From Desulfurococcaceae archaeon (GTDB lineage Archaea; Thermoproteota; Thermoprotei_A; Sulfolobales; Desulfurococcaceae): a stretch of 64,000 nucleotides of DNA. Every line of letters starts with the position of its first letter. The stretch's first letter is position 1. Shown here one piece after another: positions 1 through 64,000 of the stretch. Under the pieces are notes generated by a model, which saw only the letters and a list, made by a program, of their open reading frames with translations, was not told the origin of the DNA and did not search any database. The translations under genes were made by a program, and so were the position numbers. The stretch spans positions 32,001-96,000 of the forward strand of contig JAWAJB010000004.1 of assembly GCA_038888155.1 (NCBI GenBank), written 5' to 3'.

Positions 1-144
1 CGTGGATTGAGGGAAAAAGTGAAAGTGGTAGTGGGAGGCGCAGCTGTAAGCGAGGTTTTCGCTAAGGAAATTGGCGCGGATGGATGGGCCCCAAACGCTA
101 TTGAAGCTGTTAAATTAATCAATTCGCTTCTAAATAGAAACTAG
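1..144 (+). CDS. Corrinoid (B12-binding) methyltransferase protein, C-terminal fragment (partial)
   Basis: Frame-1 translation RGLREKVKVVVGGAAVSEVFAKEIGADGWAPNAIEAVKLINSLLNRN* carries the KVxVGGA...IGADG signature of MtaC/MtbC-type B12-binding domains; runs off the window start; absent from the ORF track. Confidence 0.85.
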   Translation, partial: RGLREKVKVVVGGAAVSEVFAKEIGADGWAPNAIEAVKLINSLLNRN

Positions 145-153
145 TGAGTAAAA

Positions 154-1083
154 TTAAGTTTTGCCTGGTAGGATTGGCTGATTGAATAGCTTTTGAATCT
201 TCTTAAGAAGTCCCTTCATTGGGTGGTCATCTGCTAGCTTAAACCCTTTTCTCCTCAGATTGTAACCTAGCAAGCCGTCGACTATCGCTATTATTGGTGC
301 TACGTATTTAACCCTACTTAGAGGCCCTATCATTATGAAGTCAGCGCCTTTCATCCTTAGGTATGCAGCTACCCCTCCGTGAGAGCCGTATACCTCGTCA
401 ACTGTAACAGTGCTCTTATTCACATTACCTAGGGCATTAGCAGGCGCGCACCCAGCTGGGGCATCATATAGTGATTTAAACTTCTCTATCGCCTCACCGC
501 ATATAGCTATACTTCCAGGGTCTATGGCGACAAAATCCACAAACCTGAGCTCTATTCCAGACTCTCTAGCTAGAGGTAAAAGCTTTTCATCAAGTAAGCT
601 AACTCTATTAACCCAGTCAAGAGACTCGTAAGGATTGCGCGGATTAAATGCAATGAGTACGGCCTTTCCCAAGCGCGATTCGCGGAGAGCTTCTATTTCA
701 TCAACTGGAGAATCAACGTATAATCCGTTGGCTATAGCGTATTCAGTTAGCCCTAGATCACGCGAGACTTTGTAGCTTTCCGCTCTGATCATCGGATCAG
801 CAGAGTCTAGGAATATAGGTATATTGAATTCGGCCAAGAAAGGTAATACTCTCTCTATAGACTCTATAGATGGCAACACTACATCTAAGCCAAGCACTAG
901 TTTATACTCCGTTGTTATTGAAATTGCCTCCTCGATTTTTTGCTTTAGTGTCTCTCTATCAAAGTCGCCTTTAGCGCTCAACAGAGTTTTATCCCCATGG
1001 TAGAATATGGTTGGTACGATCCATGTTGGGCACTCTCCGTGCAGACCTCCTATGCAGTACTTGCCGACCTTGTATGTAGCCAA
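154..1083 (-). CDS. MtrH/MtgA-like methyl-pterin:corrinoid methyltransferase
   Basis: IGG..GE.PT...TIFYHGDK, FLDS, GCAPANA and GADFIMIGP motifs of the MtrH family. Confidence 0.8.
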   Translation of the reverse strand: MATYKVGKYCIGGLHGECPTWIVPTIFYHGDKTLLSAKGDFDRETLKQKIEEAISITTEYKLVLGLDVVLPSIESIERVLPFLAEFNIPIFLDSADPMIRAESYKVSRDLGLTEYAIANGLYVDSPVDEIEALRESRLGKAVLIAFNPRNPYESLDWVNRVSLLDEKLLPLARESGIELRFVDFVAIDPGSIAICGEAIEKFKSLYDAPAGCAPANALGNVNKSTVTVDEVYGSHGGVAAYLRMKGADFIMIGPLSRVKYVAPIIAIVDGLLGYNLRRKGFKLADDHPMKGLLKKIQKLFNQPILPGKT

Positions 1084-1150
1084 CTCTACAGCACCAGAAG
1101 CGATTATTAAGTACGGCTATTTATGTATATCTAAAATTTAAACTGAGAGA

Positions 1151-1876
1151 GTGATAATCGTGGAGAAGATCTTAGAAATTCCCCCCAGAAGCAAGAAGTT
1201 TCTCGACAAAGTCATCGAAAATGTAAAAGGCTTATACGAATCGCTCTTCGTTCCCTGCGCGCCAGGGGGGATACCGATGATCGATTGCTTCGCAGCAGGT
1301 GCTTACATATCTTCCAGGTACAACTATGGTATTTTTTCTAGCATAAGGACATACGATTGTGCGCTAAATCACGTTCTCGAAAAGGCAAAAACGGCTTTAG
1401 ACTTCGGATTCCGAGGGATTTTAATCACTAAGGGTGACCCACCCCAGTATGGAAAGGGCCTAAAGGAATCTAGCACGGAAAGCGCCATTAGCTTTATACG
1501 AGAGGCTGGACTAAATATTAATTTAGGAATAGTCATTAGTCTGAGGTTCCAACTAGAGGATATTCGCAGGAGATTGCGGAACCTCCAACCTGACTTTGCT
1601 TTTATTATGCGATATCATCAAGGACAATGCGATGAGCAGAAATTTAAAGAAGTGGTAAGAGAAGCAAGGGATATAGGGACTAAAACCTATGTGTTTATAC
1701 TGCTTGGCACAGAGAAGAACATTCTTGTGTTCAACAAATTAAAACAACCATACATTCATTTGAATGAGTTCGGAAATACTGTAAAGTGGCTCAACAGTGT
1801 TATAGATGGAGTAGTGGTATCCTCGCCACTAGATTTCGAGAGCGCTATTCACTCCGCTAAGGAGCTAATAGCTTAG
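1151..1876 (+). CDS. Methylenetetrahydrofolate reductase (MetF)-like flavoprotein
   Basis: LEIPP, PCAPGG.P, IRTYD, GILITKGDPP resemble the MTHFR TIM-barrel motifs; divergent from the MtrH-like gene. Confidence 0.65.
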   Translation: MIIVEKILEIPPRSKKFLDKVIENVKGLYESLFVPCAPGGIPMIDCFAAGAYISSRYNYGIFSSIRTYDCALNHVLEKAKTALDFGFRGILITKGDPPQYGKGLKESSTESAISFIREAGLNINLGIVISLRFQLEDIRRRLRNLQPDFAFIMRYHQGQCDEQKFKEVVREARDIGTKTYVFILLGTEKNILVFNKLKQPYIHLNEFGNTVKWLNSVIDGVVVSSPLDFESAIHSAKELIA

Positions 1877-1888
1877 ATCAATAATTCA

Positions 1889-2929
1889 CTATTTCTTTAC
1901 GTATTTACCTCGAATAGGTATATTCTCTCCACACCTCCTGCACCTATATTTATTACCAGAAAGATCCGCGTCGAATTTTAGGACTTTAAATCCGTACCTG
2001 AAAATTAGAGTTTTTCCACACCTAGGACACTTTGTAGACTCCGCTTCAGAGTCCATTATATTTCCCACGTATACGTATTTCAAACCCTGCCTTGATGCGT
2101 ACTCCTTAATTGATTCCAATTTTTCAAGGGGGGTTGCTGGCTCGTGCCACCTGTGAGCAGGGTAGTATCTATTTATGTGAATGGGTACATCTGGGCCAAG
2201 GTATTTTAAGTGACTGTCTATAATCCACTCATAGCACTCTCTGAAATCATTCGTGTTCGTGACCACGAGGTAGACTATCTCCACGTGAGCCCCTAAATTT
2301 AAAGCTAGCCGAGCGTTCTTGAATACTGCATCGTAGTCTAAGCCCACAAGGGCTCTTTTGATGTGCGGACAGCCCTTTATGCTCGCAGAGAAGCCATCTA
2401 CTCCTGCCGTTATTACTGCTTCGAGAGATCTAGCCGTAAAATACATATTTGTAACCATCATTGAGTAAAGGCCTTGCTTAACGCCTAACTCTGTAACATC
2501 GATCACGTAGTCTAAGTTCGTTATCGGCTCATTGAAGCTAGCTGAAAGACCTCTATCATTATTTGAGATCGCTGTCCTTATGAGGATCTCTGGAGCTACT
2601 GTTTCATGATCCGGCTTTGGCTTCTTAAAGCTCAAGTAGTCATTTTGACACCAAGGGCAATAGAAATTGCATCCATAATTGCTGTATGTTAAGGCCGTTG
2701 ACCCAGGCCAGTAGTGATAAAGTGGCTTTGCCTCAATTGGACGGCTTTCAACAGCACTCAATTTACCATAACCTATGTGGTAAACCTCGCCCTTAATGTT
2801 TACATAATTCCCGCACACACCTGCATAACCCTCCCTTAATATACACCTTCTTTCGCAAACGATACATCTCGTTGTTCCATACGAGGCTTCGTAAAACCTA
2901 GCCCTAACGGGGGTACCCAGATCGACCAC
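1889..2929 (-). CDS. AmmeMemoRadiSam system radical SAM enzyme (PFL-activase-like)
   Basis: CxxCxxxC N-terminus, PIEAKPLYHYWPG, GCNFYCPWCQN, YVYVGN, C-terminal CPxCG. Confidence 0.85.
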   Translation of the reverse strand: MVDLGTPVRARFYEASYGTTRCIVCERRCILREGYAGVCGNYVNIKGEVYHIGYGKLSAVESRPIEAKPLYHYWPGSTALTYSNYGCNFYCPWCQNDYLSFKKPKPDHETVAPEILIRTAISNNDRGLSASFNEPITNLDYVIDVTELGVKQGLYSMMVTNMYFTARSLEAVITAGVDGFSASIKGCPHIKRALVGLDYDAVFKNARLALNLGAHVEIVYLVVTNTNDFRECYEWIIDSHLKYLGPDVPIHINRYYPAHRWHEPATPLEKLESIKEYASRQGLKYVYVGNIMDSEAESTKCPRCGKTLIFRYGFKVLKFDADLSGNKYRCRRCGENIPIRGKYVKK

Positions 2930-3270
2930 CTAAACAAGATATCGCGGAGGAATTTTTCCGACAGGAGACCCTCTGGGGTAAATAAGCTAATAGGGCAATT
3001 TATTTTTTTCTTAGTTCCGAAAAGCCCGAAAATTATGCAGTTCATTGATATTATACCATAGAATAGAAATAGTGAGTTAAGTTTATACTCAATAGAGAAA
3101 AATAACTTTGTGATAGCAATTAATCCTTAACAAATGCACGATATTCTGTGAAAGTAGAAAGATCTTATTTACGACTCATTATTGGACCTAAACCAAAGTT
3201 CATTTCTATTGAAACAAGTAATTCTAGTGTGGATTTAAAACAAGGAGCAGATTTGCAATGCAAAAATTAG

Positions 3271-3379
3271 CGCCGGGGGCGGGATTTGAACCCGCGTACC
3301 CCTTTATGGGGTAGTGGGTCTCCCTAAAGATGTCGCTGGAACTCGAGCCCACCCCCTTAGGCCGCTCGGGCACCCCGGC
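3271..3379 (-). tRNA. tRNA-Ser(CGA) with a 22-nt intron (3320..3341)
   Basis: Reverse complement GCCGGGGTGCCCGAGCGGCCTAAGG...GTGGGCTCGAG[intron]ACCCAC, long variable arm, GGTTCAAATCC T-arm. Confidence 0.9.
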
Positions 3380-3514
3380 ATTTATGTTGATTTAAGGTAT
3401 GTCTACAGCTTCCTAAATAAATTTCACTAGAGGGGTGAATCCCTATTTTAGTTAACTTAAGGCAGATGAACCAACCCAGTTGTAATAACGTGTTCGTTGT
3501 GAAGACTGCCCTTT

Positions 3515-4237
3515 TTACTTGACCGTGAAGTACATGCGCTTCTTGTTCTTCCCTCTGTTCTCTGCCTTAATGAAAACTATTTCCCCGATCTCGCTTGTTC
3601 TCCTCACATGAGGTCCTCCGTCAGCTTGTATATCGATGCCCGGAATTTCAACTATTCTTAGGACGCTTACGCTGGGAGGCATCTTAGTAGCTAACTTTAC
3701 AACGCCAGGTATGTTGAGTGCCTGCTCCCTTGGAAGCCAATATATTTTTACCTCTAAATCCCTCTTGGCTACTCTATTAGCCTCTTCAATGGCGCTCAAA
3801 AATAGGTCTTTATCGAATTTCTCAAGTGTGTAGTCATCATAAGCGTAGTCAGAGGAGATGTTCCCTCCCGATACTAGAGCTCCATAATTCGTGTACATTA
3901 ATGCTGATATTATGTGCGCTGCTGTGTGAAGCCTCATTAACCTATATCTCCTCTCCCAGTCTATGAACATTTTAACTCTTGTGCCGGGAGTCAAATTAAC
4001 CTGTCTTGAGACTTTGTGAGCAACATCGCCACTATCTTTATCGAAGAAGACCTCTACCACTTCAACTCTTTCCCCGTTGTAAGTCAAGAGACCCTTATCG
4101 CACTCAACTCCACCGCTACGGGGATGGAAAATAGTTGCATTAAAGAAAAGTAAATCACCTGAAGCCCGTACAACTTCTCCTTCATACTCCTTTAAGTATG
4201 AGTCAGTCTGGTAGAGTAACTTAGAACCAGTGTCCAT
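3515..4237 (-). CDS. alaXM: Alanyl-tRNA editing protein AlaX-M
   Basis: LYQTDSY, FHPRSGG, RLMRLHTAAH, QADGGPHV. Confidence 0.92.
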   Translation of the reverse strand: MDTGSKLLYQTDSYLKEYEGEVVRASGDLLFFNATIFHPRSGGVECDKGLLTYNGERVEVVEVFFDKDSGDVAHKVSRQVNLTPGTRVKMFIDWERRYRLMRLHTAAHIISALMYTNYGALVSGGNISSDYAYDDYTLEKFDKDLFLSAIEEANRVAKRDLEVKIYWLPREQALNIPGVVKLATKMPPSVSVLRIVEIPGIDIQADGGPHVRRTSEIGEIVFIKAENRGKNKKRMYFTVK

Positions 4238-4317
4238 TTATAACACCATCTTTCTTAGCTTTAGAATATAGTTAGCAGGAATAAAAATACTACAACCCAA
4301 ATAAAAACGCCTATTAT

Positions 4318-4390
4318 TAGCCGGGCGGGGATTCGAACCCCGGTCACGGGGGCCAGAGCCCCGCATCCTTGGCCGCTAGACGACCCGGCT
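4318..4390 (-). tRNA. tRNA-Gln(CTG)
   Basis: Reverse complement AGCCGGGTCGTCTAGCGGCCAAGGATGCGGGGCTCTGGCCCCCG...GGTTCGAATCC; A1-U72 pair typical of archaeal tRNA-Gln (GatDE substrate). Confidence 0.95.
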
Positions 4391-4488
4391 ACCCGCTCTA
4401 AAATCAATTAATTTTACACTCTTTTAAAAACTCTCACTGGATTAAGCTTGTTGATAATTTTTAAGCCCTCTTTCATTATCTTTGAGGG

Positions 4489-4562
4489 GGGCCCGTAGCT
4501 CAGCCCGGTAGAGCGGCGGGCTTTTAACCCGTAGGTCCCGGGTTCAAATCCCGGCGGGCCCG
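4489..4562 (+). tRNA. tRNA-Lys(TTT)
   Basis: GGGCCCGTAGCTCAGCCCGGTAGAGCGGCGGGCTTTTAACCCGTAGGTCCCGGGTTCAAATCCCGGCGGGCCCG; upstream TTTTTAA TATA-like box. Confidence 0.96.
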
Positions 4563-4641
4563 CACTCCTCTCCATCAAAACTCAAAAGTGTAAGTGACTA
4601 GGCTGAGTCGATTAACTTAAACGAGCTAGAGAACGAATCAA

Positions 4642-6324
4642 TTACTTTTTACTTGCGCTGAGAAACTCCCTGTATGCCTCTCTGTATATTTCAGATGACT
4701 CCAGTTTATATCTGTCCCTAATGTATTTTTTCGCTATTTTCTCCTTAGGTAAGTTGTGCTTTGCTGCATATTCCTCGATTGTTAAGCTGTAATTTCTATG
4801 AACTTTGTCCCTGTAAATATCATCAAATATGTTAAAAGCACAGAATGGAATGAGCCTGCCATCTGGCACTGCATAGTGGATGTTGCATCGCTGGACTCTC
4901 TGTATATCGTAATTGTAGAGGTCCATGAAGTGCATTTGACCAATAAATAGAAGCTTATAGTGTAGCTCTCCCAATGCCTCATAATCCCGCTTTATAATAA
5001 TGTTGAGTAAGATCTTGTATATATCAATTCCCTCAGGTGCCTTATCCTGGTCTATGAATTTCCTTATATTGTACAGAAGCTTCACTCCCGTTACTACCCT
5101 GCTAGAGCCGCTAATTAGCTCTACCCATTTCTCGCGAAGGTATTCAAGCAAACCATCGATATCTATGAACTTAGTTATGGGAATTAGCCTAACTGATTCG
5201 CCTTTCTTCTCCACGTAGATGTATGTGCCTACTCCACATACTGGGTGGTTAACCATCTCGAACTTAAATTCCCCACTAAATCCCTCTATGAATCTCGAGA
5301 ATAGAGCGCTGGCGTTAACTGGGAACCAGGCTTCTCTCGATATTTCTCCATTAGTCTGTTCTTCGAGTAACTTGACTACATCTGGTATAGTAACTCTGTA
5401 TTTCTCTCTCTCGTGCTTCTTCATCTCGCCAGTCAAGCTAACTGGTTGGAAATTAACAGATCGAACTACATCTATGTTCTTGGCCGCAAACTTAACTATT
5501 GAGCCGAGCTCATGAGTGTTATAGCCCTGCAAAACTACTGGAACGAGGACAACGCTAGTTATACCTGCTGCCCTGAAAACTTCAAATATATATGGCACCT
5601 CCCAGTGGTTTTTCCAATTAGTTTGGGGAGAGACTCCATCAAAACTTAAGTAAACAGTGTTTAGACCGCTTAACCTAAGATCTCTAGCGTACTTAACAGC
5701 TCCCTCTGGATCTTCTAAGTACATTGCCGCGAACTTCAATCCATTTGTGTTTAATTGTATATGCCTAACGCCTTCCTCCCTTAGGAGTTTGACCACGTCC
5801 AATAAGTCTTCTCTTAAGAGGGGTTCTCCTCCTGTGATCTGAATTGCCGTGGTAACTCCCTGCTTTTGAATGCTCTTGACCATTTCTTTTATCTGCTCAA
5901 GCGTAGGTTCATAAACGTAGCCTGCTACCTCAGAATAAAAGAAGCAGTACCAACAACTTAAGTCGCACCTGTTTGTCACAACTAGGTTGACAAGAGCTGT
6001 GTGTTGTTTGTGCATTGGGCACAAGCCGCAGTTAAAAGGACAAGTTGTCTTCGTTGACGTATAAACGTGCCTTGTGCCTCTGCCCTCTTCCTGAAACTTT
6101 TGTATTCTCTTGTAGAGCTCTACATCTCCGTAGTATAGCTCTTCTATTTCGCCATGCTCTGGGCATACTCTACGTATGTAGACTTTCCCGTCTCGCTCAA
6201 CGATGATAGCAGGTAATACTCTATAGCATGTTGGACATATGCTGAGAGTAAGCGAAAGCATTTCTTCATTTCCCCTAAGCGCTGAGATTACGTATGATAT
6301 CTCGCCGGGATGTTTAACGCTCAT
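4642..6324 (-). CDS. tes: Tetraether lipid synthase Tes (GDGT macrocycle-forming radical SAM, MJ0619 family)
   Basis: N-terminal CPxC..CPEHG, CPFNCGLCPMHKQHT, TNRCDLSCWYCF, KNHWE, HPVCG, MHFMD.YNYD..RVQRC.IHY..PDGR.IPFC; start may be up to 12 nt further upstream. Confidence 0.88.
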   Translation of the reverse strand: MSVKHPGEISYVISALRGNEEMLSLTLSICPTCYRVLPAIIVERDGKVYIRRVCPEHGEIEELYYGDVELYKRIQKFQEEGRGTRHVYTSTKTTCPFNCGLCPMHKQHTALVNLVVTNRCDLSCWYCFFYSEVAGYVYEPTLEQIKEMVKSIQKQGVTTAIQITGGEPLLREDLLDVVKLLREEGVRHIQLNTNGLKFAAMYLEDPEGAVKYARDLRLSGLNTVYLSFDGVSPQTNWKNHWEVPYIFEVFRAAGITSVVLVPVVLQGYNTHELGSIVKFAAKNIDVVRSVNFQPVSLTGEMKKHEREKYRVTIPDVVKLLEEQTNGEISREAWFPVNASALFSRFIEGFSGEFKFEMVNHPVCGVGTYIYVEKKGESVRLIPITKFIDIDGLLEYLREKWVELISGSSRVVTGVKLLYNIRKFIDQDKAPEGIDIYKILLNIIIKRDYEALGELHYKLLFIGQMHFMDLYNYDIQRVQRCNIHYAVPDGRLIPFCAFNIFDDIYRDKVHRNYSLTIEEYAAKHNLPKEKIAKKYIRDRYKLESSEIYREAYREFLSASKK

Positions 6325-6396
6325 TGAGTTCACCACTATAAACTTGTTATAAGAGTGTAAGGTATATAAAGCTCAAAGAAGGGGTGATAGTTCTCT

Positions 6397-6990
6397 TTGG
6401 GCAAAGCGTATGTAATAGCTGGAACTCCTGGAACGGGAAAATCCACTATAGGCAGGAAAATAGCTGAAATGTGCAGCGTTGATATTGTAAACTTAAGCAC
6501 TATTGCTATCGAGATGGGGTTGATCTCGATGTACGACGATCTTCGAGACACTTATGTTATCGATGAAGAGAAACTTGTAGAGTTCATTGTTAAGCTCGCA
6601 GAATCTCGCAGTGGACCTCTAGTTATAATGACGCATTACCCTGAAATAATACCCAAGGACTTAGTTGAAAAAATATATGTGCTTAGAACTCATCCGCTGG
6701 TTCTAGAGAGAAGGCTTGAAGAGAGGGGGTGGAAAAGAGAGAAAATTTATGAGAACGTTATGGCCGAAATACTTGGAGTGATTTTAAGTAGTGCTGTAGA
6801 GGCTTTCGGGGAAGATAGAATATATGAGCTTGATACAACTAAAGTTAGTCCTGAAGAAGTTGCCCAAGTTATATGCAACTCTATGAGGGGCATTGACAAC
6901 TTAAAGCCAGGCAGTAGCATAGATTGGTTGAGCGCGGTGGATCCCAAAGAGGTGGCCAGGTTTAAAGACTATGTGGGGAGCGAGAACTAG
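6397..6990 (+). CDS. AK6/Fap7-type adenylate kinase/ATPase
   Basis: GTPGTGKST, hhhxxH, RLEERGW..EKI.EN..AE, IDWL. Confidence 0.85.
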   Translation: MGKAYVIAGTPGTGKSTIGRKIAEMCSVDIVNLSTIAIEMGLISMYDDLRDTYVIDEEKLVEFIVKLAESRSGPLVIMTHYPEIIPKDLVEKIYVLRTHPLVLERRLEERGWKREKIYENVMAEILGVILSSAVEAFGEDRIYELDTTKVSPEEVAQVICNSMRGIDNLKPGSSIDWLSAVDPKEVARFKDYVGSEN

Positions 6991-7837
6991 TAGCGGCGGG
7001 CTAATTGTTGCCTCTTGGGCCCAAATAGCAGGATTTGTTCGTAAATCGGATATCGTGTTATTAGTCCTTGATGCGAGAGACCCCTGCAACACATTCTGCA
7101 GAAAGCTCGTAAGCATTGCCAACGATCTCAATAAGAAACTAATAGTAGTTCTCAACAGGTGTGATTTAGTCCCAAAGGAAGTTATAAGAGAGTGGAAAAA
7201 CTTCTTTGAGCTTAGTGGATATTTAACTGTATACACGGCTGCGACACGCAACATAGGTACGCACAGGCTAAAGAGAACAATAAAAGGAGTTGCTCCCTCG
7301 CTGCCTACTGTAGTTACAGTTGTAGGTTATCCCAAGGTAGGTAAATCTTCAATAATAAATGCACTAAAAAACAGGCGCTCAGCCAGCACTAGTCCTTATC
7401 CTGGTAGCCCGGGCTACACTAAGCGCTTTCAAGTTTACAGAGTAGATGAAGATATACTGCTGATAGATACTCCTGGAATACTACCTGTAGAGGGAGATCC
7501 CTTAGTGAAGATCCTGAGGGGGTTCCCGCCGGGAAAAATTCCCGATCCTGTTAACCCTGCTATTATGCTGATACAGCGTATTTTGGAATTCAACCCTAAC
7601 GCATTCATACAGCTATATGGCATCGAATCAACAGAGCCTACTAGGGTACTCGAAGAATTGGCATTATACAGGGGTTGGCTCTACAAGAGAACGGGAGAAC
7701 CAGATATTGAGGAGGCCGCGCGAGCTGTAATAAGGGATTACCACGATGGTAAACTGAGTTTTTATATTAGACCCTCTGAGGTAAACTGTGATATAGGCGG
7801 GAGCACTTATGATCAAGGTAAAGGTACTAGAAGCTAA
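6971..7837 (+). CDS. Circularly permuted ribosome biogenesis GTPase (RbgA/YlqF family)
   Basis: DARDP, NRCDL (G4), GYPKVGKSS (G1), PGYT (G2), DTPG (G3). Confidence 0.9.
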   Translation: MWGARTSSGGLIVASWAQIAGFVRKSDIVLLVLDARDPCNTFCRKLVSIANDLNKKLIVVLNRCDLVPKEVIREWKNFFELSGYLTVYTAATRNIGTHRLKRTIKGVAPSLPTVVTVVGYPKVGKSSIINALKNRRSASTSPYPGSPGYTKRFQVYRVDEDILLIDTPGILPVEGDPLVKILRGFPPGKIPDPVNPAIMLIQRILEFNPNAFIQLYGIESTEPTRVLEELALYRGWLYKRTGEPDIEEAARAVIRDYHDGKLSFYIRPSEVNCDIGGSTYDQGKGTRS

Positions 7838-8009
7838 TACTACCCTGGAGCTAGATGTAAAAGAGATCTCTGTGAGAGAGCTGTTGGAGAAACTCAATTT
7901 AACTGAAACGGAGCACATTGTGCTTAGAAACTACTGTGTCGTAACTGAGGAAGATATTTTAGTCGATGGTGACGAGGTAACCATTTTTACTGTCAAGTCA
8001 GGCGGATAA
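7809..8009 (+). CDS. ThiS/MoaD/SAMP ubiquitin-like small protein
   Basis: 66 aa, DGDEV.I..V.SGG C-terminal di-glycine. Confidence 0.85.
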   Translation: MIKVKVLEANTTLELDVKEISVRELLEKLNLTETEHIVLRNYCVVTEEDILVDGDEVTIFTVKSGG

Positions 8010-8160
8010 AATTCATACAAAGCTCAGAAATAAATTAGTTCACCGAACTGCGCTTATTTAAGTTGATAAAATTGGCCTTAAAAACATCAAGTTGAAGGTC
8101 GTTCGCCCGAGTTAATGTTTTGCGAAAGTTTATGTTTCACGCTTGATTAAAACCATCAGC

Positions 8161-8679
8161 TTACTTCTTAGGCGGCCAAACCCTATCGAAGTAGATGTTC
8201 TTGGGTCTAGCTGATATAGGAACTCCGTACGCTACATCAGCATCTAGTAATTTAAGTGCTAGCGCAGCGATGCCAGCACTGTACATTATTCTGTTATCTA
8301 CATTCAGCATGGAGGCTGTCCTCACTGCTGAACCTAGGGCGATACCAACATTGACCAGCGAGTTAGCAATGTCGGGATCCAGCTTTTGTGGCTCTGGTTT
8401 ACTCAAGCCTAAGCTTGCTATTTTACCCCCTATAATTACTACAGCATCACTATTACGGACGCTTTCTGCATCTCTCCTAAAGAATTCGCCATATGCGGGG
8501 GCTAGCTCCTCCATCTTCCTTGCTAACCCCTCAAGCTCCTCCCTCTCTGTTAAAACCAGGGAAACGATGTTATCTATTCCTCGTGCCTTTGGGGCAGTCT
8601 TAGCTGATACAACCATAAGTTGGGCCGCCAGAAGAAGGCTCGTCCTTATGGATTCCTTTTCATCTATCATTGTAATCAC
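8161..8679 (-). CDS. DUF2148-like protein (nitroreductase-like fold)
   Basis: AxTAPKARGID, FFRRDA, GIALGSA, VDNRIMYSAG, KNIYFDR. Confidence 0.75.
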   Translation of the reverse strand: MITMIDEKESIRTSLLLAAQLMVVSAKTAPKARGIDNIVSLVLTEREELEGLARKMEELAPAYGEFFRRDAESVRNSDAVVIIGGKIASLGLSKPEPQKLDPDIANSLVNVGIALGSAVRTASMLNVDNRIMYSAGIAALALKLLDADVAYGVPISARPKNIYFDRVWPPKK

Positions 8680-9377
8680 TAGCTTAGCTTCAGTATAAAC
8701 CTTGCATCTATGGCCAATGCACCGTTGGGGTAGGCTAATACAGGGTTTAGATCTGCAGTTTCGATATCCGGACGATCCTCCAGTATCTTTCCCAGCTTCA
8801 CGATAATGTCAGCAATGCTCCTGATGTCTACTGGAGGCATCCCCCTGAAGCCCTTAAGTACTACGGAGCTCTTAATTTCATTAATCATATCTACGGCATC
8901 GTCGATTGTAATTGGCCATACCCTAAAAGTAACGTCTTTGAACACCTCCGTGAAAACGCCTCCAAGGCCGAACATTAAAGTGATTCCAAAGACAGGGTCC
9001 ACTAGCCCTCCAACAATTACTTCTAAGCCCTTAGGGGCCATTTTCTGGACTAAGACACCTTCAATTCGGGCGTTCGGAGCTCTTTCCTTTACATTTTTAA
9101 ATATTAGCTCTGCGCTCTTGATCGCCTCTTCGGGTCCACTTACTCCTAGTATTACCCCACCTACATCAGTTTTGTGGCTTATATCTGGAGAGACTATTTT
9201 CAATACTACTGGAAACCCTATCTCGGCAGCGACCTTACCTGCTTCTTCGGGCGTCCTAGCCAGAGCATAGGGCGGATGAGGTATATTGTACTTACTTAAA
9301 ATCTCAAATGCCTCGTGCTCGAGCAATTTAGACTTAGTCTCCTTTACCACATTTAAACTCTGAGGTTGTGAAACCAT
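8679..9377 (-). CDS. Acetate/acyl-CoA ligase (ADP-forming) beta subunit
   Basis: LLEHEA, VLKIVSPDISHKTDVGGV, GLGGVFTEVFKD, DLNP, DAR. Confidence 0.92.
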   Translation of the reverse strand: MVSQPQSLNVVKETKSKLLEHEAFEILSKYNIPHPPYALARTPEEAGKVAAEIGFPVVLKIVSPDISHKTDVGGVILGVSGPEEAIKSAELIFKNVKERAPNARIEGVLVQKMAPKGLEVIVGGLVDPVFGITLMFGLGGVFTEVFKDVTFRVWPITIDDAVDMINEIKSSVVLKGFRGMPPVDIRSIADIIVKLGKILEDRPDIETADLNPVLAYPNGALAIDARFILKLS

Positions 9378-10963
9378 TTGACCCCTTGCTGAATTATATA
9401 ACTGAAGGGTTTAAAAACAGTGTACGGGGAAAATACCCAAATAATATGAGCAAAAATTGGCCAATTACCTTAGCTACAAACGAAGTTCAATTGATTCATG
9501 GTTGACCAACTCTATTGCCTGGCGAAATCGTTAACAGGTTTCCCAAGCGAATAACGTTATTTTGAGAATATTGTTTCCTAGACTGTCCAAGATGTCTTAT
9601 GTAATATACTGTAAACTCTCAACAGGGTGTTTTGCTCTTAGCTTTATTTCCCTTGCAGTCAAAAATGTCTACTTACCTGGAAATAGGGGTCAACTTCCTT
9701 GTAATTTGAGAACAATATCAAGGTTGAATACCTATTTGTTTTACAGATTAAGACCTGCATTTTAATTACTAGTGACAAGTGCACAAGGGTCATAAGCAAT
9801 AATCTACATATTGAAAACTAGAAGTCGTGTATTAATAAGAAAGTTGACTTAATAAGAAGGGAACTTGCCTTGACATATTACAAGCCCTGATCGCTAATTG
9901 AAATGCTTTGGGAGAGTGTTAGACAGAATGAGTAGAGATCTTTATTCTAGTGTTTAGCACCTTACGATGTAATAAGTTTATAATCACTGTGTTCTTATAG
10001 GCTTTTAGGGTAATCAATAAACTGGAATTTTTTGATGGCTCTGAGTATCGGCAAAGAAGCAAACGACTTAACTGGAATATATGCTTTGAATTGAGTTGAA
10101 AATTTGGTAAGACCTCAACTAATTAAGTATCATGGAGAAATGCCCATTTGTTATAGAATAAACTACTGTGGCTTGCCATGGTCAACTGCTTTAAGTATTA
10201 CTTTACATTATTTATTAATAAGTTGCTAATGATTATAAATTTTACAATTAATCGATACTATTATACAACACAAGTTAAAGTTATTCAATTAAGTAAGAAG
10301 TGTTATTGCATATATGGGATATTACCTTAAGAGCCGTTCTAATGACAGTAGAATTTGTAGTACTTAGATTTGCCTTTCCAAACTCTACATGAACCGACTT
10401 CATCGATAATCCTATCGATTTTTATTTAAAGTTTTTATATTTCTTTTGACTATTTTTCATCGAATTATAATGTTATTCAATCTATTTTACTGTTATAATT
10501 TTGAGCACATATTACATTTTTGTACCCTTCACGTTGAGAAGCTTTGGGTGTAGCTGTATGCTTCAAGTGCTACCTCCTTAAGATCGAAAATGTCAGATAA
10601 TACCACTACTTAATTTATAACAGAGTTCTTATTTATTATCACATTTTCCATTCTATACGCATATTTGTATTTGTATAATTAAGGGATGCTTCCGCGCCCC
10701 ACCTGTGAAGCTTTTCGCGCACAGTCATTAGAACATAGCTCCACAGTGGGGTTCCTAGTTAACTATACCTCTGCAAAGTTAATTCGCGATTAACTTAACC
10801 ATGTGTTCAAGCGTAAGTGTGCAGCTTACGGTTGATATTTAAATAACAAGTCATTTTGTTATTGTCATTTAACAAGTTGATTCCTGCCCCCTAGCGCTCT
10901 ACTATGTAATCTGCTTTCCACCTATAAAAGGGGAGCATCCCTAGACTATCCACAGGGACCGAG
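9378..10963. other. ~1.6 kb AT-rich gene-free region (candidate replication origin or other cis-acting locus)
   Basis: No credible ORF; AT-richest core around 10190-10520; ORB-like and inverted-repeat motifs (see findings). Confidence 0.4.
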
Positions 10964-11383
10964 ATGGACTTTAGTTCGGTAAAGTGGGTTCTTCTAACGG
11001 GAGCATTAATGTGGGCCCTTGCGTTTACCTTTGCGCTCAACTCCATTGTACTGTACCGCGCCGTGGAAAAAGCCCTTAGCTCTTGCTATGGGCTGTGCCC
11101 AATGGGGATAGTTATAGTTGTTCTGCTCACACCTTACGCTATCTCAAGGGCGCTTAAAGTTGAAGTGGCCAGCAAAGCAAATACAGCTCTTTTTGTTGCA
11201 GTCTACTCTGTACTGTTCGCCGGGGCTTGGATATTTAGTGCTAACTCGAACTTGATTAACTACGACACGCTCAAGGGCTTGCTTACGTTCACAGCCGGCT
11301 TTGCCTCTAGTTTCACAGCTCTATTTATGCTGATCTCGTGGGTCATATATTATAGGAGGAAAAGCTCGAGTAGAAGTCAATGA
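10964..11383 (+). CDS. Hypothetical membrane protein (~4 TM)
   Basis: 139 aa ORF with four hydrophobic segments and a basic C-terminal tail. Confidence 0.65.
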   Translation: MDFSSVKWVLLTGALMWALAFTFALNSIVLYRAVEKALSSCYGLCPMGIVIVVLLTPYAISRALKVEVASKANTALFVAVYSVLFAGAWIFSANSNLINYDTLKGLLTFTAGFASSFTALFMLISWVIYYRRKSSSRSQ

Positions 11384-11427
11384 ACAGAAAGCAGTTTGAT
11401 AAACAAGGAATGTTTTGCGCGCATACC

Positions 11428-12567
11428 TCACAAGATGAGGCTACTTATTATTGATAGTGCTATCGGGCCAGTTAAATCAACAAGCGTAGTCATGATTGGG
11501 AAAACTAAATTATCTGGGTCCCAGCCGTGGTGGAATGAGAGAATTGCTAAGAAGTAGGTTATTGTAGCAGAAACGCTGTAGATCGCAGCAAACGCGATGG
11601 TTACAGACCACATAATGCGCAGTATTCTTCCTAGACTAAATATTGATGATGGGATCGACACCAATATAAGTGCAAGGAGGATGGATATGTACGTAGCAAT
11701 AAAACCAGCAACAGATTCCCTGTAAAAAGTCTTCACGGGCTTTTCGCCTTTTAAATGGAGGATTAAATTGAGTTTACTTCCGAGGTAGCCCATAGAGGCC
11801 CCTATGACTGCATTAAATGCGGGTAAAACGCCTAAGATCTCTGGGTTCTCGCTTATAAAGTAAACTACTGTCGCTAAGAAGAACCCACCAAGGCTACTAC
11901 CAGTAGAGCCCGTTACTGAGGCCACGAGGTTTTCGAGTAAGTCTTTCTCCTGCTTAACATGTACAATGTAGACTGTTGCACAAATTAGAGATAAGATAAC
12001 GACTAACAAGAAGAGAAGCTTTATAGCTACAGGCAGGGCTTCGTGCAGGTAGGCAACAACTATGAGAACAGCGGGTGTCAAGAAATCTCCTATACCAGTT
12101 ACAATTGTAGCCACAAAGGAAGATGGGTCGTGTCCCCGCCTGAATAGGTTAACTATGATAATGTTGACTATTGGCACTAATACTATGTAAACTGCAAGAG
12201 TTGAAGAGAGAGCTATAAATAGGAGCGAGAGAATTTCTGGAGCATTCAAGCCTACGAGCATTGATAGTACCATTCCTATTGCGGACAAGAAAGCTGTAGT
12301 AAAAATGGATATAGAGTAGCCTATTAGTGCGTTGACGAGATTATACCTTGTCAGTAGCCTCGGCTCTGCGAGACCGAGGTGTAGTGCCTTGTTGAGCCTA
12401 TAGCCAATAGCCCCATATACATCTCCCCTTAAATCCATGAGGCCCGGTATGAGAATCAACAGTGCCGGTAGTAGAACAAACAAGTTTACATTAACGCTAA
12501 GAGTGACTCCAACCATTACCTCTACTAGAGTTAACGTTAGAAGCGGTGTAAGCCACCTCTTGAGCAC
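11428..12567 (-). CDS. MgtE-family divalent cation transporter (two integral-membrane repeats)
   Basis: PGLMDLRGDV, DPSS...TGIGD, DPDNLVFPIMTTLVD; probable GTG start at 12567 after GGTGA (the longer ORF overlaps the divergent gene). Confidence 0.8.
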   Translation of the reverse strand: MLKRWLTPLLTLTLVEVMVGVTLSVNVNLFVLLPALLILIPGLMDLRGDVYGAIGYRLNKALHLGLAEPRLLTRYNLVNALIGYSISIFTTAFLSAIGMVLSMLVGLNAPEILSLLFIALSSTLAVYIVLVPIVNIIIVNLFRRGHDPSSFVATIVTGIGDFLTPAVLIVVAYLHEALPVAIKLLFLLVVILSLICATVYIVHVKQEKDLLENLVASVTGSTGSSLGGFFLATVVYFISENPEILGVLPAFNAVIGASMGYLGSKLNLILHLKGEKPVKTFYRESVAGFIATYISILLALILVSIPSSIFSLGRILRIMWSVTIAFAAIYSVSATITYFLAILSFHHGWDPDNLVFPIMTTLVDLTGPIALSIISSLIL

Positions 12568-12664
12568 TGCAATGTCCTCTTCACCTTTTTCCCTTAACAA
12601 TACTAACAAATTATGAGTAGTATTTAAAAGGGCAAATGGAGTATGATGTCTCTGTGAGGAGTCG

Positions 12665-13870
12665 GTGTTGTCTAGTTTTTCGTCTAATGCGCACAAGAAA
12701 TTACACGCTAAATCACTCCCTGTGAGATACAAGCCTGACTCTGTGAGAAACATACTTGAGAACATATGGGGCTTAACAAATATATCGGTAGATCTAGCCT
12801 TTTACGCATACTTTGCAAAAGACACAGACTTAGCCTATAGAATACTTGATCTAGACGGTCTAGTCGCAGATCACCTCGCGCAGTTCGTTATGCACACAGC
12901 AATGGCGTACGGAAGATCTAGGGAAGCTGGTTACGCATCACTTCTCTCGTTCTACTATGGATCTGCAATAGATATAATATCTGACTCCGTGAAGGACATT
13001 ATCTACTTTATACTTGCAAACCGGGTACCTAAGATAAGCTACGACCATGTGGTATACAGAGCTGACGGCGAAATTGTGGTAAAACTAACAGCAGAAAAAG
13101 ACTTTAAAGTAATAGACCTCACAGATAAGTACCCTGTTGACATCATATTGGTAGTCGAGGGAGATAAACACAAGTTCGCTCCAAAACCCAACGACCGAGT
13201 GAGGAAAAATTCTATTATTTACTTGAGGGGCTTTAGCGAACCTGTTTTACGTCTCTTAAATGATCGCGGGATCAAATACAAGCTAGATGAAACAACCAAT
13301 CCAGAGCTTGATCACATAGTAAAAGATATAGTTGACATAAAGGACATGGCTATACTCATGCTAGATTTAGCCCATTACGTGCTAATGAATCATTCGCCCG
13401 AATTGAGAGAAGAGGTTAAAGACCTCGAATTACAAGTTGATCTAATGCACTCAAAAGCGCTCGACAGCCTTCGGGACGCTGCAAACAAAATAGATCCAGA
13501 CACTTACATCGGGCTAATAACAATACTAAAGGAATTAGAGGATATTGCTGATGCCAGCGACTCAATAGGGCAAATACCCGCCCTTCAAGAGGTCTTTCCG
13601 AGGGAATACAAGGAGCTCTTCAATAGGGTATTCGAGAGTATAGGCGAGAAAATAAGAACTGTAACGGCGTCCAAGACCTTGGAGCTATACAGCTTGAATC
13701 GCAACTTAAAGAGATTCGGGGGAAGGGTTCTAGCTGTCAAGACGCGCGATTCATGGGTAGCGTATCCCTTTGCTAGGGACATAACGCTAAGTCCTGGAGA
13801 TAAATTAATCGTCGTGTACCAAGAAGAGTTCTCCGAAGAGCTCGATAAAGAGCTTAATTCCATGCTATAA
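12665..13870 (+). CDS. PhoU/TrkA-C domain protein (potassium-channel regulator-like)
   Basis: Repeated VDLAFYA / LDLAHY..E.I.DA PhoU-like helices, each followed by a TrkA-C-like domain (P..D..L.PGD.L.V). Confidence 0.75.
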   Translation: MLSSFSSNAHKKLHAKSLPVRYKPDSVRNILENIWGLTNISVDLAFYAYFAKDTDLAYRILDLDGLVADHLAQFVMHTAMAYGRSREAGYASLLSFYYGSAIDIISDSVKDIIYFILANRVPKISYDHVVYRADGEIVVKLTAEKDFKVIDLTDKYPVDIILVVEGDKHKFAPKPNDRVRKNSIIYLRGFSEPVLRLLNDRGIKYKLDETTNPELDHIVKDIVDIKDMAILMLDLAHYVLMNHSPELREEVKDLELQVDLMHSKALDSLRDAANKIDPDTYIGLITILKELEDIADASDSIGQIPALQEVFPREYKELFNRVFESIGEKIRTVTASKTLELYSLNRNLKRFGGRVLAVKTRDSWVAYPFARDITLSPGDKLIVVYQEEFSEELDKELNSML

Positions 13871-14009
13871 AGGAGCTAATAAAGCTCGATTGGTAAAATT
13901 AGTTAGGCACTAAGGTAGTAGAGAGACTTTTCGCCAAGCTAGTGGTAGCAATTAAATTGTGCTCAAAGCAAACAAATTATCTCGTAGAGAATCTATAAGC
14001 GGGTTAAGG

Positions 14010-14267
14010 TTATTTTTCCTTTAAACGCAGTGCTGCACTTTTAACTAACTCTATCAAATACCCCTCTTCACTAGGCACACCTGAACCAATAAGAACGCCG
14101 TTGATGTAGAGCTCGGGTTCATCGTTTTCTCCATCTACAAGTTCAACGTGAATTTCCTCGCCAATCTCAGTTTCCAGTATTTCCCTAATAAAAAGCATCC
14201 AGCTGAAAAGTGTGAACCTCGAGTAAGTCTGCTTCCCTTTGATAGCAACATTCATGCGAACACACAT
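14010..14267 (-). CDS. Hypothetical small protein (possible thioredoxin-like fold)
   Basis: 85 aa ORF downstream of glmS; PELYING..IG.GVP motif. Confidence 0.55.
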   Translation of the reverse strand: MCVRMNVAIKGKQTYSRFTLFSWMLFIREILETEIGEEIHVELVDGENDEPELYINGVLIGSGVPSEEGYLIELVKSAALRLKEK

Positions 14268-14331
14268 CTTGATATTTTCTAGGAGTAATTTTTAACTCGC
14301 TTTCCACTCAAGGTTGTGCAGTGAACGAAAA

Positions 14332-16170
14332 TTACTCTACGGTAACTGTTTTAGCTAGATTTCTAGGTCTGTCGGGATCGTGCCCCCTCTTAACCGCTAG
14401 ATGATATGCTAACAGCTGGAGCGGTGGTACGTGAGTAATTGGCGTAGTAATCCAATGTCCCCTGGGAACCTCTATCGCGACATCTACCAACTCTTTAAGG
14501 TAAGAGTCTTTGTAGAGTACTCCAATAGTCAATGCCCCCCTGGCCTTCATCTCCTCTACGTTGCTGTGTATTTTCCGCTCAATCTCATGATCGTTAGGAA
14601 CAACGAAAACTACGGGGAAGCCAGGCTCTACTAGTGCTATTGGACCGTGCTTGGATTCGCCAGCTGGATACGCTTCAGCGTGGACATACGCTATTTCCTT
14701 TATTTTAAGTGCGCCTTCTCTAGCTGTAGGAACTCCAACGCCGCGGCTCAAGTAGTACATGCTTCTTGTATTAATTAACTTCTCAGACAGGCGTTCAACG
14801 AAACTGCTTGTTTCATTAATGGTTCTAGCAACTAGACTGCTCGACTTTTCTAGATCATCTAGGATCGAGCGGTACTCGGATGAGTCAATAACGCCCCGTT
14901 TATGCGCGTACTCTAGAACGATAAATGAGAGAGTTAACACCTGTGCAAGGAACGTCTTCGTCGCTGCAACCCCTATTTCGGGTCCAGCCCTCATGTATAC
15001 AGCTACATCGCTCTCTCGAGGGACGGCTGAGTCCACAATGTTGGTTACGGCTACAATTTTGCCTCCTGCATTTTTAAATCCCCTTACGGCTTTGAGTACA
15101 TCTATAGTCTCGCCGCTCTGAGTTACCGCAATTAGTACATCACTCTCGCTAACGCTATTAGCGTAAACATCGTACTCGCTTGCGATAAACGGTATAAAAA
15201 CTTCGCCAGCGAGCTTCATGGACGAGAGCGCTAAGAACTCAGATGCATGGTAACTTGTTCCAGCACCAACTATGTAGATTTTGTTGGCTTTAGTCAACAA
15301 GTCAACAACTTCTTTGACGCTACTATCGCTTCGTAGCCCGCTTATAGTGTAAGTTAGCGCGCGAGGCTGTTCATTAATCTCTTTAAGCATGAAGTGCGTA
15401 TAGCCCTCTTTGGATGCATCCTCTAATTTCCAGTCAACAACCTTAACGTAGTTCTCATAGTTAACCTTATCCCCAGTTAAGATATCCTCTATATAGACCT
15501 CCCTTGGTGAAATGTACCCCATCCAATAGTCTCTTACGGCTATAACCCTCCTGGTGTGTTCTAGTAACGCAGGTATATCGCTCGCGACTAAATTATACGA
15601 GTCGCCGATTCCCAGCACGAGAGGGCTATCTTTCTTTGCAAAGAAGATCTTGCTCAAGTCCAGCGGTGTGATCATAAGTATCGCATAAGCTCCCTTTAGG
15701 GTTTTAATAGCTCTCCTAAAGCTTTCGTAAACATCTCGAACTTGCTCATAAAAATCCTCTATCAAATGTACAACTACCTCTGTATCGGTTTGGCTCTTAA
15801 AGGCGTGTCCTTTCTCCAAAAGATCCTTTTTGAGTTCGTAGTAGTTTTCAATAATGCCGTTGTGAACTATGGCAAAAAGGCCCTTACAATCGGTGTGGGG
15901 ATGCGCATTTACATCAGAGGGAGGACCGTGAGTTGCCCATCGCGTGTGTCCAATACCTACAGTACCTCCGAGATTTGTGAACCCTAGCCTGCCCTCGAGC
16001 TCTATTAGTTTTCCCTTTCCCTTAAGGACTTTTAATTTATTCTCATCAACAACCGCTAAACCAGCTGAGTCGTAACCACGGTACTCGAGCCTTAGGAGCC
16101 CGCTATACAGTGCCTGTCCTAGCCTCAATGCATTCCTATCTTGCAAACAAATACCTACAATTCCGCACAT
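14332..16170 (-). CDS. glmS: Glutamine--fructose-6-phosphate transaminase
   Basis: MCGIVG, LEYRGYDSAG, GHTRWATHG, VAATKT, PRNLAKTVTVE. Confidence 0.97.
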   Translation of the reverse strand: MCGIVGICLQDRNALRLGQALYSGLLRLEYRGYDSAGLAVVDENKLKVLKGKGKLIELEGRLGFTNLGGTVGIGHTRWATHGPPSDVNAHPHTDCKGLFAIVHNGIIENYYELKKDLLEKGHAFKSQTDTEVVVHLIEDFYEQVRDVYESFRRAIKTLKGAYAILMITPLDLSKIFFAKKDSPLVLGIGDSYNLVASDIPALLEHTRRVIAVRDYWMGYISPREVYIEDILTGDKVNYENYVKVVDWKLEDASKEGYTHFMLKEINEQPRALTYTISGLRSDSSVKEVVDLLTKANKIYIVGAGTSYHASEFLALSSMKLAGEVFIPFIASEYDVYANSVSESDVLIAVTQSGETIDVLKAVRGFKNAGGKIVAVTNIVDSAVPRESDVAVYMRAGPEIGVAATKTFLAQVLTLSFIVLEYAHKRGVIDSSEYRSILDDLEKSSSLVARTINETSSFVERLSEKLINTRSMYYLSRGVGVPTAREGALKIKEIAYVHAEAYPAGESKHGPIALVEPGFPVVFVVPNDHEIERKIHSNVEEMKARGALTIGVLYKDSYLKELVDVAIEVPRGHWITTPITHVPPLQLLAYHLAVKRGHDPDRPRNLAKTVTVE

Positions 16171-16331
16171 GATTTAGACCTCTTCACGATAACTTATCTT
16201 GTTGAAATATTTAAGCGAGGTCAAAAGTGTGTAGCATATGCGAGGCTACTCCACGCTGTAGTTTAATTTGGAATTAAGCCATGAGTCCCCCTTTAATTAA
16301 AAACTTGCCTGCAAATAGGTTTTTGGGGGAT

Positions 16332-17012
16332 ATGTTCATGAGCCTATTAGTTATTAAGATCACAGGCAAAGCATTCGACGAAGGAACCCCGCTACTCGAT
16401 AGATACGCCTCAACGTTAAAAAAGCTATTAGAGACATACAAGTTGCTAATAGTGACTGGAGGCGGAAATACTGCTAGAAAATACATGAGTGTAGCAAAGG
16501 ATCTCGGGGTACACTCAGCTTATTGGCTGGACTCAATAGGTATTATGGCATCTAGGCTAAACAGCTTACTCCTAATAGCTTCCCTAAGCCCTCACGCTTA
16601 CCCTCGCGTGCCAAGCACTGTAGAGGATACCATTACAGCGCTTAGCTCCCATCGGGCAGTTTCTGTCGGGGGGCTGATCCCAGGGCAATCAACTGCCGCA
16701 GTTTTACTTCAAGTAGCAGAGGCACTAGCTGTCAGAAAAGTATACTACTACTCAGCAATAGGCAAAGTGTACACGAAAGACCCAGTTAAGCACCCTGACG
16801 CCAAGCCGTTGTCGGTAATTCCCGCGAGCACTCTTAAGGCAATAATTGAGCAAAGAAATCTACCTGGAGAATACGCGTTAGTTGATGTAAGCGCCCTAGA
16901 TATTGCAGTGAGGAGTAAAATTGAGGTACAAATACTGAACTACAGGGAGCCCGAGCTAATATACAGTGCACTAAATGGGGGGAATCCCGGCACAATAATA
17001 ACTCCAGAGTAG
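16332..17012 (+). CDS. pyrH: UMP kinase
   Basis: VTGGG.TARKY, LD.IGI.ASRLN, PGQSTAAV, VY.KDP, NPGT.I. Confidence 0.9.
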   Translation: MFMSLLVIKITGKAFDEGTPLLDRYASTLKKLLETYKLLIVTGGGNTARKYMSVAKDLGVHSAYWLDSIGIMASRLNSLLLIASLSPHAYPRVPSTVEDTITALSSHRAVSVGGLIPGQSTAAVLLQVAEALAVRKVYYYSAIGKVYTKDPVKHPDAKPLSVIPASTLKAIIEQRNLPGEYALVDVSALDIAVRSKIEVQILNYREPELIYSALNGGNPGTIITPE

Positions 17013-17126
17013 AAAGGCTTGAGGCAAGATACATAGCGGGAGCGGCTTAGCTGAAACTCGAATTGTTGAGATCGGCTGGGAATTTAGTCCGCGTTAACTC
17101 TACGCTGTAACATTGATAAGTTCTGA

Positions 17127-17843
17127 TCATCTGCTTGAATGCTGCTCTTTGAGCTTCCTTAAAACTCTTCGCGCCCAATATAAGAGAACTCTTGTCTCGT
17201 ACATGGATAGGGCACTTCTATATAACGTGCGCCTCAACACTAATTCGCACCTAGCTTGTTTATCTCTATTTGAAATAGAGGAAGCAGTAATCTCGCGGAG
17301 TAGCAATAGAATGTTCTCTACTTCAGCGCGTCCAGCCCTAGGGGGAACGTTAACAGGCTTCACACTCTTTTGCTTCCACAGCTCCCAGAGGAATATGGCA
17401 ACAGATTGACTTATATTTAACACAGGGTACTCTGGATTCGCTGGTATTGTGGCGAGAAAATCTGATCTTAGTATCTCTTCCCTTGTAAGTCCTGTGCTCT
17501 CCCTACCAAAAATTAAGGCCAGCTTAGTCACCCTAGATGGTATGCTCTTTACCAATACGTCGATTGGAATTGCTTGCCTGACGAGATCCCCCTCGCTGAA
17601 ACCAATAGCGCTTGTAGCTACTGATACATCTACGCCTTTCAGTGCTTCCTCGATATCTGAAACAATGGGGCTTTTAAGTAGCAAGTCTCTTCCACGTGCA
17701 GCGTACTTTAAAGCCTCTTCAATACTTGCAATCGGGTTAACCAAGTAGAGCTCTTCCACTCCAAAGTTTACACACGTCCTTGCAATAACGCCGAGATTCA
17801 TCGACCCTTCTATCCCGACAACTACGACCCTTACCTCAACCAA
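17127..17843 (-). CDS. trmJ: tRNA (C32/U32-2'-O)-methyltransferase TrmJ (SPOUT)
   Basis: NLG.IAR...NFG, FGRESTGLT.EE, IPANPEYPVLNISQSV. Confidence 0.88.
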   Translation of the reverse strand: MVEVRVVVVGIEGSMNLGVIARTCVNFGVEELYLVNPIASIEEALKYAARGRDLLLKSPIVSDIEEALKGVDVSVATSAIGFSEGDLVRQAIPIDVLVKSIPSRVTKLALIFGRESTGLTREEILRSDFLATIPANPEYPVLNISQSVAIFLWELWKQKSVKPVNVPPRAGRAEVENILLLLREITASSISNRDKQARCELVLRRTLYRSALSMYETRVLLYWARRVLRKLKEQHSSR

Positions 17844-17911
17844 GGCTCACACTCTCCCAGTAAGGACCTGAGTTTTGTATTGCGGGCTGTGTAAATAAAC
17901 ACCCAGGCTCT

Positions 17912-18499
17912 CTAGTCCTTGACGCACTCTACTGAGAATAAAGTCTCAAAGAAGAACTCCTTCTTTATAGTGAAGACAACTTTGAATCCTGATTTTATTA
18001 TGTGCTCCTCTACGATATCAGGGCTCGAGAGAGAAGAGTACACTAATATTAAGCGTCCCCCCGGTCTCAAAGCTTTTTTCGCGTACTCTATAAAGTAAAG
18101 TACTTTCTCAAAGCCTAGTGGACCGCCCTCGGTCGCTACATCCAAGTTGAGGGGATCATACGCAGGCAAATAGGGGGGATTCGCTAAAACCATGTCAACC
18201 GAGCCCTCCCTAATGAACGTTGTATCAGACAAAACTGGTATCCCAAAATGATGAACGCCATTTAGATGCAAGTTCTGCTCAACGCTGTTAACGGCATTTT
18301 CATCAATATCAACGAGGACAACTCTCTCGCATATGCTATTCAGTAGAGCGTATATGCCTAAAACGCCTGAACCTGCGCCTAAGTCTATGCAGATTTCTCC
18401 CCGAAGATTCCTAACATCGAGGACAGCAGTCAATAACCAAGAATCGTCGCTGGGCCTATACACATCTCCCATGTAGTTCAATCGAGGGTAAACCTTCAT
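17912..18499 (-). CDS. HemK2/PrmC-like release factor glutamine methyltransferase
   Basis: VYRPSDDS.LL, DLGAGSG, NPPYLP, GG..G, FFFE.L. Confidence 0.88.
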   Translation of the reverse strand: MKVYPRLNYMGDVYRPSDDSWLLTAVLDVRNLRGEICIDLGAGSGVLGIYALLNSICERVVLVDIDENAVNSVEQNLHLNGVHHFGIPVLSDTTFIREGSVDMVLANPPYLPAYDPLNLDVATEGGPLGFEKVLYFIEYAKKALRPGGRLILVYSSLSSPDIVEEHIIKSGFKVVFTIKKEFFFETLFSVECVKD

Positions 18500-19329
18500 A
18501 CATTAATACCTCTTTCGAGGAGAGAGCGAGAAATTTCAAGCCAAGTCTCTGGATCAACTGCAAATACCCTTTTGCCCTCTAATTTGCTCCACAGCGGCCC
18601 GAGATCGCTTGGATTAACCTTTAACAGGTCCACGAAAACCTTCGACAGCAACCTTTTACGCTGAGAGAAGGCCTTCTTTGTTATTCTCTCGAGCACCTCT
18701 ATTTCATGTGCATAGCTACGCCTTCGCAAAAGGACTACGACTCTATGATATACTCCAGGCTTCGGGAAAAAACTCCCAGGTGGATATGTGCCCCCAGCTT
18801 TGACATCAAATAAGACATTTACTAGTACAGTTATTTTCCCGTAGTTTTTACTGCCCGGTAGAGATAAAAGCCTGTCTGCAACTTCTCTCTGAAGAGTCAA
18901 TACTGCCTTATTTACGCAGTTTTCCCTGGAGATCTTTACAATTAAGTCAGATGTGATATGGTAAGGCGCATTGGATATAACTTCCTCGTGAAGGTATGGA
19001 AGGAACCTAGCGTCTCCGTTTACAATAACAAAAAACGGGCTATCTACAAGCCCGCTAATCGCTTCGCAGAGCCTCCAATCGATTTCAATGCACGTAAGGC
19101 TATGTGCCTTAAGGAGAACGGCCCTCGTGAGCGTGCCAATGCCGCAACCAATTTCGAGCACTTTGCCTGAGCCTGTGTAATTAATTAGCTCGCGTATAAG
19201 AAGTGGATCTACAATGAAGTTCTGGCTAAGGCTTTTACGCGGGCGTAGCCCGTATTCCCTGAGAACTTTACGAGTCCACATCACCAGCTCGCTGCGCCCC
19301 AGCTCGAGGGGGTTAGATAAGCTCCCCAT
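18496..19329 (-). CDS. rsmA: 16S rRNA dimethyladenosine transferase KsgA/RsmA
   Basis: LSQNF, LEIGCGIG.LT, SNAPYHIT, QREVA.RL, F.PKP.V; probable ATG at 19329. Confidence 0.92.
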   Translation of the reverse strand: MGSLSNPLELGRSELVMWTRKVLREYGLRPRKSLSQNFIVDPLLIRELINYTGSGKVLEIGCGIGTLTRAVLLKAHSLTCIEIDWRLCEAISGLVDSPFFVIVNGDARFLPYLHEEVISNAPYHITSDLIVKISRENCVNKAVLTLQREVADRLLSLPGSKNYGKITVLVNVLFDVKAGGTYPPGSFFPKPGVYHRVVVLLRRRSYAHEIEVLERITKKAFSQRKRLLSKVFVDLLKVNPSDLGPLWSKLEGKRVFAVDPETWLEISRSLLERGINV

Positions 19330-19957
19330 AAAGTCTCTCCAAGTATCCAAGGTAGAGGCTCTGCCTGTCGTGCGGCTTAATAAATAAGCAGTACTTTTCA
19401 TCTCCTGATATCTCCTTCAATATTCTGCCTGCAAGTGCCTTAATGGGGTCTATTCCCACTCGCTCCCTGATATCATTAAACCCCTTAAACTTGCCCTGCT
19501 TTCTAGCATCAAGAATGGCATTCATTGTCTTCTTGCCTACGTCCGGTAGTAGCTCGAGAGCGTGTAGCCTAATGTTTATGGGCTCGGCAAGATTGAAGAA
19601 CTCTACGAAGATCTGCTCGTTTTCAGTTATTATCCTGTTGATTGCCTCTAATAGATTTCCCCTAGCAACAGACGTTAATTCATTGTACGTAATTAAAATA
19701 ATCCTCTTGAGCTTGCTTGGATAGCTTAAATCGACTTTCTCAAGTACATCTATTTTTACGCCTATTAACGGCGTAGCCTCCAAGAGCGTAAAGTACCTAA
19801 CCCCGATGCCCTGAACGAATGGCTGGTTCCTGTGCTCATAGTGTATATCTGAGGGATTGCCCATCTCCAAGTAGTCCAACACGTAGATGTGCGGCTCATG
19901 TCTAGAGCTAGGTCTATGTCGTGGCCTAGCAGCCTGTGGAGGTCTATACAAAATCAT
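19313..19957 (-). CDS. DUF655 predicted RNA-binding protein
   Basis: YVLDY, FTLLE, FFN.A.PI..RLH.LELLP.VGKK; conserved position after rpoF. Confidence 0.88.
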   Translation of the reverse strand: MILYRPPQAARPRHRPSSRHEPHIYVLDYLEMGNPSDIHYEHRNQPFVQGIGVRYFTLLEATPLIGVKIDVLEKVDLSYPSKLKRIILITYNELTSVARGNLLEAINRIITENEQIFVEFFNLAEPINIRLHALELLPDVGKKTMNAILDARKQGKFKGFNDIRERVGIDPIKALAGRILKEISGDEKYCLFIKPHDRQSLYLGYLERLYGELI

Positions 19958-19990
19958 TACCCCTCAAATTGTAAATTTATCAAAATATAG

Positions 19991-20359
19991 CTATTCTCTC
20001 TCTAGGCAATATTCCTTGGCAAGGTCAATTACTTTATCCAAGACAGCTGGTTCTGGGGTTTTTTCCTCGAGTATAAGGAGGGGCCTCAGTTCATCAAGGT
20101 TCTTGGGACATATATTCATTATCATTACAACTGTTCCTTCCTTTAAGCCCAACTCGTTTAGTTTTTCCCGAAACTCGTTGGTCTTTTCAGCTGGAAGCTT
20201 GGAGAACTTGCTCAAGTACTCTAACACTCGGGACGATAAAAGCGACGTTGTGCCTGTTTCTCTTCTAAGCCTCTCGCTGTATTCTCTTAGGTAATTTAGA
20301 GCCTCAGTATTAGAGAGAAGCTTGACGCTCTCCGCTTTAATTCTGAGAGGAGTACTCAA
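19991..20359 (-). CDS. rpo4: RNA polymerase subunit Rpo4 (RpoF)
   Basis: LEYL.KFSK, NI.P...DELR..L; rpl21e-rpoF-DUF655-ksgA operon. Confidence 0.88.
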   Translation of the reverse strand: MSTPLRIKAESVKLLSNTEALNYLREYSERLRRETGTTSLLSSRVLEYLSKFSKLPAEKTNEFREKLNELGLKEGTVVMIMNICPKNLDELRPLLILEEKTPEPAVLDKVIDLAKEYCLERE

Positions 20360-20379
20360 AGATTTCCACCGCAAGTTAA

Positions 20380-20724
20380 TTAAATGCCACTTAATCCGCT
20401 ACTCTCGCTATAGAGAGAAGAGGTCTGAGGTAGAGCAGGTCTAATGTGCTCAGGCCTCACAAAAAGTAGCTTTTCCTTCTTGCCTACAGCTACTTTTATA
20501 ATGTAGCACTTACCCCTCTTGCCCACAACTTCGCCTGTTTTACCGTAATACCTCCTATGGGGGACACCGCTGTGAACAGAAGGGTCCACTATTATGTGAA
20601 CTTTGTCCCCCACGTTATATTCAACCATTAAGAGGCTCAGCTTAGGCACTGCTCCTTTTTCCCTAACGGGTTTCTTGAGTAAATTCCTGGTCCTGCTCTT
20701 AAACCCTTTTGGGGCTTTAACCAA
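20380..20724 (-). CDS. rpl21e: 50S ribosomal protein L21e
   Basis: KGFKSRTR.LL.K..RE.G, GDKVHI..DPSVH.G.PHRRYYGKTG, VRPEH. Confidence 0.96.
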   Translation of the reverse strand: MVKAPKGFKSRTRNLLKKPVREKGAVPKLSLLMVEYNVGDKVHIIVDPSVHSGVPHRRYYGKTGEVVGKRGKCYIIKVAVGKKEKLLFVRPEHIRPALPQTSSLYSESSGLSGI

Positions 20725-20803
20725 AATAACCACCAAGAGTAAGCGTCTAGTACCATGTAGTTATGAAGGGTCTTTTATTTTTTATCTATTTCAAGGCTAG
20801 CCT

Positions 20804-22150
20804 CTACTTCTCCACGTTTAGAACATCTAGCTCAACTGGAACAAGCTTTTTCTCGAGAACGCCTGCAAAGCACGGCGCAGTTCTACCGCTATCGCAGTGA
20901 ACTAGCTCCTTAATGTATAATCCACCATCAGATTGGACGATGGCCTCGAAAACCCTGTTAGATAAAAGGAATGCCCTAACTTTGTATACTCTTCGTAAGC
21001 GCTCCTTATCTTTCTTTCGACGAAGGATTCTAGTGGGCGTTCTCTGGCTCACCTCCACGTTATCAAAGGTCTTTTCCAACAGCATTAAATCCTGAGGTGT
21101 AATATTGCTCGAAGAGTAAACGCACACTCTATAAACCTTCTTCCTTCCTCTAGAGTACTCCTTTAGAAAGGCAACGTCCCTCCTTGTTGCAAGAGAAGTT
21201 ATCTCTACCTTGACTGGGTAGCTCAACAGCGATTTAGCTACGTGTTCATTTATAGTTTCGATCCCAACGTCCCTCCTCTTGGGCGATTTTATCTCTATAA
21301 CTAATGGTCTCCCAGTGCCGATCATGCGCGCATCTACGTCCTCTCGCCCTGCAGCGTGTATAACTACTCCTCGGCATTTGAAGACATCCCTTAAGGAAGC
21401 TTCGACAGCTTCCTGAACGCTCCAGGGGTACTTTTTCCCACCCGCTTTTTCAATCCAAGGTACGTGGGAAATTCTCCTAGCGAGCTTCCAGTAAACCCCC
21501 TTTAAGAAAATGGGGCTTATTTGTACTTTTATTGAGTGGTTTAAATCCCCATCGAGGTAGACCATCACTAAGGCCTCTGGGTCAGAGAAATCTGGCTTCA
21601 CGTTGCAGAGATTGCTTACAGCTTTACCTACCTCTCTCTTGATCTCCCTCTTAATAGACTCAGCGCTACTAGTGCCGTATTTCGACACTAGCTCTAATTC
21701 TCTCTCTAGTATGCTCTTATCAACAACTACGCCTATGAGAAAAGAGCTAACTTTTTGCCCTTTAAGCTCTTCGCACACATTCTTTGTAATTGCATCGATA
21801 AATGCGCTATTCAGGGAATTCCCGCATATAAAGCACTTGTTTACAGCTACTTCAACTCCAGAGGTCTTTCTAAACATAAGCTCTAAGGCTTCTCCTCCGT
21901 TAACAGCGATCCTCTTTAGGTAATCTTCGCCTATCATCCCCTTTGAGCGATCGAAGTACAGCTTCATGGCGAGAAGAGTCTTCAGCATTGATCCCCGCGC
22001 ATAATTACTTAGACCAATGCCGCACTTTGCGAATAGCCTACCGAAGCACGTATTACACAGTGGATACTCTGATAGAATTCGCTCAGACTTTTCAATTAAG
22101 TCCTTGAGTATGTTTACAAAGTCCTCTTCGCTCAACTGGAGATCTCCCAA
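20804..22150 (-). CDS. pus10: tRNA pseudouridine(54/55) synthase Pus10
   Basis: LC..CFGR, HAAGREDVDARM.G.GRP, QRTP.R, GGLYIKELV..D.GRT.P. Confidence 0.94.
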   Translation of the reverse strand: MGDLQLSEEDFVNILKDLIEKSERILSEYPLCNTCFGRLFAKCGIGLSNYARGSMLKTLLAMKLYFDRSKGMIGEDYLKRIAVNGGEALELMFRKTSGVEVAVNKCFICGNSLNSAFIDAITKNVCEELKGQKVSSFLIGVVVDKSILERELELVSKYGTSSAESIKREIKREVGKAVSNLCNVKPDFSDPEALVMVYLDGDLNHSIKVQISPIFLKGVYWKLARRISHVPWIEKAGGKKYPWSVQEAVEASLRDVFKCRGVVIHAAGREDVDARMIGTGRPLVIEIKSPKRRDVGIETINEHVAKSLLSYPVKVEITSLATRRDVAFLKEYSRGRKKVYRVCVYSSSNITPQDLMLLEKTFDNVEVSQRTPTRILRRKKDKERLRRVYKVRAFLLSNRVFEAIVQSDGGLYIKELVHCDSGRTAPCFAGVLEKKLVPVELDVLNVEK

Positions 22151-23491
22151 CTAAACGTTAGATTCCATCAATTCAGGAGGGATATTTGCACCAAGCTTCT
22201 TCAGGACATCTTTTCTCCTAAGCGTCTTAAGCAGCTTCTTCATGGCCTCGTATTGCTTGATCAACTCCTTTACATCTTCTACGTTTACACCAGCGCCCGA
22301 AGCTATTCTCTTCATCCTAGATCTATCTATGATTTCGGGCTCATCTAGCTCTTCGTAAGTCATTGAATTTATGATCGCAATCCATTTATTTAATTTCTTT
22401 TCAAGCTCCTTGGGATCAACCTCGAGGGGCAACTTGAGGTCGAATCCTGGGATCATTTGAAGAACTTTCTTTAGGGGGCCGAGCTTTCTGAGGCTTATGA
22501 GCTGCTTGTATATTATCCTCATGTTAACTGTTCCCTCGATTGCCCTTTTAACATCTTCCTCGGTGATCTCGATTTGTGCTCGCTTCACCGACTCTACTAG
22601 AGAGGCTATATCCCCTAGCCCTAGAATTCTCGAAATAAACCTAGGGGGGTTAAATTCCTCAAAGTCCTCGATCTTCTCGCCTGTGCCTATGAACTTAATG
22701 GAAGCACTGGTTGCTACTACTGCTGATAGTGCCCCGCCTCCCTTCGCCGTACCGTCTAGCTTAGTTACTACAATGGAGCCTATAGGCGTAGTTTCGTGAA
22801 ATTTCTTCGCTATATTATATGCCTGTTGACCAATAGATGCATCCAAGACTAGCATTATTTCATCTGGCTTCACAGCACTGTATATTTGCTTCATCTCCTC
22901 GAGGAGGGCGTCCTCCTTGTGGTGCCTACCAGCTGTATCTATTATAACTATGTCAAATCCCTTGCTCACAAAGTACTCGAGCCCTCTCCCCGCAATAGAA
23001 ACAGAGTCTAGTTCCCCAGGCTCTCCGTAGACAGGCACGCCTATTTTGTCGCCTAGTTGACTGAGCTGATCAAAAGCTGCAGGTCTATAAGTGTCAGCTG
23101 CTATGAGCCCAACCCTATACCCCTCTAACTTGTAAAAATAGGCCAGTTTTGCTGCCGTGGTTGTCTTGCCGCTACCTTGGAGACCGACAAGCAATATAAC
23201 CCATGGCTTTCTCTGAGGTCTTATAGAGGGCTTGCTATCCCCGCCAAGCGCCTTTAATAGCTCCTCGTAAACTATTGTTATGAACCAATTCTTCCTAGAG
23301 ACCCCCAGAGGAGGCTTTTCGGATAAAGCTCTTTGCTTGATTTTAGATGTGATATCAGAGACAACTCTCAAATTTACGTCTGACTTAATTAACTCTTTCT
23401 GTAGATCCTTAATGAACTCGCCTACTGCCTCCTCGTATTTATCCTGTCCCAAGAACCTCTTTAAAGCGTCTCTAATTCCTTCAAAAACCAA
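22151..23491 (-). CDS. srp54: Signal recognition particle protein SRP54
   Basis: GLQGSGKTTT, DTAGRH, TKLDGTAKGGGALS, M domain (II.SMT..E, SR..RIA.G.G); start uncertain. Confidence 0.96.
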   Translation of the reverse strand: MVFEGIRDALKRFLGQDKYEEAVGEFIKDLQKELIKSDVNLRVVSDITSKIKQRALSEKPPLGVSRKNWFITIVYEELLKALGGDSKPSIRPQRKPWVILLVGLQGSGKTTTAAKLAYFYKLEGYRVGLIAADTYRPAAFDQLSQLGDKIGVPVYGEPGELDSVSIAGRGLEYFVSKGFDIVIIDTAGRHHKEDALLEEMKQIYSAVKPDEIMLVLDASIGQQAYNIAKKFHETTPIGSIVVTKLDGTAKGGGALSAVVATSASIKFIGTGEKIEDFEEFNPPRFISRILGLGDIASLVESVKRAQIEITEEDVKRAIEGTVNMRIIYKQLISLRKLGPLKKVLQMIPGFDLKLPLEVDPKELEKKLNKWIAIINSMTYEELDEPEIIDRSRMKRIASGAGVNVEDVKELIKQYEAMKKLLKTLRRKDVLKKLGANIPPELMESNV

Positions 23492-23592
23492 GAAGCATGC
23501 ACCATAAAACTGTTTACAGTTAAGGGATGTATTATTTGCCACCTAAAAACACTATATTTGCGAGAAATGGACATAGTGCGAAGAGACAAGAG

Positions 23593-23677
23593 TGCGGGGG
23601 GTGGGATTCGAACCCACGCAGGCCTACGCCATCGGGTTCTGAGCCCGACCCCTTTGACCTAGCTCGGGCACCCCCGC
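23593..23677 (-). tRNA. tRNA-Leu(CAG)
   Basis: Reverse complement GCGGGGGTGCCCGAGCTAGGTCAAAGGGGTCGGGCTCAGAACCCGATGGCGTAGGCCTGCGTGGGTTCGAATCCCACCCCCCGCA. Confidence 0.95.
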
Positions 23678-23771
23678 CCAATAGGTTACTAGTCTTTTTC
23701 GTCTCCTTAAATTCTTGGCTGGAGGTAAAATAAATAATTAATCTCGCATTTATAGATTGTGGTGTATCTTA

Positions 23772-24323
23772 ATGTACATATCTATAGGCACAGATCAATA
23801 CTATGTACTACATCCGAGGCCAGTTTACTTAATTGTATCTAGGGGACGAGACGGAAAACTAAACGTTATGTCTGCAGCATGGGTTTCGCCTATATCAGAT
23901 GAACCACTCACGATTGCTACCTCGATATGGAAGGGCAGCCTAACATTCCAATACATTAATGAAACTAAGGAATTCACTGTTAATATACCTAGCGAAGAGC
24001 ATGTTAATGCTGTTTTCAAGGCTGGAACAATAACGGGCAAGGACGTGGACAAGCTAAGCCTACTTGGGCTGCGCACTTTTAAGTCAAAGCACATAGAGAC
24101 TCCAGGCCTAGAACAAATGCTAGGCTTCTTAGAGTGCAGGGTTTTAAATACGCTAGAATTTGGTGAGTCGGCAGTCTTTATGGCTGAGGTGCTAGAAGTG
24201 CACGTCGACGGCAAGCTATACACAAAGCATGGGTGGGACTTAAACAGGGCTAAAATACTGCTGCACAACGGGGGTAGGAGCTTCTCCATTCCATCTAAGC
24301 CAATCCTCCCAGAGAAACAATAG
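23772..24323 (+). CDS. Flavin reductase family (flavoredoxin-like) protein
   Basis: PRPVYLI, NVM.AAW..P.S..P, EFTVNIP, G...G...DK, LEC.V. Confidence 0.85.
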   Translation: MYISIGTDQYYVLHPRPVYLIVSRGRDGKLNVMSAAWVSPISDEPLTIATSIWKGSLTFQYINETKEFTVNIPSEEHVNAVFKAGTITGKDVDKLSLLGLRTFKSKHIETPGLEQMLGFLECRVLNTLEFGESAVFMAEVLEVHVDGKLYTKHGWDLNRAKILLHNGGRSFSIPSKPILPEKQ

Positions 24324-24369
24324 AGTAATGCTTTAAACCGGTCATGCAACTTTATACCTATGTGAGATA

Positions 24370-25053
24370 ATGGTGCGCGTAAAGACAAAACTCGTATCTT
24401 GGGAGGAAATAGTAGATTGGTCTATGAAACTAGGAGATATAATAAGCAAAGACAACTACAAGGTAGAACTTGTAGTCGCAGTTTCACGCGGCGGGTTCGT
24501 ACCGGCGAGGCTACTTTGCGATTTCCTAGGCATAGACAATCTGCTGAGCATTCAGAGCCAACACTGGACAGAGGCCGCAAAAGCAGCTGAGAGGGCGCTC
24601 ATTAAGTTCCCGTATTCAATTAACGCAGAGAAGCTTAGAGTGCTAGTAGTAGACGACATTGTAGACACCGGCGATACGCTAAAGTTAGCAAAAGAGTACA
24701 TTAAACAGGAATGGGGACCTGAAGACGTTAGGACAGCTGCGTTGCAGTGGATTAGCCCAGTAGCTAAGTTTAAACCCGACTACTACTACATTGAAGTAAA
24801 AGAGTGGGCTTGGTTCCAATATCCATGGACAAGGCTCGAGGATACTTACCAGTTTATCAAGAGAATGCTCACAGATACTTACAAAGAAACCGGCAAGCTA
24901 GAGTGGACGTATGAGGAAGTAGTTAATGCATTCAAGGATTGGTACGGCATAGATGTCGGCGAAATATACTATAAGCGTGCACTAGATGTACTTGTAGATA
25001 AAAACATAATCGAGTACAACTCTAAGTTAAAGCTATACAGACTCAAGGTGTAA
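24370..25053 (+). CDS. Purine phosphoribosyltransferase
   Basis: SWEE, AVSRGG.VP, VLVVDDIVDTGDT, W..YPW. Confidence 0.9.
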   Translation: MVRVKTKLVSWEEIVDWSMKLGDIISKDNYKVELVVAVSRGGFVPARLLCDFLGIDNLLSIQSQHWTEAAKAAERALIKFPYSINAEKLRVLVVDDIVDTGDTLKLAKEYIKQEWGPEDVRTAALQWISPVAKFKPDYYYIEVKEWAWFQYPWTRLEDTYQFIKRMLTDTYKETGKLEWTYEEVVNAFKDWYGIDVGEIYYKRALDVLVDKNIIEYNSKLKLYRLKV

Positions 25054-25056
25054 ACA

Positions 25057-25878
25057 ATGCTCATTGAGCCGAAAACCCAAGTAGAAATAGGCATTATTGG
25101 AGGTAGCGGCCTCTACGAATTGCCAGGAATAAGGGAAACAAAGGAGCTGAAAGTTTACACTCCCTACGGTATGCCAAGCGATAACATAGTAGTGGGCGAG
25201 CTTGAAGGGCGAAAGATAGCGTTTTTGGCTAGGCACGGAAGGGGTCATAAGTACCCTCCGCACAGAGTAAACTACAGGGCAAATATATGGGCCTTGAAGT
25301 CTCTGGGGGCTAAGTGGATTCTGTCTATTTCTGCAGTCGGGAGCCTAAGGGAGGACTACGCTCCAGGAGATTTCGTTATCCCTGATCAATTCATTGATAT
25401 GACAAAGGGAATAAGGCGTCACACTTTCTTCGAGGGTGGAGTAGTTGCGCATGTAAGCATGGCTGATCCATTCTGCGAACACTTGCGGAAAGTTGTCGCT
25501 GAGGTTGCTAAGGGGTTCACCGATATAAAGTTGCACAATAGAGGGACCTATGTGTGTATCGAGGGACCGCGCTTCAGCACTAGAGCTGAGAGCAGGGTCT
25601 GGAAGGAGGCATTCAAGGCCGATATTATAGGCATGACTCTAGTCCCAGAAATAAACCTCGCTTGCGAAGCAGAGATATGCTATGCAACAATAGCCATGGT
25701 AACGGACTATGATGTGTGGGCTGAAAAACCAGTGACAGCAGAGGAAGTAGTTAAAACCATGAACATGAATGTAAACAAGGTCAAGAAGCTAATACCCCGA
25801 ATTATTGAAGCACTACCAAGCAAGCCGGATGAAAAACTATGCAGTTGCTGCAAATGCTTAGAGACAGCTATACCCTAG
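25057..25878 (+). CDS. mtnP: S-methyl-5'-thioadenosine phosphorylase
   Basis: [41 protein letters not shown]-terminal CxC. Confidence 0.95.
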
Positions 25879-26762
25879 AGAGCATTGTAAGCGAAGTCTC
25901 CGAAGTAGAAAAACAGGCCAGGGCTTTTAGTAACGAGATTTTTTATTTTTTAAATCAGGTCAGAGGGGAGCTGATTTTATACTCTTATACTGGTTACGGG
26001 CAACTGCCTGCAAGCATATTTTACTGGTTTTCAATTACAGCAAAGAGCCAAAAGCACCCAGTATTAGCAGATGTCGAGGACGCGGCAGTTTATATCGCTC
26101 CATATAGGGATGACGTGTCCGCGTTAATCTTGAGCACGGGCGAGTACTCTAAGCTAATAAGTGGGTTGCAGGCTTTCAGGACCTTGGGCGTGGAATATAG
26201 AGCGTTAGCGCCCGAAACGGCTGACGAGAGAATAAGTGCAATTATTAAGCATTACTCTATTCGCACAATACCGTATAAAGACAAAATCAAAGCAGCTCTA
26301 TTGATGACGCTGTTATCGTTCTTTGCTTCTTCGAGCATCTATAAAAATGCCTTGGCATCAAGGGGACAAAGGCTTCTAGGACACAGCTCTGAGGGGTTTT
26401 CGTGCACAATAGCGTCCTTTATTGAGAAATACTTTTCTACAGTAGAGTCACTGCTAAAGAGAGAAAGGGTTTTCCTTGCATCCAGCAAATTTTTAGAGCC
26501 CGCTTCACTTCTACTAACAAATTCAATTAGACGAGCAGGAGTACTAGCTGAGTACAGATCGCTTGAGGAAGCTGTGAGCTCAAATGGGGCAGTCTTGGGG
26601 ATTTTCTTAAGCACAGAGGAACGTGTGAGGAGGGAGTACGCTAGCTTGCTTGGTGATCGCCTAATAGAGCTACTATTTAACACAGATCCGCTTGAGGCGG
26701 GCGTATATATAGCGCTATTAGCTTATATTCTATCACGATTGATTGAAGAAGGGCGAAAGTAA
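25854..26762 (+). CDS. Hypothetical protein, possibly a degenerate tandem SIS (sugar isomerase) fold
   Basis: Long ORF overlapping the mtnP end; alpha/beta pattern loosely like PGI/PMI or GlmS SIS domains; fold call is an inference. Confidence 0.55.
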
Positions 26763-26777
26763 AGCCCCGCTTCATGA

Positions 26778-27131
26778 GTGCAGCTTTGCGGTGCTTATGT
26801 CATGGGATTTTCAGGCAAGCTAATTGGGTTGCTAATGATTACGCTAATGTCCTCGGTAGCGGCAATTACGTACTTAGGAGCCACTCTCCTAAGCATAGCC
26901 GGCTTGGCAGTGTATGCTATCTGCATTTTGCTTCTCGCTATCTATATCGATAGATACTCGGATCTAAGGGACGCAACTAGCGCCTTTACGTTGGCTGCTA
27001 CAGTGACGGCATTGGGCGCAGTTATAGGGTCTATTCTAGCATTTAGAGCTTACTCTACACTAATAGCTATTGGCGTAGTAGTAACATCTATAATATACAC
27101 GCTTTTCGCCATGCGGGTGAGCCCTAGGTGA
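26778..27131 (+). CDS. Small hypothetical membrane protein
   Basis: Four hydrophobic segments; GTGA overlap with the next gene. Confidence 0.6.
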   Translation: MQLCGAYVMGFSGKLIGLLMITLMSSVAAITYLGATLLSIAGLAVYAICILLLAIYIDRYSDLRDATSAFTLAATVTALGAVIGSILAFRAYSTLIAIGVVVTSIIYTLFAMRVSPR

Positions 27132-28015
27132 AAATAGCTGTAATAGAGTACAGAAAGACGCCGCCAACTACTGCTCAGGAACTCATTGAGGCGATATCTA
27201 GGAAAGGTCAAATTCCAATATACTTAAAAGCTCACATGCTGGATGCTCTTATAACTCGTGACGGCGTTAAAGTATATCACGGCACTAGCCCAGTTGATGT
27301 TGATGTGTCTCTACTCAGAAACATTGGGCTACACCTCAGCCTCGACACATTTATCAAGAGGCTTGGGGTGTTAGAGGCTCTAGCAAGTTCTGCTCCTATG
27401 ATCAACGATCCAACGGCGTCCCTCATCGCTAGGGACAAGTGGAGGTGCCTACTTAGACTTCACCTCAATAATCTCCCTGTGCCAGACACGCTTGTAACTG
27501 AGAACCCCTTCTCCGCGATGAGGTTTACTGAGGAAAGGAAAAGAGTAGTTTATAAGCCGCTCATGGGCAGCCTAGGTCTAGGCAGTGCACTAATCTCGAA
27601 CTCAGACTTGTCGTTTCATGTAACAAAGAGCCTAAAGAACATTGGGATACCGAGCTACTACCAAGTTTACCTTGAGAAGCCTGGATACGATTACAGAGTG
27701 TTTGTTGTAGGCAACAACGTTATTGGGGCCATGAAGAGGGTCAGCAGCTGTTGGAAAACCAATATTGCTCAGGGTGCGCAAGGTATTGCTGTGCGTGAAA
27801 GCGAAGAACCTGAGCTATTCCAGCTCGCACTGAAAGCTACTAAAGTACTAGGCCTAGATTACGCAGGCGTTGATATAGCGTACGATGCCAAGTCTTCTAA
27901 GTACTACATCCTAGAGGTCAACGCATTTCCTCACTGGGAAGGTTTAAGAAAGGCGACTGGAGTTAATCCCCCCGAGATAATAGTTGATTATTTGATCAAA
28001 AGAGCGAGAAAATGA
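27128..28015 (+). CDS. RimK-family ATP-grasp alpha-L-glutamate ligase
   Basis: ARDK, VYKP..GS.G.G, DYRVFVVG, WKTN.AQGA, YAGVDI, LEVN..P. Confidence 0.9.
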   Translation: MKIAVIEYRKTPPTTAQELIEAISRKGQIPIYLKAHMLDALITRDGVKVYHGTSPVDVDVSLLRNIGLHLSLDTFIKRLGVLEALASSAPMINDPTASLIARDKWRCLLRLHLNNLPVPDTLVTENPFSAMRFTEERKRVVYKPLMGSLGLGSALISNSDLSFHVTKSLKNIGIPSYYQVYLEKPGYDYRVFVVGNNVIGAMKRVSSCWKTNIAQGAQGIAVRESEEPELFQLALKATKVLGLDYAGVDIAYDAKSSKYYILEVNAFPHWEGLRKATGVNPPEIIVDYLIKRARK

Positions 28016-28102
28016 CTTTTAAATGAGCTCAAATTAAGCGCACGCTTAAATACCCCATAGTTCAATTATTACTCAAGATGCCGTTGAGCTAGAGGATACA
28101 AT

Positions 28103-28156
28103 AAAAGTGATGATTAGTAAACCGGCAGATCAGTGAAGAAGAGCTCTCATCTGATT
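28103..28156 (+). ncRNA. Box C/D guide sRNA
   Basis: GTGATGA (C, 28107)-TTAGTAAACCGG-CAGA (D')-TCA-GTGAAGA (C')-AGAGCTCTCAT-CTGA (D, 28151): canonical archaeal spacing. Confidence 0.8.
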
Positions 28157-28214
28157 AATTAACCGTAGAGTAATTAGGTTCAAATTAGAGCCGTGCTGTA
28201 GAGCGGTAATATAG

Positions 28215-29402
28215 ATGATGTTACACTCTAACAAGGAAGAGCAAATAAGAGAAGGTCTAGCCGATCTAATTGTGCCTAAGCTGGAGATGTACAGGCGACC
28301 GGATGGATCTGTTGAGCCGGCCTGGATGCCAGTCTTCTACAATCCTCAGGGAGTAATTAGCAGAGATCTGACTGTTTCATTTCTAGGTGTAACTTTGGGT
28401 AAGCGGGGTTTCACCTTTGTTGATCCGTTGGCTGGTACTGGGATCCGGGGTATCCGCATAGCTGCAGAGGTTGGCGGCGTGGGTTTGGTGAATGACATTA
28501 ATCCACGTGCATACTACTACATAAGGAAGAACATTAGGCTAAACAAATTGGACGATAAAATTGAAGCTTACAATAATGAAGCCAACGTTTTGCTGAACAC
28601 ATTAGTTTTATCGGGGGTGCCGGTTGACTATATAGACGTGGATCCCTATGGATCCCCTATACCATTCCTAGACTCCGTTTTTAAACCAATCGGCAGAGAG
28701 GCATTTATTGGTATAACAGCAACTGATACAGCTCCACTTACTTGTACTCACTCCTCGAAAACGTTGATCAGGTACTGGAATAAGTGCACCAGAGTAGACT
28801 TCGAAAAAGAATACGCCGCTCGTCTCTTAATAGCTATAGCCTCCATGAGGGCATCTGCTCTAGAGGTTGAGCTAGTGCCGATGTTGACAATCGTATACAA
28901 ACACTACATAAGAGTTTTCTTCAAGGCAACAAAAAGCGCTAACAGAGCATTTAGATCTATTGATAAATGCATAGGCTACCTATGGTACTGCAAAAACACC
29001 ATGGAGAGGGGGTTCATAAGGGCAATTGAGGAGGGGCTGAATGTTGAGTGCCGCGATGGATCTAAGCCAGCAATTATTGGGAAAATCTGGATATGCCCTA
29101 TACAGGAACCTAATGTTATAAACAATATATACAGCTACGCTTTAAGTGCACATTGGCTCAGCATAGAGACGGCTAAAATTTTAAAGCTCTTGATCGAAGA
29201 GTCCAATATAGATAGACCATACGTTAGGCTAGATAGGCTGTGTTCGTTAATTGGGGTGAACATGCCCAATATGCAATCTCTTTTAAGAGAGCTTAAATCT
29301 AGGGGGATTCAATGCTCAAGGACTCACATGGACCCCCGAGGAGTGAGATTTAGCGGAGGACAAGAGGAGTTTGTAGATATCCTCAGATCTATCGCTAAAT
29401 AG
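28215..29402 (+). CDS. trm1: tRNA (G26-N2,N2)-dimethyltransferase Trm1
   Basis: PVFYNP....RD, LAGTGIRGIR, DVDPYGSP.PF, TATD.A.L, SRTH. Confidence 0.94.
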   Translation: MMLHSNKEEQIREGLADLIVPKLEMYRRPDGSVEPAWMPVFYNPQGVISRDLTVSFLGVTLGKRGFTFVDPLAGTGIRGIRIAAEVGGVGLVNDINPRAYYYIRKNIRLNKLDDKIEAYNNEANVLLNTLVLSGVPVDYIDVDPYGSPIPFLDSVFKPIGREAFIGITATDTAPLTCTHSSKTLIRYWNKCTRVDFEKEYAARLLIAIASMRASALEVELVPMLTIVYKHYIRVFFKATKSANRAFRSIDKCIGYLWYCKNTMERGFIRAIEEGLNVECRDGSKPAIIGKIWICPIQEPNVINNIYSYALSAHWLSIETAKILKLLIEESNIDRPYVRLDRLCSLIGVNMPNMQSLLRELKSRGIQCSRTHMDPRGVRFSGGQEEFVDILRSIAK

Positions 29403-29494
29403 ACATCGAGGCTCTGGCGCGTTTGTAAATGCATTTAGTATCGTTGAAAGGGTACTTTTATGAGCTTTAAGGCATATAAAGAGTGGGGAGGTAA

Positions 29495-29830
29495 ATGTCG
29501 TCCATAAGGGATACTGTTCTCGGTATTATTAGAAAAAGCATTGAAGAACACAGCTCAGGTATACTAATCTCTATTAGAGTTAGCGGCGATACCAACGAAA
29601 CCTACCTAACAATTGAAGGGGATGAACTGGTGTTCAAGACTACAGAGTTTAATGATAGTAGCAGGTGCAACGCTGCGTTAATAGGCTTTCTCTCGAGAGC
29701 ACTTAAAATCCCCTCATCAAGGCTTGACATAATTTACGGGACGAGGGGCTCGCTTAAGAGAGTAATGATCAAAGATACAAGGGCAGAGGATATTGAGGTG
29801 AAGCTCTCGAGGATCATTAAACTGTTTTAA
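29495..29830 (+). CDS. DUF167 (UPF0235/YggU)-like protein
   Basis: ..N.ALI.FL...L.IP.S...I..G.....K.V.I pattern. Confidence 0.65.
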   Translation: MSSIRDTVLGIIRKSIEEHSSGILISIRVSGDTNETYLTIEGDELVFKTTEFNDSSRCNAALIGFLSRALKIPSSRLDIIYGTRGSLKRVMIKDTRAEDIEVKLSRIIKLF

Positions 29831-30350
29831 GGGCAGCGAGTAAATCGCTTAAGAGCGCCTTAGTGTAGTACTCCCTGTTATCGAGGGTTAATACAATTTT
29901 CTTGGCTTCTTTAAGCCTAGACAGAATATCGCTATCGCTCATGTTAATGTGAACTACAAAGATCGCCGGTTTATCTGCTTCGAGGACCCTCAATAAGAGA
30001 GGCTTAAAAGATGGGAGCTTTAACTCCATAGGCCCCACCTCGTCCACTGCCACTATTTCTGCACCAGATAAAGCCCCAGTGAGGGCTTTCTTAACTAGCT
30101 CATCAGCTTCATGCACCAAGACGCCGTAAACACCTACCCTCACAGAGCTTGCCCAGTTTCTCCTAGCAAGCCAAGCCTCCTCTCCAGTAAGCAAGTCAAC
30201 GACTTTGAAACCTACCCTGACGTTGTTCTCTCTATGCTCTGGGGCAATAATTCCGCCTACTTTATACCCCCTTTCTTTAAGTGCGAAAACCAGCGACTTA
30301 AAGATAGTAGATTTTCCTACCCCCGGCCTTCCCGTTATTACTATTCTCAC
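29817..30350 (-). CDS. Nucleoside-triphosphatase THEP1 family
   Basis: ITGRPGVGKST, RVGF, VG.YGV, DEVGPMEL. Confidence 0.92.
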   Translation of the reverse strand: MRIVITGRPGVGKSTIFKSLVFALKERGYKVGGIIAPEHRENNVRVGFKVVDLLTGEEAWLARRNWASSVRVGVYGVLVHEADELVKKALTGALSGAEIVAVDEVGPMELKLPSFKPLLLRVLEADKPAIFVVHINMSDSDILSRLKEAKKIVLTLDNREYYTKALLSDLLAALKTV

Positions 30351-30370
30351 TGCTTCGACCTCAATGGAAA

Positions 30371-31264
30371 TTAGTGCCTTTCAAGTATTCTCTTTAGCTC
30401 CCTTACGTCGCCTGGCGTCCTAACAAGCAATATCGGAGTGTTGACAACGTTCACTATTTTTTCAGCATATTCTACCTTTTCGCTAGATGCGCCATTCTTC
30501 ATCGACTCCTTGACTATTGATAAAACCACGCGACCTTTGAGAGCGATATCTATTGGGATCCTTGAAAAATTGAGGAAAATATGACCGTAGTTTGTCGCTA
30601 CCTTGAATATAGCTTTCTCGATATCATCCCTAGGCACACTCCTATCTTCCTCTCCCTCTATTTGCTTATCTTCGAGGTCCTTTGACTGCAAATCTAGCTC
30701 CTCGAAGATATCTTCACCTAAAAGGGAGGCCAGTTCAACGCCTCTGTCAAGGGAAATAAACATGTCCCCGCTTTCGTACATGTAAATTGCCTTCCTGCTT
30801 ACTCCAAGCATTTCTGCTAACATGCCTCTTGTGTAACCGTGCAGTTCTCTTTTCTCCCTGAACTTGTGCGGATTTAGCTTCAGAACGTAGTTTCCCCTAA
30901 TGCAAGCTACAATTGGCCTTTCTCTTTTTAATACATACTTCTCAAGTGTTTTTGGAGTGACTACCTTAATCCCGTGCCTTATGTGGATAACGTCGTCTTC
31001 GAGGTCGGCACCGTACTGCCTAATAGACACGACAATTACGGGCGCCCTGTACGCTCTCTTAACCTTTTTTAAATCCATTGTTTCGGATCTATCGAGTTTA
31101 TTAACATTGTACACAGCCTTAATGAATAGGCTCTCAGATTTCGAGCGAGCAATAACATCAATGCTCCTGCTTTCCCTTGGATACAGTATCATGTCTACTT
31201 CGCAACCAGATCTCCTAACAATATTGTAAACTTCTTCGACAAGCCCTTCGTTTTCTTTCTGCAA
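30371..31264 (-). CDS. Archaeal XRE-HTH transcriptional regulator (MJ1164-like)
   Basis: SIDVIAR, central HTH G.LA..LGVSRKAIY.YE.G. Confidence 0.8.
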   Translation of the reverse strand: MQKENEGLVEEVYNIVRRSGCEVDMILYPRESRSIDVIARSKSESLFIKAVYNVNKLDRSETMDLKKVKRAYRAPVIVVSIRQYGADLEDDVIHIRHGIKVVTPKTLEKYVLKRERPIVACIRGNYVLKLNPHKFREKRELHGYTRGMLAEMLGVSRKAIYMYESGDMFISLDRGVELASLLGEDIFEELDLQSKDLEDKQIEGEEDRSVPRDDIEKAIFKVATNYGHIFLNFSRIPIDIALKGRVVLSIVKESMKNGASSEKVEYAEKIVNVVNTPILLVRTPGDVRELKRILERH

Positions 31265-31316
31265 ACCACCTTCCCGTTTAAATTTTTTTATAAAAACACA
31301 CTTATACGCGTTTCCT

Positions 31317-32024
31317 CTACTTCTTCCTACTAAACCTCGCGTAGATCATGGCATGATCTTTATCATACGGCTCTAGGTGGACTACATCAACTATGTCAAA
31401 CCCCCTCTCTTTCAATGTGTTAATCTCTTTTCTGTAGATCTCGCTTGGCTCTTTAGTGACATCTATGCTCCTCGCCTTAACAGCCATCAATAAGTACCCG
31501 CCGTCCTCGAGAAACGTATCAGCGTTATTTGCTACTATAGCAGCCTGCTCGGGCTGTGCGATATCTGCGTAGAGCCCCTTTACTGTCTCTACAACATGTC
31601 TATACTCTTGTGGTTTCCTAGCGTCTCCTAACACGGGAAACAGGTTTCTCCTAACATCGGCGACAACTATGAATTCCCTCATAACTCTAGGAGCTATATC
31701 TACACCGTATACTCTTCCGTTGTGGCCAACAATATCTGACACGTGGCTAGCTGTAGTGCCCGATGCGACGCCGAGGTAGAGGATTGTGTCTCCCTCCCTA
31801 ATGGGTTGATCTACAAGCCCGTTTAGAAGAGCTGCAGCGAGTTTGCTTCTAAATGCATTCCACTCACGGTATTCGTTGCCGTTATACTTGTAAAGCTTTT
31901 CGCCGTAAACTCTGTGACCTGGTACAAGGTTCTTTGTAGCGAGCTTTACGCTACCGTCATCTAACTCAACGACGTGAACACCAAAGTACTTCTCATGCGG
32001 TTTAATAGATTTAACTAAGCTCAT
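31317..32024 (-). CDS. flpA: Fibrillarin-like rRNA/tRNA 2'-O-methyltransferase
   Basis: VYGE, YR.WN..RSKLAA, LYLG.ASGTT.SHVSD, DIAQP.Q, KARSID, L.PYDKDH. Confidence 0.96.
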   Translation of the reverse strand: MSLVKSIKPHEKYFGVHVVELDDGSVKLATKNLVPGHRVYGEKLYKYNGNEYREWNAFRSKLAAALLNGLVDQPIREGDTILYLGVASGTTASHVSDIVGHNGRVYGVDIAPRVMREFIVVADVRRNLFPVLGDARKPQEYRHVVETVKGLYADIAQPEQAAIVANNADTFLEDGGYLLMAVKARSIDVTKEPSEIYRKEINTLKERGFDIVDVVHLEPYDKDHAMIYARFSRKK

Positions 32025-32049
32025 ATTAAATCACCAATGCAGCCTACTG

Positions 32050-33279
32050 CTATCTCCTCCTTTCTCCTCTCTTTTTCTTTTCTTTTTCAAAGGTTTTAGG
32101 CTTCTCTGGTTTAGGCGGCGGCTTGGGGTAAAGCTTCTTTATTTCATCAACTCTCTCCTCAAACTCCTTGAGCAACTTGTCTCCCACATATCTGCCCGTG
32201 AAGAAGTCAACTTTAGCTGCTATTGCCAACTTAGCTGCCAGGAATCTGGCAACCTTGCCCCTCTGCCACCTCGGGCTTTTGTGTATTGTAGGGTGCTGAA
32301 ATATTATACCATGCTTTGGCGGCTTGCCGCCTGTTTTAAGGGCCCTGAACAAAGCCTTCTCAGCACCAAGAACTTGAATCGTGCTTGCAGGTAGCTTGGC
32401 GAGCTTTTCAAGGCCACCAGCTAAACTAAGTAGTCGCGCCCCGAGCTTTGAGCCCACGAGAGCACATATGTTTGGTGCAACTTCCTTCATTATGGCGTCA
32501 ATGTACGTGTCGAGAGTCTCTCTCAGCTTATAGAGATCTATAATTATACCAGCGAGCATTAGAATGTAGTCAAGGTCGAAGTCGCTCAGCTCAGCGCCTA
32601 TACTGCTCTTAGCTGCTGACGCAATCTTTTCAGCTTCTTCCTCAGATAGGCCAAACCCAACTAAGTTCTCAGTTGAGAACTTTGATCTATCGCGAAACTC
32701 GTACACAATCTTTGCGTATTGCCCGTGGTCCTTCACGAGCTCGTCTAGTTCTGGGAAATGTACACTGTACCATTCTCTTAATCGAGCAACGTATAGGTTT
32801 ATTGTCTTGTCTATGTCATCTATGGCCCTAATAGCTTGAACGGCCAGTAAGTCTCTCTTTTGGGCTTCTCTCCTTAACTTACGCCTCGTGTACTCCAACA
32901 TGATCTCATGTAGCTTCTCAAAGAACTCTTCAGGTGTCTTCGCTAATCCATGCTTCACGGCAAGCTCGGGGAGGGCCCTCCTCAAAATCAACATAGGCGT
33001 TGCGCCAATCGAGATCTCAGGTGTAATGCCGTATGAAGAAGCAGCTCTTGCTGCCCCGTAGTGCTCTGCCACAATTGCAGTTATCCCTCTGTCCTTTAGC
33101 CTAGATACGAGTTTCTCGTGGTAAGGCGTAATGTCGCCTTTTTCAAGGCTGATGAGGAATTCAACGAGCTCGTCTAGTCTGTTTGGGGGTTCGACGAACT
33201 CGAGAACTTCGTTGTTTTCAGATACTGCGAAAATCCCTATTACCGTTTCCACTATATAAGCTCTATTTGATTCAGACAT
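32050..33279 (-). CDS. nop5: Box C/D sRNP scaffold Nop5 (Nop56/58)
   Basis: RLREWYS.HFPEL, APN, PASTIQVLGAEKALF, PPKHG.IFQ, RGK.AR, Lys-rich tail. Confidence 0.96.
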   Translation of the reverse strand: MSESNRAYIVETVIGIFAVSENNEVLEFVEPPNRLDELVEFLISLEKGDITPYHEKLVSRLKDRGITAIVAEHYGAARAASSYGITPEISIGATPMLILRRALPELAVKHGLAKTPEEFFEKLHEIMLEYTRRKLRREAQKRDLLAVQAIRAIDDIDKTINLYVARLREWYSVHFPELDELVKDHGQYAKIVYEFRDRSKFSTENLVGFGLSEEEAEKIASAAKSSIGAELSDFDLDYILMLAGIIIDLYKLRETLDTYIDAIMKEVAPNICALVGSKLGARLLSLAGGLEKLAKLPASTIQVLGAEKALFRALKTGGKPPKHGIIFQHPTIHKSPRWQRGKVARFLAAKLAIAAKVDFFTGRYVGDKLLKEFEERVDEIKKLYPKPPPKPEKPKTFEKEKKKRGERRR

Positions 33280-33362
33280 AATATTTTACCTTGCCAACTA
33301 AAGTTAAGTTAAAAAGCTATTTTTAAATATCGTTATCCATGATTTAAAGCTGGTGTTGAGAA

Positions 33363-33533
33363 ATGCCTACGCACGGTTCGTTAACTAAGGCAGGTAAAGT
33401 GAGAAGTCAGACGCCCAAAATACCTCCAAAGCAAGGTAAGAACAAACCTCCAAGAGTGAGGAACAGAGTAGAGTACGTTAGGAGGTTTGTAAAGCAACAG
33501 GAGTCAGCTACATCGCCGCAACCTGTCTCTTAG
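33363..33533 (+). CDS. rps30e: 30S ribosomal protein S30e
   Basis: Manual translation [42 protein letters not shown]... (56 aa; below the ORF-track cutoff). Confidence 0.95.
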
Positions 33534-33654
33534 CGGTTCCTCTCTTCTCGGGATTGCATTTAAGGCCCATTTCATTTAGAAATCGGTTTTATGCTCGCGC
33601 GAGTCGCTAACACTAAAATAGTGCTATTTGCAATACACAGATGTGGTGAAATTA

Positions 33655-35010
33655 GTGCTAATATACCACGGGTATATGGGTGAAGTTGCGACACTCCTAG
33701 AAGCAAAAGGCATTAGACCTGGAGACAGAGTATCGATAAAGACTCGCGACGGAGGTGTGCTTCAAGGTCTGTTAATGCCTAGGCCATTTCTATACGGGGG
33801 TTCATCTATTATCATAATCAAGCTAGATAGCGGCTACAACGTCGGCATAAAGCTAGATAAGATCGAGAGCATTGAACTCGTCAAGAGGGCAGGCGAAAAG
33901 CCCAAGCTGGAAAAAAGTAAGAAACAGCCCAAATTGAGCTCACCTCGCGTAGCTTTGATTAGCACTGGGGGAACAATAGCCTCAAGGGTAGACTACGAGA
34001 CAGGCGCCGTAACGCCTACACTTACGCCTGAGGAGATAGTTGAGTGGATCCCAGAGCTCGAGGACGTCGCCCTAATAACTGCTAGAGAGGCCTTCAGCAT
34101 ATTTAGTGAGGACATGACGCCTCAGCTGTGGGGACTAATAGCTAAGGAGGTGTATAAAGAAGTAAAGAGCGGCGTTAATGGCGTTGTAGTTGCACACGGC
34201 ACAGACACTATGTCATTCTCTGCTTCTGCCTTGGCCTTTGCTATTCAAAACAAACCCGTGCCCATAGTTTTTGTTGGCGCACAGAGGAGCAGCGATAGGC
34301 CTAGCACTGATGCAGCATCAAACCTCATTGCAGCAGTCCTTGTAGCCACTAAGGCGCCTTTCGCGGAGTCTGTGATCTCAATGCACGGTTTAACATCTGA
34401 CGAGTACGCCTTAGTCCATCGCGGAGTTAAGGTTCGAAAGATGCACACAAGTAGGCGAGACGCATTTCAATCTATAAATGATATGCCATTAGCGGCCGTT
34501 AACATAGCTAAGCAGGAAATCAAGGTTATAGGTACAATTTACGAGCACAGAGACGAGAGCAAAGAGCCTAACTTGATTGACAATTTCGATGATAGAGTGG
34601 CTTTAGTTAAAACATACCCTGGCATTCAACAGGAAATTGTCGACTTCCTTGTAGACAAGGGTTTTCACGGAATAGTGATAGAGGGCACAGGTCTAGGCCA
34701 TGCACCAAATAAACTCGTTGAATCCATTAAAAGAGCAACCGAGCAGGGCATACCAGTGGTTATGACCAGCCAGTGTCTATTTGGGCGTGTAAACATGCGC
34801 GTGTACAGCACGGGAAGAAGATTAATTGAAGCTGGAGTTATCTCAGGACAGGATATGCTACCTGAAACTGCGTACGTTAAGTTATCGTGGATTTTGGGCT
34901 CTATTTCACGCGATTTGAGAGAAGTTGAAAAAATCTTCACTAAAAACATAGTGGGAGAAGTAAACTTCAGGCACCCAATGGATCTGTACCCGAGGTGGCC
35001 CCATGAGTAG
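33655..35010 (+). CDS. gatD: Glu-tRNA(Gln) amidotransferase subunit D
   Basis: [47 protein letters not shown]. Confidence 0.96.
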
Positions 35011-36928
35011 GCTAAACTTTGATGCATTTGGTCTAAAAGTGGGGTTGGAAATCCACGCCCAGTTAGATACAAGGCGAAAACTATTCTGTTCATGTCCTAC
35101 AAGGCTTACCCCTCAAATAAAACAACAGCCGTTTATAAGGTACTTGAGGCCTGCGAGGAGCGAGGTAGGAGAAGTAGATCCAGCTGCCCTACTAGAGTGG
35201 AAGAGAAGCAGAGCATACCTTTACTACGCCCCTTCGGAGTCCTCCTGCCTAGTGGAAGCAGATGAAGAGCCTCCCCATGAAATAGACGAGGAGTCGGTAC
35301 TAATTTCACTCGCTGTAGCCAAAGCATTGAACATGAACATTGTTGACGAGGTTCACATTATGAGGAAAATAGTAATCGATGGAAGCAACGTAGGCGGCTT
35401 TCAGAGAACAACGCTAATAGCCCTTGGGGGGTACATAGAGGTTGAAGGCAGGAGAATAGGAATACAGAGCCTCTGCCTTGAGGAAGACGCAGCTAGGAAA
35501 GTAGAAGAGCGGGAGCTGGATGTTCGATACGTTCTTGATAGACTAGGTATACCACTTCTAGAGATTGCAACGGCTCCGGATATTAACACGCCTGAGCTCG
35601 CGCTAAAAACAGCTCTCAAGATAGGTCAATTGATTAGATTGACGGGGAAAGCCAAGCGAGGACTTGGTAGCATAAGGCAAGACCTCAATATTAGCATTAG
35701 CGGGGGTGCCAAAGTTGAAATTAAAGGTGTGCAACACCTATATCTGATCCCCAAGGTAGTTGAATTTGAAGTGCTCAGGCAAGCTAGCTTACTTGAAATA
35801 AGGGATGAACTCAAGAAGAGAAACGTGGATCCGAGCGCGATTGATCAAAAACTAATAGATGTAACTAAGGTCTTTGAAAAAACAGGCTCGAGGGTAATTA
35901 AGAGGGCGCTGTCGCAAGAGGATGGCGCGGTGCTGGCTCTGAGACTGCCAGGTTTTAAAGGGCTTCTTGGCAGGCAAATACAGCCTGGAAGGAGATTTGG
36001 GACAGAGCTAAGCGACTACGCTAAGGTGTGGGGAGGCATAGAGGGCATTATACATACTGATGAGCTCCCCGCCTACGGGATAACAAGTGAAGAGGTTCGC
36101 GGGCTTTACTCCGAAGCTGGTGCTGACCCAAACAAAGATGGAGTTATAATAGCCGCAGATACGAGGGATAAAGCCGAGAAAGCTCTTCGCGCAGTTGCTG
36201 AAAGAGCCGCTTATGCCCCAATTGGTGTTCCAGAAGAAACTCGTGCCTCTAATCCCGATGGTACAACAAGGTACATGAGGCCTAGACCGGGGTCCGCCAG
36301 AATGTACCCAGAGACAGACATCCCTCCCATACTCGTAACCCAGGAGATTTTAGCAAAAGCAAGTACGTATGTCCCAGAACACCCAGATTTGAAGTACAAG
36401 AGGTTCACAGAAGTTCACGGGCTTAGCAGAGAGCTCGCCTTAGCGATATTGAACGACATTAGGTTGGATCTCTACGAATATCTCGCTGAAAAATACCGTC
36501 AACAGATCCCGTGTTCTATTATTGCATCCCTATTCGTCAACACCGTACCAGCCCTTAGAAGAGATGGTATTGCTGTTGATGAAATAATAGAAGATGTAGC
36601 AGAAGAGATCATTAGATCTGTTGCTACAGGCGCAGTTGCTAAAGAGGCTATACCAGATCTGCTCACTTTCATAGCAAAGAATCCAAGCGCTAGCCTATCT
36701 AAAGCCATAGAGAACTTAGGATTAAGTAAGCTGAGCACAGAGCAATTGGATCAAATGATTTCAAGGATAATAGAGGAGAATAAAGAGAGGCTCGTTGAAA
36801 GAAAAGATAAAGCGTTTACAATAGTGATGGGCGAAGTAATGAAGCAAATCCGCGGGAAAGTGGATGGAAAACTAGTAGCAGATAGAGTGAAAATTAAATT
36901 AAGGGAGATTCTCAATATCTCCACATAG
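35003..36928 (+). CDS. gatE: Glu-tRNA(Gln) amidotransferase subunit E
   Basis: GLEIH.QL...[36 protein letters not shown]. Confidence 0.97.
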
Positions 36929-36982
36929 CGATGAGGAGTACTCCCGAAAATGAAGAGTGATTGAAAGGCATTTGTCCGAGCT
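36927..36982 (+). ncRNA. Box C/D guide sRNA immediately downstream of gatE
   Basis: ATGAGGA (C, 36931)-GTACTCCCGAAA-ATGA (D')-...TGATTGA (C')-AAGGCATTTGT-CCGA (D, 36976); D guide complementary to the conserved 23S sequence CAAAUGCCUU. Confidence 0.65.
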
Positions 36983-37061
36983 GCCGTGAGATTGAAAAAG
37001 TGTGCAACAGTTAGATCGCTTATTAATGCCGTACTTTTAATTTAACAGTGTTCATAAGACA

Positions 37062-38009
37062 ATGAACGTGGTTGACTTGGTCAATAAACTGCCGCAAGCC
37101 TGGAAAATTGCCGCACTGCTTAACCGGGGGTATAATCTCGCTGAAGTGTGCAAGTTCCTAGGAATGAGAAGTGCCTCAAAGCTCTCCTCGACGATAAGTA
37201 GACTCATAAGGACTGGAGTTATGAGCAAGCACGTTGTCGTGCCCCTAGAGGCATTAAAGCACCCAGTGTCAATAGCGATACTCGAGAAGTATCAGAAGAC
37301 AAATAAGCCTTGCTTCAAAAGAGCTCCGCGTACAATATTACAGTACTATGCCTTTTCTGGAGGATCAACAGAGATTTACTACTTGCTGGAGAATTGCGCG
37401 TTGGTTGAAGATCTATTTGATCCTGCGGTATGTAGACTTGAGATATGCGAACAGGTGGTAAACACTTTAACCCCCCTAGAGAATCCAGATGAGGCTAAGT
37501 TAAGACTAGTGCCAATTGGCAACTTGCTTAAACATTGTGCAGGCACGCTTGACGACCTGGACCAAGATCTCCTGCTCGATGTTTTCCGCTTATTTAATCC
37601 TCCCATCGAAAGAGTTAAGAACAATAAGAGCTTGATATTGTTGCTTGAACAAAGGCTAGGTACCAAAGGAGCTAGGTATCACTACTATAAACACATTAAG
37701 AAGTGCGTGGTTCAGCACTACGCCCTAAGGGGTATGGGAGACTTTATTCTACTTCTTGTCTACTCTGCCTCAGCCAAGGAACTTGAAGACTTGCTCAACA
37801 CTCTCGTTGAAAACGAACTTGTGAATGGGGTGTGGCAGGTTACCTGCTTAACTAATGAGCCTATAATTGCCCTCATACACTCGTGGGGCCAGGTAGAAAA
37901 ATTCGTTGACCCAGACTACGTCCATGAATACATAAAAAACACTAACTACACAGTATACCCAGTAATTGGTGTAAGCCATGGGTTTGCAACCTCTTCCGCC
38001 AGATCTTGA
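37062..38009 (+). CDS. Hypothetical protein with tandem HTH (Lrp/AsnC-like) modules
   Basis: N-terminal HTH (LAEVCKFLG...KLS..ISRL...G) and a second LDDLD..LL...YHY.KH module. Confidence 0.55.
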   Translation: MNVVDLVNKLPQAWKIAALLNRGYNLAEVCKFLGMRSASKLSSTISRLIRTGVMSKHVVVPLEALKHPVSIAILEKYQKTNKPCFKRAPRTILQYYAFSGGSTEIYYLLENCALVEDLFDPAVCRLEICEQVVNTLTPLENPDEAKLRLVPIGNLLKHCAGTLDDLDQDLLLDVFRLFNPPIERVKNNKSLILLLEQRLGTKGARYHYYKHIKKCVVQHYALRGMGDFILLLVYSASAKELEDLLNTLVENELVNGVWQVTCLTNEPIIALIHSWGQVEKFVDPDYVHEYIKNTNYTVYPVIGVSHGFATSSARS

Positions 38010-38928
38010 AAAAATTCACAAAGATTCCTTAGAGCAGGTCAAAAAAGCCCAGGCCTTCAGGTCCCTACTAGAGAGGGCTATTACGTTCGTTAGTTCCCCT
38101 CCAAGGCATGGATTGTACAATAAACCGGGTGTGCTTGAAGTAAGCGGTAAGGGAAACTATGTGTTTATAGGCGACCTGCATGGGGATTACTATGCCCTAT
38201 TAAGTGTCTTAGCCAATGTATGGAGCGATGTAAAGGGAGGGCACACTATTGTATTTCTAGGTGACTACGTAGATAGAGGATACATGCAAGTGGAAACGCT
38301 TTCCTTTGTGTTAAACCTGAAAGAAAGTTTACCAGAACAAACGGTTCTCATAAGGGGAAACCACGAACCGCCGCGTTCCCTTATACCTCATCCACATGAT
38401 TATCCAACGCAATTGGGTCACAAGTTTGGTTCAGATGGAGGCGAACTATATGATCTTTCCTTAGCGCTTTTCGACTCATTTCCGCTAGGCGTAGTGGAAG
38501 AGGGTCTGTTTTTTGCTGTCCACGGAGGACCTCCATTAAATGTCCTGAACAAAAAGAACTGGAGAGAAGCGCTTGAAATTGGGAGAGATGCGTTCACTCA
38601 AAGTACAATAGAGGAAATTCTATGGAGCGATCCAACCGAGCTAAACGTAAACTATGTCCCATCCCCTAGAGGAGCTGGTGTGCTATACAGTCGTTTTGTC
38701 AGCGAAAAGGCACTGCAACTTATAAAGGGGAAGATCATTATTAGGGCTCACCAGGCTGTCAACGGCTTTGAATTCGCTCATAACGGCATGGTAGTAACTG
38801 TGTTCACATCTCCCCTGGTTTACGGATTAGACTGTGCAGGTACACTCAAGCTGGAGTACAACGAAGTGACAAGCGCGCACGAGGTAAAAACTATATGCGT
38901 TCGCCCGGTAAGAGCTATCGGCACTTAA
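37978..38928 (+). CDS. PPP-family serine/threonine protein phosphatase
   Basis: GDLHG, GDYVDRG, RGNHE, HGG, LWSDP, PRGAG, RAHQ, TVF. Confidence 0.9.
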   Translation: MGLQPLPPDLEKIHKDSLEQVKKAQAFRSLLERAITFVSSPPRHGLYNKPGVLEVSGKGNYVFIGDLHGDYYALLSVLANVWSDVKGGHTIVFLGDYVDRGYMQVETLSFVLNLKESLPEQTVLIRGNHEPPRSLIPHPHDYPTQLGHKFGSDGGELYDLSLALFDSFPLGVVEEGLFFAVHGGPPLNVLNKKNWREALEIGRDAFTQSTIEEILWSDPTELNVNYVPSPRGAGVLYSRFVSEKALQLIKGKIIIRAHQAVNGFEFAHNGMVVTVFTSPLVYGLDCAGTLKLEYNEVTSAHEVKTICVRPVRAIGT

Positions 38929-38979
38929 AGCGCTTAATAGGACCCTTTGCTCTATAAGGAATCTACGGGGATGAAGTGA

Positions 38980-39264
38980 ATGCGAACTCAGTATAAACGG
39001 AAGCTGATTGACAGCATTGAGAGCACAGTGGGGGACATCATAAATGACCTAATAGATAAATACTACGGAGATAGAGTAGAGACAGAGCTAGAGTACGAGA
39101 GATTAATTTACTCTATAGCACGATGTATTAGAAGAGAGGTATTTGAAAACAACGCTTCGCTCAACGAAATCATTGAATACCTAAACAAGTTGCGCACAAA
39201 AAAGAGCTCAGCAAGATTTGTCCTCAGCTATCTGATCGCCACAGCCTTGGAGGAGCCCGATTAA
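38980..39264 (+). CDS. Hypothetical helical protein
   Basis: 94 aa ORF, co-directional with its neighbours. Confidence 0.6.
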   Translation: MRTQYKRKLIDSIESTVGDIINDLIDKYYGDRVETELEYERLIYSIARCIRREVFENNASLNEIIEYLNKLRTKKSSARFVLSYLIATALEEPD

Positions 39265-39316
39265 ATGATCCCTAAAGTACATCGACAAGATAAGTAAAAA
39301 CAGCTTTAAAGCAATA

Positions 39317-40228
39317 TTGTTTACTCAGGGGGTATTTATTCCTACTAAACGTGTTCAGAAGAAACTCTACGACAGCTCTAGTAAAAGTGAGAAAGTAAAT
39401 AAAAAGGCAGAGCAGAAAGATAAAGAAAATCAATTGCCGGATTTGACCTCCACAACGCCTTCAAGGCTTCAATCTGCAAGATATCATTCAAGAGGTCGGA
39501 AGGCGAGAAGTGTTGACACGGACAAGCTCCTAGAGGATGTATTTGATCAAGTCGATTCAATATTTGCCCTTACAACTGAGCTAGGACTAAGCAGTGAAAC
39601 TGCCCGTGAAATAGTTAAAGACGTAGTTGACTTAATAGCTTCTGGGTACAGCAGTAGACCTGACCCCGAGGCGGTTATAAAAAAGATCAAAAGGAACAGC
39701 AAAGCGATAGCCGAATTAATTGCAACGAAGATCCTCAGCATCTTTGAAAAGCCCGCTCCAAAGCAACTAGAGTTTATAGCAATCTACGGGGGAAAGGCTG
39801 TAATAAGCGAGGCAAATAAATTGTACAGGCTATCTGTTAGCTATGGTAGAGAAGATATAGTCACAGCCTTAAGGCATGCTTGGAACAATTTAGGGCCTAA
39901 GGGTATGGTATCTTGCCCAAAATGCGGATTTAACTCTATTCTATCCGATAGGTCTTGCTTAATATGCGGAGCAATCGTCTCAGATGAGTACATAAAGTCA
40001 GCGCTCGAGTTTTCTGAGAAATTTGAGCTTTATTTAAAGGTTGCGAGTTGCGCAGAGCTAAACGAAATACTACAGCTTGGGTACGTGTTATTAAGCAAGA
40101 AAGGCGTCTACAGCCCGAGATCCCAGAGAGCCCTTTTAGAAAACCCCATTGTTTACCCCATTTACTTGAAAAGAAATGAGCTCTCAAGGCTTGTTGAGGA
40201 GTTGGCTACGCGCGAAGTCAGCGTATAG
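39317..40228 (+). CDS. Hypothetical protein with a zinc ribbon
   Basis: CPKCG...CLICG; basic disordered N-terminus. Confidence 0.65.
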   Translation: MFTQGVFIPTKRVQKKLYDSSSKSEKVNKKAEQKDKENQLPDLTSTTPSRLQSARYHSRGRKARSVDTDKLLEDVFDQVDSIFALTTELGLSSETAREIVKDVVDLIASGYSSRPDPEAVIKKIKRNSKAIAELIATKILSIFEKPAPKQLEFIAIYGGKAVISEANKLYRLSVSYGREDIVTALRHAWNNLGPKGMVSCPKCGFNSILSDRSCLICGAIVSDEYIKSALEFSEKFELYLKVASCAELNEILQLGYVLLSKKGVYSPRSQRALLENPIVYPIYLKRNELSRLVEELATREVSV

Positions 40229-40229
40229 C

Positions 40230-40577
40230 TTAAACCCTTACGCTTATATCTCTAGCCTTGAAAGTCTCCCTTATGCTTCTCCTAACGATCTTTAAGTTTA
40301 AATCCACAGTGCTCAGAGTACCTATTTGCTCGAACACTAGTTCCCCCCTATAGTAAACTCTTAACGTGGGCAAATCGTTAACGTCAGCTATTTCTGGGTG
40401 CTCTTTTATGTTAACCCTGCAGAAAAGCATATTTTGATCAACGGACTTGGAGAACTCTTTCATCGATTCGTGCATTATTTGGCAGTCTCTATCATTAGGC
40501 TCGTAGAATTCAACTAGCACCACTTCATTTCCTCTAATAGCCCTTATGAACTCTTCCTTTGACTTAAGTTCATACAT
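40230..40577 (-). CDS. Thioredoxin-fold protein lacking CxxC
   Basis: VLVEFY.P.D..C, F.RVN, LPTL..Y..G......G. Confidence 0.7.
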   Translation of the reverse strand: MYELKSKEEFIRAIRGNEVVLVEFYEPNDRDCQIMHESMKEFSKSVDQNMLFCRVNIKEHPEIADVNDLPTLRVYYRGELVFEQIGTLSTVDLNLKIVRRSIRETFKARDISVRV

Positions 40578-40738
40578 TCCCTTCCATCTCTCGGGCTTCT
40601 CCCGCTAATTTTTTAACCCGTAGGCTGTATTAAATTTGGCTTAAAAATTTTACTTAGATCATTTATTTAATCATGGTAAGAAAATTTATATAGAACCAGT
40701 TGAGATAACGAGATACCGGGCTTATACAGGTGAGTTAA

Positions 40739-42397
40739 ATGGCTCTATATGGTGTACCTGTATTAATTTTAAAGGAAGGAACAAAGAGAACCATTGGAAG
40801 AGACGCTATAAGATCAAACATTGCTGCAGCTCGAGCGCTTTCAGAAGTTTTAAAAACAAGTTTGGGCCCTCGTGGCTTAGATAAAATGCTCGTCGATAGC
40901 TTCGGAGATGTAACCGTCACAAATGACGGTGCAGCCATAGTAAAGGAAATGGAAGTCCAGCACCCAGCGGCTAAGCTACTTGTCGAGGTTGCTAAGGCCC
41001 AAGACGCTGAAGTTGGAGATGGAACTACTAGTGCAGTAGTTCTTGCAGGAAGTCTGCTCTCAAAAGCCGAAGAGCTGCTTGATCAAGACGTTCACCCTAG
41101 CATTATAATTGATGGATACACTAAGGCCTTAAGGGAGTCAATTAAAATCTTGCATGAAAATGCCCTATCTATTGATATTAAGGATAGAGAAACTCTCAGA
41201 AAAATAGTCAAAACATCTATAGCGAGCAAGTACATTGGCGGGGATGTAATTTCAAATAAGCTTACTGAGATAGCTATAGATGCAGCAATATCCGTGGCGG
41301 ATCCTAAGCCCGACGGCACGCTAGACTTCAAGGTAGATGACGTTAAAATAGAAAAGAAGAAGGGCGGAAACGTTATCGACACTCAGCTAGTGTACGGCAT
41401 TATACTTGACAAAGAAGTCGTTCATCCCGGCATGCCTAGAAGAGTGGAGAAGGCAAAGATAGCGCTCCTAGATGCAGCACTAGAAGTAGAGAAGCCGGAA
41501 ATAACCGCAAAGATCAACATAACGAGTCCAGAGATGATTAAGGCTTTCCTCGACGAGGAGTCTAAGATCTTAAAAGAAATGGTAGACAAATTAGCTGAAG
41601 TTGGAGCCAACGTTGTTGTGTGCCAGAAGGGCATAGATGAAGTTGCTCAGCACTTCTTGGCGAAAAAGGGCATCCTCGCCGTTAGGAGAGTGAAGAGGAG
41701 CGACCTCGAGAAGCTCGAGAGGGCATCAGGGGGAAGAATAGTAAGTAGCATAAAAGACCTTAAGCCAGAAGATCTAGGCTACGCCGAGCTCGTAGAGGAG
41801 AGAAAGATAGGAAACGACAAAATGGTGTTCATTGAGGGTTGCAAGAACCCCAAGGCCGTGACTATATTGGTGCGCGGAGCTAGCGACATGGTACTAGATG
41901 AAATAGAGAGAAGCTTAAAAGACGCACTAAATGTTCTTAGAAACATAATGAAGGAGCCCCGAATTGTAGCTGGAGGCGGCTCCGTGGAGCTAGAGATTGC
42001 AATGAAGCTGAGAGATTTCGCTACCAAGATCGGCGGCAAGGAACAACTGGCTATTGAGGCATTTGCCTCAGCTCTAGAAGAAATACCAATGATTCTCGCA
42101 TCTTCCTGTGGCAAAGACCCGCTTGAGGCCCTAATGGAGCTTAGAAAATACCACGCAGAGGGTAAGCGTACTGCAGGCATAGACGTTATATCCAGCAGCA
42201 TAATTGATAACATCGTGGGCAAGAACATATTAGAGCCCGTACTAGTTAAGGAATCAATGATCAAGACAGCTGCTGAAGCTGCGTTGGCTATATTGAAGAT
42301 AGATGACGTAATAGCAGCAAGCCCAATGAAGAAAGAGGAAAAGGGCAAAGGAGGAGAATTCAAGGGAGAGGAGTCCTTTCCCAAGACAGAATTTTAA
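40739..42397 (+). CDS. Thermosome (group II chaperonin) subunit
   Basis: [30 protein letters not shown]; alpha/beta type not resolved. Confidence 0.97.
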
Positions 42398-42499
42398 GTT
42401 ACAAAGGACTTAAACAATAAAAATTTTTAAGTAAATTTATTACTTTTTAATCCCTAAATATCTGTATTATTCTTGTTTTCCGCGAATAGGTGTACAAAC

Positions 42500-42823
42500 T
42501 TGACAGAGGCAACCTTAGATATTTACGCAACCGTTATAGAAAAAAGACTCACTAGGTTCGAGCTAGCCAGAATAATAGGGGCAAGAGCGCTGCAGCTATC
42601 TATGGGGGCCCCTCCGCTTATAGACATCTCTGACATCGAGGTAAAGGATCCTGTCTACATTGCAACACTAGAACTAATAAAAGGATTTCTCCCCATGTCT
42701 ATTTTAAGGCCAAAGAGCAAAGGTGAATACGAGCTTGTGCCAATCAATAAACTCATTGACCCAGAAATTAAGCGATATCTTGAGTCTATTCTCGAAAGCT
42801 GGGATATCAATCGTAGAGTATAG
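42500..42823 (+). CDS. rpo6: RNA polymerase subunit Rpo6 (RpoK)
   Basis: [21 protein letters not shown]; TTG start after AGGTG. Confidence 0.93.
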
Positions 42824-43871
42824 AGAACACGGGAACTTTGTAGATCTCATCTTAGATAAAGCCGTTGACTCTGTACAATTTAAGGAACTGTACAATAAGC
42901 TATTGGATGAATATCACATATTAATGTTTCAACTGAAATCCTACTACCCGATTATAAGGCTAACCAATTATAGGTCGGGCAAGTCGACTCTATATACGTA
43001 CAGATGGGTTTTAACTTCATTGACGATCGTAACAGTGTTTTTAACCGGATTCGCTCTTTCCTCGGGACTCCAGCAGGTACTCAACCTATCTTTCAACATC
43101 AGTGACATTCTAATCAACTCAGCTCTCTACACGACGGTATTCTTAGCGTCGCTCATATCACACGAAATAGGGCATCTAGCCATAAGCAAGAGAACTGGGA
43201 TTAGATCAGAGGGACCCATATTAATCCCGGCGCCTCCGCTCCAACTAGGGTTTATAGGAACGCTGGGAGCTATTATACTAACGAAAACCCCGCCTTGCAC
43301 AAGAAAAGATCTCGCCAAGCTGGGACTGATGGGGCCTCTCCTGGGGTTCACTGTTAGCCTGTTGTTTGGCCTACTGGGAGTTTACTTATCCCCTGTAGTG
43401 CCGCCAAGTGCCGCTGAAAGGCTAGTTGAAGAGGGGGCGCTCTCTCCCCTTCAAGTAGCTAGCTTAAGCTTCTACTTACTAACATTGCTTAAAAACGAGG
43501 GAGTACTCGTTGTTCACCCTGTTCTTTTCTCTTCTTACGTTATACACTTGGTTACGTTTCTAAACCTCTTGCCCATAGGTCAACTGGATGGGGGTCACGT
43601 GGTTAGAAGCGCAGTTGGGCCAAGGCCTTTCAAAACGATTGGTGCAGTTATTCCCATGATTTTGCTGACAGCAGGTGTGGCTCTCACCATTATGGGGCTT
43701 AATGGGATCTACTATATAGGTATAGGGCTAATTACGCTTGTACTTTACTCAATAATGGGTCGAAGGGGGCATCCAGGCGTAGCAAATCAGCTCGACGAAT
43801 CTAAGTGCAATATTTGCATTGTACTCTACTTCGTTTTGCTGATACTAACAGTGCCGATACCCTTTGCTTAG
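42723..43871 (+). CDS. Site-2 protease (M50 family)
   Basis: [26 protein letters not shown]; true start uncertain (overlaps rpo6). Confidence 0.88.
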
Positions 43872-43924
43872 CTTTTTAGCCCAGCGGTGCCAAGATAGAC
43901 CCCAAAAAATCCCAGGGAGCCCGG

Positions 43925-46021
43925 GTGAGGAAAATTCGCGCAGAGCCCTCAAATGCAGATTATTGGGGAAACAGATTGGGGGTAGACAGCGCTAACATAT
44001 GGAGCTTAAAGGGCAGTGTGCTTATTATAGCCGAAAAGCCGAAAGCTGCCAATAAGATATCCGAATCCCTATCATTAAAATACCAAGTCCGTAAATTCTA
44101 CGGGGTACCATACTATGAAATCAAGGCAAATGAATTAACACTAATTGTAGCAAGCGCTGTAGGCCACTTATATGAACTTCGCACTAGGTCGAGAAGCTAT
44201 CCCGTTTTTGATTACGAGTGGGTGCCGGCCTATATTGCAAGTAGAGGAAAAACTTACACGCGTAGGTATCTGCAAGCGCTAAGTTCACTGTTTAAAAAAT
44301 GCTCATACTATGTTAATGCATGCGATTACGATATAGAAGGTAGCGTTATTGGATACCTATTGATAAAGTTCCACGGCAATGAAGAGCGTGCATTTAGGGT
44401 AAAATTCTCTAGCCTCGTAAGCTCTGAGCTAAAAGCTGCCTTCAATAAGCTTTCACCGCTAGATTACAACATGATAGAGGCAGGCTTGTGTAGACACGAG
44501 CTAGATTGGATCTGGGGTATAAACATAAGTAGAGCACTAATGAGTTCGGTGTATAAGGCTTCAAGCAAGAAAATTCCCCTGAGTGCAGGGCGCGTTCAAA
44601 CGCCAACTCTCAAGTACCTCGCCAAGAACGATCTCGAGAGAAAGCTCTTTATACCTCTCCCACAATATACACTATCAGTCACCTTGCAGAAGAACAACAG
44701 ACAATTCACTGCTGAACTGTCGATAAATCCTATTTTAAAGGAAATAGAAGCCAAGAACATAAAAGATCATGTGGAGAAATTCGAGTACCTCGTAGTTGAG
44801 GGCTTTACTCTGAGTAGACAGAGGTATAGGCCTCTGCCTCCTTTCAGCTTAAGCGATCTGCAGGAGGAAGCCTCTAGGGTGTATGGGATTAGCCCGATGA
44901 GAACTCAGAGAATCGCTGAACAGTTGTACTTAGATGCCCTAATAAGCTATCCTAGAACGAATAGCCAGAAACTTCCGCCAACTCTGAACTACAGGGAGAT
45001 CTTAGACAAGTTGGCCAAACAGGGTAAGTACTACTCCTTGGTAAAACAGCTTCTCGTAGAAACTAGAGACTCGCTTAAGCCAATAGAAGGAGAGAGAGAA
45101 GATCCAGCTCACCCAGCTATTTATCCAACTGGTGTTCTTCCTCGCAAACTAACAAGGGAGCAATACGTTATTTATGATTTAATAGTTAGGAGATTTTTGG
45201 CGTCTTTTGCCCAGCCAGCCGTGGTCTTAAATGCAAAAATATCGTTGACAACTCCTGACGCTAAGTACTGGTTTGAGACAACCGGCTTAATGGTTGAATA
45301 TAAAGGCTGGATGGCGTATTATCCATTCCGCTCTCCCTCAACTAGGCCTATACCCGAGGTTGAGAGGGGAGATAGAGTTGAAGTAGTTGAAGTCAACGTT
45401 CGTGAATCGTACACTAAGCCAAAACCTAAGTTGAGGAAAATTGATGTACTGAAATGGATGGAAGGCGTTAACATCGGAACTGAGTCCACGAGGGCCCTTA
45501 TTATCGAGAAACTGTTTGAGCGGGGATACGCGAAAAGCACTAAATCAGGTATAGAGATCACCGAACTTGGAGCTGGTATAGCCGACGTAATAGAGTCGTT
45601 TTTCCCTGATCTTACCAGCGTTGAGCTAACTCGTAAATTCGAGGTTCTAATGGACGAGATAACGAAGGGGATAAGGAAAAGAGAGCAAGTTATAGAGGAG
45701 GCGAAGAGGGTCATTCAAGATCTGCTTGTAAGGTTTAACGACAACATCAACGGCGTTGGGCTACAGCTAGCTAAGAGACTTTCAATGATTGATAATTACG
45801 AAAAGTGCCTTATTTCTGGATGCAGGGGCGATGCCCATAGGAAGGGGCTCTGTGAAGTCCACTATAACGCATACAAAACGCTAATAGAGAAATACAGTGA
45901 GTGGAAAAGCCGAAAACAGGCCTCTTTCAAGGAGTATATACGCGCGATTAACAAATCTAAATCCACTGGAAAGTACATTAAGGACATTATACAGTACTTC
46001 CCGATCGAACCACCGCCTTAG
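43925..46021 (+). CDS. topA: DNA topoisomerase IA (TopA/Topo III)
   Basis: IIAEKPKAA, ACDYDIEG, SAGRVQTP, ISYPRT (catalytic Tyr), AHPAI.PT, IGTESTR, C-terminal Cys/His zinc motif. Confidence 0.95.
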   Translation: MRKIRAEPSNADYWGNRLGVDSANIWSLKGSVLIIAEKPKAANKISESLSLKYQVRKFYGVPYYEIKANELTLIVASAVGHLYELRTRSRSYPVFDYEWVPAYIASRGKTYTRRYLQALSSLFKKCSYYVNACDYDIEGSVIGYLLIKFHGNEERAFRVKFSSLVSSELKAAFNKLSPLDYNMIEAGLCRHELDWIWGINISRALMSSVYKASSKKIPLSAGRVQTPTLKYLAKNDLERKLFIPLPQYTLSVTLQKNNRQFTAELSINPILKEIEAKNIKDHVEKFEYLVVEGFTLSRQRYRPLPPFSLSDLQEEASRVYGISPMRTQRIAEQLYLDALISYPRTNSQKLPPTLNYREILDKLAKQGKYYSLVKQLLVETRDSLKPIEGEREDPAHPAIYPTGVLPRKLTREQYVIYDLIVRRFLASFAQPAVVLNAKISLTTPDAKYWFETTGLMVEYKGWMAYYPFRSPSTRPIPEVERGDRVEVVEVNVRESYTKPKPKLRKIDVLKWMEGVNIGTESTRALIIEKLFERGYAKSTKSGIEITELGAGIADVIESFFPDLTSVELTRKFEVLMDEITKGIRKREQVIEEAKRVIQDLLVRFNDNINGVGLQLAKRLSMIDNYEKCLISGCRGDAHRKGLCEVHYNAYKTLIEKYSEWKSRKQASFKEYIRAINKSKSTGKYIKDIIQYFPIEPPP

Positions 46022-46476
46022 GCACAACTTTCGCCTCTAAGCATTAAAGCCAAGTTGCCAATATATGGGACCTTGAATAAGATACGATCAAAGCTTAAAA
46101 CTTTGCCGACAACGCGGTCATAGGGAATCCCCTTATTATCATCGAAGTACCTGTAGTCAGGAAGAGAGTTATTGTCTCCTTGGGTAACGTAGTAATATTT
46201 TCCGTCAGTTGACAATACTTCAGTAACTCTATGTATAATAAGTGTATTATATTTTGTCCTGTAGACAATGACGTCCCCTTCCCATATATCTTCTGGGGAG
46301 GCCTTGACAATGAAAACTATATCTCCCTCTCGAAGTAATGGGAGCATGCTGTTGCACTTAACTATAGCTATAGGCACTTCTGCGAAAAACAGCCAGAAAG
46401 TGAGAATTAGAGATGTAAATAAAGCCAGCGCTAAAAGCAAAATGGCAAATCTCTTGCCATACATGCCAAAGGACAA
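46018..46476 (-). CDS. Signal peptidase I (archaeal Sec11-type)
   Basis: SM.P....GD, GDVIVY, IIHRV, T.GDNN...D, P.IG. Confidence 0.9.
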   Translation of the reverse strand: MSFGMYGKRFAILLLALALFTSLILTFWLFFAEVPIAIVKCNSMLPLLREGDIVFIVKASPEDIWEGDVIVYRTKYNTLIIHRVTEVLSTDGKYYYVTQGDNNSLPDYRYFDDNKGIPYDRVVGKVLSFDRILFKVPYIGNLALMLRGESCA

Positions 46477-46487
46477 CTTTAGCTACC

Positions 46488-46766
46488 CTACTCCTTGAGG
46501 ATCTCATCTACGTCTAACACTATCTCCTTTGGTGGTCTCTCCTCTTCTTCAGCAAGCCTTCTGCCTCCTTCTATCTCAAGGCCCCCTCCTACCTTTAGCT
46601 TGCTTATGGGCCCCCTCCAGCTATAACCACAACTTAGACACCTCAGCGAGCCCATAACGGTCACAGTTATCCTGCCAGCTTTATCTGGTAGTGGCGAGAC
46701 CATGTTCCAAGTCTTAACGACTTCGACGTTCGTATTTCCGCACTTTGGACACTTCTTAGCATTCAT
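46488..46766 (-). CDS. Cren7-like chromatin protein with zinc-binding Cys pairs
   Basis: CPKCG...VKTW.M.SP......V.V.G...C..CG..WR pattern similar to Cren7 (KVW.L.P..R.GV.IG.F..P..G..FR); acidic tail. Confidence 0.6.
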   Translation of the reverse strand: MNAKKCPKCGNTNVEVVKTWNMVSPLPDKAGRITVTVMGSLRCLSCGYSWRGPISKLKVGGGLEIEGGRRLAEEEERPPKEIVLDVDEILKE

Positions 46767-47077
46767 TGTGGACTCACCAATGCCTCATATACAATGCACA
46801 GTATTAAAGGTAACGGTATTAAAACAAAGATCTTTCCTCTGGAAGAGTGCCTCGTACAGGTTAGGCAAATCAACATTGAGTAGGATAAAACCAAGGAAAT
46901 GGCTGGTATAAGTTTCGAGTCTCCAACCATAGAGTGGATCACGGGTAAAGAGTACAGGATTTCAGTAAAAATAACGAAGAAAAGTGTGCTTTTTATCCTT
47001 GAACTCAACATAATGCTAATCACTAACCACGAAACGTAAGATATCACTATATTAACCATAAATGCGTTACTCCACAA
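46763..47077 (-). CDS. Hypothetical small membrane protein
   Basis: Hydrophobic 104 aa ORF; ATGA overlap with the downstream gene. Confidence 0.5.
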   Translation of the reverse strand: MWSNAFMVNIVISYVSWLVISIMLSSRIKSTLFFVIFTEILYSLPVIHSMVGDSKLIPAISLVLSYSMLICLTCTRHSSRGKIFVLIPLPLILCIVYEALVSPQ

Positions 47078-47103
47078 GGTAATAGCCCCTTTGGGTACAC
47101 AAG

Positions 47104-48420
47104 ATGTCTATGTTTGATTTACTCTGGGAGTCTCTAATAATTAAAGACATTAGGGGAAGAATGGTACTGGATAGCAGGGGCAACCCTACTGTACAGGTCA
47201 GGGTGGTTACAGAGGGGTATGGAGTAGGGATAGCAAATGCACCAAGTGGGGTATCCAGGGGCAAAAACGAGGCCGTTGAGTTAAGGGACGAGGGCAAAGA
47301 GTACCTGGGAAAAGGCGTCGATAAGGCTGTTGAAAACGTAAATAGAGTAATTGCGCCCACGTTAATTGGAATGAATGCGGCCAAACAATACGAAATAGAC
47401 TACAAAATGATAGAACTTGATGGAACTGAGAGTAAAAGTAGGCTCGGCGCTAACGCTATAGTTTCAACAAGCCTTGCCGTGGCAAAAGCAGCTGCTTCAA
47501 CAATTGGCATCCCCCTTTACATGTACCTTGGGGGAAAGTTTGCAGACACGATCCCGGTCCCAATGCTAAACGTAATTAATGGAGGGCTCCACGCAGGAAA
47601 TAAGCTAGACATGCAGGAGTTCATGATAGTGCCAGCTGGCTTTAACAATTACCCTGAAGCCATTAGGGCTGCCGTAGAAGTATACCACATATTGAAGAAT
47701 GTTATCAAAGAGAAATATGGAGCCACTGCCGTAAATGTGGGCGATGAGGGCGGATATGCTCCGCCATTAGAGAAAACTAGGGATGCCCTAGATCTATTGA
47801 TCAACGCAATCAATAAGGCTGGCTACGAGGCGGGCAAGCAAATAGTTATAGCGCTAGATGTGGCAAGCTCGAGGCTCTACAGGGATGATAAGAAAACGTA
47901 TGTTTTACAGGGCGAGGGCAAAGAGCTTACTCGCGAAGAGCTAATTTTATTTTACGAGGAGTTAGTTCGCGACTATCCAATTGTGAGCTTAGAAGATCCG
48001 CTACACGAAGAGGACTTCGAAGGATATTCGTTGCTAACCAAGAATTTAGGCTCTAAGGTCCTAATAGTTGGTGATGATCTCTTCGCAACTAATTACAAGA
48101 GGTTGAGCAGAGGAATAGAGCTCAAGGCAACTAATGCTGTATTAATAAAGGTGAATCAGGCTGGCACTTTAACAGAATCCTGCGAGGTGCTTAAAGTTGC
48201 AAAAGAAAACAACTTACACACTGTAATTAGCCACAGAAGTGGGGAAACAGAGGATAGTGCAATAGTAGATATAGCCGTAGGCTTCTCTGCCAGCTTAATA
48301 AAGGCTGGAGCCCCAGCCCGTAGCGAGAGAACTGCTAAGTACAACAGGCTACTTGAAATAAATGAAGAGCTGGAGAAACCTCGATACCTTGGTTTATCCA
48401 TATTCCCCAAAAAGCTGTAG
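47104..48420 (+). CDS. eno: Enolase
   Basis: LDSRGNPTV, LGANAI, QEFM, GDEGG, GDDL, SHRSGETED, R.AKYN.LL. Confidence 0.97.
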   Translation: MSMFDLLWESLIIKDIRGRMVLDSRGNPTVQVRVVTEGYGVGIANAPSGVSRGKNEAVELRDEGKEYLGKGVDKAVENVNRVIAPTLIGMNAAKQYEIDYKMIELDGTESKSRLGANAIVSTSLAVAKAAASTIGIPLYMYLGGKFADTIPVPMLNVINGGLHAGNKLDMQEFMIVPAGFNNYPEAIRAAVEVYHILKNVIKEKYGATAVNVGDEGGYAPPLEKTRDALDLLINAINKAGYEAGKQIVIALDVASSRLYRDDKKTYVLQGEGKELTREELILFYEELVRDYPIVSLEDPLHEEDFEGYSLLTKNLGSKVLIVGDDLFATNYKRLSRGIELKATNAVLIKVNQAGTLTESCEVLKVAKENNLHTVISHRSGETEDSAIVDIAVGFSASLIKAGAPARSERTAKYNRLLEINEELEKPRYLGLSIFPKKL

Positions 48421-48440
48421 TTTTTTCTTAGATCAAACCC

Positions 48441-48695
48441 CTAAGGCATAAACAGGCCCGATATTATTAAAACCACCGAGAGCACTAAGATCAACTTAAT
48501 GAACTGCCCTATCGTCAAGTTAGGTATGGCTTTTACTAGGCTCAGTATCACTTTTAGGGCAAGTGCTCCAATCAATATCATTAGCAGTACAAAGCCGCCA
48601 ACAAATAGCCAAAATCCTATACCGTTCACCTTGAATAACAGCTCTGAGAAACCGCTGAGAAACTGGGATATCTTGCTAATTGTGTCTTGATTCAT
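48441..48695 (-). CDS. Small membrane protein
   Basis: 84 aa with two hydrophobic helices; GGTGAG RBS upstream. Confidence 0.6.
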   Translation of the reverse strand: MNQDTISKISQFLSGFSELLFKVNGIGFWLFVGGFVLLMILIGALALKVILSLVKAIPNLTIGQFIKLILVLSVVLIISGLFMP

Positions 48696-48821
48696 ACTTG
48701 TCTCACCATAGATTAACTCAAGTTGGTTAGTTTTAAAGCTCTTGGGTCCCCGCTATAATTTGCTAGATTTAAATTTCATAGGCACTCAAGTATATAATTG
48801 GGATTGAAGAGAACCATTAAA

Positions 48822-48890
48822 CGAAAATGATGAAGGTTAAAAGCGCGGAGCCCGCTTCTAGGGCAATGGCTTGTGCCAGGCTTCTGATGC
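48822..48890 (+). ncRNA. Box C/D guide sRNA predicted to target tRNA-Lys(UUU) U34
   Basis: ATGATGA (C, 48827)-AGGTTAAAAGCG-CGGA (D', 48846)-hairpin GCCC/GGGC-degenerate C'-GTGCCAGGCTT-CTGA (D, 48884); TATATAA at 48791. Confidence 0.75.
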
Positions 48891-48988
48891 TTCTATCATC
48901 AAATCCCCACGCATTGGTTAAGTTGGTAGGAGACATTGACCTAGTGTTTTTAAGCGTTTCTGCATGCATTTCACCAACGGTGTGAAAT

Positions 48989-49672
48989 ATGTGTACAACA
49001 ATAGAAAATGTTGTAGAGTGCCTTGGCAAACCTGTAGTAGATCCATATAACAGGAGATTAGGCTACATTACGAGCTTCTTCAGCGACGTTGATGGAAGGG
49101 TTAAATCCCTAGAGGTTAATTTCCACGACGAAGAGTACAAGGAAGTAGCAATAGATAGATTTAAGATCTCTGCAGAGAGTATTGTTCTAATGCCTGAGTA
49201 TGAACACCGCGCCTTAGTTACTGAAAACAGGCTAAAGCTGATTAAGAGCAGGCTCGCCTCTCTTGAGGAGCTATATTCTAGGAAAGAGGTTCCCTCGCAC
49301 GTATACGAGTCTCTTAAGAAGAGACTTGAAGAAGAGCTGGCAAGCGTTAAGGCATCAGCCCGAGAAGTAAAGGACATCCTTAGATCTAAACTACACGAAA
49401 TAGAAGACCAAATTGCCGAGGTAGAGAGAGCTGCCGCGGCATTGAAAACAAGCTACATTGCTGGTGAGATATCAGAGAAACCCTACCTAACAGTAGCTGA
49501 TATGATGAAGAAGAGCCTTGAGACCTTCCAGAAGGAAAAAGACAACATTAAGAAGCACCTCGACAAAATAGAGTCTCTCGAAGCTCTGCCCATAGGTCCG
49601 GCTATAAGTGCACAACAGATAAAGGGGACAGAAGGTCAACAGGAGCCAATGCAAGTAGTCGTTTTGGGTTAA
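48989..49672 (+). CDS. cdvA: Cell division protein CdvA
   Basis: PRC barrel (GKPV.DPY.R..G), coiled coil (R...LEELY...E.P...Y; Y..GEI....Y), C-terminal PMQVVV ESCRT-III-binding-like strand. Confidence 0.85.
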   Translation: MCTTIENVVECLGKPVVDPYNRRLGYITSFFSDVDGRVKSLEVNFHDEEYKEVAIDRFKISAESIVLMPEYEHRALVTENRLKLIKSRLASLEELYSRKEVPSHVYESLKKRLEEELASVKASAREVKDILRSKLHEIEDQIAEVERAAAALKTSYIAGEISEKPYLTVADMMKKSLETFQKEKDNIKKHLDKIESLEALPIGPAISAQQIKGTEGQQEPMQVVVLG

Positions 49673-49792
49673 AGGACGTTTTTAGCCACGCTGATGTTCA
49701 TCAAAAATTAACTTATTGGAAAAAATATGAAAAGTTTGTCTCGATAACATCTAACTACCTCATTCTATATGTTTAATGTATAGGAAACAGGG

Positions 49793-50086
49793 CTAAAACG
49801 ATGTTATTACATATCTTCCATCTTCATTCATATATGCTTCACCTTGATCGATCAACAAATTCAAAGCTTTGCGGATCTTGTCTTCGCTTGCAATTCCTGA
49901 TAGGATCTGGTGGATCTCCTTTAGGTTCATGCATCTATAGCCTAAGAGCTCTCTCACTATTTTAACTAATTCATCGTCGTTCGGAGCGGTCACTAAGAGT
50001 ACGTCGCTATCTTCATGTAGTATTTTGAGCCTTATTCGCCTACTTAATTCCTGTACCTCCTCTACGCTTAGCCCCATGTACTTCAT
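49793..50086 (-). CDS. Small winged-helix (ArsR-like) protein
   Basis: KEIH..LSGIASEDKIR.AL..L...G......DGRY. Confidence 0.7.
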   Translation of the reverse strand: MKYMGLSVEEVQELSRRIRLKILHEDSDVLLVTAPNDDELVKIVRELLGYRCMNLKEIHQILSGIASEDKIRKALNLLIDQGEAYMNEDGRYVITSF

Positions 50087-50163
50087 TAGCTAAAAACACC
50101 TCCAATTGGATAACTACGAATCTATAAGGATAAAGGTCAATTTAAATTTTATGGGTAACGTAA

Positions 50164-51483
50164 ATGGATATACATGTGATCTTTCTTTACGATAATAGAG
50201 CTAAGTACGGGATCAACGCTGTCATCGCCGCTATAGATAACCTAAAAAAAGTAAAAATACACTTAATTAGTAACATAGAGGAGATCCTCGCTTTAGCAGC
50301 CTCTATTAAATTAAAGGGTTGTAAATGCGTTGTTGGTTTGAGTTTATTTTCCACTATGCTTGTTGAGAACGATAACTACATTAAGATAAAGCACGCTATA
50401 GCTGAGCTAAAAAGGCTGGGTTGTATGGTTGTAGGAGGGGGGCCCCACGCTACGGGCGATCCAGTTGGCTCACTTTTCAGCCTAGGGTTCAACTATGTTT
50501 TCCTAGGAGAAGCGGAAAGCTCATTTAAGGAGTTTATTTTATCAATTCAACAGGGACTAGATGAGCGTAGCGTTAAGGGGATAGCCTATTTAGATGAAAA
50601 TAACAAGTTCGTCTTCACTGGGCGCAGTAAACCGTTAGACTTAGACGAATTCGAGCCTTTCCCTTACTGGAGGGGTATATTCAACCCTATAGAGATTACT
50701 AGAGGCTGTCCATACGGATGTTCCTATTGCCAGGTCTCGTACATGCACGGGTTTCAATATAGGCACCGAAGTTCCGAGAAAATACAATTCTACGCACGAG
50801 AGATGTCCAAGAAAGGATATAGAGACGTGAGATTCCTTACACCTAATGGACTGGCTTACGGACAAAAATATCCAGGTAGAGAACTGAACACTGAAGCCCT
50901 AGAGAACCTCCTCATTGGCGTAAAGAAATCACTGCGCGAAGTTAATGGCAGATTGTTCCTTGGATCTTTCCCTAGCGAAATAAGGCCAGAATACGTTACA
51001 GAGGACTCATTAAGGGTCTTAAAGAAATACGTGGCCAATAAAAACATAATTATCGGCGCTCAATCGGGCAGCAATAGGGTATTAAAAGAGATAAGGAGGA
51101 GTCACACCGTAGAAGATGTATTGAATGCTGCCTGCTTGTCAATAGAACATGGATTTACACCCCACGTAGATCTAATTATTGGCTTCCCAAGGGAGTCTAT
51201 TGATGATATGGAGAAGACGCTTGATCTCGCAACGAAAATCGTAGAATTGGGGGGCAGGATACATCTACACTACTTTCTGCCTCTGCCTGGAACTCCATTA
51301 GGTGCGAAAAATCCTTCGATCTTACCGCTCTCGATTAAGAAAAAGCTTCTGCATATAACGGGCTCGGGAAAGGCATATGGTAGCTGGCTTAAACAAGAGG
51401 AAATATCATGGAAAATGGTCGATCTACGCTTGAAAGGAGTAATGAGTGCTAGCGGCAGAAGCGCTTCACCGATTTATACATGA
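50164..51483 (+). CDS. B12-binding domain/radical SAM protein (TIGR04013-like)
   Basis: GGPHATGDP, EITRGCPYGCSYCQ, GSFPSE.RPE, GAQSGS, HYF.PLPGTP. Confidence 0.85.
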   Translation: MDIHVIFLYDNRAKYGINAVIAAIDNLKKVKIHLISNIEEILALAASIKLKGCKCVVGLSLFSTMLVENDNYIKIKHAIAELKRLGCMVVGGGPHATGDPVGSLFSLGFNYVFLGEAESSFKEFILSIQQGLDERSVKGIAYLDENNKFVFTGRSKPLDLDEFEPFPYWRGIFNPIEITRGCPYGCSYCQVSYMHGFQYRHRSSEKIQFYAREMSKKGYRDVRFLTPNGLAYGQKYPGRELNTEALENLLIGVKKSLREVNGRLFLGSFPSEIRPEYVTEDSLRVLKKYVANKNIIIGAQSGSNRVLKEIRRSHTVEDVLNAACLSIEHGFTPHVDLIIGFPRESIDDMEKTLDLATKIVELGGRIHLHYFLPLPGTPLGAKNPSILPLSIKKKLLHITGSGKAYGSWLKQEEISWKMVDLRLKGVMSASGRSASPIYT

Positions 51484-51572
51484 TTAGATTTAAAACGCGC
51501 GCTGCAAAAACTACAAACTTGCAAGCCTTGAGGTTTTATTAACGTGAACGATATATATTGGAGAGAGTGAAA

Positions 51573-52019
51573 CTACCTGTTAACCCGCGAGCGTTGTGCA
51601 ACGCTGTTGCCGCTTTTAATATCAATGTAGTTAGCTAAACCCTGGCAATAAACGGGGTCGTAGAATCCCCCCTCGTAACACCTACTAATGTACTGACAGG
51701 ATAGGCAAGGTAAGTCTATTACTCTCTCGAATAATTCACGAAGAGTTAAAACAGTTTCTCCTCCCTTCTCTAAAGCTCGGAGTATAGTTTCTTTGTTTGC
51801 TTTGATCTTATACGTCTTTCTTTTGTTATGTACAACAACTTCTCTCTTCACAAGCCCAAGCTTCTCTAACTTATATAGAGACTTAGTAACGACCTTTGCG
51901 TCGAGTCCTATCATTTTTGGCAAATCGCTTTGAAAAATAGTCTCATCAGCTCTATAAATCCACTTCAAGATTGCTATATCGTACTTATTCAATGAAAAGT
52001 TACTCAATGTAGACACCAA
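51573..52019 (-). CDS. Transcription factor TFEbeta (RPC34-like wHTH plus Fe-S domain)
   Basis: wHTH (IFQSDL...GLD.K..) plus PCLSCxxxxxC...P..C; sits downstream of tfb and gar1 as in other Crenarchaeota. Confidence 0.75.
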   Translation of the reverse strand: MVSTLSNFSLNKYDIAILKWIYRADETIFQSDLPKMIGLDAKVVTKSLYKLEKLGLVKREVVVHNKRKTYKIKANKETILRALEKGGETVLTLRELFERVIDLPCLSCQYISRCYEGGFYDPVYCQGLANYIDIKSGNSVAQRSRVNR

Positions 52020-52158
52020 GCAGGCTGTACTAAACCAGTTACACTGGAAAGTTCTCTAAAAGGCATAATATATTTTATTTTGAGAGGGCTTATTAGAAGT
52101 AACAACGGCTTTGTTAGTAGCATATTCTACAATGCTCGCCAAATCGCGCTGAGGTTTT

Positions 52159-53028
52159 CTAGATTAATACTTCTATGTCTAGGGCTCGTACCAGTGTATT
52201 GTACGTGTTTCTGATAGCAACATCTGTTTGTCCAACAACGTTGCCCACTTCCAGCTGATTTCTCCTATCGCCTGTTAGTATTCCAGCTAGGTAAACAGCA
52301 GCTGCAGCAAGGCTGACGGGGCTCTTTCCGCTTAGGACGAAGTTGTCCTTGATGTTTGCAACTATTTCGTTAGCTAAGGCGGCTACTTCTGGGGATAGAT
52401 TCAGCTTAGTGGCTATGTAGTTGATATAATATCGCGGTTCAATAGACTCTGGCGAAAGCCTTGCTGAATTATCGCAGTCCCTAATTTTTCTAATACCTTC
52501 CCACAAGTCGCTTTCGCTCATGCCTATTTCGCGAGCGTAAACTCTAGCTGGCCGCGGGTAGCCGCATATCTTGTAGGCCAAGTACAGCGATGCCGCAACC
52601 ACTCGCTTGAGCGTTTGTTCCTTTATATTTAAGCTCTTTATAGTTTTCTGCAGAATCTCCCCAGCAGTCTCGCTAACAGCCTTGGGAGGCTTTAAGTGCT
52701 TTATTAAATCGTTAAGCTCTTTGAGGGCTTTAACGACTTTTCTATCCTCCTTGGTCATTCTAGCATCTATGTTTCTAGCGACCCAGGTTCTACCTTGCTT
52801 AATGTGAAAGCGGAGACTTCCTGAAATTTCGGTGCTTCCTACTCCATGGTCATGAACTCTATGAGTAAATGACCCGCTGTACCTTGGCAGGAAATCCTCT
52901 TTGTTAAATCCCTCAGAGCCCTGGTAGATGGGTTTGTCGTCAATTACCGTTCCGCATTGAGAACAAACGTAGGCCTGCAACTCGCTGTCAAACACTACGT
53001 TCATCATTTTGCAGGCAGGACATTGCAT
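52159..53028 (-). CDS. tfb: Transcription initiation factor IIB (TFB2-like)
   Basis: Zinc ribbon CPAC...C..CG.VI, VHDHG, two cyclin repeats, GKSP..LAAA.VY. Confidence 0.92.
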   Translation of the reverse strand: MQCPACKMMNVVFDSELQAYVCSQCGTVIDDKPIYQGSEGFNKEDFLPRYSGSFTHRVHDHGVGSTEISGSLRFHIKQGRTWVARNIDARMTKEDRKVVKALKELNDLIKHLKPPKAVSETAGEILQKTIKSLNIKEQTLKRVVAASLYLAYKICGYPRPARVYAREIGMSESDLWEGIRKIRDCDNSARLSPESIEPRYYINYIATKLNLSPEVAALANEIVANIKDNFVLSGKSPVSLAAAAVYLAGILTGDRRNQLEVGNVVGQTDVAIRNTYNTLVRALDIEVLI

Positions 53029-53037
53029 GGCGCTCGA

Positions 53038-53316
53038 TCACCTCCTTCCTCGCTTTTTCGGCTTTCTTGGCGAAATTGCGCAATATAGAGTCTCCTTACG
53101 CGAAGCTACTAGCTCCCCTAGGTCTCGATTGTACAATCTCACAACAAGTCGCGGATCATCAATGCGGCCGATAACATCAACGACGACACCAATAGAGTGC
53201 CCGCCACCATTCTCTACTGACAAACCAATAAAATTGAGCACGTCCTTGATGTACGGTTTAACTATTAAGAAGCCTTCATGAGTGTAAGACTCCGTAATGC
53301 CAAGAGTAATTTTCAA
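53038..53316 (-). CDS. gar1: H/ACA RNP protein Gar1
   Basis: IG.V.DVIG..D.P..VV; basic tail. Confidence 0.85.
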   Translation of the reverse strand: MKITLGITESYTHEGFLIVKPYIKDVLNFIGLSVENGGGHSIGVVVDVIGRIDDPRLVVRLYNRDLGELVASRKETLYCAISPRKPKKRGRR

Positions 53317-53560
53317 AGGTGGGTATCACCTCACGTGCCCAACCTCTAGGTAATACCTGGATCTTTATTTAAGCCATGTAGTTATTCAAGTCATTTAGGT
53401 ATCATTTGTTGAAGCTATGACTTTATTTAATCAGTGACGTACATGTTCGCGTAACACATTATATCAATAATTTTTGCCAAACGTTAAGGTGCGCGAAGGA
53501 AGTTAGACGCAGTTGATTGTCTCATTATCACTCTTCGGAGGAAGAAAATACCAATACGAC

Positions 53561-53875
53561 CTATCGCTTATCTAAGCCCTCATTATACTTCCTGTACTCT
53601 TTAAGTCCTCTGGCAATGCAGTAAAGCGTTTTTAGCTTGCTTCCCTGTTTATTGACAGAAATCCTTCCTCTAAGTGGCGTATATCTTGGGTGCGCCTTAT
53701 CGTGCTCTAAGATAGGATTCAGCCCAAGATCCTCGCAGACTTTAAGCAACTCTTCTAGTGAAGTACTGGGAATTGCTAGGTTTAATGGCACCTTTCTGCC
53801 CTTCTGCCTACTCAAATTCGCACTAAAGTAGTTCGGGTAAACATATATTCGACTAGCCCTATGATCTCTGCTCAA
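53561..53875 (-). CDS. srp19: Signal recognition particle 19 kDa protein
   Basis: YP.YF....SR..GRKVP...A, DKAHPR, GR..V.K..SK. Confidence 0.92.
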   Translation of the reverse strand: MSRDHRASRIYVYPNYFSANLSRQKGRKVPLNLAIPSTSLEELLKVCEDLGLNPILEHDKAHPRYTPLRGRISVNKQGSKLKTLYCIARGLKEYRKYNEGLDKR

Positions 53876-53901
53876 CTAAAAGAGCACCAACAACGCGCAT
53901 T

Positions 53902-54285
53902 TTATTTCTGCTGAATTAAAATCCCGTTTAAGACGCCGTGTTGTCCAGGCCTCGATGTAATCTTAACAAGTCCAAGCTCTGTTTTAACAACAGAGCCTCG
54001 AGATATTATCTTGAACTTAGAGTTCTGTGGGTTTTCGGGGGTCTCAACAACGTCGAGGAGCTTAGTTCTCTTAATTTCTCCACCTATAGCTACATTTATA
54101 TACGAAGATGCTTTCAGCCTAACCTTAATGTTTCCTCCATAAGCTCTAATAGTCTCTCTTTCCTCTTTAGCTGCTAGGCTTGTCTTAGTTGGAGGAGAGC
54201 CTAGCTCGTATTTTCTCTTGCCCCTGTGCTCATGTTTTTTGCCACCAGATGGTTTTTTCAAATCATTGCCCTGGTAGTACGACAT
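53902..54285 (-). CDS. rps8e: 30S ribosomal protein S8e
   Basis: YQGND.KK.SGG, KRKYELG, R.YGGN.K, TSRPGQ.G..N. Confidence 0.96.
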   Translation of the reverse strand: MSYYQGNDLKKPSGGKKHEHRGKRKYELGSPPTKTSLAAKEERETIRAYGGNIKVRLKASSYINVAIGGEIKRTKLLDVVETPENPQNSKFKIISRGSVVKTELGLVKITSRPGQHGVLNGILIQQK

Positions 54286-54374
54286 AGTTTTAACACCACC
54301 TGTTACTATCAACAGTTAATTACAGGTTTTTAAGTTAAAATAATTGGGGGACGTTTGCTAGAGGAGCTAACAAC

Positions 54375-55190
54375 ATGCTGGACTTTAAAGAAGTAAGCGG
54401 GAGAATTATCGCTAATTTGTTCAGGGCATCAATAAAACCTATATACAAAGTTTATGAAAAGTTGTTGTGGATGCAAATAAGGAATGGCCCGTTTCCTCGA
54501 CACATTGGTATAATACCGGATGGAAACAGGCGCTGGGCACGCGAAAGAGGTTTGAATCCATCCGCAGGACACCTGTTTGGGTATGAGAAGATAAAAGAAG
54601 TTTTGAAGTGGCTCTGGGAGCTGCGAATACCGTATGCTACAGTATTTGCGATGAGCACCGAAAATTGCCTGTATAGGAGCCTCCCCGAGCGGGAAAACTT
54701 GTTCACTTTAGCGAAAAAAGGTTTTAACGAGCTGTTATCTATGCCAGAGCTACACGAAAACAAAGTTAGAGTCCTCGTCGTAGGTAAATTTGATTACATA
54801 CCAGATGACTTGAAGGAGCTCGTTAAAAAACTGACAGATACGACCAGTTCATATGACCAGTACTTCCTCACAATAGCTCTATGCTATGGTGGAAGACAAG
54901 AGATAATTGACGCAGTAAAGAGGATTGCTGCAGACGTGGAGAGGGGGGCGCTGAAGTCTAACGATGTAGATGAAGAGATATTTTTGAAGTACTTATACAC
55001 TGGTGAAATACCAGATCTTGACCTAGTAGTAAGAACTAGCGGAGAGGAAAGAATAAGCAATTTTCTCCTATGGCACTCAGCTTACAGCGAGCTTTATTTC
55101 TGCGATGCATACTGGCCTGAGTTCAGGAAAATAGATTTCTGGAGAGCAATAAGGAGCTACCAAAGAAAGGAGAGGCGCTTTGGACGCTAA
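54375..55190 (+). CDS. uppS: cis-prenyltransferase (polyprenyl diphosphate synthase)
   Basis: HIGIIPDGNRRWA, STEN..R, YGGRQEI, RTSGE.R.SNFLLW, R.RRFG. Confidence 0.95.
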   Translation: MLDFKEVSGRIIANLFRASIKPIYKVYEKLLWMQIRNGPFPRHIGIIPDGNRRWARERGLNPSAGHLFGYEKIKEVLKWLWELRIPYATVFAMSTENCLYRSLPERENLFTLAKKGFNELLSMPELHENKVRVLVVGKFDYIPDDLKELVKKLTDTTSSYDQYFLTIALCYGGRQEIIDAVKRIAADVERGALKSNDVDEEIFLKYLYTGEIPDLDLVVRTSGEERISNFLLWHSAYSELYFCDAYWPEFRKIDFWRAIRSYQRKERRFGR

Positions 55191-56104
55191 TTGTCTTCTT
55201 TAAGGTCTTCTACGCTTCCGTACATTATTTTAAGCTCCTCTATAGTGAGCCTCTTCTTTGAGCGCTTCTCGATCTCTGTTGCGACCTTTTCTTTCTTTAG
55301 ATTGAGCGTTTCAGCAGCTTTAGCTTTTTCAAACATCTTTAACAAACTTTGGTAGTTCTGCCTCAAGGCGTTAAGCTTAGAAGTTAATAGTGTTATCTCA
55401 TTATTGCACTGCTCAAGCTCTTTCTTTTTTGACTCCAGCTCTTTTTTAACCTCATTATAGCGCGAGATTGTGCTGTTTACTTTTTCCTTAAGTTTGTCGA
55501 TATTTTTACTTAGCTCGTCTATGTTTTCTTTAAGCTTACTAGCCTTTTCTGAAAGTGATCCAACCTCCATCTTCAATGAAATGTAGAGTGCCCTTAACTC
55601 TTGGGCCTCCTCTTTACTTTTCTTGGCCTTATTTAATTTGTCTAGGAGCGCGTTGTACGCTCTCAGCTTCTTAATTAGCTCGTTTTCACGCTCTTGCGTT
55701 AATATGTTGGTCTGAATGGTCCACTCTATTTCTTCTACTTTCTGCTTTAGAACGCCGATAGGAATTTTTACCTCTTGTTTAACGCTCTGCCACTCAATTG
55801 TTTTCGTATTCATGAGCTCCCTTAAGGACTTTATCTCCTCTATTTTCGTTTTTCGCTGGTTGAGGACCTCCTTTAACTCAGTTATTAATTTTCTGCGGGC
55901 CTCAATTAGTTTACCTAGCTCGCCTTTAATACTTCTTATGTCCTGGAGGAGCTTGAGTTTCTGCTCTCTTAGCTTCCGGATATCTGATATTAAGGCGAGC
56001 CTTTTTTCTTTTAGGATCTTAATTGATTCACTTGTCTTGAAAAAAAGCTGGGAAATCTCATTCGCTTCCTTGGAAAGCTCTGCCGCTGTTTTACCATTAA
56101 TCAT
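55187..56104 (-). CDS. Archaeal long coiled-coil protein (COG1340-like)
   Basis: Heptad K/E/L repeats, EW..QT..L..E.E..L, KRLT.EELK. Confidence 0.75.
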   Translation of the reverse strand: MINGKTAAELSKEANEISQLFFKTSESIKILKEKRLALISDIRKLREQKLKLLQDIRSIKGELGKLIEARRKLITELKEVLNQRKTKIEEIKSLRELMNTKTIEWQSVKQEVKIPIGVLKQKVEEIEWTIQTNILTQERENELIKKLRAYNALLDKLNKAKKSKEEAQELRALYISLKMEVGSLSEKASKLKENIDELSKNIDKLKEKVNSTISRYNEVKKELESKKKELEQCNNEITLLTSKLNALRQNYQSLLKMFEKAKAAETLNLKKEKVATEIEKRSKKRLTIEELKIMYGSVEDLKEDN

Positions 56105-56108
56105 CTGA

Positions 56109-56810
56109 TTAGAGCACCTTACCTAATATGACCCTGACGTCAACAGCTATAGCGCCCTGCTGGTATACAATTATAGGGTTTAAATCAACGGACTCTATTT
56201 CCTCTAGCTCTACGAGCATTTTAGACGTCTTAGATATTATATCTGCTATTGCTTTCTTATCTGCAGGGGGGAGGCCCCTATACCCGTTCAGTATTTTTGC
56301 TGTTTTAATCTCCTCGATCATCTCAAGCGCTTCCTCGAATGTGACAGGCGAAATCCTAAATGAAACGTCTTTTAATAACTCCACGAATATTCCGCCTAGG
56401 CCGAACATAATTGCTGGACCGAACACGTGATCTCTTATCCCGCCAACGATTACCTCTAAGCCAGCTGGCGCCATTTTATACATTAGAACTCCTGAAATCC
56501 TAGCGTTGGGCACTTTACTGGGCACTACTGTGAGAATTTCCTCTACCGCTCTTTTAGTGTCATCTTTATTCATTAAACCTAGCTTTACTCCACCTACATC
56601 GCTTTTATGGGATATGTCGGGGGAAACTACCTTTAAAGCTAGTGGATAGCCTATGCTGTCTGCCAACTTGTGAGCTTCGTCTGGTGTCCTCACCAAAATA
56701 GCGTCTGGTGTAGGTATACCGTAGTACTTTGCTAGTTCAAAGGCCTCGTGCTCCAGGAGTTTATTCCTACCTTCCATGACAGCATATTTAATTATATCTT
56801 TAGGGGACAT
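56109..56810 (-). CDS. Acetate/acyl-CoA ligase (ADP-forming) beta subunit, second paralog
   Basis: LLEHEA, LKVVSPDISHKSDVGGV, GLGGIFVE..KD, DLNP. Confidence 0.92.
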   Translation of the reverse strand: MSPKDIIKYAVMEGRNKLLEHEAFELAKYYGIPTPDAILVRTPDEAHKLADSIGYPLALKVVSPDISHKSDVGGVKLGLMNKDDTKRAVEEILTVVPSKVPNARISGVLMYKMAPAGLEVIVGGIRDHVFGPAIMFGLGGIFVELLKDVSFRISPVTFEEALEMIEEIKTAKILNGYRGLPPADKKAIADIISKTSKMLVELEEIESVDLNPIIVYQQGAIAVDVRVILGKVL

Positions 56811-57293
56811 GGAAAACCTCCTAAACATTCTTCACTTTAATATAAAATACCAAGAGCTTTTAAGTACTTTATTAAGGGAAAAGATCGTTCAAAGAAATAG
56901 GGTAACGAAATACATATTCTCCCCAAGAGTAAAATCCCAGTGGAATAAGGGCATAGAGCTGTCCAGCTTGGGTGTTTCGTCCCCACCATACTCATTTGAC
57001 TGGCTTTACCAATGTGGGGGCTCTAAAATGTGCTCTCTTCACACAATAGAGAAGCTTGTTTTTAATAGAATTTATTTAGTTAATCTGCGCTGTATAGCCG
57101 CGGCAACTTAAAATATGAAACACGCTTAGCTCAGCTTTAGCTCAAGTCCCTGTGTGCTGTAGATTCCCCTTCCTGTTGATTGCAACGGTGTCTAACGATG
57201 TAGTGAAATGCCCCTTTGTAATGTCAGAATATTAGAAACTTCAACGCTTAAATTAGTTATTGGTACTATAGTTGCGATTAAAGGTGAGGGCGC

Positions 57294-57845
57294 TTGGTTA
57301 CTTACCTAGAGCTATTCCTAGAGTTCTTGAAAGTGGGTTTCCTCCTTTTCGGTGGAGGCTACGGAGGAATAGGTGTTTTTTACAGAGAGCTCGTTGAGGA
57401 GAAAATGTGGATAAGTGAGGAGGAGTTCCTGAACATACTCGGCATAGCCGAGAGCACCCCAGGACCTATAGCAATAAATGCTGCAACGTGGATTGGGTAC
57501 ATTTTAAGAGGAGTACCTGGATCTCTTTTGGCTACTTTCGCTGTTATTTTACCAAGCTATATAGTTATACTTGGTATTGTGGTAACACTCAAGCCGTACA
57601 TGGAGCACTGGGTAGCCAAGGCAATATTTCGCGGTATAAACGTTGCAGTTGTTGCAATAATATTGTATGCTCTCATAAGGTTGTCTAGCTCGGTGATTGT
57701 CAAGGGCGGAAGTGTTGATGCCGTAGCTTTAACTCTATTCTTGGCCCTTTCTTTGCTGATATTGACGATAAAGCCGAGTCCTATTGTAGTTATTGTGCTG
57801 GCCTCAGTAGTAAGCCTACTAGTTAAACTGCTTATTGGACTATAG
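57294..57845 (+). CDS. Short-chain chromate transporter (CHR family)
   Basis: FGGGY, W.SEEEF, AESTPGP.A.N.AT..GY. Confidence 0.88.
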   Translation: MVTYLELFLEFLKVGFLLFGGGYGGIGVFYRELVEEKMWISEEEFLNILGIAESTPGPIAINAATWIGYILRGVPGSLLATFAVILPSYIVILGIVVTLKPYMEHWVAKAIFRGINVAVVAIILYALIRLSSSVIVKGGSVDAVALTLFLALSLLILTIKPSPIVVIVLASVVSLLVKLLIGL

Positions 57846-58020
57846 GGGTTAACGTACTCGCGAGGCGAGCAGAGTTAAGTAATCACAACATATATTTGAC
57901 TGGCTACGAAGTGTTCTTGGCTAATGCATGACGGAAAGCCCCCATGTAGAATGGGCCCAAGCGAAAATAAGTAACAGAGGGCTCCTGCTACCAGGGAGAA
58001 TAGACATCCCGCAAATTAGC

Positions 58021-58080
58021 GCCCTTCAGGCTTCGGGAGAGTCTTCACCTCTCCGTTTTCGACAAAGTCATCATCAGGCT
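58021..58080 (-). ncRNA. Box C/D guide sRNA
   Basis: Reverse complement ATGATGA (C)-CTTTGTCGAAAA-CGGA (D')-GAG-GTGAAGA (C')-CTCTCCCGAAGC-CTGA (D), with a GCC/GGC terminal stem; D guide complementary to 23S CUUCGGGAGA. Confidence 0.85.
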
Positions 58081-58150
58081 TGAAGGCATCATTATTTAAT
58101 ACAGGAAACAGCGCTTTATTAATTGGCAAATTCGCTTTAAGGATGCTCTA

Positions 58151-58660
58151 TTGGTGCTTCTTATGACACAACCAAATATGTTTAAATGTGTTAAAGAAAA
58201 CCAACGCTTCGCGTGCGACGAAGGCATTGCTACGGTCCACTCGGATACAGTAATAGAGTTGAAGTTTGACTCTCCGGCTTACGTTCTCTTCGCTCACATA
58301 CCAAAGGAAACGGTAATATGCTCTGGGTTAAGTTTCCAAGTTCACATCTGGGGCAACAACAAATACACCTTATGGGAGTTCCCAAAGGGCACTAATTACT
58401 GCGCGGTTTTCAGAGACGTTTTCTTGGACGAATGCGTAGATAGGCTATTCGTTGTTTCTAGTGCTCCAAACGCTTGTAGCAAATTGGCGTTTTCTTCCTG
58501 CGAGAAAGCGCTGCTCAGTGCACTACATAGAATTGGTCTGCCCCTTTTCATTGCGGTAGGTAGCTTTACCTACCATGAACTTCAACCTAACATCTTAAAA
58601 CACAACTCAGAAGAGGAGTGTCAAAGAAAAATAAAAATGCTTATAATGCGCAGCGATTAA
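58151..58660 (+). CDS. Hypothetical Cys-rich protein
   Basis: 169 aa ORF upstream of tatD; no recognised motif. Confidence 0.5.
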   Translation: MVLLMTQPNMFKCVKENQRFACDEGIATVHSDTVIELKFDSPAYVLFAHIPKETVICSGLSFQVHIWGNNKYTLWEFPKGTNYCAVFRDVFLDECVDRLFVVSSAPNACSKLAFSSCEKALLSALHRIGLPLFIAVGSFTYHELQPNILKHNSEEECQRKIKMLIMRSD

Positions 58661-58693
58661 AATTCTGCTTGAATTACTAGAGGTCCTAATAAG

Positions 58694-59419
58694 ATGATTA
58701 TAGACATGCACGTTCACTGCACAGAATTGAAGGATATCGGCAAATATGCAGGTAAAATAACCCTCGTATGCGTAGCAGATGATCTCCAGTCTAGCAGAAA
58801 CGTTGTTGAGCTCTCCCTTAAATACCGACACGTCGAACCGTGCGTTGGCATACATCCCTGGAATGCAGATAAGTACAGTGCACAAGAAATGAAAAGCCTA
58901 TTTGAACAGTATATTAAAAGCGGCAAGGTAAGGTGCTTGGGGGAAGTGGGTTTAGACAAAAGAACTAGGCATGATACGCTTAATAAGCAACGCGAGCTTT
59001 TTGATCTCACAGTATCATACGCGAAGGAATACGATTTGGTTTTAAACCTGCATGCCTCAAACGCGTGGAGAGAAGTATTCGATGTCGTGTACTCTTCGGG
59101 AATAGATAAAGTGTTTTTTCATTGGTACACAGGACCCTTGGATTTGCTACACTCAATTCAAGAAGTTGGTTACTACATAGGGGTTAACCCTGCCTGGAAA
59201 ATACAACCTAAACACAGAGTGATTGCAGATCTCGCCGAGATAAAGAACATAATTACCGAGAGCGATGCTCCCTACAATTACAGGGAAATTACTTTGGCTC
59301 CAGAATTAATCGAAGAGACCTTGAACTACCTCTCTTATTCAAGGGGAATAGAGCTCTATAGTTTAGTGAACTCTATATACAAGAACTTTACGAGCTTATT
59401 TGGAAATAGAAAGAACTAG
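58694..59419 (+). CDS. TatD-family hydrolase
   Basis: D.HVH, GIHPW, GEVGLD, NLH, FHW, TESDAP. Confidence 0.9.
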   Translation: MIIDMHVHCTELKDIGKYAGKITLVCVADDLQSSRNVVELSLKYRHVEPCVGIHPWNADKYSAQEMKSLFEQYIKSGKVRCLGEVGLDKRTRHDTLNKQRELFDLTVSYAKEYDLVLNLHASNAWREVFDVVYSSGIDKVFFHWYTGPLDLLHSIQEVGYYIGVNPAWKIQPKHRVIADLAEIKNIITESDAPYNYREITLAPELIEETLNYLSYSRGIELYSLVNSIYKNFTSLFGNRKN

Positions 59420-59420
59420 T

Positions 59421-60080
59421 CTACTTACTAATTAAACTTAGAGCTTCCAATATTAGCTCTCTTATTTTCGCGATGTCTTCAAGGAGCTTGTTGTACTTTG
59501 CAGATATCTCTGCTCTATCCCTTGAAATGCTCTCTACTTCTTCTTTTAGTTTCTGTATGGTTGCTTCCCTCTCTGCCATTGAGCCTCTTAGCGCCTCTAG
59601 TTCCTCTCGGCATTGATAGAGTCCCTTGATCTCTTCCTCGAGAGCTCTGTTCTGTTCCTTCAACTTCTCCACTTCAAGTTTCAACAGCGAGAGCTCTCCG
59701 CTAGTATCAGTTTCAGCGGCCTTGACAAATGGTATAGCTAGCTTTAATTCCCCTCTCTTCAGTTTTTCATACGTCTCGGCTACTAGTTTACCTACCCTCG
59801 TTTTTTGATTTAAGTGCCCCTTTACAGTTAACTCGGACCTACCTAGTTCCTCCGAGATCTGGGATATTGGTATGCCGGCCTTGTACCTAGCAAAAGCTGC
59901 CGCTGCTACGCCTAAGCTATCTATCCAAGTGGATCTCTCGATAGGATCATTAGCTAATTCTAGTACTTCTGGTCTATAGAGCGTTCCCACTATTAAAGCC
60001 ATCTCCAGCTGACTAATTTCCCTTTTTCCCAGGGGCTTAGTTGGTATATTGCTGAGATCTATTAATGCTTGTCCTTGCAC
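59421..60080 (-). CDS. Predicted transcriptional regulator (COG1318-like) with a coiled-coil tail
   Basis: P....EI..LE.AL...TL.RP, ER.TW.DSL..AA.A.AR.KAG, I..ELGR.E.T...HL...T..GKLV. Confidence 0.8.
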   Translation of the reverse strand: MQGQALIDLSNIPTKPLGKREISQLEMALIVGTLYRPEVLELANDPIERSTWIDSLGVAAAAFARYKAGIPISQISEELGRSELTVKGHLNQKTRVGKLVAETYEKLKRGELKLAIPFVKAAETDTSGELSLLKLEVEKLKEQNRALEEEIKGLYQCREELEALRGSMAEREATIQKLKEEVESISRDRAEISAKYNKLLEDIAKIRELILEALSLISK

Positions 60081-60229
60081 AGAAGCTACACCTAAGAGGG
60101 GTTTCTATAGTACAAAATCCGTAGTATATTATTTGCTAGAGATAATTAAAAATGTTAAAAACTCGAGTGTTGCCCAATAAATGAAGCCCCCAAACAAAAT
60201 ACTTCGAAACTAAAGCTCGTATATAAAAC

Positions 60230-61846
60230 TTAAACTTCTACACTAGCAACTTGCTTTATGAAGCTTAAGTACAGTGGACTTGGAAGTAGTGGCTTGCTTC
60301 TGAACTCTGGGTGCGCCTGTATTCCCAAGTAGAATGCATCGCGGCCTCTTAGCTCTACTATTTCAGGGTAGCCCTCCTCGCTGTACCCTGATATTCTAAG
60401 CCCTGAGGCCTCCAAGATGCCCGCGTACTTAGGGTTAACTACATACCTATGCCTGTGCCGCTCGTATATTTCACGAGACCCATATATCTTCCAAGCTAGT
60501 GTCTCGGGCTCTAGCAGTATCTTCTTGGCTCCAAGCCTCAAAACCCCACCAGTTACATTGAATCCCGCTAGCTCTCGAGGTAGATCAACTACGGGATCGG
60601 GTGTGCTGGGATCAATTTCGGTGCTATTTGCGTTCGCCAGTCCAGCTAAGTTCCTAGCAGCTTCAATAACCATTAACTGCATGCCGAAAGATATCCCAAG
60701 GGTTGGTCTGCCCAACTCCCTGAGTCTCTTAATAGCCATTATTGCGCCCTCTGCCCCTCTTTTACAAAAGCCAGGCAGAATTAGCGCACCGTGAGCGCTT
60801 CCCAGTTCATTAATTAGTGAGGGGTTGTCCTCAATATCGCTCGACTCTATCCACTCGAGATGTGGCTTTACATTACTCCACGCAGAGGCGTGCGTTATGG
60901 CCTCAATTATACTTATATAGCTCTCCTTTATTTTTGTGTACTTGCCTATCATAACTATCTTTACCTGTTTGCTGTGGTTATTCTCCTTTAACTTATTTAC
61001 GAAGTCAATCCACGCACTTATTTCAGGCTCTTTATAATTTAACATCAACTTTTCAAAGAGGTACTTAGTGAAGCCCTGCTCTTTGAGCATTATGGGTACC
61101 TCATAAGGCGAGTCAGTGTAAGGGCAACTGAACACCGCTCGCGGTGGTATGTTGCTGTAAAGTGCTATTTTTTGCCTAGCCTCGCTATCCAGGTGTATAA
61201 GTGACCTCGCTATGATGGCGTCAGGCTGAATACCTATTCTCCGCAACTCCTGGACACTGTGTTGGATTGGCTTAGTTTTCAACTCCCCAGATGAAAGTAT
61301 GGGTGCGAGGCCTAAGTGCACATAAAAAGTATTCGAGTCTCCCTCTTCAAACCGCATCTGCCTGGCTGCTTCCTGGTATGGTAAGCCTTCTATGTCACCA
61401 ACTGTTCCCCCTATCTCGACAATCGCGATATCCGCGTTTGTCTCCCTAGCTATTTCTCGAATTCTCTCCTTTACCTCGTTTGTCACATGTGGTATTACTT
61501 GAACGCATTGACCGTGGTAGTCGCCTCGTCTCTCTTTCATGATCACAGAGTAGTAAATTTTGCCTGAAGTAATGCTATTCTTCTTAGAGAGATCTATGCC
61601 TAAAAATCTCTCATAGTGTCCTATATCCATGTCTGTTTCTCCGCCGTCCTCGGTGACAAAAACTTCTCCGTGAACATAAGGGCTCATGCTGCCTGCGTCT
61701 ACATTCAGGTATGGGTCTATTTTTAGTATTGTGACATTTAGCCCACAGCTCTTGACTAGGAAACCGATTGAAGCCGCTATTGTTCCCTTACCGAGACCGG
61801 ATAAAACTCCTCCTGTTACAAATACATACCTTGTCAAATTGCCCAC
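60230..61846 (-). CDS. pyrG: CTP synthase (glutaminase Cys replaced by Ser)
   Basis: VTGGV.SGLGKG, KIDPYLNVDAG, KTKP.QHSV, ERHRHRY, HPEF; GISFGMQ where GICxGMQ is expected. Confidence 0.95.
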   Translation of the reverse strand: MGNLTRYVFVTGGVLSGLGKGTIAASIGFLVKSCGLNVTILKIDPYLNVDAGSMSPYVHGEVFVTEDGGETDMDIGHYERFLGIDLSKKNSITSGKIYYSVIMKERRGDYHGQCVQVIPHVTNEVKERIREIARETNADIAIVEIGGTVGDIEGLPYQEAARQMRFEEGDSNTFYVHLGLAPILSSGELKTKPIQHSVQELRRIGIQPDAIIARSLIHLDSEARQKIALYSNIPPRAVFSCPYTDSPYEVPIMLKEQGFTKYLFEKLMLNYKEPEISAWIDFVNKLKENNHSKQVKIVMIGKYTKIKESYISIIEAITHASAWSNVKPHLEWIESSDIEDNPSLINELGSAHGALILPGFCKRGAEGAIMAIKRLRELGRPTLGISFGMQLMVIEAARNLAGLANANSTEIDPSTPDPVVDLPRELAGFNVTGGVLRLGAKKILLEPETLAWKIYGSREIYERHRHRYVVNPKYAGILEASGLRISGYSEEGYPEIVELRGRDAFYLGIQAHPEFRSKPLLPSPLYLSFIKQVASVEV

Positions 61847-61926
61847 GTCGTATTATAATTAAGGAGTATTTAAATTTTGCACGCTTTAATTATATCAATG
61901 AAACAAATTCAACAGGTAATGTAGCC

Positions 61927-62460
61927 CTGGGGATTAAAACCAGATATGCAACTTGGATCGATATACACGAAGCTCTCGGCAAACTATCTAGTAAAGTAAT
62001 GGGCGAGTTCAAGCCGCAAGTATTAATAGCTATAGCTAAGGGTGGCCTCCTCCCCGCGCGAATAATTGCAGACATCCTCGGCGTAGATGAAATAGGCTTC
62101 ATTGAAGTGAAGCTCTATAAATCTATCGGGATTAGGAGTGAGAAACCATACATAAAATTAATTGGAGTGCCGCCAATAATGGACAAAGACGTGTTAGTAG
62201 TAGATGACGTTATCGACAGCGGTAGAACAATGCAGCTAGTAATAGACACGCTCTCTAAGTATACTCCAAGATCAATTAAAGCGCTGGCCATCTACATTAA
62301 ACCGTGGAGTACTTATGTCCCGGATTACTATTACGCCCGCACAGACGAGTGGATTGTATTTCCCTGGGAAATATGCGAATCTGCGAGAGAGGGAGTTGAG
62401 TTAGATCATCCGGAGTACATAAATATAAGCCATTACTGCCAAGGAAGAAACTCTAATTAA
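61927..62460 (+). CDS. Purine phosphoribosyltransferase, second paralog
   Basis: W.DI, AIAKGGL.PARI, VLVVDDVIDSG.T, PDYY, WIVFPWE; start uncertain (possibly CTG/ATT). Confidence 0.85.
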   Translation: MGIKTRYATWIDIHEALGKLSSKVMGEFKPQVLIAIAKGGLLPARIIADILGVDEIGFIEVKLYKSIGIRSEKPYIKLIGVPPIMDKDVLVVDDVIDSGRTMQLVIDTLSKYTPRSIKALAIYIKPWSTYVPDYYYARTDEWIVFPWEICESAREGVELDHPEYINISHYCQGRNSN

Positions 62461-62691
62461 ATGTAGCCATTTCTGGGGGCTTATTGAGATAAACGTTGCC
62501 CTGTCAGCTATCCTAAATTGTCGGTGCTCCAGGAATAATTTATTGTAAGCCCTCCTTTAGTTAATCCTAAGTCACTTACGAAGTCGTCTATAAAGTAGAA
62601 TAAGTTCCACAACAGCTATTGCTCCCTAATCGTTATTGTATATAGTTTTATTACCCATAAACTATAACTTCCAGTGATTGAGGTGTTTAAA

Positions 62692-64000
62692 GTGAGCCAG
62701 ACATCGGGCCGCTCTGAAAAAACCATCAAGCTTAGAGTTGCCGAAGCTAGAGCTCGTGATGTTGGAAGGAAAATCGCTAGAGTTGACAAAGACTCAATGA
62801 GGAAGCTAAGTCTCGAAGTAGGTGACTTCGTAGAAGTCATTGGCCCAAAGGGTAGAGAGGTGTTGAAAATTTGGCCGGCTTACCCTGAGGACGAGGGAAC
62901 AGGCCTTATAAGAGTCGATGGAACAGTCAGGAAAAGCCTGGGGGTCTCGCCAGGTGATTATGTTACGGTTAAGCCGATTAAGGTAGAGCCGGCAACTAGA
63001 GTTGTTGTTGCGCCTGTTGAACACATGCCCAGAATAGGGGCTGACCCCGACTACTATGGACAAACAATTAAGAAGTACCTTCAAGGTAATCCTATTAAAC
63101 GCGGAGACATCATTGATATTCCGTTTTACGGCATGTTACTGAGGTTTATGGTAACTAGCGTTCAGCCCTCTGCTGTTGTTTACGTAACAGACGACACGGC
63201 TATAGAGGTGAGGCTTCAACCTGTTAGACCGGGGCTAGTTGGCGAGGGCGTGCCCCTCGTAACATGGGAAGATATAGGAAACCTAGAGGAAGTAAAACAG
63301 AAAATTAGAGAGATCATAGAGCTGCCGCTCAAACACCCAGAGCTATTTGAAAAGCTGGGCATTGAGCCTCCTAAAGGGATACTGCTCTTCGGACCGCCTG
63401 GAACAGGTAAGACTCTCCTTGCTAAGGCACTTGCAAATGAAATAGGGGCATACTTTATATCTATTAATGGACCAGAAATAATGAGCAAGTTCTATGGTGA
63501 ATCAGAAGAGAGACTACGGAGGATCTTCGAGGAGGCTCAGGCAAATGCGCCTGCCATAATATTTATTGATGAAATAGACAGTATTGCGCCAAAAAGAGAG
63601 GAAGTCGTTGGCGAAGTAGAGAAAAGGGTTGTTGCTCAACTCCTGGCGCTAATGGACGGACTTAAGGAAAGAGGGCGCGTTATAGTAATAGGAGCTACAA
63701 ATAGGCCAGAGGCGCTAGATCCAGCGCTCAGAAGACCTGGTAGGTTTGATAGGGAAATAGAGATCCCACCTCCTGATAAAAGGGCTAGAAGAGAGATATT
63801 AGCTGTTCACACTAGAAACATGCCCTTATCTGAGGACGTTGAGCTAGATAAAATAGCTGACATTACACACGGGTACACTGGTGCAGACATAGCTGCATTA
63901 GTGAAGGAAGCTGCAATGAATGCCCTCAGGAGGTTTATACAAGGAGAGAACATCGACTTAAATCAGCCAATCCCAGCTGATAAGCTAGAGAAACTGAGAG
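62692..64000 (+). CDS. cdc48: CDC48/VAT AAA+ ATPase (partial, runs off the window end)
   Basis: Manual translation from GTG after GAGGTG: [51 protein letters not shown]; absent from the ORF track. Confidence 0.96.

Follow-up and report, generated by a model that had tools for sequence, protein, structure and literature searches.

A Sac-sR26-family box C/D sRNA whose guides match the wobble position of tRNA-Lys(UUU) and the intron of pre-tRNA-Asn(GUU) in a Desulfurococcaceae archaeon

Main finding

The element at 48827-48887 on the forward strand of the analyzed DNA is a true box C/D sRNA of the Sac-sR26 family, whose D' guide is predicted to direct methylation of U34 of tRNA-Lys(UUU) and whose D guide would pair with the intron of pre-tRNA-Asn(GUU). 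We assign this reading a probability of about 0.75. The DNA under study (the window) is a stretch of 64,000 nucleotides from a Desulfurococcaceae archaeon (contig JAWAJB010000004.1, positions 32,001 to 96,000), and all coordinates refer to it unless another contig is named.

Results

Box C/D anatomy of the locus

The whole element, from C box to D box, together with its upstream box, is composed as follows:

48791-48797 (+), TATA-like box TATATAA, about 30 nt 5' of the C box, read from the sequence
48827-48833 (+), C box ATGATGA, of RUGAUGA consensus; its TGATGA is without variation in an alignment of 18 sequences (A1)
48834-48845 (+), D' guide AGGTTAAAAGCG, a 12-nt spacer with its pairing part at 48835-48844
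48846-48849 (+), D' box CGGA, non-canonical, with the terminal GA retained
48850-48864 (+), hairpin GCCC-GCTTCTA-GGGC inserted between D' and C', with stem strands 48850-48853 and 48861-48864
48865-48871 (+), degenerate C' box AATGGCT; relatives have A/G-ATG-A/G/C-CA
48872-48883 (+), D guide TGTGCCAGGCTT, a 12-nt spacer (11 nt if C' is placed one base later)
48884-48887 (+), D box CTGA, without variation in A1

As for archaeal box C/D sRNAs, the C and D boxes are canonical and terminal, and the spacers from C to D' and from C' to D are 12 nt each. With regard to the guide-target criterion (at least 9-10 bp, with a Watson-Crick pair at the fifth base), the D' guide has 10 of 10 pairs and an A:U pair at nucleotide 34, and the D guide has 9 contiguous pairs with the pre-tRNA-Asn intron and a G:C pair at the fifth base. 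TATATAA is presumably the archaeal promoter of the sRNA; relatives carry a TTTTAAA box about 30 nt 5' of their own C boxes. The C box, the D' box CGGA, the D box, the upstream TATATAA, the hairpin and the degenerate C' had all been located in an earlier note on this DNA and lie where it placed them, and its reading of the locus as a box C/D sRNA is borne out by this anatomy and by conservation from C box to D box. None of the C/D families of Rfam matched above its gathering threshold or at permissive thresholds (best sR21, with 17.4 bits against 45 and E = 2). The single-strand fold of the sRNA (MFE -20.9 kcal/mol, z = -0.35) is uninformative, as expected of a guide RNA.

Conservation across the order

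The box pattern by itself is not significant; it is conservation that settles the matter and makes the locus more than a chance occurrence. A DNA search of 41 related genomes returned 19 matches (own genome included), each limited to the interval between C box and D box (query positions 44-115, mostly 48-109, which correspond to 48827-48888 of the window). In A1, no variation is seen in TGATGA, GGTTAAAAGCG, the TG of C', CCAGGCT or CTGA, while the flanks, the loop of the hairpin and the D' box differ among sequences. From A1, which comprises the window locus and 17 relatives, we derived a covariance model (R1). It matched 141 of the 151 genomes sampled in the order, including 123 of 124 of high quality, and all 13 families, nearly always at one locus per genome, with the qualification that every training sequence carries the guide, so that the model is biased toward guide-bearing loci. 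The weaker matches taken from all 13 families likewise carry GGTTAAAAGC, one base after a C box (40 of 40).

The D' guide was then read in 82 sRNA sequences from 13 families: it is GGTTAAAAGC in 80 and GGTTGAAAGC in two, a variant that would give a G.U opposite U36, and the base facing nucleotide 34 is A in every sRNA sequence read. The D' box lies 12 nt after the C box in all of them. It is CTGA in 15 of 17 genomes of one family (f5) and in three genomes of the same genus (G003, G005 and G013). Elsewhere it is ATGA, GTGA, NTGA, CCGA, CTTA, CGTA, TGTA, CGGA and others, and most same-genus relatives have TGTA or TATA, without the second sheared G.A. Because the 12-nt spacing is constant and some lineages have CTGA, the fifth-base register is secure despite the degenerate CGGA found here. 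Boxes and guide are thus kept in related genomes, the absence of which the earlier note had named as grounds for giving up its reading.

An exact pattern search at class level gave no match in 26 genomes outside the order. A form with the two guides swapped was found at four of four loci taken from one genus of another class, plus two further families, and its presence outside the order implies that the D' guide is older than the order. A phylum-wide pattern, GGTTAAAAGCNNNGA, was noisy, and all 12 loci that it returned automatically were rejected as chance or coding matches. Several other GGTTAAAAGCNNNGA matches were the antisense strand of tRNA-Lys genes.

Catalogued relatives

The supplement of Dennis et al. 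2015 (PMC4644070), in its accessible parts, reports three relatives as sequenced small RNAs: Sac-sR26 of S. acidocaldarius (5170 reads), IHOsR154 of I. hospitalis (1360 reads) and TtesR106 of T. tenax (169892 reads). There Sac sR26 is listed as 'NP NP', meaning that neither guide has an rRNA target, and tRNA complementarities are given as 'not compiled' in that paper. Sac-sR26 and IHOsR154 are identical, over the printed stretch, to loci of our collection (L090 in G059 and L113 in G044, respectively); the R1 match in the former genome is G059:C1:1142510-1142563. Judged by its sequence, the window sRNA is an orthologue of Sac-sR26 and a new member of a catalogued, expressed family, and it is presumably expressed in the window organism.

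The earlier suggestion that the pairing with tRNA-Lys may be undescribed stands in part. No paper naming a box C/D guide for tRNA-Lys U34 was found in the literature searched (the Lowe-lab snoRNA database, a possible source, lay outside the search), but the RNA family itself has been catalogued as expressed.

The D' guide and the wobble uridine of tRNA-Lys(UUU)

The tRNA on which this guide is predicted to act is encoded in the same window:

4489-4563 (+), tRNA-Lys(UUU), called by ARAGORN and Rfam, with the target at 4520-4529 and U34 at 4523

Positions 48835-48844 are the exact reverse complement of GCTTTTAACC (4520-4529) and pair with G31-C40 of this tRNA. A48841, the fifth base 5' of the D' box, falls opposite U34 (G31 at -2, C32 at -3, U33 at -4 and U34 at -5). 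Both the exact complementarity to the anticodon loop (10 of 10) and the count to U34 had been claimed from the sequence before, and an independent recount gave the same register. The further claim that tRNA-Lys(CUU) and tRNA-Asn(GUU) mismatch at the wobble base is also correct: both reach 9 of 10, and nucleotide 34 is the sole mismatch. A Watson-Crick pair at the fifth position is essential according to evidence summarised in Lui et al. 2018 (PMC6009581), in the parts accessible, and C34 and G34 tRNAs would therefore not be methylation substrates.

Both guides were compared with the own genome, namely 66 ARAGORN tRNA calls and the rRNA pieces present in the assembly, which lacks positions 1-562 of the 23S and a part of the 16S on the contig itself. 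Among these tRNA calls and available rRNA pieces, tRNA-Lys(UUU) is the sole 10/10 match of the D' guide. The guide 10-mer occurs nine times in the 2.42-Mb assembly (both strands) versus about 4.6 expected, and one of these occurrences is in a stable RNA. The estimated chance of an in-register 10-mer match in the roughly 11 kb of scanned tRNA and rRNA is about 0.01 per guide. The target GCTTTTAACC is kept in all 25 tRNA-Lys(UUU) genes from relatives. A second genomic copy of GGTTAAAAGCG (C1:469707) was considered as an sRNA and rejected, as it belongs to an intergenic promoter-like stretch between two tRNA genes.

The D' guide is thus predicted, with good support, to point to U34 of tRNA-Lys(UUU), and the sRNP would be expected to 2'-O-methylate this uridine. 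According to Wolff et al. 2020, Um34, s2Um34 and mchm5Um occur in tRNAs of S. acidocaldarius, and orphan ribose methylations remain.

The D guide and the intron of pre-tRNA-Asn(GUU)

The best-supported partner of the D guide is encoded on the window's contig, outside the window:

G000:C4:159522-159620 (-), intron-containing tRNA-Asn(GUU) gene

Within the intron of this pre-tRNA, AGCCUGGCA forms 9 contiguous pairs with the D guide. For 34 genomes of the window organism's family, we compared the sRNA with the tRNA-Asn gene. In 30 of the 34, guide and intron have 8-11 contiguous Watson-Crick pairs, and in 27 they have at least 9. All 12 positions of the guide are paired in three genomes (G018, G019 and G041). 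The exceptions are G156, with a run of 7, and G003, G005 and G013, with a run of 5 and a 1-nt insertion inside the intron target.

The two sides change together. The 24 distinct guide/target combinations have G:C at position -9 in nine cases, A:U in 14 and a mismatch in one; at position -10 they have U:A in eight and C:G in 10. In G156 the otherwise invariant core is altered on both sides, CCGGGCT occurring with AGCCCGG. The variable positions hold 85 Watson-Crick pairs out of 144, versus 60.1 +/- 4.7 when introns were redistributed at random among genomes, and none of 20000 shuffles reached 85, a significance that is inflated by kinship. The D guide co-varies with the pre-tRNA-Asn(GUU) intron in its own family, and this partner is better supported than the tRNA-Lys D loop. 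Binding of the intron in vivo would be expected from these pairings. Both tRNA-Lys genes are intron-less in this family, and the tRNA-Asn intron was absent in all five non-family genomes examined.

The earlier note had proposed that the D guide addresses the D loop of tRNA-Lys, making the sRNA a tRNA-Lys-specific double guide, and had conceded that the fit to the tRNA-Lys of the window is imperfect. The concession is justified: the D loop here is AGCCCGG, with a mismatch beside the supposed target nucleotide, and its longest run with the D guide is 4. The proposal itself does not hold. Six D-loop variants occur among 25 tRNA-Lys(UUU) genes from relatives (AGCCAGG in 10, AGCTTGG in five, AGCCTGG in four, AGCTAGG in three, AGCCCGG in two and AGCATGG in one). 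Since the loop varies and the guide core CCAGGCT is constant, the D guide does not track tRNA-Lys(UUU).

A wider version, which we consider unlikely, is that the D guide serves mature tRNA D loops (AGCCUGGU) and methylates many tRNAs, tRNA-Lys(CUU) among them, on the second C (position 17), the intron match being a by-product of D-arm-like sequence. In the own genome, the guide indeed has 7-9 pairs with the D loops of six tRNAs, namely tRNA-Met (contig C29), Val, Lys(CUU), Ser, His and Thr, and its best partners, with 9 pairs each, are the tRNA-Met D loop, on another contig, and the tRNA-Asn(GUU) intron. The D loops of several tRNAs overall give 7-10 pairs, and in genus g8 there are 10 contiguous pairs with the Lys(CUU) D arm. 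Moreover, a methyl group that is 'most probably 2'-O-methyl' on C or A17 of S. acidocaldarius tRNAs is noted in Wolff et al. 2020, where orphan sites are also said to await guides. However, the guide bases at -9 and -10 change with those of the intron (C or U, then A or G) and do not fit the U20-A21 that is constant in D loops. Compared with a generic D loop, the intron is the better partner in 20 of the 24 distinct combinations, equal in three and worse in one. The core of G156 changed together with its own intron, and the D guide of Sac-sR26 points to U20 rather than 17, so that there is no single conserved D-loop site.

In a splice-site motif of pre-tRNA-Asn drawn manually, GGCAG of the intron pairs with CUGUU of the anticodon loop, and the D guide target takes in three of the four bases that the intron contributes to the central helix. 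The D' guide target covers the exon strand of this anticodon-intron helix. In the minimum-energy fold of pre-tRNA-Asn, intron UAGCCUGGC pairs instead with the 5' strand of the anticodon stem. Binding of the sRNP would thus be incompatible with the splice-site structure as well as with the misfold.

Partners of the D guide in other families

Other families have tRNA-Lys genes with introns, and their family-specific D guides match them. At least 8 contiguous pairs between D guide and tRNA-Lys intron were found in 13 of 28 non-family genomes, and at least 9 in nine. By family, runs of at least 8 occur in f2 (4/4), f10 (3/3), f9 (2/5, the other three having 7), f13 (3/7) and f7 (1/3). In a cross-family control, 1.6% of 913 guide/intron pairings reach 8. 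An intron match of the D guide is absent in f3 (0/2), f5 (0/3), f12 (0/1, run of 5) and four of seven f13 genomes.

The isoacceptor differs among lineages. S. acidocaldarius and I. hospitalis have the match in the tRNA-Lys(CUU) intron rather than in that of tRNA-Lys(UUU), and two f9 genomes have an intron common to both Lys isoacceptors. The tRNA-Lys(UUU) introns of S. acidocaldarius, G033, G036, G097, G112, G125 and G132 gave no match with the D guide (runs of 3-4). The f4 genome (G027) has one intron-less Lys gene only, with a D guide run of 7 in the D stem, and GGGCUUUU of tRNA-Lys(UUU) is the partner in one f7 genome, where the D guide would point to C32. In terms of base complementarity, the recurring partner of the second guide is the intron of an AAN-box pre-tRNA. 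The anticodon loop of such a pre-tRNA can also pair with the D' guide, perfectly for UUU and with a mismatch at 34 for CUU and GUU.

Hairpin and C'/D' motif

The hairpin that had been noticed between D' and the degenerate C' is real and is kept in the organism's own family. Its stem is paired in 85% of alignment cells, and its loop is free in length and sequence. Families f1 and f2 have the hairpin, as do parts of f8, f9, f11 and f12; f3, f5, f7, f10 and f13 lack it. Positions 1-3 of D' pair with positions 4-6 of C' in 76% of cells (UGU/ACA, UGG/CCA and CGG/CCG, with exchanges of UA to CG or GC), and the alignment retains the G of C' as well as the last A of D'. We infer that, instead of the usual K-loop, the C'/D' region may form a closed motif resembling a K-turn, in which a single sheared G.A is continued by Watson-Crick pairing.

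These features bear on an improbable alternative, less probable than the D-loop reading, in which D' no longer methylates and the sRNA with its degenerate C'/D' acts only as an antisense chaperone on AAN-box pre-tRNAs. It would suit the boxes of the own family, where D' is CGGA, TGTA, TATA or CGAA and C' is ATGRCA, and the interpretation in Lui et al. 2018 (PMC6009581, accessible parts) of conserved Pyrobaculum pairings with a fifth-position mismatch as binding without methylation. It does not suit the base facing nucleotide 34, which is always A and fits U34 only, nor the retention of the same guide in lineages with canonical CTGA D' boxes. The covariation of D' 1-3 with C' 4-6 and the kept G of C' and A of D' also suggest that a structured motif is maintained.

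Given the degenerate D' (CGGA) and C' of the window copy, and the TGTA or TATA of relatives that lack the second sheared G.A, L7Ae binding and D'-guided activity are not assured.

Neighbourhood and transcripts

Two genes for protein partners and the genes flanking the sRNA were identified in the window:

31329-32006 (-), fibrillarin, PF01269, 334 bits
32146-32823 (-), Nop5, PF01798, 257 bits
47104-48420, enolase, upstream of the sRNA
upstream of the sRNA, on the opposite strand, a small membrane-like ORF
48989-49672, CdvA, downstream of the sRNA, PF18822, 122 bits

The sRNA lies directly upstream of cdvA in the window's genus, and in S. acidocaldarius (G059) the two share a strand, as they do in the window, with the sRNA 68 nt upstream. 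No linkage to cdvA was observed in G028, G070, G111 and G044, that is, in four of the five other families checked. Conservation upstream of cdvA, as the earlier note had envisaged, therefore extends to the genus and to S. acidocaldarius, and not to these four genomes.

Ten public runs hold parts of the window, one of them RNA. Metatranscriptome contigs from a random-primed library cover 48980-49700, with the sRNA outside, and such contigs cannot show starts or absence; the contig identical to the window starts at 48980, nine bases before the cdvA ATG. Two DNA runs represent a strain of 95-99% identity, with differences at 48750-48785, 48926 and 48936 and none within 48786-48925. A scan for bacterial-type promoters and terminators gave one sigma-70-like match versus 0.7 expected, which is irrelevant for an archaeon.

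A reading without an RNA gene, in which the element would belong to the 5' leader of cdvA or open a small ORF of 52 aa (48827-48985), is very improbable. In its favour, an ATG-started ORF does begin at the C box, and cdvA follows the element in S. acidocaldarius as well as here. Against it, the D box marks the end of conservation, length changes of the hairpin loop are not multiples of three, four of five other families checked have no cdvA adjacency, and orthologues have been sequenced as discrete small RNAs.

Discussion

Proposed mechanism

In the reading that we prefer, this orthologue of Sac-sR26, about 65-70 nt long, would form an sRNP with L7Ae, Nop5 and fibrillarin. The D' guide would form a 10-bp duplex with G31-C40 of tRNA-Lys(UUU), placing U34 opposite the fifth guide base, and fibrillarin would 2'-O-methylate the wobble U34, probably within a hypermodified xm5(s2)Um. 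By the mismatch at nucleotide 34, tRNA-Lys(CUU) and tRNA-Asn(GUU) would be excluded as substrates. The D guide would not serve tRNA-Lys here. It would pair with the pre-tRNA-Asn(GUU) intron, overlapping the intron strand of the anticodon-intron (splice-site) helix, and the D' guide could also cover the exon strand of the same helix, with a mismatch at G34. This second engagement, with a near-cognate pre-tRNA, would probably be non-methylating or intron-directed. On pre-tRNA-Asn, the sRNP could possibly act as a chaperone, order events before splicing, or methylate an intron cytidine that is of no consequence for the mature tRNA.

A more general model may be put forward tentatively, although we hold it to be somewhat less probable than its opposite. 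Introns would be read by the second guide, and it and the D' guide would jointly hold the two strands of the anticodon-intron helix in near-cognate AAN-box pre-tRNAs, namely Asn(GUU) in the own family and Lys(CUU) or both Lys isoacceptors elsewhere. The mismatch at 34 would make this engagement a non-methylating chaperone function or a means of pre-splicing ordering. Many orphan second guides of tRNA-directed archaeal sRNAs might likewise partner introns, having been missed as searches used mature tRNAs. As far as our searches show, no description of a second guide that co-evolves with near-cognate pre-tRNA introns is found in the literature searched.

The wobble U of tRNA-Lys(UUU) decides how cleanly AAA/AAG are set apart from the Asn codons AAU/AAC. 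A guide RNA for ribose methylation of U34, near-invariant across a thermophilic archaeal order, would name the long-sought agent for one site. The co-evolution of the D guide with introns suggests that C/D RNPs engage pre-tRNAs before splicing, for purposes beyond mature-tRNA methylation, and pre-tRNA introns are a concrete place to seek partners of many orphan guides. The U34 prediction is directly testable in S. acidocaldarius, in which Sac-sR26 is expressed and genetics exist.

Comparison with known systems

Like Sac-sR26, IHOsR154 and TtesR106, the window sRNA carries guide GGTTAAAAGC beside its D' or D box, and like Sac-sR26 it lies immediately upstream of cdvA. Unlike these three, the window copy has a D'-C' hairpin and a non-canonical D' (CGGA) and C'. 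The D guide core also differs, being CCAGGCT in the window, CTCTACCT in Sac-sR26 and GCCAAGC in IHOsR154. In TtesR106 the order of the guides is reversed, with GACCAGGCTGG following the C box and GGTTAAAAGCG preceding the D box.

The sR-tMet of Haloferax volcanii, which Joardar and colleagues are said to have described in 2011, is reportedly a wobble guide for C34 of elongator tRNA-Met, with an intron-containing precursor and an unconventional C'/D' motif. This haloarchaeal motif is said to bind L7Ae nonetheless. The window sRNA resembles it in having a wobble guide on an intron-containing precursor and an unusual C'/D', and differs from it in the substrate, which is elongator tRNA-Met C34 in H. 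volcanii. We know of no separate intron-only guide for sR-tMet.

Other wobble-uridine guides are also comparable. An S. acidocaldarius sRNA is aimed at U34 and G18 of tRNA-Gln(UUG), and Um34 has been observed there (Ziesche et al. 2004, as cited in the accessible parts of Wolff et al. 2020). That sRNA, like the one in the window, combines a wobble-U guide with a second guide for another tRNA part; however, both of its guides are on one mature tRNA, whereas the second guide of the window sRNA follows the intron of a near-cognate pre-tRNA. In Pyrobaculum, sR27 is directed to tRNA-Gln U34 and sR46 to tRNA-Thr U34 and U12 (Lui et al. 2018, PMC6009581), and as single-tRNA wobble-U guides they are like the window sRNA. 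The accessible parts of that catalogue contain no Lys U34 guide, no 'U34 K' and no GUUAAAAGC. About 80% of the Pyrobaculum tRNA-directed sRNAs have a second guide without a predicted target in the same source, where targets were sought among mature tRNAs only, so that intron targets could not appear there.

The intron of pre-tRNA-Trp, reported to be a box C/D guide (Clouet d'Orval et al. 2001), shares with the window sRNA the use of C/D chemistry at position 34 and an intron-containing precursor. In pre-tRNA-Trp the intron is itself the guide, whereas for the window sRNA the intron would be the target of a guide encoded elsewhere.

Genomic neighbourhood of the sRNA

The sRNA gene is immediately followed on the same strand by cdvA (window 48989-49672(+)). 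In S. acidocaldarius (G059:C1:1141831-1142563), cdvA likewise lies directly 3' of the sRNA on the same strand, with a gap of 68 nt; in the genomes G028, G070, G111 and G044 the two genes are not linked. In same-genus relatives, a T-rich box just 3' of the D box resembles a TATA box for cdvA. A 741-nt metatranscriptome contig from run X5 covers window 48980-49700 with zero differences, and its 5' end falls 9 nt ahead of the cdvA ATG. Such a contig would fit a cdvA mRNA with a short leader, driven by the TTTTTAA box at 48948-48954, although contigs are no proof of a start.

On the other side of the sRNA, GTTTTAAAG occurs at window 48732-48740, about 95 nt upstream of the C box, and a second TATA-like box (48791-48797) lies closer to the gene. 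Relatives keep GTTTTAAAG about 35 nt upstream of their own C box. The window copy may serve the divergent small ORF at 48441-48695(-).

In box C/D RNPs, fibrillarin is the enzyme and Nop5 the scaffold. Their genes adjoin each other about 16 kb away from the sRNA:

window 31329-32006, (-), fibrillarin (PF01269, 334 bits)
window 32146-32823, (-), Nop5 (PF01798, 257 bits)

Assembly composition and other tRNA genes

The source assembly comprises 2.42 Mb in 134 contigs, while relatives in the family have 0.9-1.9 Mb. 16S is present twice, as a complete gene on C31 and a partial one on C4, and there are duplicated tRNA species, which sit on small contigs. The assembly is probably a mixture of two organisms. 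Contig C4 carries the sRNA, tRNA-Lys(UUU) and tRNA-Asn, all three. Two further tRNA genes, both intron-containing, were recorded:

window 3271-3379, (-), tRNA-Ser(CGA) (Rfam in the window; identity from the whole-genome run)
G000:C1:469742-469872, outside the window, (-), tRNA-Trp

The former is the fourth tRNA in the window by Rfam and was missed by ARAGORN in the window run. The tRNA-Trp intron bears box C/D-like motifs, including GGATGATA, and corresponds to the classic intron-encoded guide. The intergenic GCGCTTTTAACCC beside this gene is a promoter-like chance copy of the tRNA-Lys(UUU) anticodon-loop target.

Variant guides in relatives

Three genomes forming one sub-lineage of the same genus (G003, G005 and G013) have the canonical CTGA as D' box, and their sRNAs are without the GCCC hairpin. 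Their tRNA-Asn intron contains one additional base, reading AGCCGTGG or AGCCATGG, which immediately follows the nucleotide where methylation would fall; the flanks of the intron target still co-vary with the guide.

In family f7, the D guide of one sRNA (L109, genome G030), TAAAAAAGCCCT, pairs with GGGCTTTT of tRNA-Lys(UUU) (L180). Its fifth base would face C32, and both guides of this RNA would then act on a single anticodon loop. The box C/D sRNAs L278-L281, L287 and L291, which come from other classes of the phylum, have the guide to the tRNA-Lys(UUU) anticodon loop ahead of the D box, not D'. The D' guide of four of them includes CCAGGCTGG; these four carry both guides of the window sRNA with their order swapped.
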